The notes under the pieces were generated by a model. That model was not told the origin of the DNA, did not search any database, and was given only the letters and a program-made list of their open reading frames with translations. Both the position numbers and the translations under genes were made by a program. From positions 10,100 through 40,906 of the forward strand of contig SHMW01000030.1 in NCBI GenBank assembly GCA_008080735.1: 30,807 bases of DNA. Reading direction: 5' to 3'. Positions 1 through 30,807 of this stretch are shown here, piece by piece. Source of the DNA: Promethearchaeota archaeon (GTDB lineage: Archaea > Asgardarchaeota > Lokiarchaeia > Sigyniarchaeales > SOKP01). The stretch's first letter is position 1, and each line of letters begins with the position of its first letter.

Positions 1-97
1 AGGGAGCAAATTAGATTTAATCTATTTTTAAAAATATTTATGTGTTAAGAAGAATAATAACATAATAATAAAAAGATATGATGTGAGGTCGATAAAA

Positions 98-889
98 GTG
101 GAAAGATTTAATGATAAAGTCGTGTTCATTACTGGAGGCGCCTCTGGACTCGGAGAACAAACTGCTAAGGATTTTGCTGAAGAGGGTGCGAAAGTAACCA
201 TATATGATTTTGATGGAGAGAATGGAAAGCGTGTCGAATCAGGGGTTAAGGAAGCTGGTGGAGAGATTATGTTCATTGAAGGGGACGTGAGGGACAAAGC
301 TGCGGTGGATCAAGCAGTTCAAAAAACCTTCGACACGTATGGTCCTGTAGATTTCCTTATTCACTCTGCAGGAATATTGCAAGATGGAATGATCCATAAG
401 CTTCCAGAAGAACGCTGGGACGCTGTGATAGATACTCATCTTAAGGGATTTTTTCTATCTATGCAATCATGTGTGAAACGATGGATTGATATTTGTAAAG
501 CAGACCCTAAAGATGACATTGCTGATAATCCTGACCGTAGAATAATTACTATCTCAAGTCAAGCAGCTGAAGGGAATATTGGCCAACTAAATTATTCGGC
601 GGCTAAATCTGGGATGCTGGGTATGGTCAAAACGGCGGGATTAGAACTTATTAGATATAATGTGAGAACCCATGCAATAATGCCAACATTAATTGAAACG
701 CCAATTCTTGGAGAATTATTATCAAAACAGGATGGAAAGTGGCGTAAATACTATTCAGGAAGAATTCCATTGGGTATTGGAGAGCCTGAATATGTATCCC
801 GGGTAATTCTCTTCTTATGTAGCGATGATGCGTGGTTTATGAACGGAGAGATTATCGGTATAAACGGTGGAAGACTGGATAAGGTATAG
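98..889 (+). CDS. SDR-family NAD(P)-dependent oxidoreductase (FabG/3-oxoacyl-CoA reductase-like)
   Basis: TGGASGLG Rossmann motif, HSAGI, catalytic YSAAK. GTG start at 98 follows a GAGGT RBS; the ORF track starts at 83. Confidence 0.9.
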   Translation: MERFNDKVVFITGGASGLGEQTAKDFAEEGAKVTIYDFDGENGKRVESGVKEAGGEIMFIEGDVRDKAAVDQAVQKTFDTYGPVDFLIHSAGILQDGMIHKLPEERWDAVIDTHLKGFFLSMQSCVKRWIDICKADPKDDIADNPDRRIITISSQAAEGNIGQLNYSAAKSGMLGMVKTAGLELIRYNVRTHAIMPTLIETPILGELLSKQDGKWRKYYSGRIPLGIGEPEYVSRVILFLCSDDAWFMNGEIIGINGGRLDKV

Positions 890-1033
890 GCAACAAAATC
901 AGATTTATCTTTTATATTTTCTATTTTTTTACAATCCCGCTTATTAAAATATCACCCCCATCATGTGTGTCCCCTTAAGAAAAGAATAATTGAAAATAAA
1001 TATTTTAATCAATCATTTATTTTGCTATCTCAT

Positions 1034-1768
1034 ATGATAAAGAAACTCAATGAATTTTTACCAAAGATGGGCAATAGGCTGAATTTTATCTACGAAAAAA
1101 TAGATTATGGGTATTTTGGAATACTTTCAATGGTTAGTGGCATCGCAACTATTTTGATTTGTTCTTTATTGTTTTATTCTGTTGAACCGTTCACTATCCT
1201 ATCACATTGGGTAAGCAATTTAGGGGGAATAACGACCAATTCGGGAGAATTTTCTAATTTTTCCAACGTAGTTTTTTCCATAGGATTATTTATTACCGCT
1301 TTATTTACCACACTCTTTGTGATTGGCTTGATCAAGGATTTACTCTCATCCTCTTCAAAAATTAATTCTCTGCTCTCGATTGGTTTTATTTTTAGTCTAT
1401 TGTGTTTAGGTGGTATCATTGGAGTTGCACTTTTTGATCTGAAAGGAAGTCCTTTTATTCATGCTTTTACCGCAATGTTTTTTTTCTTGGGCTCGTCATT
1501 TATGGTCTTTTTTTATAACTTAGCAATTATATTCGATGAGAGATGGCCATATGGAATTGGAATAATTGCAATCTTCGTCCCATTTAGCGCGCTTATTTTT
1601 TCTCTCTCATTTATCCCACATTTGCTCCAAGGAAAAGGAATTGTGGAGTTAATCCTCTCTACAGGTCCCGAATTTGCCTTCTCGAGAGTATGGGAATGGA
1701 TATATATCATAGGATTATTTGCATGGTTTTTTGTCATTGGGATTATTCAATTATTTCTCAATAAATAA
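1034..1768 (+). CDS. Polytopic membrane protein, DUF998/Frag1-DRAM-like
   Basis: About 6 hydrophobic segments; WVSNLG, IHAF and VWEW motifs. Start uncertain (965/1034/1067). Confidence 0.65.
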   Translation: MIKKLNEFLPKMGNRLNFIYEKIDYGYFGILSMVSGIATILICSLLFYSVEPFTILSHWVSNLGGITTNSGEFSNFSNVVFSIGLFITALFTTLFVIGLIKDLLSSSSKINSLLSIGFIFSLLCLGGIIGVALFDLKGSPFIHAFTAMFFFLGSSFMVFFYNLAIIFDERWPYGIGIIAIFVPFSALIFSLSFIPHLLQGKGIVELILSTGPEFAFSRVWEWIYIIGLFAWFFVIGIIQLFLNK

Positions 1769-1902
1769 AAACTCTGCTACCTAAAATTTCCTAATATGTG
1801 TTTCTCTCATGGAGATTATAGGTGGCAACGATGTAAATATTTAGGCTAATAGATTAGGGGTATAGCACAGTTTTGATGAAAAAATAATGAAAAATGAAAA
1901 GA

Positions 1903-3102
1903 TTATTTTCCAGCTTTTCTACGTTTAATCTCTTCCGTGAGAGCAGGGATTACTTTATGTAAATCATCCACGATTCCATAATGCGCTACATCAAATATGG
2001 AAGCGTTCGGATCCTTATTAATGGCCACGATGATATCTGAATTTTCCATTCCAACCAAATGTTGGATGGCACCAGAAATCCCACATGCGATATACAATTT
2101 CGGGGAAACTGTCTTTCCCGTCTGTCCAACTTGGCGATCATGGTCAATCCATTCTAATTCAACCGTTACTCTCGATCCTGCAACTTCGCCTCCGAGAGCC
2201 TCCGCTAATTCTTCGATGATTTTAAAATTTTCCTTCCCACCAACTCCACGCCCGCCTGATACTATTATTTCTGCTTCTTCAAGATTGATTCCCGCTTTTT
2301 CTTTATCAATTATTTTTAAAATCTTTGTCACAGAATCCTCTTCTTCAAATTCTTTCTCAATTATCGTGATTTCTGGTTTTTTCTCAATCTTTTCAATGGG
2401 ATCAAATATTCCTGGGCGGACGGTACTCATTTGCGGTCTACTTGTGGGGGTTCTAATGGTTGCCATAATATTTCCCCCGAATGTGGGTCTCGTCTGGAGA
2501 AGATTTCCAGACTCCTCTTCGATATCTAAACCCGTACAATCCGCTGTGCATCCCGCATACAATCGTTTTGAAAGTCTTGGGGCAAAATCCCTTCCAGTGG
2601 GTGTAGCTCCTATTAGAACTATTTCGGGTTTTTTCTCTTGTACTATTTCAGTTAATGTATTCACATATAAATCTGAATAATAATCTTTTAAAATTGGTGA
2701 TTTAACGTAAATAACCTCATCTGCACCATATTGACCTAATTCTTCTAGCTTATCATCCAGCTCTGAACCTAAAAGGACAACAGAGACATTGACCCCTAAT
2801 TGATCCGCTAAACTCCGTCCTTTTCCTAAGAGCTGATAGACTACATTTTGAATCTCATTTCTAAAATGCTCCCCAATCACCATAACACCTTTATACTTGG
2901 AAAGATCCATTTTCGGAACTTTAAATTCTTCTTTTTCAATCGTGATTGCCTCTACGGGACACACATCCACACAAGCACCACATAACGTACATTCTCCAGT
3001 AATACAAGCGATATTATCCTTGACATCCATCCCTCCGTAAGGACAATTGTCTACGCAAGCCCCGCATCCCGTACATAATTCACTATCTATTATTATACTC
3101 AT
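1903..3102 (-). CDS. etfA: Electron transfer flavoprotein alpha subunit with N-terminal 2x[4Fe-4S] ferredoxin domain
   Basis: Two CxxCxxCxxxCP motifs, then RPTFGGN, SGGRG, QVGQTGK, GISGAIQH and AINKDP. Confidence 0.95.
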   Translation of the reverse strand: MSIIIDSELCTGCGACVDNCPYGGMDVKDNIACITGECTLCGACVDVCPVEAITIEKEEFKVPKMDLSKYKGVMVIGEHFRNEIQNVVYQLLGKGRSLADQLGVNVSVVLLGSELDDKLEELGQYGADEVIYVKSPILKDYYSDLYVNTLTEIVQEKKPEIVLIGATPTGRDFAPRLSKRLYAGCTADCTGLDIEEESGNLLQTRPTFGGNIMATIRTPTSRPQMSTVRPGIFDPIEKIEKKPEITIIEKEFEEEDSVTKILKIIDKEKAGINLEEAEIIVSGGRGVGGKENFKIIEELAEALGGEVAGSRVTVELEWIDHDRQVGQTGKTVSPKLYIACGISGAIQHLVGMENSDIIVAINKDPNASIFDVAHYGIVDDLHKVIPALTEEIKRRKAGK

Positions 3103-3116
3103 TTAGTTTTACCTCC

Positions 3117-3920
3117 TTAGATTAATTTATCTTCCCTTAATTTTTCGCATAGTTGATTCACTCTTTCTTCAATAGATCCTTCAAGAATTAGATGTTCACC
3201 CTTTCGCTTTGGTACAAATATTCTCCACACTTCTGTTTGCGAGCCTGTTAGTCCAATGTTTTGTTTTTTTGCTTTTAGATCTTCATGAGTAAGGTATTTG
3301 ACCTCCTTCTCATAGGAATTAACAATTCCATCTAAGGTTGGATATCTCGGTTCATTTACATCTTTTAACACAGAGATAAGTACAGGTAATTTGGTCTCAA
3401 TTACAACAATCTCTTCCCCTCGAAACGCTCGCTCAACGATAACTTTCCCATCCTGCAATTCAAATTTTTGAACATATGTAATTTGAGGGATACCTAATTC
3501 CTCTGCGAGCTCTGGACCGACTTGGGCGGTATCTCCGTCAATAGCTTGAGTACCACATATGACTAAATAATTATCCCGTTCTTTAAATTTTTCTAATAAA
3601 GTACTAATTCCAAGATATAATGTATGGGATGTGGCTAAGGTATCAGCACCCGCGAAGGCTCTATCAGTTAATAAGTATGCTTCATCCAATCCCATCGCCA
3701 AAGCTTCTCTAAGCGCCTCTTCTGCTTGAGGGGGGCCCATACTAATTCCAATCGTTTCTGCTCCATATTTCTTTTTTATTTCTAAGGCTAATTCAACGGC
3801 ATTCTTATCCATTGGATTTATAATACTTGGAATCCCTTCCCTGATTAAGGTATTGGTTTCAGGATCTATTCTGACCTCTGAGACTCCCGGAACTTGTTTA
3901 ATACAAACAAATATTTTCAT
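3117..3920 (-). CDS. etfB: Electron transfer flavoprotein beta subunit
   Basis: CIKQVP, SMGPPQA, AGADTLAT, DGDTAQVGPE and NEPRYP motifs. Confidence 0.95.
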   Translation of the reverse strand: MKIFVCIKQVPGVSEVRIDPETNTLIREGIPSIINPMDKNAVELALEIKKKYGAETIGISMGPPQAEEALREALAMGLDEAYLLTDRAFAGADTLATSHTLYLGISTLLEKFKERDNYLVICGTQAIDGDTAQVGPELAEELGIPQITYVQKFELQDGKVIVERAFRGEEIVVIETKLPVLISVLKDVNEPRYPTLDGIVNSYEKEVKYLTHEDLKAKKQNIGLTGSQTEVWRIFVPKRKGEHLILEGSIEERVNQLCEKLREDKLI

Positions 3921-3931
3921 TAATGTTCACC

Positions 3932-5089
3932 TCACGCACCTTTTCGTAGTAGATGATTCGCAATAACCATTCTTTGTATTTCCGAAGTCCCCTCATATAT
4001 TTCAGCCATTTTAGCGTCACGGAAGTATCTTTCAACATCATAAGCTTTCATTAGCCCATATCCGCCATGAATCTGAACCGCATCATGGGCAGCTTGCATT
4101 CCGGCTTCAGAAGCAACTAATTTTGCCATCGCACTATCATGTCCAAAATCTTCTCCTATATCGCATTTATAAGCGGCTTTATAGGTAAGTAAGCGGGAGG
4201 ATTCCACGGCTGTGGCCATATCTGCAATTTTCCATTGTACTCCTTGGAATCTCCCTATAGGTTGCCCAAACTGAACACGCTCATTTGCATACTTGATCGA
4301 CGCTTCAAGACAAGCTTGTCCAAGTCCTACACATTGCGCTGCCATCAATATCCTTCCATAATCTAAAATCTGCATACCTAAGCGAAATCCCTGTCCTACT
4401 TTTCCCAAAATATTTTCCTCTGGTACTCTTACATCTTGAAAAACTAATTCAGAAGTATTTGATGCCCGAACACCCAGCTTATCTTCTTTAACTCCAACAG
4501 AATAACCTGGTGTGTTAGTATCTACAATAAAGATGGTAAGTTCTTTCCTTCTGCCTTTCTGTCCAGTAGAGGTGACCACAAGTAAAGTTTCAGCAATACC
4601 ACCATTTGTGGCAAATATTTTACTTCCATTTAGAATATATTCATCTCCATCTTTAGTAGCCGTCAATTGTACACCTCCAGCATCAGAACCGGCGTTGGCT
4701 TCTGTCAATGCGAAAGCCCCTAACTTTTCACCCATTGCAAGGTCAACTAAAAATCGTTCTTTTTGCTCATCTGTCCCAAAGCGATAAATCGGATAAGCAC
4801 AAACCGAACAATGTACTCCCGTGGTGATACTCCAAGAGGCATCTACACGACCGATCTCTTCCGTGACGATGCAGAAACTAATTGTATCATCTTGTAAACC
4901 CGCACCTCCATATTCTTGTGGAATGCAAGTCCCAAAATATTTCATCTCTTTCATCATTTCAAATACTTTAGGATCTAATTGGGAGTTTTGGTCGCTTTCC
5001 TCCACGACTGGTGCAATATGTTCTTCTGCAAATTCTCGAGTTATCTTTCGAATCATCTTCTGTCTCTTATTTAACGAAAATTCCATCAT
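3932..5089 (-). CDS. Acyl-CoA dehydrogenase (butyryl-CoA/short-chain type)
   Basis: ALTEANAGSD, NGSKIF, RVQFGQPI, QIHGGYG and EIYEGTSEIQ (catalytic Glu). First gene of an acd-etfB-etfA operon. Confidence 0.95.
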   Translation of the reverse strand: MMEFSLNKRQKMIRKITREFAEEHIAPVVEESDQNSQLDPKVFEMMKEMKYFGTCIPQEYGGAGLQDDTISFCIVTEEIGRVDASWSITTGVHCSVCAYPIYRFGTDEQKERFLVDLAMGEKLGAFALTEANAGSDAGGVQLTATKDGDEYILNGSKIFATNGGIAETLLVVTSTGQKGRRKELTIFIVDTNTPGYSVGVKEDKLGVRASNTSELVFQDVRVPEENILGKVGQGFRLGMQILDYGRILMAAQCVGLGQACLEASIKYANERVQFGQPIGRFQGVQWKIADMATAVESSRLLTYKAAYKCDIGEDFGHDSAMAKLVASEAGMQAAHDAVQIHGGYGLMKAYDVERYFRDAKMAEIYEGTSEIQRMVIANHLLRKGA

Positions 5090-5489
5090 TCATCATTTTA
5101 TTATTTGTTTAATATAAATTAGTCTAAAAGAATTGACGGAAAAATAAAAAATTTGTGGAATTCAGTATTAAGGGATAAAAATTTAAAGAATTATTGTCCA
5201 TCTTACACAAAAATACTAATAATTTGTAGATTCTTTGTTAATTTCTCTTTTATAGCTAAAACCAAATAGAATCTTAGTTTTTTAATTTTTCATGGTGAAA
5301 TAGAATGGGATGTTTAATGTCAAGGCTTCCACTCAATAAAAAAGCCTATTTTTCATAAATAATCACCTCAAAATCTTTTAAATCTTAATCCAATTTCACG
5401 TATCAGATAATTTTCATAGTCCCAACTCTTATTAGGATAATATGGAATTTGATTAAATAGACTAAAATTAAATATCTGGAGGGTTTAAA

Positions 5490-5663
5490 ATGGATTTAAC
5501 ATGTGTGAACTGCGGGAGAACCATCGAAACTATTCCTCTAAGTTGTGGGCTTGGTATTACGCTGAACGGAAACACTCACAAATGGGAATGTGATTTAGGT
5601 GATTGCGGTGTTAGATCAATTGAAGATATTTTATGCGTAAATTGTTGCACTAAGCTATCCTAA
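5490..5663 (+). CDS. Small Cys-rich putative metal-binding protein (57 aa, below the ORF-track cutoff)
   Basis: Manual translation MDLTCVNCGRTIETIPLSCGLGITLNGNTHKWECDLGDCGVRSIEDILCVNCCTKLS, with 8 Cys. GGAGG RBS at 5478-5482; higher GC than flanks; T-rich tract downstream. Confidence 0.75.
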   Translation: MDLTCVNCGRTIETIPLSCGLGITLNGNTHKWECDLGDCGVRSIEDILCVNCCTKLS

Positions 5664-5758
5664 ATTTCTATTCCCTCTTTTTCTTATTGGATTAGATTTT
5701 TCTTCAATATAAAAGCAATAGATACAACTATATTTCCATTTAACTATTTGTAACATTA

Positions 5759-6568
5759 ATGTGTTCTGACACTAATCATTTTCATGTTGAGAGGCTTAAT
5801 CAATTCATTTATACAATCCAAGAAAATATTTCAGAAATCCATCCTATCTATCGTAATGATCCCCTCAATCTTTATGTAATTTTGGGTTCAGAAAAAGCCA
5901 TTCTTGTCGACACTGGTTGCGGGCTTTATCCTTTAAGACCGATTGTGGAGCGAATCATAGGTCAAAGAGATTTAATTGTGGTGAATACACACGCTCATTG
6001 GGATCATATTTTAGGCAATCATGAATTTAAAGAGGTATATATTCATAAGAATGAAGCTAATATAGTCTCTCATGGATATAGTGTATTTTTCCTACAAAAT
6101 TCTCCTGCTAAAATTGTGAAAAGGTATGAAAAATATGATCATCTCATCCCTCCCGCCGAAAAAGTTCATCCTCTTGAAGATGGAAAAACATTTGAATTAG
6201 GAGGGATAAAGGCGGAGATTATTCACTCCCCAGGACATTCCTCTGGATCCATATGTATTCAAACAGATAAGAAAATGCTCTTTACGGGTGATGTGGCATA
6301 TTATGGTGATATTTTCCTCCCAAGACGACAAGAATTCCCACGGGTCTTAAAAACACTTTCAAAACTAATTAATTTATGGGATAAACAAAAAATTGACAAG
6401 CTCTACCCCTCTCATAGAAAAACACCTTGCGAACCATCTCTGTTAATTGAATTATGGAAAAATATACAAAAAATCGGTGATGTTTGGGATAAGAGGAAAT
6501 ACAATGAATTCTTTTTTGCTTGGGAATTCCAGATAAACGATTTTATCTTTTACGTTTCGAGATCCTAA
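5759..6568 (+). CDS. Metallo-beta-lactamase-fold hydrolase
   Basis: LVDTG, THAHWDH (HxHxDH), SPGHS, FTGD and PSH motifs. Confidence 0.92.
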   Translation: MCSDTNHFHVERLNQFIYTIQENISEIHPIYRNDPLNLYVILGSEKAILVDTGCGLYPLRPIVERIIGQRDLIVVNTHAHWDHILGNHEFKEVYIHKNEANIVSHGYSVFFLQNSPAKIVKRYEKYDHLIPPAEKVHPLEDGKTFELGGIKAEIIHSPGHSSGSICIQTDKKMLFTGDVAYYGDIFLPRRQEFPRVLKTLSKLINLWDKQKIDKLYPSHRKTPCEPSLLIELWKNIQKIGDVWDKRKYNEFFFAWEFQINDFIFYVSRS

Positions 6569-6724
6569 ATAACTAACAAGAGAGATGCATCAAGATTTCG
6601 CACAATTATGTATGAAATAAATTGATTTCAAAGATTAAATTTTTTAAGAACATTATACAATAATATTGTAATGCTTTATGAAAACTAATTTTAATTGTTC
6701 AGCCCAAGCACGAGTGTAAAAATT

Positions 6725-8398
6725 ATGTATGATGATGAATATTTAGAAAATATTAGAAGAGAAAAAGAAAAATGGGAAAAGAAATATAAAGATGTAGGTG
6801 AGCGAGATACTAAATTTGAAACCGATTCGGGAATTCCAGTGAAGCGCTTATATACTCCATTAGACGTAAAAGGAGATTATCTTGAAGAATTGGGATTTCC
6901 TGGACAGCCTCCTTATACGCGTGGACCGTATCCTACCATGTATCGGGGAAGAATCTGGACTATGAGGTTATTTAGCGGGCATGGTACTCCAGAAGAGACA
7001 AATGAAAGATGGAAATTTCTTTATAAACACGGAGAAACGGGCTTTTCTGCGGCGGTTGATGCATTAACGTTTAATGGTATCGATCCTTCGAATGCAGATG
7101 GAGCACCAGAGGTTGGTACTTCTGGCGTCCCACTCTACTGCATTGACAGTTTATTCGCTCTAACCGAAGATATCCCAATCGATAAAATCAGTGTGGCTTT
7201 GGTTGTTGAGCCATTTACTGCCGCACCGGTATGTTCGATGTATTTTAATATGGCGAAAAAGAGAGGATATGATATTAGAAATCTTATGGGAACGACGCAA
7301 AATGATATCTTGACCATGACAGTTGGATATATTCCTTATAAGAACGTTCCCCCGGATCATTTGCTCCGTTTGGCTTGTGACTTTATCGAATGGACTGTTC
7401 CGATGGGTAATGTCCCAAAATGGCATCCAATCAATTTCACAGGTTATAACTATCGGGAAGGTGGTATTGATGCCGTTCAAGAATTAGGCTTTGTCTTTGC
7501 GAGTGCTTGTTCGCACATTGATGAAATAGTAGATAGAGGGTGGAAAGCAGATGATTTTGTTAATAGATTAGCATTCCATCTTTCTGCTCATAAGGATTTC
7601 TTTGAAGAAATCGCAAAATATCGTGCGGCTAGGAGAATATGGGCAAAGTTGATGAAGAATCGATATGAAGTTGAAGATCCAAAATCTATGCAGTTCAGAT
7701 TTCATGTTCAAACTGCGGGGAGTTCATTGACGGCTCAGCTACCCAAAGTAAATATTATTAGGACGGCAATCCAAGCACTTGAAGCAACCCTTGGAGGATG
7801 TCAATCTCTCCATACCAATTCTTTTGACGAAGCGATTTGTCTACCCTCAAAAGAAGCTGCATTAATTGCACTTAGAACTCAGCAAGTTATATCAGATGAG
7901 ACGAGAATCACTAATACTGTCGATCCATTAGCAGGCTCTTATTATGTAGAATGGTTAACCGATGAAATTGAGGAGCGAGTATGGAATTATATGGATAAAA
8001 TTGAAAAAGTCGGTTCCATTGACAAAGCTCTTTCTACTGGTTGGTTATATAAAGAGATGAGAGATGCCTTCCATAAGCGCCAGAAGAAAATGGAAACGGG
8101 TGAGGAGATAACTCTTGGAGTGAATAAGTATCCAGTTCCTTATGATGAAGTAACCGATGTTTTTCGAACCAATGATGAGGCTATGAAAATCGAGAGGGAA
8201 CGGGTGGAAAAACTGAAAAAGCGTCGTGACAATGATAAATTGGAGGAGATTTTAGATAAATTGCGAACAGTTTGTGAAAAGGAAGAAAATGTTATGCCCG
8301 TAGTAATGGAAGCCACAAAAGAAGGTGCTACTGTCGGAGAAGTATGCGATATTTATAGAGAAATCTGGGGTATATGGGAGCCACCATTAGCAATCTAA
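6725..8398 (+). CDS. B12-dependent acyl-CoA mutase, large (substrate-binding) subunit; methylmalonyl/isobutyryl-CoA mutase family
   Basis: PGQPPYTRGPYPTMY, GTTQNDIL, FFEEIAKYRAARR, QSLHTNSFDEA and DPLAGSYYVE motifs. ATG 6725 preferred over TTG 6695. Confidence 0.93.
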   Translation: MYDDEYLENIRREKEKWEKKYKDVGERDTKFETDSGIPVKRLYTPLDVKGDYLEELGFPGQPPYTRGPYPTMYRGRIWTMRLFSGHGTPEETNERWKFLYKHGETGFSAAVDALTFNGIDPSNADGAPEVGTSGVPLYCIDSLFALTEDIPIDKISVALVVEPFTAAPVCSMYFNMAKKRGYDIRNLMGTTQNDILTMTVGYIPYKNVPPDHLLRLACDFIEWTVPMGNVPKWHPINFTGYNYREGGIDAVQELGFVFASACSHIDEIVDRGWKADDFVNRLAFHLSAHKDFFEEIAKYRAARRIWAKLMKNRYEVEDPKSMQFRFHVQTAGSSLTAQLPKVNIIRTAIQALEATLGGCQSLHTNSFDEAICLPSKEAALIALRTQQVISDETRITNTVDPLAGSYYVEWLTDEIEERVWNYMDKIEKVGSIDKALSTGWLYKEMRDAFHKRQKKMETGEEITLGVNKYPVPYDEVTDVFRTNDEAMKIERERVEKLKKRRDNDKLEEILDKLRTVCEKEENVMPVVMEATKEGATVGEVCDIYREIWGIWEPPLAI

Positions 8399-8414
8399 TT
8401 CTGGAGGTGTAAAA

Positions 8415-8813
8415 ATGCAGCAAACTAAAAAAATTCGCGTTTTAATGTCTAAACCGGGTATAGATGGTCATTGGAGAGGAGGTATCGTAGTCTCCAGAGC
8501 CTTAAGGGATGCGGGAATGGAGTTAATCTTTGGAGGATTCCAAAATATCAGTCAGATTGTAGAATCTGCCGTTCACGAAGATGTGGACATAATTGGACTG
8601 AGTATCCATTCGGGAGCACATCTGGCCTATACGAAACAACTTATCGATAAATTGGATGAAAAGGGGTTAAAAGACGATTTTATGGTATTAGTGGGAGGTG
8701 TAATTCCCGCGAAAGATTTTCCAAAGTTAAAAGAAATGGGCGTTGCTAATGTCTATGGTCCAGGAACGATGACTCAAGATATTGTCGACTTCATTCACGA
8801 GAATCTCAAATAG
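8415..8813 (+). CDS. B12-dependent acyl-CoA mutase, small (cobalamin-binding) subunit
   Basis: KPGIDGHWRG (DxHxxG), GLS and VGGVIP motifs; GGAGGTG RBS. Confidence 0.93.
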   Translation: MQQTKKIRVLMSKPGIDGHWRGGIVVSRALRDAGMELIFGGFQNISQIVESAVHEDVDIIGLSIHSGAHLAYTKQLIDKLDEKGLKDDFMVLVGGVIPAKDFPKLKEMGVANVYGPGTMTQDIVDFIHENLK

Positions 8814-9069
8814 CCTTAATTTTAACAAATTCTTTTTTCAATTTATTTTTTGAAATAGGAGAATATTTTTCTAGCTGAAAATTAAATGGTTTTAGTAATG
8901 ATTTTTCTTGAACTTTATTAATCTAACCATAACAACCATTTAGATTTCATAAAATAATAATAATACAAAATATTTTTTACCATAGATAATTAAGGTTTTT
9001 CCATTTCGGAATTTCTTAATTATTTTATGGATACTAGATTGGGAACACAATAATGATGGTGTACTTTTT

Positions 9070-10044
9070 GTGGATAAAAAATATGATATAGAAGATTTAT
9101 GTGAAAGGTTTAAAGATGAAGATAAGGTAGCTTTAGCACGATTGATTACACTTATTGAAAATGAACCCGATTCTGCGTTAGAAATTTTTCAGCACCTTGA
9201 TGATATCGAACATGAGTCCTACATTATTGGACTGACGGGATCACCTGGGGTTGGGAAAAGTACTCTAACTGGACAATTGGTTAAGCGATTGGTGGAAAAG
9301 GACATGAAAGTTGGAGTTATATCTGTTGATCCCACTTCTCCCTTTAGTGGAGGGGCGTTTTTAGGAGACCGTGTCCGGTTATCAGAGATTTCTTGTCATC
9401 CAAACGTGTTTATGCGAAGTTTAGCATCCAGAGGATATAAAGGTGGAATCTCTCGAGCAGTGTTTGATATCTCTTTATTATATGAAGCATTTGGTATGGA
9501 TGTAATCATCATTGAAACCGTAGGAGTGGGACAAGCCGAATTCGAAATATATAAACTAGTATATACTACGATTTTAATTCTAATTCCTGGAGCGGGGGAT
9601 TCTATTCAAGCACAAAAAGCAGGAATAATAGAAATTGCAGATATTTATGATATAAATAAAAAAGATTTAGGTGGGGATGAAGTAGCTGTCCAAATTGAGA
9701 TGATGCTTGATGATGCCACTGCGACTCAAAGTGGATGGAGACCTCCCGTGATTATGACAAATTCCATTAAAGGAGAGGGTGTGGATGAATTGCTTGAGAG
9801 AATTTGGGAACATAAGGAATATGTCGAATTATCTGATCTTTTTGAAGAAAAAAAGAAGAGAAGATATGCCTATAAAGTAAAAGATGCTATAATGAACAAG
9901 ATTGAATCTATTTTGCTAAATAATCTCTTTAACGAGGAAGATCTGAAGGATATAGGCTCAAAAATAGTAAATAATAAGTTTAAAATCCATGAAAAAATTC
10001 ACAATATATTTGAGAATGTCCATTTTGATATTAAAAAGGAATAG
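9070..10044 (+). CDS. meaB: Mutase-associated GTPase chaperone MeaB/ArgK
   Basis: GSPGVGKST, VDPTSPFSGGAFLGDRVR, ETVGVGQ and NKKD motifs. Confidence 0.93.
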   Translation: MDKKYDIEDLCERFKDEDKVALARLITLIENEPDSALEIFQHLDDIEHESYIIGLTGSPGVGKSTLTGQLVKRLVEKDMKVGVISVDPTSPFSGGAFLGDRVRLSEISCHPNVFMRSLASRGYKGGISRAVFDISLLYEAFGMDVIIIETVGVGQAEFEIYKLVYTTILILIPGAGDSIQAQKAGIIEIADIYDINKKDLGGDEVAVQIEMMLDDATATQSGWRPPVIMTNSIKGEGVDELLERIWEHKEYVELSDLFEEKKKRRYAYKVKDAIMNKIESILLNNLFNEEDLKDIGSKIVNNKFKIHEKIHNIFENVHFDIKKE

Positions 10045-10082
10045 CTTGTTCAGAGGTTCAATTCTGGAAAAAAGAAATTTTT

Positions 10083-10964
10083 TTAATTATCTAATTTTCG
10101 AGGAAATCTCTTTTCCATTGCTATCTCTCTCTGAATAATCTCATTCAACAAATATTTCCGCTCTTCTCCTGAAAGCACTTCAAGTTTCCGAATATCTAAA
10201 GGATCGACCTTGTTTCTTAATAATTCGAGTTCTCTCTTAGTGGGGGGTATGGTTTCATCAATATTATCATGTATGACTAAATCAAATCCAGTTGACTCTT
10301 TTATTGTTTTGAGTTCTACACCAGGATGCTTTGTTTTTACCCTCATCTGCTTACTGGTCGGATCAAAATCAAGATACGCAAGATCGGTGATCATACATTG
10401 AGGTCCAGCACCCCCACACACCGATTGTTTCCCTTCTTGAAAACCCACCCCAGAGATGAAAAATAATTTCTCTGTTGGAACAAAGGTACGGGGGTCGTGT
10501 CGGGGTGTATATAAAAAGGAACCACGTGAATAGAACATACTGAAGTCAGCTATACCCGCGCATCCCGGGAGCCGAACCTTTGGATTCTTCCAGTCTCCAA
10601 TACAAATATTATTAGTATTTCCATATTGGTCCACTTGTGCGGGTCTGAACCATTCGATGGTGGTTAATTTATCAGATGGTAAAGATTCAAGGGTGCATTC
10701 AACCGAGTTTTGAAACCTATATGCTCTTTTTGTGTTCATTTCTAAATATAATAAAGATACCTGACGTGGCTCATATACAAAAGTATTTCCCATAATATAA
10801 TGATATATCGCTTCAGGGGCGTGGGTTAATTTTGCTAAAGTGAATGCAGCCCAAACCATAGGTGTTGCCACTCCAACGATCATCACATCATCATTTCTAA
10901 CCTCTCTTGCCATCAGCACAGTCATCAACTCGTCTATTGTATACTCATTTATTTTGTCGTTCAT
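10083..10964 (-). CDS. Class I CoA-transferase-like subunit B (GctB/AibB/IpdB-like)
   Basis: AQVDQYGNTN, RLPGCAGIAD, ITDL and HPGV...TGF motifs. ATG at 10964 follows AGGTGA. Confidence 0.85.
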   Translation of the reverse strand: MNDKINEYTIDELMTVLMAREVRNDDVMIVGVATPMVWAAFTLAKLTHAPEAIYHYIMGNTFVYEPRQVSLLYLEMNTKRAYRFQNSVECTLESLPSDKLTTIEWFRPAQVDQYGNTNNICIGDWKNPKVRLPGCAGIADFSMFYSRGSFLYTPRHDPRTFVPTEKLFFISGVGFQEGKQSVCGGAGPQCMITDLAYLDFDPTSKQMRVKTKHPGVELKTIKESTGFDLVIHDNIDETIPPTKRELELLRNKVDPLDIRKLEVLSGEERKYLLNEIIQREIAMEKRFPRKLDN

Positions 10965-10975
10965 ATTTTTCACCT

Positions 10976-11836
10976 TTATAATAATACATTAAAGATTCTC
11001 TCAACTCCACCCGCAGCTTCAAGGTATTGGACCTGGTTTTTATTAGCAATATAATCGTTTTTATACTCCTCAAATTCCATTTCGATGTAATGTTGTATAT
11101 GATGAGCGTCGAAGGTGTATATTGGAAAACATGAGGTTGGATGGGCACCATAAGGAACTCTTGATACGCTTGTTGTTGTTTGCATGGGAAGTTGCGCTTT
11201 CCCTGGCATGTGGATGATATCCTCGAGTTCTACAATTTTCTCGCATGTAATTATTGTCTTTTTAGCGGTTTTTGCCATATCTGCATCCATCCACACCGCA
11301 CCTGGTATGTTTCCATTCCCGTTCTCATCAGCATAAGGTAGGTGGATGATAGCAACATCAAGATCGATCTTAGGAAGAGCCATCAACTGAGTACCACTTC
11401 CCAAGGGATCTCTAAATTGTTTAATATCATCCCTGACTTTCGGAAAATCTGTTCCTATGATTCCTCTCAATGGCATAAATGGAACTTTTAAATAGGAGCA
11501 TCTTAATCCTAACGCAATAGTGGCTTCCGTCTCTTCGGAGATTTTAATTGTGTTTTCTTCAACGGCTTTTCGATAATTCGGAGCCATTCCAAATACTTCC
11601 ATTCCAACAAACGAAGCTTTCACTTCTGATACACATCCTGCTCCAACCAGCATATCAATTTCTATACCGCCAACAAAGGTGCAGAGAGTTAAGTCTTTTT
11701 TTGCTTGCTTTATTATTTCACGACACGCGCTCATTGGTTTTCTCCAAAATGATAAGCCACCAATTCCCACAAGGTCGCCATCATCTATATATGTGGAGAT
11801 GGCTTCTTCCAAAGGCATTATTTTATTCTGAGTCAT
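10976..11836 (-). CDS. Class I CoA-transferase-like subunit A (GctA/AibA/IpdA-like)
   Basis: DGDLVGIGG, RKPM, DMLVGAG, PFMPLRG..GTD, ADENGN and PYGAHPTSC motifs. Confidence 0.88.
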   Translation of the reverse strand: MTQNKIMPLEEAISTYIDDGDLVGIGGLSFWRKPMSACREIIKQAKKDLTLCTFVGGIEIDMLVGAGCVSEVKASFVGMEVFGMAPNYRKAVEENTIKISEETEATIALGLRCSYLKVPFMPLRGIIGTDFPKVRDDIKQFRDPLGSGTQLMALPKIDLDVAIIHLPYADENGNGNIPGAVWMDADMAKTAKKTIITCEKIVELEDIIHMPGKAQLPMQTTTSVSRVPYGAHPTSCFPIYTFDAHHIQHYIEMEFEEYKNDYIANKNQVQYLEAAGGVERIFNVLL

Positions 11837-12009
11837 CCAAAATTTCCCTATTTTTAAATTTGAATAAAATATAATAATTAATTGATGTATAGAAATTTAA
11901 GTCTTGATTCTTCGAAGAATTCATCTGAGTGTTAATAAATATTTTAAATATTAAAAAACAATTCCAATTATTATCTTATTGATCATAATAATTATTCAAA
12001 ACGGTTTAA

Positions 12010-12546
12010 ATGACGCGAAAAAGATTAAAACAAGGACTCGTACAAGTTTATTTTGGCAGGGGTAAGGGAAAAACTACTGCTGCGCTGGGGCAAGGCTTGC
12101 GTGCTACTGGTCACGGATTTAAGGTATATATGATTCAATTTATGAAAGGAAATACACAATACGGAGAAATCGACGCAATCAAACAAATTCCCCATTTCCA
12201 GGTCAAACAATTTGGTACAACAGAGTTAATAGAAATTCCTGGCGATATTGATTTGGAAGAGGGGAAAAAGGCCTTAGAATTTGCAAAAGAGATAATTACC
12301 AGCGATGAATATGATATTGTGATTTTAGATGAAATTGGGGTCGCGCTTCAAATGGGTGTAATTAAAATCGATGAAGTAATGGAAATAATCGAAAATAAAC
12401 CAGAAAAGGTCGAATTGGTGATTACGGGAGGTCATCCAATTCATCCGAAATTAAGAGAACGCGCAGACCTTCTTACAGAAATGAAAATGATTAAGCACTA
12501 TTATTCCAGTAAGGGTATTCAAGCCCGTTATGGAATTGAGTATTAA
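12010..12546 (+). CDS. cobO: ATP:corrinoid adenosyltransferase, CobO/BtuR (CobA) type
   Basis: GRGKGKTTAALG, IQFMKG, ILDEI, LVITG and KHYY...GIEY motifs. Confidence 0.93.
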   Translation: MTRKRLKQGLVQVYFGRGKGKTTAALGQGLRATGHGFKVYMIQFMKGNTQYGEIDAIKQIPHFQVKQFGTTELIEIPGDIDLEEGKKALEFAKEIITSDEYDIVILDEIGVALQMGVIKIDEVMEIIENKPEKVELVITGGHPIHPKLRERADLLTEMKMIKHYYSSKGIQARYGIEY

Positions 12547-12752
12547 TTTGGAGATAAATTTCCACTTTCTCTTTTAATTTAGAAAATAATTTGTCATAGG
12601 CCAATTATCAGACCTCATTCTTTGATTTGGTGTTTTAAAAATATATCTTACTCAATTAATGATGTTAAATTCTCTTGAAATCTCAAATTTTTAATATAGA
12701 TTTACAATTTACAAAATTATATTATCAAAATATAACTATAAGTTGATCAAAA

Positions 12753-14700
12753 ATGAATATGGATGATAATCTCAAGAAGTATGAAGAATTACATAGAAAA
12801 TCTTTAAATGATCTTGAAGAGTTTTGGACACCAATTGCTGAGAAAATTTATTGGTATAAAAAATGGGATAAAATTTTAGACGATAGCAACCCTCCATTTT
12901 ATAAATGGTTTGTTGGCGGAGAGACGAATACCTGTTATAACGCAGTTGATAGATGGGCAGAAAAATTCCCAAATAAGCCCGCCTATATTTGGTATTCCTC
13001 AGAACTCAATGAAGAAAGAATTCTTACCTATAAAGATTTACTAAAGGAAGTAAATAAATTTGCGAGAGTTTTAAAGGATTATGGTGTTGAGAAGGGAGAT
13101 CGGATTGTTATTTATTTACCGATGATTCCAGAAGCAGCTATCGCCATGCTAGCATGCGTTCGAATAGGTGCGATACACTCTGTTGTTTTTGCGGGTTTTT
13201 CCGTTCGATCTTTAGGGGTAAGAATTGATGATTCCAGACCTAAGCTTGTCATTTGTGCAGACGGAGGAAAAAGGGGAGGAAAAGAAGTTGATCTCAAATC
13301 GATTGTGGATGAAACTTTAGAAACAACTGATTATAAAGTTCCTCATGCAGTTGTCGTGAATCGGAATATTGTAGACCATAAGATGGTTGAAGGGAGAGAT
13401 GTATATTGGAGTGATTTAATGGAAAAGAAAGATGAGGATATATTTGTCGAACCAGTGAGAGTAAAAAGTACGGACCCCTCTTACATTCTCTATACAAGCG
13501 GAACTACAGGAAAACCCAAAGGAGTCGTTCGAGATACGGGAGGGCATTTGGTTGCGTTATATCATTCGATGAAATCGATTTTTAACACTGATACCGAGGA
13601 TGTTTATTTTGCCACTAGCGATATTGGATGGGTAGTCGGACATTCCTACATTATCTATGGGCCTTTATTTAAAGGGTGTACGTCTATAATTTATGAAGGA
13701 ACCCCAGTCTATCCCGAACCAAATGCGTGGTTTAAAGTTATTGAAAAATATAACGTAAATACTGTTTTTTCAGCTCCAACGGCATTCAGGATTTTAAGAA
13801 AATTCGATGAGAAATATATTACGGATAATGACCTAAGCTCATTACAAACAATCTATCTGGCTGGAGAACCGCTTGATGAGGCAACTTATGAATGGATGAA
13901 ACGCGTTTTAGGAGAGGGAATTGCTATTGTTGACAATTATTGGCAGACCGAAATTTTTTGTGAGAAAGAATTTCTCTTTCAAACGGTACACAGGCTGGCC
14001 AATATTAGCGAATCCCTATGGTATTGCCCCACTTAAAATTAAACCTGGAAGCCCGACTAAACCAATGTGGGGTTGGAATTTAAAAGTAGTTGATTTTGAA
14101 GGAAATGAAATTGAAAAGGGCAATAAAGGGTATCTCGTTGCTGTTCCGCCCACACCTCCCGCGGTCCTTTTAACTGTCTATAGAAATGATGAGAGATATG
14201 TAAATTCATATTATAGAGCTTTTGCTGGTCATGATTATTACTCAACTGGGGACTATGGGATCGAAGACGAAGATGGTTATTTTTACGTGCTGGGTCGAGC
14301 AGATGAAGTAATAAAAGTAGCAGGTCATCGATTAGGGACTGGTGAGATGGAAGCGGTCTTTTCCACGCATCCTCACGTTGCTGAAGTAAGTTGTATTGGT
14401 GTAGAAGATGAAGTGAAAGGTGAAGTTCCAATTGCTATGGTTGTACTAAAACAAGGTTATGAGGGAACTCCAGAGTTAGAGCAGGAAATGAAAACCCTAA
14501 TAAGAGAAGAAATAGGACCTGTAGCAACCCCTAAAGCCGTTTATTTCGTGAAGGCACTTCCAAAAACCCGCTCTGGAAAGGTAATTCGAAGAGCTATAAA
14601 AAATCTAGCCGAAGGGAAAGAACCCGGTGATTTAAGCACGATAGAAGATCCTTCTACCATAGATAAAATTAAGCAAATCCTGGAAGAAGCGAGTCAATAA
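12753..14700 (+). CDS. prpE: Propionate/acetate--CoA ligase (PrpE/ACS family), interrupted by a 37-nt insert; join(12753..13952,13990..14700) = 636 aa
   Basis: LYTSGTTGKPKG, SDIGWVVGHSY, FSAPTA, AGEPL, DNYWQTE|TGWPIL (PrpE-like), GRADEVI and LPKTRSGK motifs. The two ORF-track pieces join seamlessly when 13953-13989 is removed. Confidence 0.85.
13953..13989 (+). other. Candidate archaeal bulge-helix-bulge-type mRNA intron (37 nt)
   Basis: Central 4-bp helix ACCG(13947-50)/CGGT(13984-87). Cuts 2 nt 3' of each helix strand (after 13952 and 13989) match the insert ends. Inner hairpin GAGAAA/TTTCTC; exon stem TATTGG/CCAATA. Confidence 0.8.
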
Positions 14701-14799
14701 GGGTTAATCAATCTCTCTTTTTTTTAATAATTTTTTTATCTTATGGTCTTATTAAGTTATTCAAAAAGAATAAATAAAAGAAATTTTAGGAGTTAAACT

Positions 14800-15243
14800 T
14801 TAATTCATAACCATTACCACAGCCTCTCCGTCAGTGACTAGTTCCTCTTCTTGATTTAAGACTTGGGTTGTACAGCGAATGAATTTTAGCTTGCCATCTT
14901 TTTTAGTATATTTTTCCTTAACGGTCGCAACCGCAGTTAATTCGTCTCCGAAATATACAGGTTTTACAAATCTGACCGATTGCTCTCCATATAATATGCC
15001 CGGACCAAATAGTTCCATACCTAATACCGCAGAGATGAGTCCAACGCTTATTACGCCATGTGCAACTTGTTCTCCAAACATTTGCGTTTTGGCAAACTCG
15101 GGGTCGATATGAAGCGGATTATAATCCCCTGATACCTCAGCAAACTTCATCACATCCTCTTCAGTTATAGTTTTTGTAAATTTCGCGGAATCTCCAATCT
15201 CATAATCATCGAATTTAACTGGCTCTAAATTAGATTTACTCAT
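14800..15243 (-). CDS. MaoC/PhaJ-family (R)-specific enoyl-CoA hydratase
   Basis: FAEVSGDYNPLHID, AHG, GPGILY and FVKPVYFGD motifs. Confidence 0.92.
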   Translation of the reverse strand: MSKSNLEPVKFDDYEIGDSAKFTKTITEEDVMKFAEVSGDYNPLHIDPEFAKTQMFGEQVAHGVISVGLISAVLGMELFGPGILYGEQSVRFVKPVYFGDELTAVATVKEKYTKKDGKLKFIRCTTQVLNQEEELVTDGEAVVMVMN

Positions 15244-15305
15244 AATATATATTAATTATTTTTTTTTAGATTTAAATTTTCAATTTTTGGCAAATTTTAA
15301 AAGAT

Positions 15306-17912
15306 TTAGGATTTGATAGAATCTTTCACATTTTCAATGTTCCTTTTAAGGGTCTGAGTCTTTGGAGCATTTTCCAGTCCTAAATCTCTAAAAATAGTCA
15401 ATGCATTTTCGAGACTATTTAAGCTATCAACTAATTTTTTTTGTTCGAAATAAATGAGCCCAATATTATTGAGATGATTAGCTTTAGAATAGAGATCGCC
15501 TAGTTGATCATCAATTTCTAAAGCCATCTTATAATTATGTAAGGCCTCATCATATTTTCCAAAATCATAATTAATCAATCCAATATGACCATAATCGGTT
15601 GCAATTGCAGAACGATCACCTAAAATTTCATCGATTTTAAGTGCTTCTTTAAAATTATTGAGTGCTTCATCATATTTCTTTTCTCTATAATATATTAAAC
15701 CTAAATTACTAAGGCACGCTCCTTTTTTTGAAATATCTCCTAAGTAATCTGAAATTTCAAGGGCTTCGGTATAATTCTTAAGGGCATTCTCAAAATCCCC
15801 TTGATCATTATAAATCTGTCCTATATTATTAAGGAGCGTTACTTTTCCTTGGAGATCTCCTAATTCATTAACAATTTCAAATGCTTTCTCATATTTTATT
15901 AAAGCTTCTTTTAGAAGACCTTGCAATTTATATATTATTGCCATATTATTTAGGCAAGATATTTCTCCTATAATGTCTCCTGTTGATTGAGCAATTTCAA
16001 CTGCTTTTTCATAATGGTTCACAGCATTTCCATAATCTCCCCAAGAATAATATACTAAACCTATATTATTCAGATATGTTCCTTGACGCGAAATATCTCC
16101 GAGATCTTTAACTATATTGAGCGCTTTATTATAATAATTAAGCGCATTTTCATAATCACTTTGCCTAAAATAAACTAAGCCTATATTATTATATTGAGAA
16201 GCTTTTCCTGACAAATCTCCTAAATCGTCGAAAATTAGGATAGCTTCCTTGCAAGCATTTACCGCATCCATATATCTTCCACACGCTTCATATACCTGTC
16301 CTAAGTTTGTAAGAACACTTGCCTTTTCAGAAGAGTAATCTAATTTTCCAAATACCTTAGTGCTTTCTTGGTACTTCTGTATTGATTTATCATAATTTCC
16401 CAAGAAGAATAAGATTCTTCCTAGATTACTAAGTAAATTACCTATCTCGTATTGATCTTTAAATTTCTTTGCAATCTTAAACGCTTTTTCATAATTTTTA
16501 AGTGCATTTTGGTAGTTTCCTATCAATCTAAAAATGTATCCAATTTTTTTGAATGTAGACATTTTTCCAGATGGATCTCTCATCTCTTCATAGAGTTTAA
16601 GAGCCTTTTCATAGGTTTCAATTGCGTTTGAATAATTCTCTAAGCGATCGTATGTTTGGGCTATTCTATTTAAAATATTAATCTGTTTTGGAATGTCTCC
16701 ATATTCTTGTGCTATATTAAGGGCCTCTTGATAGTATTTTAAAGCTTGTTCTCCCTCCCCTAACATATATTTAATTTTGCCAAAGTTATACTGGGCGTAT
16801 AATTTCCATAATATCTCTTCTCTTTTCTCCGCAAGCGATTGAATTATTCCTAAACATCTTTCTGAGTCGTTGAATTTATTCAAAACATAATAAATTTCAC
16901 CTGCAATCGCATATTTTTGAAACTCATCGGGAGGGGTTAAATTTTCAAGAAACCATTGGTTCGGACTTACTAAAAACGTTTTACTGGTTAATGAGGATTC
17001 TTTTGTCAAAAAATCACTGATTAATTGAGAAGTATTTGCTTCTATTAAATAAATACGCTTTGAATTGCTTGTTCTATGTAAATCATAAAGCGATTGATAT
17101 ATTTCATCCGAAAGTTCATTGATTTCAGTTAAATCTTCTCCGATCTCAAAAACTCTTTCTTTTTCACCAGCATCTTCATTTTGGTTGATCCAAATTAGAG
17201 ATTTAAAGCTTTTTATCTCCTTTATAAGAGGTAAAATATCCAGATCATTACATGCGGAATAACCCATGACCAATAATATACGATTTTTAGAAACTTTTTC
17301 AAATAGTCGATATTTATAGGGTTCTAATTGGACTTCTTCGTTTTGTTCTTTAAGAGTTCCGATCCTTTTTATAGTATCAATCAAGGAATTGTGGGTATCC
17401 TCTTGTGTAATAACATTTTTAGAAGACCCATGTAGTTTAAAGACTGCCTTTTTATCATTTTTACAAAGCTTTATTGGATCCCTCGCTTTTTCATAATCCT
17501 TTTTAGTTATTACAGGGATGATTTTATCTGATGGAACCCCCAATTCCTTTAAGTTATACTCAATAAGGCAATCGAAATTTGGCGTAATTACGAAATGACC
17601 CGCTTGGAGCATTTTGGATAGAAACAGATGATAAATATTAGGAATGTCGCATAAAGCATAATAATTACAAATTTTCAGTTCTGGATCTATATGATTACGA
17701 ATTATCTCTAATAATTGCTCGAATTTCAAATATGATAAATCCTTGAGCTGTTCAATTTCTCCTTCAGCGCATGTAAATTCAATAATAGCATCAATCATCG
17801 TTTTTGCCATGGGAAGATTTGAAGGTCTCTCTACAGAACATCCAGCCCCGACAAGGATAACTAATTTTTCCCCTTCAATCAAGCCTTTAACAGAGGAATT
17901 GATTTCTTTCAT
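15306..17912 (-). CDS. SIR2-like domain fused to a long TPR array
   Basis: N-terminal ILVGAGCS, TPNFD, KLHGS and MGYS..D motifs. C-terminal ~500 aa of ~40-aa TPR-like repeats (LNNIGLVY...GDY..AL..Y.KAL.I...LGD). Confidence 0.85.
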   Translation of the reverse strand: MKEINSSVKGLIEGEKLVILVGAGCSVERPSNLPMAKTMIDAIIEFTCAEGEIEQLKDLSYLKFEQLLEIIRNHIDPELKICNYYALCDIPNIYHLFLSKMLQAGHFVITPNFDCLIEYNLKELGVPSDKIIPVITKKDYEKARDPIKLCKNDKKAVFKLHGSSKNVITQEDTHNSLIDTIKRIGTLKEQNEEVQLEPYKYRLFEKVSKNRILLVMGYSACNDLDILPLIKEIKSFKSLIWINQNEDAGEKERVFEIGEDLTEINELSDEIYQSLYDLHRTSNSKRIYLIEANTSQLISDFLTKESSLTSKTFLVSPNQWFLENLTPPDEFQKYAIAGEIYYVLNKFNDSERCLGIIQSLAEKREEILWKLYAQYNFGKIKYMLGEGEQALKYYQEALNIAQEYGDIPKQINILNRIAQTYDRLENYSNAIETYEKALKLYEEMRDPSGKMSTFKKIGYIFRLIGNYQNALKNYEKAFKIAKKFKDQYEIGNLLSNLGRILFFLGNYDKSIQKYQESTKVFGKLDYSSEKASVLTNLGQVYEACGRYMDAVNACKEAILIFDDLGDLSGKASQYNNIGLVYFRQSDYENALNYYNKALNIVKDLGDISRQGTYLNNIGLVYYSWGDYGNAVNHYEKAVEIAQSTGDIIGEISCLNNMAIIYKLQGLLKEALIKYEKAFEIVNELGDLQGKVTLLNNIGQIYNDQGDFENALKNYTEALEISDYLGDISKKGACLSNLGLIYYREKKYDEALNNFKEALKIDEILGDRSAIATDYGHIGLINYDFGKYDEALHNYKMALEIDDQLGDLYSKANHLNNIGLIYFEQKKLVDSLNSLENALTIFRDLGLENAPKTQTLKRNIENVKDSIKS

Positions 17913-18314
17913 AAAATAGAATTAATTAAAAATCGATTTTAATGAGAAACAAAAGGAGAAAATAATATTTAAGGTTTTTCTAAATCTAATAGAACAATAT
18001 CTCCTAACTCACAATACGTTTTTTTTTTGCATACTTAACCAAATTCCCATCCAGAAGAGAAGCGATAATTTATTCTTTTTTAACTCAGATCTTAAATTGT
18101 TTTAGCTTTTTATAAAAATATGGTTAATAAACAAAATCATACTCAATCTAAAATTTCCTTTGGATTATCGATTGGTTCGTATTGGGAATTTTCAAATTTT
18201 AATATGATGAGAAAATGAATAATTATTAGACTTAAGTTGAAAATTTTTATCTTTTATAATATTTACTTCTGTAAGAAAATTTTAACAATTCAAAATTATT
18301 CAATGTGAATTAAT

Positions 18315-19574
18315 ATGGGAAAATTAGCAAGAAAAGTAGCTTTAATCGGAGCTGGTATGTCCAAATTCGGACAGCATTTTCCTGAAAAAAGGAATCCCGA
18401 TATGTGGGTTGATGCATGGATAGATGCGGTTGAAAAAACGGATAACGGAATAGAACCGAAAGACATTGATGCTTGTTATGTAGGGAATTACTCTTCAGAT
18501 TTATTCAATCACCAAGGACATTTAGGCCCTCAAATGGCAGACCTAGTTGGGTTGACGCCTAAACCAGCTGCCCGGTTCGAAGGGGCCTGTGCGAGTAGTG
18601 GCATCGCTATGCGACAAGCCATCTTAGCTATCGCCTCCGGAGTACATGATGTAATCGCGGTGTGTGGTTGTGAATGTATGACAGAACAACCCACTGTGAA
18701 TGTTACAGATGTATTGGCAACCGCTTCAGATAATATATTCGAATATCCCGCAGGAGCAACATTTCCTGGACTTTATGGTACAATAGCTTCGGCGCACTTT
18801 AAAAAGTACGGCACTACCGCGGAAGATTTGATGAATGTCGGAATAAAGAATCATGCTAATGGGGCTGAGAATCCATACGCTCAAATGCAACAATCAATTA
18901 AAGATTTGATGAATAGCAAAAAAGCTCGTTATGAAAAACAAGGGCGCGAGGTTCCTGATTGGCAGAATGAACTTGATTTTCTTAAAAGTTCTTCCAATCC
19001 AATCATAGCATATCCTCTTCGATTATTCGATTGTAGCTTAATCACGGATGGAGCAGCATGTTTGTTTTTGGCTGCTGAAAACAAAGCAAAAGACTTTACT
19101 GATACTCCGCTTTGGATAGCCGGGACGGGACAAGGGAGCGCTGCTCTTTCTGTCCATGATAGAGAGGAGATTACTTCGTTTGCGGCTACAAAAGAAGCAG
19201 CAAGACAAGCATATGAAATGGCAGGGATGGGTCCTAAGGATATACAAATCGCAGAAGTTCATGACTGCTTCACCATCGCAGAAATTCTCGCTATGGAGGA
19301 TCTTGGTTTTTATGAGAAAGGAAAAGCTGCTGAGGCCGTACGGAATGGAGAATCCAAACTTGATGGCAAACTACCGATTAATACTAGCGGTGGCTTGAAA
19401 TCAAAAGGTCATCCAGTAGGCGCGACGGGTGCTGCCCAAGCAGTGGAGATTTTCAAGCAAATGCGGGGGATAGCAGAGAGGAATCGACAAGTACAATTTG
19501 ACGTAGAACGAGCCATGACTCACAACTTAGGTGGATCTGGAGCGAGCTGTGTGGTCACAATTTATGAAAAATGA
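18315..19574 (+). CDS. Thiolase (archaeal/SCP2-type acetyl-CoA acetyltransferase)
   Basis: EGACASS, DCSLITDGAA, EVHDCFT, GGLKSKGHPVGATG and HNLGG motifs. Confidence 0.95.
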   Translation: MGKLARKVALIGAGMSKFGQHFPEKRNPDMWVDAWIDAVEKTDNGIEPKDIDACYVGNYSSDLFNHQGHLGPQMADLVGLTPKPAARFEGACASSGIAMRQAILAIASGVHDVIAVCGCECMTEQPTVNVTDVLATASDNIFEYPAGATFPGLYGTIASAHFKKYGTTAEDLMNVGIKNHANGAENPYAQMQQSIKDLMNSKKARYEKQGREVPDWQNELDFLKSSSNPIIAYPLRLFDCSLITDGAACLFLAAENKAKDFTDTPLWIAGTGQGSAALSVHDREEITSFAATKEAARQAYEMAGMGPKDIQIAEVHDCFTIAEILAMEDLGFYEKGKAAEAVRNGESKLDGKLPINTSGGLKSKGHPVGATGAAQAVEIFKQMRGIAERNRQVQFDVERAMTHNLGGSGASCVVTIYEK

Positions 19575-19588
19575 GGTGAATACTAAAA

Positions 19589-20008
19589 ATGTCACAAGAA
19601 AAACCATTTACAATAGAAAGCTATTTAGAATATATTCGTAATAAGAAATTAATGGGCTCAAAATGCAATGAATGCGGAGAAACCTATGTTCCAGCGCGTA
19701 AATTATGCAATAAATGCATGAATTCTAATATGCAATGGGTTGAGATGTCTGGAAAGGGCGAATTAGCCGCGTTTACAAGCATTACTGTTGGAACACCATA
19801 TTTTGTGGAGAAGGGGTATGATAGAAAAAATCCTTATTGCTTTTCCGTAATAAAGCTTGATGAAGGCCCTATGGTTAGCGCTCAATTAGTCGGAGTGGAT
19901 GAAGGCAAACCTGATTCTATTAATATAGGAATGCCTCTTAAAGTAACCTTCTTAGAAACCGAAATAAAAGGCGAGACTAGGGTTGACTTAGGATTTGAGC
20001 CTGCCTAA
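19589..20008 (+). CDS. DUF35-family Zn-ribbon/OB-fold acyl-CoA-binding protein
   Basis: CNECG...P..LCNKC Zn ribbon, SGKG and IGMP motifs; directly downstream of the thiolase. Confidence 0.92.
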   Translation: MSQEKPFTIESYLEYIRNKKLMGSKCNECGETYVPARKLCNKCMNSNMQWVEMSGKGELAAFTSITVGTPYFVEKGYDRKNPYCFSVIKLDEGPMVSAQLVGVDEGKPDSINIGMPLKVTFLETEIKGETRVDLGFEPA

Positions 20009-20066
20009 TTGAGACATTAACTTTTTATTTTTTTCCTTTTTGTCTAAGTTTATTAACACATAACCA

Positions 20067-21242
20067 ATGGTTTTTTTAAAGGTGAGACAAATCAAGAAAT
20101 CAGCCACATTGTTCATTACTTTAGGATTGCTTATTGGTAGCGCGATTCTTATTTTTTCATATAATTTTATTTTTGATTCTAGACTTTCAGTGAAAAACCT
20201 TGATATAGACCTACAATATAATGCCTCAAATTCTTATGTATTTATCAAAAACCAGACTCAAGACATTGGAAATAGAATTCCCGGGACTCCGGAAAGCAAG
20301 GAATGTGTCCAGTTTTTTATATCCGAATTCAAAAAAATAGATAATGATTATTCCTATTTTTATCATAACTTTAGCGTGTACGAAACCAATTGCACCAATG
20401 TTCTTTTTAAAATGAACGAAGATAAGAAACAGATTGTTATATTAGGAGCCCATTATGATTCAAGAGCACGAGCCACAAAAGATATAAGTTCGAATCGGGA
20501 TATACCCGTGCCCGGTGCAAACGATGGAGCAAGTGGATGTGCCGTCTTATTAGAACTCGCAAGGATCTTATATCCCCAACGAGAAAATCTGACATGCCAG
20601 ATCTGGTTTCTCTTTTTTGATGCCGAAGATCAAGGATATGATTATGGATACGGCATACCTGATTGGGATTGGTGTGAGGGATCGGAACGATTTGTAAACG
20701 AACTTGAGAATTTCTATTACCCTAACAATGAGACTATTGAATGTATGTTACTTTTCGATATGGTGGGTGGAACGGGATTGCAATTTATTAACGAACAATA
20801 TTCCACCTCTTCTTTATTAGATGAGCTTTTTGCTGTGGGACGTGCCTTAGGATTTACATACGTATTCCCAATTAATCCAGAAGTTAATTCTATAATCGAC
20901 GATCACAAGGCATTTGTGGACTCTGAAATACCATCTGCGGACTTAATTATCAATTTTTGGAATAATCCTTGCTGGCCGTATCATCATACGATAAACGATA
21001 CGCTACAACATATCTCAAATGAGAGTCTGGAGATTACAGGTAAGACAGTTGAGCAATTTATTTATAATAATTACTTAGATGTACCGTGGAATTTATATAA
21101 GGGCAATTATCCTTGGAATATAGATCAAACTCGTTTATCTACACAAATAATTACGCAAATTTTAATTCTTATTGGAATTATATCCATAGCAGTTGCCGGA
21201 TATTTGATTTATATAGGTTTGAAATCCAGTCACAGAAATTAG
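20067..21242 (+). CDS. M28-family Zn peptidase / glutaminyl-cyclase-like, membrane anchored
   Basis: GAHYDS, GANDGASG, FDAED, LFDMVG, DDH and HHTIND motifs; hydrophobic segments at both ends. Confidence 0.88.
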   Translation: MVFLKVRQIKKSATLFITLGLLIGSAILIFSYNFIFDSRLSVKNLDIDLQYNASNSYVFIKNQTQDIGNRIPGTPESKECVQFFISEFKKIDNDYSYFYHNFSVYETNCTNVLFKMNEDKKQIVILGAHYDSRARATKDISSNRDIPVPGANDGASGCAVLLELARILYPQRENLTCQIWFLFFDAEDQGYDYGYGIPDWDWCEGSERFVNELENFYYPNNETIECMLLFDMVGGTGLQFINEQYSTSSLLDELFAVGRALGFTYVFPINPEVNSIIDDHKAFVDSEIPSADLIINFWNNPCWPYHHTINDTLQHISNESLEITGKTVEQFIYNNYLDVPWNLYKGNYPWNIDQTRLSTQIITQILILIGIISIAVAGYLIYIGLKSSHRN

Positions 21243-21410
21243 GATTTTTATAATTTTTTAAATCAGTTTTAATACTTAATAAATGCTCTTATGAGATTTA
21301 TTGGCAATTCTATTTATCTATACCAATATTTTGTTCGAACTAGTCCAAAAGTGTATTTTTATTTTTTATACCACATTTATTATGATATAATTTTTTGTAG
21401 TTTAAACAAG

Positions 21411-22049
21411 ATGGATACTAGATCTGAAAATCATAAATCTTCGAATGAGAAGAAACCCCAACCTAAGAAAAAATTAATCCTTTATGTGCTCCTCATTGGA
21501 ATTGCTATTGCGTCCCCTTTTCTTATTTATTGGATTCTTCAGCTTTCTTTAAACACAAACTCACCAATGGTCGTAGTGGTGTCCGGATCAATGGAGCCTA
21601 CACTTTCTAAGGGTGATCTTCTCTTTCTATACGGAAAAGAGCCCGTAGATATCAAGAATGGTACTGCAGAAGATAAGAACGGCGATATCATCGTATTCGA
21701 TGCGGTTGGTCTATGGCCTAGTGCACCTAATGAGCCAATTGTGCATAGAGTGATAGATAAAAGAATAGTTGGCGATACGTGGGAATTTAGAACAAAAGGA
21801 GACGCGAATACATCTCCCGATCCGGTATGGATTTCCGAAGAAAGAATTTTAGGAGTTGTTTGTGGTATGATACCTTTTATTGGATGGATAAAAATACTCT
21901 TCACTGAATCTGGGTTATTAATCCCGTTGATTGTCATTGTTCTATTCGTTCTAATCATCAGTCTCATTTGGGATTTTATGAAGGAGGAAACTCAAAAAAA
22001 GGAATCTCAACTTCATAAGTCTGATGAAAAGAAAGAGAAATTGTTATAA
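21411..22049 (+). CDS. sec11: Signal peptidase I, archaeal/eukaryotic Sec11 type
   Basis: VVVSGSMEPTL..GD, PIVHRV and TKGDAN motifs (Ser/His dyad). ATG 21411 preferred over 21291. Confidence 0.92.
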   Translation: MDTRSENHKSSNEKKPQPKKKLILYVLLIGIAIASPFLIYWILQLSLNTNSPMVVVVSGSMEPTLSKGDLLFLYGKEPVDIKNGTAEDKNGDIIVFDAVGLWPSAPNEPIVHRVIDKRIVGDTWEFRTKGDANTSPDPVWISEERILGVVCGMIPFIGWIKILFTESGLLIPLIVIVLFVLIISLIWDFMKEETQKKESQLHKSDEKKEKLL

Positions 22050-22299
22050 AAATCAGGAGATTTGATTTTAGCATTCCACCCAGTTTAATCTACGCATATA
22101 AAAAACTTTAAAAAATCTTCCAATTTATTTACCATAAGCTTATCATATTTAACTATGATGGCAAAATTATCGTAATTGAATTACACCCGAATTAATTACG
22201 AAATAAGTAGTGTAATGAAATAAATAAAATTTAGTATAGCAAGAACCCTATACAACCGAAATAAAATCAAAACAAATAATTCAGTAGAGGAAAGTGAAA

Positions 22300-22575
22300 A
22301 TGGCAGATGAAAATGCAGTATATGTGGGCAGACGCCCCACTATGAACTATGTTATGGCGACTATGATGATTTTGAATAAAGGAGAGAATTGTGTCGTGAA
22401 AGCACGAGGACGAGCAATCTCTCATGCGGTAGATGTCTGTGAAATTCTGAGAAATCGCTTTTTAAAAGGTACAGAATACGAAGATATTAAATTAAGCACT
22501 GAAGTCCTTGAAGGAGAAAACGGTCAGTCTAATAACGTAAGTTCGATTGAAATTACATTAAAACCACCTGAGTAA
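22300..22575 (+). CDS. albA: DNA/RNA-binding protein Alba
   Basis: VYVGRRPTMNYV, KARGRAISHAVDV and VSSIEI motifs. Confidence 0.95.
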   Translation: MADENAVYVGRRPTMNYVMATMMILNKGENCVVKARGRAISHAVDVCEILRNRFLKGTEYEDIKLSTEVLEGENGQSNNVSSIEITLKPPE

Positions 22576-22776
22576 AATCTGAGACGCTAGAGGTAAATTG
22601 AGCTCGTAGATACTCAAACACACCATCTTTTTTTTATTTTTAATTACTTTTATTCTTTCAATTCGAAAGTTTAGATTTAGGTGAAAATAAGATCTAATTA
22701 GTTTCAATGAAAATACTATAGGTTTAAATATATAATTTCGAAAAAAGGAATACCAATAACTAAATTGGTAATGATT

Positions 22777-22887
22777 ATGAAAAAGAAAACAATTGCCGCA
22801 TTAGCATTAATGCTGGTAGTAGCTTATGGGTTAAGCTTAGCGACTGCAGGAGTAAGTATTCCTGGCTGCTCTGAAAGCTCTCCATAA
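22777..22887 (+). CDS. Putative secreted micropeptide (36 aa; signal peptide plus ~12-aa tail)
   Basis: MKKKTIAALALMLVVAYGLSLATA-GVSIPGCSESSP. Higher GC than the AT-rich spacer, with a T-tract downstream. Alternative start at 22771. Confidence 0.55.
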   Translation: MKKKTIAALALMLVVAYGLSLATAGVSIPGCSESSP

Positions 22888-23383
22888 TTAAAGTGAATCT
22901 GCTCCAGTATATACTTTTCCTTTTTTTATTTTAAATAAGATTGTTAAGATCTCAAAAAATTACATCTAATTTTTAAATCAATGGAATTCTATTTGTCATT
23001 AAATATAATAACTACTATCCATTCAAAAAATTTAAATTCTTTTTTAAAATGAGAGGGTTTTTCACAAAAAATATTTTATACGGAGTTTAAATATATTAAA
23101 ATACCGCTCTCTCAATTAAAATTCCAAACAATTATTATCCGTAATTCCTATATAGAATCTATTAAAAATATTAAATCTATAATATATTTTGCGCTATATT
23201 TAAATAATTCGTGGAAACAGAGTATTTATTTGTTTCTTCGCTTCTTCACATTTCTCATCAGAAAAATGCGAAAACGCCTATTATTCATCAGTTTGTAAAA
23301 ACATTTAAAAATGTACAAAATAATAATTAACTTAAGTTTTACGAAAACCTAATGAAATTTGAATAAAATAAGAGGAATAAATT

Positions 23384-23593
23384 ATGGCGAAAAAAAAAGC
23401 TGCAGCAGCTAATGTGGAACCACTTTATGTAAAATCTAAAATTCGAGAATATCTCAAGTCGAAGGACTGTAATACAAGCTCAAGTGTCATTGATGGCGAT
23501 AAGCTTAATGCTCGAATCATCGAGATACTAGATCGGGCCATCGATCGAGCTAAAAAGAATGGCAGAAAGACTGTAAAACCTCGGGATATTTAA
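23384..23593 (+). CDS. Histone-fold protein, alpha3-truncated type, with short Lys-rich N-terminal extension
   Basis: YVKSKIREYL, NTS and RAIDRAKKNGRKTVKPRDI (RxTxxxxD) at the extreme C-terminus; GAGG RBS. Confidence 0.88.
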   Translation: MAKKKAAAANVEPLYVKSKIREYLKSKDCNTSSSVIDGDKLNARIIEILDRAIDRAKKNGRKTVKPRDI

Positions 23594-23657
23594 ATTAGTT
23601 TAAATAAATTTTTTTTTAATCTTTCCTATTCTTTTCTTTTTTTATATAAAAACCTCA

Positions 23658-24323
23658 TTAATGGGAGATGGAAGTTAACTGTTGGAGCTTGTTTTGGATT
23701 GACTTTTGTTCAACCTTAATTACTTCCAGATAAGCATCCATCGAATCGAGTCGAGAAAATTTTGTACTTCCCTTACGTTCTTTTAAAATATAATTAATAA
23801 TTTTTTTATCCCCTATGCGTTTTAAAGTGGCATCATACATACGAAGAATACCTGCAAAATGCCGTGGATAATTATCATATTCGAGTAATATTTCATCCCC
23901 CGTCGCACCAGCCTCTATTTTACCTTTAATTGTGTTGAAGAAATTTAGTTTCTCTTCATACATTTTTCTCTGTTTTTTTGCTATCTTTTCAGTTTTTTGT
24001 TTAGATTCTTTAACTAATTGCTTATGTTCACGATCATAATTTTCTTTCTGGGCTACTATTTCTTTTGCGAGTCTTTGAATGGTATTCATAATTCGGTGGG
24101 GGTTGAGATCGGGAATAGCCACAGCCCGCAGTACCCACTTAACGATTTCATTTTGATTGGGATATTTATCCTCACATTTCTCATATTCATGCGTAGCAAT
24201 GACATTATCAGCTTTGAGAATTTGTGAAAACCATACATCTCCTAAGAATCCAAGTTGAAGTGAATAGGAGGTTCCTGGAATTTTTAGTTTTTGAGTTAAA
24301 AAATCAAATTTCGTTTCTTTCAT
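23658..24323 (-). CDS. Hypothetical protein
   Basis: 221-aa ORF with a charged, coiled-coil-like middle; no motif recognised. Confidence 0.7.
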   Translation of the reverse strand: MKETKFDFLTQKLKIPGTSYSLQLGFLGDVWFSQILKADNVIATHEYEKCEDKYPNQNEIVKWVLRAVAIPDLNPHRIMNTIQRLAKEIVAQKENYDREHKQLVKESKQKTEKIAKKQRKMYEEKLNFFNTIKGKIEAGATGDEILLEYDNYPRHFAGILRMYDATLKRIGDKKIINYILKERKGSTKFSRLDSMDAYLEVIKVEQKSIQNKLQQLTSISH

Positions 24324-24497
24324 ACAAAACTATAGTTGGTAGTAATATAATTGGGATATTTTTTGTTCTAAAAATTGAATTATTAGATATTTATTAGATA
24401 TGCTTTTTTCAAATAAATCTTTTATGTGAAAATCTATGGACGAAAAGAATTTTCCAGTATTAAAATCAAAAAAAGAGAGAAAAGAAAAGTTTTTAAT

Positions 24498-24719
24498 TTA
24501 GTGCTCAAGATTCCAGATCAAGGTTTCAAGATACTGAGCGTGAAATGAATCTTTATCTTCTAATTCTTTATATGCTTTTTTATATTTTCTAAGTTCCTTT
24601 GATTGTTTCATTTTTTCCACATCAAGATATCCTTGAGCAAAGTCCTTCCAAAATCCCTTAGCTGATTGCCGCGAATTATTCTCGACGGCATTCACAGCAG
24701 TTTTAACCACTACTTCCAT
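24498..24719 (-). CDS. Small hypothetical protein (73 aa)
   Basis: ATG at 24719 preceded by AAGGTGA RBS; the ORF-track GTG start lies within the RBS. Confidence 0.7.
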   Translation of the reverse strand: MEVVVKTAVNAVENNSRQSAKGFWKDFAQGYLDVEKMKQSKELRKYKKAYKELEDKDSFHAQYLETLIWNLEH

Positions 24720-24820
24720 TTTAATCTTCACCTTTTTTATTTTAGTTTTTTTAATGTTTTCTTTCTATGATTAAAACCTTTAGAAATGATTTAAAGAATT
24801 TGATAAGAAGAATTTTTGTT

Positions 24821-24842
24821 ATTTTGACAAATCAATTTTTCA
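24821..24842. promoter_or_regulatory. 22-bp motif with a TTTGnCAAA palindrome, copy 1
   Basis: ATTTTGACAAATCAATTTTTCA is the exact reverse complement of 30113-30134. Confidence 0.55.
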
Positions 24843-24961
24843 AAATCAGAATTGGTGAAATGAATTTATCTTCTCGGAGTAGGATCAGAAATATTTATTT
24901 TCTTATCCAAGAATTTAAAGAATAAATTTAATAATTTACATGGTAAAGATATTTGAGAATT

Positions 24962-25075
24962 TTGAACTACCAACCCCTAAAAATGCTGGATTCTTGCTTC
25001 ATTGACCACTGCACCTAAATAGTGTCTTATACGATCTCCACAAGCGTAACTTCCCGTAGTCCCTAAGGTAGGTCA
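24962..25075 (-). ncRNA. Putative TnpB omegaRNA/reRNA scaffold
   Basis: Resembles the conserved right-end region downstream of tnpB in IS605-group elements; boundaries approximate. Confidence 0.5.
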
Positions 25076-25311
25076 TGAAATGACGGTGATACCACTACTC
25101 CCGGTCTCTTTTATGCACACGGGTTGATGGTATTTTCCTATAACGATTAGGTCATAGATGAGGGAATAGACTCTATGAGGCTCTTTTCGATATTCCATTA
25201 TGAAATTATTACCTTGGATTGGATAAAAAGGATATACCTGCTTGAGTTTAATGATTTTTACACGCATTCATCCACGCCCTAAAGAGGACATAGCTTTCTG
25301 AGTGAAAAGTG
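24962..25311 (-). mobile_element. Non-autonomous IS200/IS605-family remnant: left end, degenerate 5' tnpA, TnpB-type right end
   Basis: Minus strand: TTAC (25315-25312), then AAAG plus hairpin (left end). TnpA-like fragment MEYRKEPHRVYSLIYDLIVIGKY. Right end GGGACTACGGGAAGTTACGCTTGTGGAGA...GAAGCAAGAAT-hairpin-TTCAA. Confidence 0.8.
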
Positions 25312-25342
25312 GTAAAAAATTAAGAAAAAGAAAAAATAGTAT

Positions 25343-27565
25343 TTATCTATATAAATCAGAGACAGGTTCTTTAATTTCTAAAGAATAGGCTTTCTGAGCA
25401 CGCTTAGCGTTTTTAGAAACCTTTTCTAATGCGTTGTTGAATGCTTTTTTGGATATCTTTACTTTCTTAACAGACTCCCAATCATCAGCATTTATCTCTT
25501 CTTGATTAATAGCTTGACGGATTGTAAGAAGTATGGCCTCTTCACATAACGCCTTGATATCTGCCCCGCTAAAATCTGCGATGATCTCTGCAAGCTCGTC
25601 TAAATCAACATTATCTGAGATCGGCTTTTTTTGAAGATGGATTTCTAAGATCTTTTTTCGAGCATCTTTATTAGGCAAATGGATTTCAATTTGTCTACCA
25701 AATCTCCCCGCTCTTAATAGTGCAGGATCTAACATATCTGGTCTATTTGTCGCTGCTAACAGAATCACATCATTTAAACTTTCAAGCCCATCTATTTCTG
25801 TTAAAAGTTGAGACACGATTCTTTCCTCAATTTTAGAACCCTCGGTACTGCCTCTTCTGGTGGCAATTGCATCAATCTCATCAAAAAAGATGATGCATGG
25901 TGCTGCAGCTCGTGCCTTTCGGAATGTTTCCCGAACCGCTCTCTCACTCTCCCCAACCCACTTGGACAAGAATTCAGGTCCTTTTATAGAGATAAAATTC
26001 ACTTCACATTCATGCGCTAAAGCTTTTGCGATTAAAGTTTTTCCTGTACCTGGAGGTCCGTGTAAAAGGATACCACGGGGGGGATCAGAATCGAGATGGG
26101 TAAAGAGTTTCGGATATTTAAGAGGCCACTCTATTACTTCCTGCAACTGCAAAATTACATCCTCTAAACCCCCCACCTCATCCCATGTTTCTGATGGTTT
26201 AGTAATTAATACTTCTCTTAATGCAGAAGGCTCTATCATATTCAAAGCACTTAAGAAATGTTTCATTTCAATTTTTAAATTATTCAAAATATCAAGTGGT
26301 ATTGGTTGTTCTAGATCAATTTGAGGGATAATATCCCTGATGGCTAACATCGCAGCTTCTTTAGCCAGCGATTCAATATCAGCACCGACAAACCCATGAG
26401 TCTTTTTAGCAATTTCTCTTAGATTTACATTCTCTTTTAGGGGCATACCGCGTGTATGGATGAGTAAGATCTCATATCTCCCTTCCATATCAGGGACTCC
26501 TATCTCGATTTCCCGATCAAACCTCCCGGGTCTTCTAAGTGCTTCATCTATAGCATTCACACGGTTAGTAGCTCCTATAACGATTATTTCACCACGGTGT
26601 TTCAAACCATCCATCAACGCCAACAATTGAGCAACGACTCTTCTTTCAACCTCCCCAGCAACTTCTCCCCGTTTTGGGGCTATGGAATCCATCTCATCGA
26701 TGAATATAATAGAAGGCGCTCTTTCTTTTGCCTCATCAAATACTTTTCTTAAATTTTCTTCACTCTGCCCATAGAATTTGCTGGTTATTTCTGGACCACT
26801 GATGCTAATGAAATGAGCATCGGTTTCATATGCCACAGCTCGGGCCAATAAAGTCTTTCCTGTTCCAGGTGGACCATGTAATAATACTCCTTTTGGAGGT
26901 GATATACCAATACGTTTAAAAAGTTCTGGGTGTCGAATTGGTAATTCAATCATCTCTCTGATTTTTTGAATTGTTCCTTCCAATCCACCAATATCCTCAT
27001 ATGTTATTCTCGTTTGTTCGACATCTTTCAGCTCTTTATGAGTTTTTTCGCTAAGTATAATTTTAGTATCTAATGTTATTCTGATTGCTTTAACTTTTGG
27101 AGTAAAGTCAACAACAATTAAGTCAACTCTATGACCGTATGAATAAAAACTTAATATATCTTCCTTGGTGATAACTCTATTCTCCAGTTTTCTAACTAAT
27201 TGTTGGGAGCTTCGTAGCATAATAGCTTCTTCGATACCTGCAAAAACCACTTCTTCGGCTGGTTTGGTAGAAATCTTTTTAATTTTTACCAAATCATCAA
27301 TAGAGCAATCAATATTTCTTCTTAGAGAGGGATCTATCCTAATTATCCTCTTTCCTCTATCTTCTTCTTTTCCCGTTTGGAGGAGAGCTGCAGTTTTTTT
27401 ATGAGTAGCTGGATGAGAAATTTGAATAACATCTTTATTCTTTAGGTCTAACTCTTTCATAATTTCGGGGTCAATTCTCATAATTCCCTTTCCACTATCT
27501 TGCTTAAAAGCATCTTTAACTCTTAAGTTCCTATTATTTTTTGCGTATTTTGAATTATTTTCCAT
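25343..27565 (-). CDS. cdc48: CDC48/VCP/p97-family AAA+ ATPase
   Basis: N-domain, two GPPGTGKT Walker A motifs, FIDE/FFDE Walker B motifs, [11 protein letters not shown] and a C-terminal LYR. Confidence 0.96.
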
Positions 27566-27650
27566 ATTCTTATCACCACCTTGTTGAAATTCTCTCTCTT
27601 TATTTCTAAGCGAAAGAGCAAGTATTAGAAATAAAAATAAAAAAAAATGG

Positions 27651-29357
27651 TTATTTAGCTAATATTTCTTGAGCCTTGTGGAAGGCATTGATGTAATTAA
27701 AGACTTTTTTGCCTCGAGTATTTGCTGCCTCTTTAAGAAGGGAGGATTCTGAATCTGATTTGAGCTTTCCTAAAGCTAGAGCACCAATTCCAAAAATACC
27801 TTTATAAATCTCTTCATTATCATGTTTTGGTTTTAAGCCTTCAATTCCATAGGGAGGAACTAAATTTATGTCGACTACGAGTTTTGTGCCCGTTAATTTT
27901 GACATTACTTCACTAGGAAGAACTTCCACTCCAGCGGCAGCTAAGGACCAAATTACATCTGCATCTTTAACGATATCTACTCGATCTTCTACAGTGGGTG
28001 CAAATATTCCGACGATTTCTGTTGCTTCTTCACCTGCCTCTGCATTAAGATCAGCTGCGAGTGTTTTTATTGATTTTTCATTTGCTTTATCCCAAGTCTC
28101 TACTATATATGTTTCAGCCTTTTGTTTTGCTGCCAATATTGCAGCTATTCTGGCTACTGGTCCTGCACCCATTATAGCTACCTTTTTACCCTCTAAAGAT
28201 TCTATTCCATGTTTTTCATGTGCGACTTTCAATGTTTTCGCCACCACGGCGGAGGCAGTCGTATGAGAGCCACGTGGATCTATTATTACAGGGCATTCAA
28301 ATGGGGTGACTAACGATTCTTGAACTTTTTTTGCAATTTTTTCTCCCTCTCTCACATTAGCACCACCAATGAAAAATGTGGTAGGTGCTTTAGGTTTTCT
28401 CGAGAAAATGGCATCTTGGACCAACTGCGGGACCTTTTCGGCAGTCATATTACTCACAGGAACCACTACATCAAATCCCGCATCATATGCCATATTGATA
28501 TCAAACGGGGATGCATAATCATCAGTATCAAAAAAGTAGCATATCTTTTCTGAATTGTCTTTTTTCTTGATTTTTATACCTGATAACTCAATAAGCGATT
28601 GCTTCGGTTGCTGGTCACTTTTTTTTATGCTTTCCACCCCTCCATCGGTATTTATTAGAATCGGGTTATTTTCTACTGCAACTTTTTTCTCTAACTTTAT
28701 TTGTTTGGTTTTAATATGTAAATCTTCCGCAAGCTCATTTATACCTTTGAAATGAGCCAAGTCGCAGATAAATATGCCCTTAATCTTTTCCTTTTCCATC
28801 TCTTTTGCGAGATTTACAATTTTCATCATCATCCAGGCTTCTCTTACTTCATATCTTACCTCATCTTCTTGTTGATCATATTCTCGCTGTAAATATTCTT
28901 TCCACAAGACAATTTGTTGGAATGTAGAATCCTTTTTCAGGGCAACACCATTATTTTGCTTTATCATTGCATCTATTTTGTTATTCAATTGCCTAATCAA
29001 ATAGTTATGTTGATCAAGTGTCGCTCTTAAATAATCTTCCGCATTTTCAGAAATATCAACCATCGAATAGGGAATCTTCTTTCTCTTAAACAAGCTTCTC
29101 AATGGATCATCATCAAGTAATTCTGGATCTCTATTACCCTTTTCTTCAACGACAAAATCTGGTTGATATTTGTCTATGTATTTCTCCATAAGATTAACAT
29201 ATTCTTTTGAAATTATGTTTAGATCCCAAGCCAAATTATCATCCCGCTTTTTGTCTTTTTCGAAATACCAGTCAATTGGAAATTCACTCTCTATCATCAC
29301 AAGGTCCAATTTCTTATGTTTCAAAGGTTTTAGTTTTAAAACTTTCTCTTCAACCAT
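27651..29357 (-). CDS. Fusion: uncharacterised N-terminal domain + NAD(P)-dependent methylene-H4MPT dehydrogenase (MtdB/MtdA-like)
   Basis: The C-terminal ~300 aa carry SPFDINMAYDAGFD, VQDAIFSR, FIGG, DPRGSHTTA, GAGPVA, AAAG, DINLVPPYGIEG and GIGALALG. Confidence 0.8.
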   Translation of the reverse strand: MVEEKVLKLKPLKHKKLDLVMIESEFPIDWYFEKDKKRDDNLAWDLNIISKEYVNLMEKYIDKYQPDFVVEEKGNRDPELLDDDPLRSLFKRKKIPYSMVDISENAEDYLRATLDQHNYLIRQLNNKIDAMIKQNNGVALKKDSTFQQIVLWKEYLQREYDQQEDEVRYEVREAWMMMKIVNLAKEMEKEKIKGIFICDLAHFKGINELAEDLHIKTKQIKLEKKVAVENNPILINTDGGVESIKKSDQQPKQSLIELSGIKIKKKDNSEKICYFFDTDDYASPFDINMAYDAGFDVVVPVSNMTAEKVPQLVQDAIFSRKPKAPTTFFIGGANVREGEKIAKKVQESLVTPFECPVIIDPRGSHTTASAVVAKTLKVAHEKHGIESLEGKKVAIMGAGPVARIAAILAAKQKAETYIVETWDKANEKSIKTLAADLNAEAGEEATEIVGIFAPTVEDRVDIVKDADVIWSLAAAGVEVLPSEVMSKLTGTKLVVDINLVPPYGIEGLKPKHDNEEIYKGIFGIGALALGKLKSDSESSLLKEAANTRGKKVFNYINAFHKAQEILAK

Positions 29358-29398
29358 TTTAGATTCTCACCTTTATGTTTTAATTTTTTTAATTTCGA

Positions 29399-30010
29399 TT
29401 AAAAAATAATTTGTTTAACATTATGCTTTTTCGTATAGGAGACTACTCTTACATTCAAGTCTCTGAGCAATTTAGCCACTTCTGAACAAATATCTTCACA
29501 GATATCCTCTTGTACGAAGTGCATAAAAGCCATCTCTTTATCTTTAAATGTTCGAGAGATATCGAGCATCTTCTTTACAATCCATTGTGGTCTAATTTTT
29601 AAGCTAAGCATAATCTCTTTTTCTTCTATCTCTTGTCTGAGCATATCAATCCAATTTTTCAAACTTAATCCCTTATAGGATTCCTTATCATTCATCTGTT
29701 GATACTCTTCTACTAATTCTTTGAATAATTCCTCTTTTTCCATAATCTCTTCATATAGATATCCCATCGCATATTCCGGAATATCAACTTGATGATAGGA
29801 TATGCCCATTTCTTCCAGAACCACCGCAAATTTCGTTTTACTAAATTCTCTCATATCAAAATCAAAATCGAATGTAACATATCTTATCTTTTTATCTGAG
29901 AGGAATTTGCGTAACGCTCCCATATCTCCGGGAAAATCATCTTTTCGCTTTTTGAACATATAAGCGACTAGGTCCTTTTTAGATGGCTTTAGTTCCAATA
30001 CTTCTACCAT
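29399..30010 (-). CDS. Hypothetical protein, paralogue of the N-terminal domain of the downstream MtdB fusion
   Basis: SYHQVDIPEYAMGYL vs PYSMVDISENAEDYL; IRPQWIVKKM vs VREAWMMMKI; similar N-termini and RBS. Confidence 0.75.
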   Translation of the reverse strand: MVEVLELKPSKKDLVAYMFKKRKDDFPGDMGALRKFLSDKKIRYVTFDFDFDMREFSKTKFAVVLEEMGISYHQVDIPEYAMGYLYEEIMEKEELFKELVEEYQQMNDKESYKGLSLKNWIDMLRQEIEEKEIMLSLKIRPQWIVKKMLDISRTFKDKEMAFMHFVQEDICEDICSEVAKLLRDLNVRVVSYTKKHNVKQIIF

Positions 30011-30112
30011 TTATATTCTCACCTTTTTAATTTTTTAGTTACTTTTATTTTCCTATGATAGGAACCTTTTGCAAAAATATAAGGAATTTGACAAAGAAAA
30101 TTTCTGAATTTA

Positions 30113-30134
30113 TGAAAAATTGATTTGTCAAAAT
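30113..30134. promoter_or_regulatory. 22-bp motif with a TTTGnCAAA palindrome, copy 2
   Basis: TGAAAAATTGATTTGTCAAAAT, with an additional TTTGACAAA at 30087-30095. Confidence 0.55.
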
Positions 30135-30215
30135 GATGATTAGTGAATTTTTTTTTCCAATCTGAATAAGTTTAAGGGGGATGATATACTCAATAAAAAA
30201 AAATATCAATACAAC

Positions 30216-30788
30216 TCAGATCCTGCATAAATACGCATCTAGGTACTTCCCTCTTATAATTTTAAAATCAAGCCGAAGAAAATTGGTATAATCCCTGGGA
30301 TCAACAGCACTTTGATGGGACGGATATTTTTTTCTAACATTTTCAACTCCATCCTCATTTAATTCTATAACAACTAAATATCCACCCTGTTTAAGGACTC
30401 TCACAGACTCTTTTATTGTATCTAATCTCAACAGCTCATCGATGTGATGAAATGAAGTATATAAAAATACAGCATCAAAGAGATCATCTCGAAAAGGAAG
30501 TAATTCTGCTCTTAAAGGCCTAAACTTAACTTTAGATTCTAAATTAAGTTTCTCTACTAGATCTTCCCAATCCCCCCAGTTTGCTCCTGCGGGTTCTCCA
30601 GTAATTACTTCGAATCCATTAATTCCAAGGATACTAGCCATTATTCCGCGTCCAGTTCCAATATCTAAAACTTTAATATCATTATCAAAATTTAACGTAT
30701 CTAAGACCGATTGAATGAACAAAGCATCATTCGATTCCTCTCCAAAATATTCCAGAAATTTAGTTAATAAATGCTCTTTAGATGACAT
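30216..30788 (-). CDS. Class I SAM-dependent methyltransferase
   Basis: VLDIGTGRG, AELLPF..FDAV, SFHH and RVLKQGG motifs. Confidence 0.9.
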   Translation of the reverse strand: MSSKEHLLTKFLEYFGEESNDALFIQSVLDTLNFDNDIKVLDIGTGRGIMASILGINGFEVITGEPAGANWGDWEDLVEKLNLESKVKFRPLRAELLPFRDDLFDAVFLYTSFHHIDELLRLDTIKESVRVLKQGGYLVVIELNEDGVENVRKKYPSHQSAVDPRDYTNFLRLDFKIIRGKYLDAYLCRI

Positions 30789-30807
30789 AAGATCGGAAGA
30801 GAGTCGT

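What the first reader, a model, noticed from the sequence alone, without database searches (positions are those of the whole stretch)
13938..14004. Candidate endonuclease-spliced (BHB-type) intron in a protein-coding gene, prpE-like acyl-CoA ligase, of a probable Asgard archaeon
Seen in sequence: the two ORFs are one gene interrupted by exactly 37 nt (ATTTTTTGTGAGAAAGAATTTCTCTTTCAAACGGTAC, 13953-13989). Removing it restores DNYWQTE-TGWPIL with no residue lost or duplicated, giving 636 aa. The junctions fold together. ACCG (13947-50, exon 1) pairs with CGGU (13984-87, intron). A 3-nt AAA bulge (13951-53) is closed by UUU/AAA, and there is an inner GAGAAA/UUUCUC hairpin. The 3' side is either a 3-nt ACA bulge closed by G13946-C13991 or a larger loop closed by the exon stem UAUUGG-CAG/CUG-G-CCAAUA. 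Established knowledge: archaeal EndA cuts after the second nucleotide of each bulge flanking a 4-bp helix. Here that predicts cuts after 13952 and 13989, exactly the boundaries deduced independently from the protein motif. Such introns are typical of tRNA/rRNA and only rarely known in mRNAs (e.g. crenarchaeal cbf5). Inference: this mRNA is spliced by EndA plus RtcB. Annotation pipelines would call it a frameshifted pseudogene, so such introns may be hidden genome-wide.
Basis: partly seen in the sequence, partly recalled or inferred. Interest (0 to 1): 0.95.

Follow-up and report, generated by a model that had tools for sequence, protein, structure and literature searches.

The report
tRNA-type mini-intron in Asgard ligase gene
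A 37-base structured insert splits an acyl-CoA ligase gene of a Loki-type Asgard archaeon; relatives show that both halves and the insert are kept by selection and that its ends have the shape cut by the tRNA-splicing enzyme, so the mRNA is very probably spliced, which the papers I could search report for only one archaeal protein gene (cbf5).

Summary
A PrpE/Acs-like ligase gene (12753-14700, +) is broken by 37 nt (13953-13989). Removing them joins WQTE|TGWP, and the two halves cover positions 2-391 and 392-628 of the PrpE profile.

It is not an assembly artefact or a dead gene. Homologous inserts (37 or 61 nt, both 1 mod 3) sit at the same codon boundary in three lineages from five assemblies. 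Nine close orthologues lack it exactly. Both exons are under strong purifying selection (dN/dS 0.02-0.04 at dS about 1.5). The insert diverges about five times more slowly than synonymous sites.

The protein-defined boundaries coincide with a bulge-helix-bulge geometry found at 6e-4 of genome positions. The 3' side is relaxed. The exon bases that pair with the intron (Thr codon ACC) occur in all intron-bearing lineages and in no intron-less close orthologue.

The genome encodes an alpha/beta EndA pair of the crenarchaeal broad-specificity type and two RtcB. I checked six further mini-introns of the same build. One shows five compensatory pairs.

The scan had already noted this kind of intron on other DNA of this genome.

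Verdict: interpretation supported, confidence about 0.8.

The parts
12753..13952 (+). Exon 1, codons 1-400 (ACAS_N plus most of the AMP-binding domain), ending ...DNYWQTE
   Evidence: NCBIfam PrpE profile positions 2-391. dN/dS is 0.036 against L038.
13953..13989 (+). 37-nt intervening sequence (candidate BHB intron). Unspliced reading adds 27 out-of-frame codons and a TAA stop at 14034-14036.
   Evidence: Homologous 37-nt copy in L038/L039 and 61-nt copy in G012/L065. Unique in the genome.
13990..14700 (+). Exon 2, codons 401-636 plus stop, starting TGWPILANPYG (end of the AMP-binding domain plus AMP-binding_C)
   Evidence: Profile positions 392-628. dN/dS is 0.019 against L038.
13947..13950 (+). 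Central helix H, 5' strand ACCG (exon: Thr ACC plus the G of Glu). It pairs with 13984-13987.
   Evidence: ACC is used in all 3 intron-bearing lineages and in none of the 9 intron-less close orthologues.
13984..13987 (+). Central helix H, 3' strand CGGT (intron)
   Evidence: CGG is invariant. T becomes C in L038/L039, which turns the A-U pair into A.C.
13951..13953 (+). 5' bulge AA|A, predicted cut after 13952
   Evidence: Geometry. The cut equals the boundary defined by the protein.
13988..13990 (+). 3' bulge AC|A, predicted cut after 13989. It is AG|A in L038 and AA|A in G012.
   Evidence: It is closed only by G13946-C13991; otherwise it is part of a 7-nt loop, 13988-13994.
13954..13983 (+). 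Intron interior. Inner helix TTT 13954-56 with AAA 13981-83. Hairpin GAGAAA 13962-67 with TTTCTC 13971-76, or the alternative GAAAGA 13964-69 with TCTTTC 13975-80.
   Evidence: G012 carries a 24-nt extra hairpin inserted after 13957.
13938..13946 (+). Outer exon-exon helix, 5' arm TATTGGCAG
   Evidence: TATTGGC/GCCAATA, 7 bp perfect. Intact in all intron-bearers and in only 1 of 9 intron-less orthologues.
13995..14004 (+). Outer exon-exon helix, 3' arm CTGGCCAATA

Best explanation
The 37 nt at 13953-13989 are an archaeal bulge-helix-bulge (tRNA-type) intron inside the pre-mRNA of a PrpE/Acs-like acyl-CoA ligase of a Loki-type Asgard archaeon. Exon bases ACCG pair with intron bases CGGU to form the 4-bp central helix. 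A 3-nt bulge (AA|A) lies on the 5' side and a relaxed bulge or loop (AC|A) on the 3' side. These are framed by an intron helix and hairpin and by a 7-9-bp exon-exon helix. The heterotetrameric (alpha-beta)2 splicing endonuclease cuts after 13952 and after 13989, and RtcB joins the exons. The result is CAG ACC GAA|ACA GGC UGG and a 636-aa enzyme. Shown here: the insert, its exact boundaries, its homologues, the selection on exons and intron, the geometry, and the presence of the enzymes. Inferred: cleavage by EndA, ligation by RtcB, and that splicing happens at all.
For: (1) Exact junction. The halves meet at PrpE profile positions 391|392. Uninterrupted orthologues read WQTETGWP.
(2) Independent assemblies carry a homologous insert at the same codon boundary. 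L038 and L039 (two JGI metagenomes) have 37 nt with 5 differences. G012 and L065 (a Logan run) have 61 nt with the same ends plus a 24-nt internal hairpin. All lengths are 1 mod 3.
(3) Selection. Against L038, dN/dS is 0.036 for exon 1 and 0.019 for exon 2 at dS about 1.5. Against G012, pN is 0.11-0.15 with saturated pS. The first 25 codons of exon 2 show 10 synonymous changes and 1 replacement between G000 and L038 (read). In G012 a TAA lies directly before them in their frame.
(4) The intron differs at 13.5% of sites against 65% at synonymous sites. The changes fall in loops, in the second bulge base and in one helix-end pair.
(5) The geometry at the protein-defined register has a probability of about 1e-3. 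Only one register fits in each of the three lineages.
(6) Exon co-variation with the intron. Thr is ACC in 3 of 3 intron-bearing lineages and 0 of 9 intron-less ones. TATTGGC/GCCAATA is intact in 3 of 3 against 1 of 9.
(7) Patchy, base-exact presence and absence. Intron-less GCA_004524645 nests beside intron-bearing Ga0102944, G003 beside G000, and G009 beside G012.
(8) Machinery. There is an EndA alpha subunit with the Tyr-His-Lys triad, aligned without gaps to the A. pernix catalytic subunit including the KPR of its specific loop. There is a beta paralogue lacking Tyr and His, and there are two RtcB genes. The literature reports that Asgard have (alpha-beta)2 EndA with the L1 loop, and links that loop insertion to recognition of relaxed BHB motifs (PMC5829648).
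(9) Same build elsewhere. A 30-nt intron in an acetoacetyl-CoA-synthetase-like paralogue occurs in 6 genomes of 5 genera and is exactly absent in 15. Five of its 9 inner-helix pairs are compensatory, and 0 of 500 shuffles reach this. Further cases are in csp, an ABC ATPase, dnaG and two in another Acs paralogue. A 29-nt tRNA-Thr intron has the same layout.
(10) There is no target-site duplication, no terminal inverted repeat, no second copy in the genome and no Rfam family.
Against: The motif is relaxed: the 3' bulge is closed by one G-C pair only, or else is a 7-nt loop. The inner helix is three A-U pairs. The BHB fold lies about 4-6 kcal/mol above the minimum-energy fold. There is no compensatory change in the focal intron's helices, and the one change in the central helix (L038) breaks an A-U pair to A.C. 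A genome-wide scan for BHB geometry that fuses two ORFs showed no excess over shifted cut sites, so geometry plus ORF fusion alone is not evidence. The case rests on homology and selection. The near-identity of the intron's 3' half across saturated synonymous divergence could also mean recent lateral spread rather than constraint.
Confidence: 0.8

Rival explanations
1. The insert is removed from the RNA, but not by EndA and RtcB. An unknown nuclease/ligase pair or an RNA-guided system would recognise the hairpin. Alternatively, splicing is partial and regulatory, with the 427-aa truncated product as a second output.
For: The motif is relaxed, is not the minimum-energy fold, and shows no covariation in the central helix. 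The high sequence conservation of the intron's 3' half exceeds what structure alone needs.
Against: Cut sites predicted by the EndA rule equal the protein-defined boundaries here and in six other inserts. A tRNA intron of the genome has the same layout. A broad-specificity EndA is present. I know of no other archaeal system that excises 30-60-nt hairpins.
Confidence: 0.09
2. Translational recoding: ribosomes shift +1 inside the insert, or hop over it, so no RNA splicing is needed.
For: The lengths (37 and 61 nt) are both 1 mod 3. In G000 and L038 the exon-2 frame is open through the insert. An A/U-rich run follows GAA.
Against: In G012/L065 the exon-2 frame has four stops inside the insert, the last directly before exon 2. 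A shift could therefore occur only at the final codon, which differs among lineages (GUA-C, GCA-G, GUA-A). The product would carry 12 or 20 extra residues inside the invariant YWQTETGW motif. There is no matching take-off and landing codon pair (GAA against UAC/CAG/UAA). Stop-bearing in-frame 30-nt inserts of the same build elsewhere cannot be read through by frameshifting.
Confidence: 0.04
3. Split enzyme: the two ORFs are translated separately and assemble non-covalently.
For: Public gene callers annotate two genes, 457 and 209 aa. G000 has a TTG at 13921 in the exon-2 frame.
Against: In G012 the first ATG after the stop in the exon-2 frame is 25 codons downstream (gene call 2840 against exon start 2765); a TTG lies at about codon 15. 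Yet those 25 codons are conserved at protein level with many synonymous changes. The break lies inside a core motif and not between domains. This rival gives no reason for the conservation of the insert itself or for its BHB geometry.
Confidence: 0.04
4. Dead or dying gene, or artefact: a neutral insertion, transposon footprint or assembly error in a pseudogene.
For: Taken alone, a 37-nt frame-breaking insert looks like a frameshifted pseudogene. The genome bin has 7% contamination.
Against: Five assemblies from three lineages carry it. dN/dS is 0.02-0.04 on both sides over dS about 1.5. The insert is conserved (13.5% against 65%). There is no target-site duplication, no terminal inverted repeat and no other copy. 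G000 has no second close copy of the gene; the next paralogue is 43% identical.
Confidence: 0.02

Closest known systems
BHB intron of the cbf5 (pseudouridine synthase) pre-mRNA in Desulfurococcales and Sulfolobales (Watanabe 2002; Yoshinari 2006; Yokobori 2009, PMC2738675)
   Same: [quoted passage not shown] The host has a hetero-oligomeric EndA. Gain and loss among related lineages are patchy and leave exact junctions.
   Different: The host lineage differs (Loki-type Asgard, not Crenarchaeota), and the host gene is a metabolic acyl-CoA ligase. This intron is one of several such introns in the same genome, whereas cbf5 stands alone in its genomes. Splicing was shown experimentally for cbf5 and is not shown here.
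[quoted passage not shown]
   Same: The geometry and cut rule are the same, and the size class and layout match (1 nt, hairpin, 4-nt helix strand, 2 nt), as in the 29-nt tRNA-Thr(GGU) intron of this genome. The presumed enzymes are the same.
   Different: The exon half of the motif is coding sequence, so it is maintained through synonymous codon choice (ACC, CAG, UAU, CCA, AUA). No tRNA body helps recognition.
Unconventional cytoplasmic splicing of HAC1/XBP1/bZIP60 mRNA (Ire1 cleavage; ligation by RtcB in metazoans and by Trl1-type tRNA ligases in yeast and plants); from my own knowledge
   Same: A short frame-changing intron defined by RNA stem-loops is cut by a protein endonuclease and joined by a tRNA ligase, which changes the C-terminal reading frame.
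   Different: The endonuclease and motif differ (Ire1 twin stem-loops). That system is regulated by stress. No Ire1 is expected here, and regulation is untested.
Translational bypassing, phage T4 gene 60 type; from my own knowledge
   Same: A short (50-nt) coding gap with a hairpin inside an essential gene that is not removed from the DNA.
   Different: Bypassing needs matched take-off and landing codons and a stop after take-off. These are not present here.

Membership tests
Archaeal BHB (EndA-spliced) intron | 4-bp central helix between exon and intron in the register that puts both cuts 2 nt beyond it | tested here: met
   ACCG 13947-50 pairs with CGGU 13984-87, 4 of 4 in G000 and G012 and 3 of 4 (A.C) in L038. 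Only this register fits. The genome-wide frequency of the geometry is 5.8e-4.
Archaeal BHB (EndA-spliced) intron | 3-nt bulge on the 5' strand closed by an intron helix (h') | tested here: met
   AA|A 13951-53 is closed by UUU 13954-56 with AAA 13981-83. This is conserved in all copies.
Archaeal BHB (EndA-spliced) intron | 3-nt bulge on the 3' strand closed by an exon-exon helix (h) of at least 2 bp | tested here: inconclusive
   Only one G-C pair (13946-13991) closes a 3-nt bulge. Otherwise a 7-nt loop is closed by a 7-9-bp exon helix. This makes it a relaxed (HBh'-like) motif.
Archaeal BHB (EndA-spliced) intron | Predicted cuts give a functional mature RNA | tested here: met
   Cuts after 13952 and 13989 restore WQTE|TGWP, at profile positions 391|392.
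Archaeal BHB (EndA-spliced) intron | Helices supported by compensatory changes | tested here: inconclusive
   The focal intron has no informative double change in its three lineages. Support is indirect: exon codon choice co-occurs with the intron. A sister case in the paralogue has 5 compensatory pairs out of 9.
Archaeal BHB (EndA-spliced) intron | Host encodes a splicing endonuclease able to cut relaxed motifs, and an RtcB ligase | tested here: met
   Alpha subunit (Tyr-His-Lys triad, crenarchaeal-type loop with KPR), beta paralogue and 2 RtcB. The literature agrees.
Archaeal BHB (EndA-spliced) intron | Excision seen in RNA (spliced junction, circular or linear intron) | not testable with these tools
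Propionate--CoA ligase PrpE (NCBIfam NF007815 / TIGR02316 equivalogs) | Whole-protein score above the curated equivalog cut-off | tested here: not met
   Exon scores of 562 and 279 bits sum to below 955. The intact 93%-identical orthologue P0002 scores 872.6 (cut-off 955) on NF007815 and 802 (cut-off 827) on TIGR02316. It is best called a PrpE/Acs-like AMP-forming acyl-CoA ligase; substrate unknown.
AMP-forming acyl-CoA synthetase superfamily (Pfam ACAS_N, AMP-binding, AMP-binding_C) | Three domains in order and above the gathering scores | tested here: met
   ACAS_N 85 bits, AMP-binding 251 bits (profile 2-323 of 384 in exon 1), AMP-binding_C 96 bits in exon 2.
Programmed translational bypass or +1 frameshift site | Matched take-off and landing codons, or a conserved shift site with an open target frame | tested here: not met
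   GAA against UAC/CAG/UAA. In G012 the target frame is closed up to the last codon of the insert.

The most novel reading that the evidence does not exclude
This intron is one of a whole population of EndA/RtcB-spliced mini-introns in protein-coding genes of this Lokiarchaeial family. At least seven were checked here, in ligases, csp, dnaG and an ABC ATPase. They are gained and lost at single sites, much as spliceosomal introns are in eukaryotes. They may spread wherever exon sequence can supply half of a BHB, and some may act as splicing-dependent switches. [quoted passage not shown]
Probability: 0.35. Interest if true: 0.95.

Novelty: new member of a known kind. Interest (0 to 1): 0.8.

Why it matters
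Protein-gene introns removed by the tRNA-splicing enzymes are documented, in the papers I could search, for one archaeal gene only (cbf5, Crenarchaeota).

A second, well-supported case in a metabolic gene of an Asgard archaeon, with sister cases in the same genome, would have three consequences. First, mRNA splicing by EndA and RtcB would not be a crenarchaeal curiosity but part of gene expression in the lineage nearest to eukaryotes. Second, gene callers systematically split or discard such genes (here 457 and 209 aa), so Asgard proteomes and metabolic reconstructions are biased. Third, intron gain, exact loss and exon-intron co-adaptation could be studied in a prokaryote.

It also gives concrete, cheap experiments: a defined junction, a defined 83-nt substrate and two defined enzyme subunits.

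Tried and rejected
No statement about expression can be made.

(2) Genome-wide de novo census. I scanned both strands for BHB geometry (L 12-130) whose excision fuses two open frames of at least 60 codons. As a control I shifted the 3' cut by 1-2 nt. There was no excess at the true register under any structural filter. Gene-gene junctions with hairpins swamp the few real cases, and the control is blurred by neighbouring registers. So the census needs homology, and geometry plus ORF fusion alone must not be taken as evidence.

(3) Minimum-energy folding. The BHB is not the MFE. The 83-nt region has z = -2.5, and the 53-nt core is not better than shuffles.

(4) Covariation on the focal intron. 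There are too few and too similar copies.

(5) Pattern search for the intron core in 185,579 species genomes. It found only the G012-type contig and one chance hit in a Streptococcaceae MAG. The 37-mer has no second copy in G000 at up to 3 mismatches.

(6) ARAGORN-based survey of tRNA introns. There were only 26 tRNA calls, many of them mis-modelled, and only 2-3 give clean motifs.

(7) The profilin Pfam search was uninformative, because its control rang nowhere.

(8) Rfam: no family matched.

(9) Rejected readings: transposon footprint (no TSD, no TIR, single copy), group I/II intron (far too small), intein (contains frame shift and stops), assembly artefact (five assemblies).
Full report
WHAT IS THERE. 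The window is G000:C30:10100-40906 of a 4.15-Mb, 33.6% G+C, 93%-complete bin. Two ORFs lie on the + strand: 12753..14036 (427 aa) and 13921..14700 (259 aa), with frames offset by +1. The first carries ACAS_N and AMP-binding profile positions 2-323 of 384. The second carries AMP-binding_C. Removing 13953-13989 (37 nt) gives a 636-aa product. On the NCBIfam propionate--CoA ligase profile the two parts cover 2-391 and 392-628 of 629, so the join is exact. The scores stay below the equivalog cut-offs even for an intact orthologue, so I call it a PrpE/Acs-like acyl-CoA ligase. The nearest homologues are named Promethearchaeota/Lokiarchaeota, and the genome has an ESCRT-II EAP30 domain over its cut-off. 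'Loki-type Asgard archaeon' is therefore reasonable.

NOT AN ARTEFACT, NOT A DEAD GENE. Only 9 of 135 genomes of the family hold this orthologue. Seven of those nine are uninterrupted and read WQTETGWP.
- G012 belongs to another genus. It is broken at the same codon boundary by 61 nt with the same first 5 and last 30 or so bases as the window's insert, plus a 24-nt internal hairpin. A Logan assembly (SRR7048220) has the identical 61-nt form, and its public gene calls split the gene into 457 and 209 aa.
- Two JGI metagenome contigs (Ga0102944_1001039 and Ga0209918_1001274, about 91% protein identity) carry a 37-nt form with 5 differences.
- An NCBI MAG contig (GCA_004524645.1, 92.8% identity) and Ga0190360/Ga0190334 lack the insert to the base.
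- In the protein tree the intron-less GCA_004524645 groups with intron-bearing Ga0102944 (92/95). G003 is sister to G000 and G009 is sister to G012. The distribution therefore needs either several exact losses or repeated gains of a homologous sequence at one site.

SELECTION. Against L038, dS is about 1.5, with dN/dS 0.036 for exon 1 and 0.019 for exon 2. Against G012, synonymous sites are saturated (pS 0.74-0.79) while pN is 0.11-0.15. Exon 2 is thus kept in a frame that exon 1 cannot reach without removal of 1 mod 3 bases. The insert itself differs at 5 of 37 sites against 65% at synonymous sites. The differences lie in the 5' internal loop, the hairpin loop, the second base of the 3' bulge and the outermost pair of the central helix.

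THE MOTIF. With the cut after the second base of each bulge, the protein-defined boundaries require the following:
- helix (i-5..i-2) with (j-5..j-2): ACCG/CGGU, 4 of 4;
- 5' bulge AA|A;
- inner helix UUU/AAA;
- 3' bulge AC|A, closed by G13946-C13991.
Beyond these lies a 7-9-bp exon-exon helix, TATTGGC(AG)/(CTG)GCCAATA. This geometry occurs at 5.8e-4 of genome positions for L=37. Of the two registers that give the same mRNA, only one fits, in all three lineages.

The motif is relaxed on the 3' side and is not the minimum-energy fold (-13.4 to -15.5 against -19.6 kcal/mol). In L038 the A-U pair becomes A.C.

The exon half of the motif is held by codon choice. Thr is ACC in all three intron-bearing lineages and ACA/ACT/ACG in all nine intron-less close orthologues. 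The 7-bp exon helix is intact in 3 of 3 against 1 of 9. These lineages are related, so the counts are suggestive and are not a formal test.

MACHINERY. G000 has two EndA catalytic-domain genes and two RtcB genes.
- The C72 protein keeps the Tyr-His-Lys triad. It aligns without gaps to the A. pernix catalytic subunit (3p1z_B), including the Lys-Pro-Arg of the crenarchaeal loop. The His is the residue replaced in 3ajv.
- The C37 protein lacks Tyr and His, as a structural beta subunit would.
- Kaneta et al. report (alpha-beta)2 EndA with the L1 loop in Asgard and link that loop to relaxed-motif cleavage (PMC5829648). Yokobori et al. link the cbf5 pre-mRNA intron to the same enzyme type (PMC2738675).

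THE SAME BUILD ELSEWHERE. Prompted partly by earlier notes of this scan, I checked sequences myself.
- An acetoacetyl-CoA-synthetase-like paralogue (G000:C43) has a 30-nt stop-bearing insert at SWM|MWNW. It is present in 6 genomes of 5 genera and exactly absent in 15. Five of its nine inner-helix pairs change on both sides, and 0 of 500 shuffles reach this. The CCA that pairs with the Trp codon and the AA|A bulge are invariant.
- Inserts of 29, 32 and 32 nt break csp, an ABC ATPase and dnaG.
- Another Acs paralogue has two 30-nt inserts in G021 and one in G010, one of them at YWQ|TETG, three bases from the focal site.
- In each case exactly one register allowed by the protein junction gives the geometry.
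- A 29-nt tRNA-Thr(GGU) intron has the same layout. ARAGORN finds only 26 tRNAs, as expected for heavily interrupted tRNA genes (compare bioRxiv 10.64898/2026.10.13.758758).

RIVALS.
- Frameshifting or hopping fails on G012, where the exon-2 frame is closed up to the last insert codon. It also lacks matched codons and would place 12-20 residues inside YWQTETGW.
- A split enzyme fails because the codons before the first ATG of exon 2 are conserved.
- Pseudogene or artefact fails on the selection data and the five assemblies.
- A mobile-element footprint fails because there is no duplication, no inverted ends and only a single copy.
- A different excision machinery cannot be excluded.

LIMITS. 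There are no RNA data. My structure-plus-ORF census showed no excess over shifted controls, so the number of such introns in the genome remains unknown.

KNOWN OR NEW. Searches of the held literature found BHB introns in protein genes only for crenarchaeal cbf5. They found nothing on Asgard mRNAs. The mechanism is of a known kind. The host gene, the lineage and the plurality of cases are new. The scan itself had already flagged sister cases in this genome.

Noticed in passing
G000:C43:27376-27405 (+), held as L064:977-1006: A 30-nt in-frame insert with a TAA lies at SWM|MWNW of an acetoacetyl-CoA-synthetase-like paralogue. It is present in 6 genomes of 5 genera and exactly absent in 15. BHB geometry fits with an A.G mismatch in the central helix. 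There are 5 compensatory pairs in the 9-bp inner helix.
   Followed up: yes
L030 (G021:C2) about 2605-2634 and 2707-2736; L029 (G010:C52, minus strand) near 1500: A second Acs paralogue carries two 30-nt stop-bearing inserts in G021 (GEPI|NP and YWQ|TETG) and one in G010. The YWQ|TETG site is only 3 nt from the focal intron's site, but the sequences are unrelated. This suggests a hot spot set by exon sequence.
   Followed up: partly
G000:C25 (+) 31213-31241; G000:C4 (-) and G000:C77 (-), coordinates as: Inserts of 29, 32 and 32 nt break a cold-shock protein, an ABC ATPase (Walker B / D-loop) and dnaG. Each has one register that gives BHB geometry. Their orthologues were not examined.
   Followed up: partly
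whole genome G000: ARAGORN finds only 26 tRNA genes in a 93%-complete 4.1-Mb genome, and 16 of them are called with introns. This points to heavily and non-canonically interrupted tRNA genes. tRNA-Thr(GGU) on C88 has a 29-nt intron laid out like the mRNA mini-introns.
   Followed up: partly
L065:1501-3469 (Logan SRR7048220_270); protein P0001 (JGI): Public gene calls record the interrupted gene as two separate proteins (457 and 209 aa; 427 aa). Protein databases therefore hold truncated forms of this ligase.
   Followed up: yes
proteins P0089 (493 aa, contig 64.8 kb) and P0083 (502 aa): More distant homologues (57-59% identity) lack the C-terminal domain although they do not lie at a contig end (P0089). 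They may be interrupted at another position.
   Followed up: no
window 12010-12546 (+), 14800-15243 (-); L065, L066: The neighbourhood is conserved: CobA/CobO/BtuR-type ATP:cob(I)alamin adenosyltransferase upstream, and MaoC dehydratase and a thiolase downstream. This fits a short-chain acyl-CoA metabolism cluster.
   Followed up: no
window 15306-17912 (-): An 868-aa ORF consists mostly of TPR-like repeats after an N-terminal domain of about 300 aa. It was not analysed.
   Followed up: no
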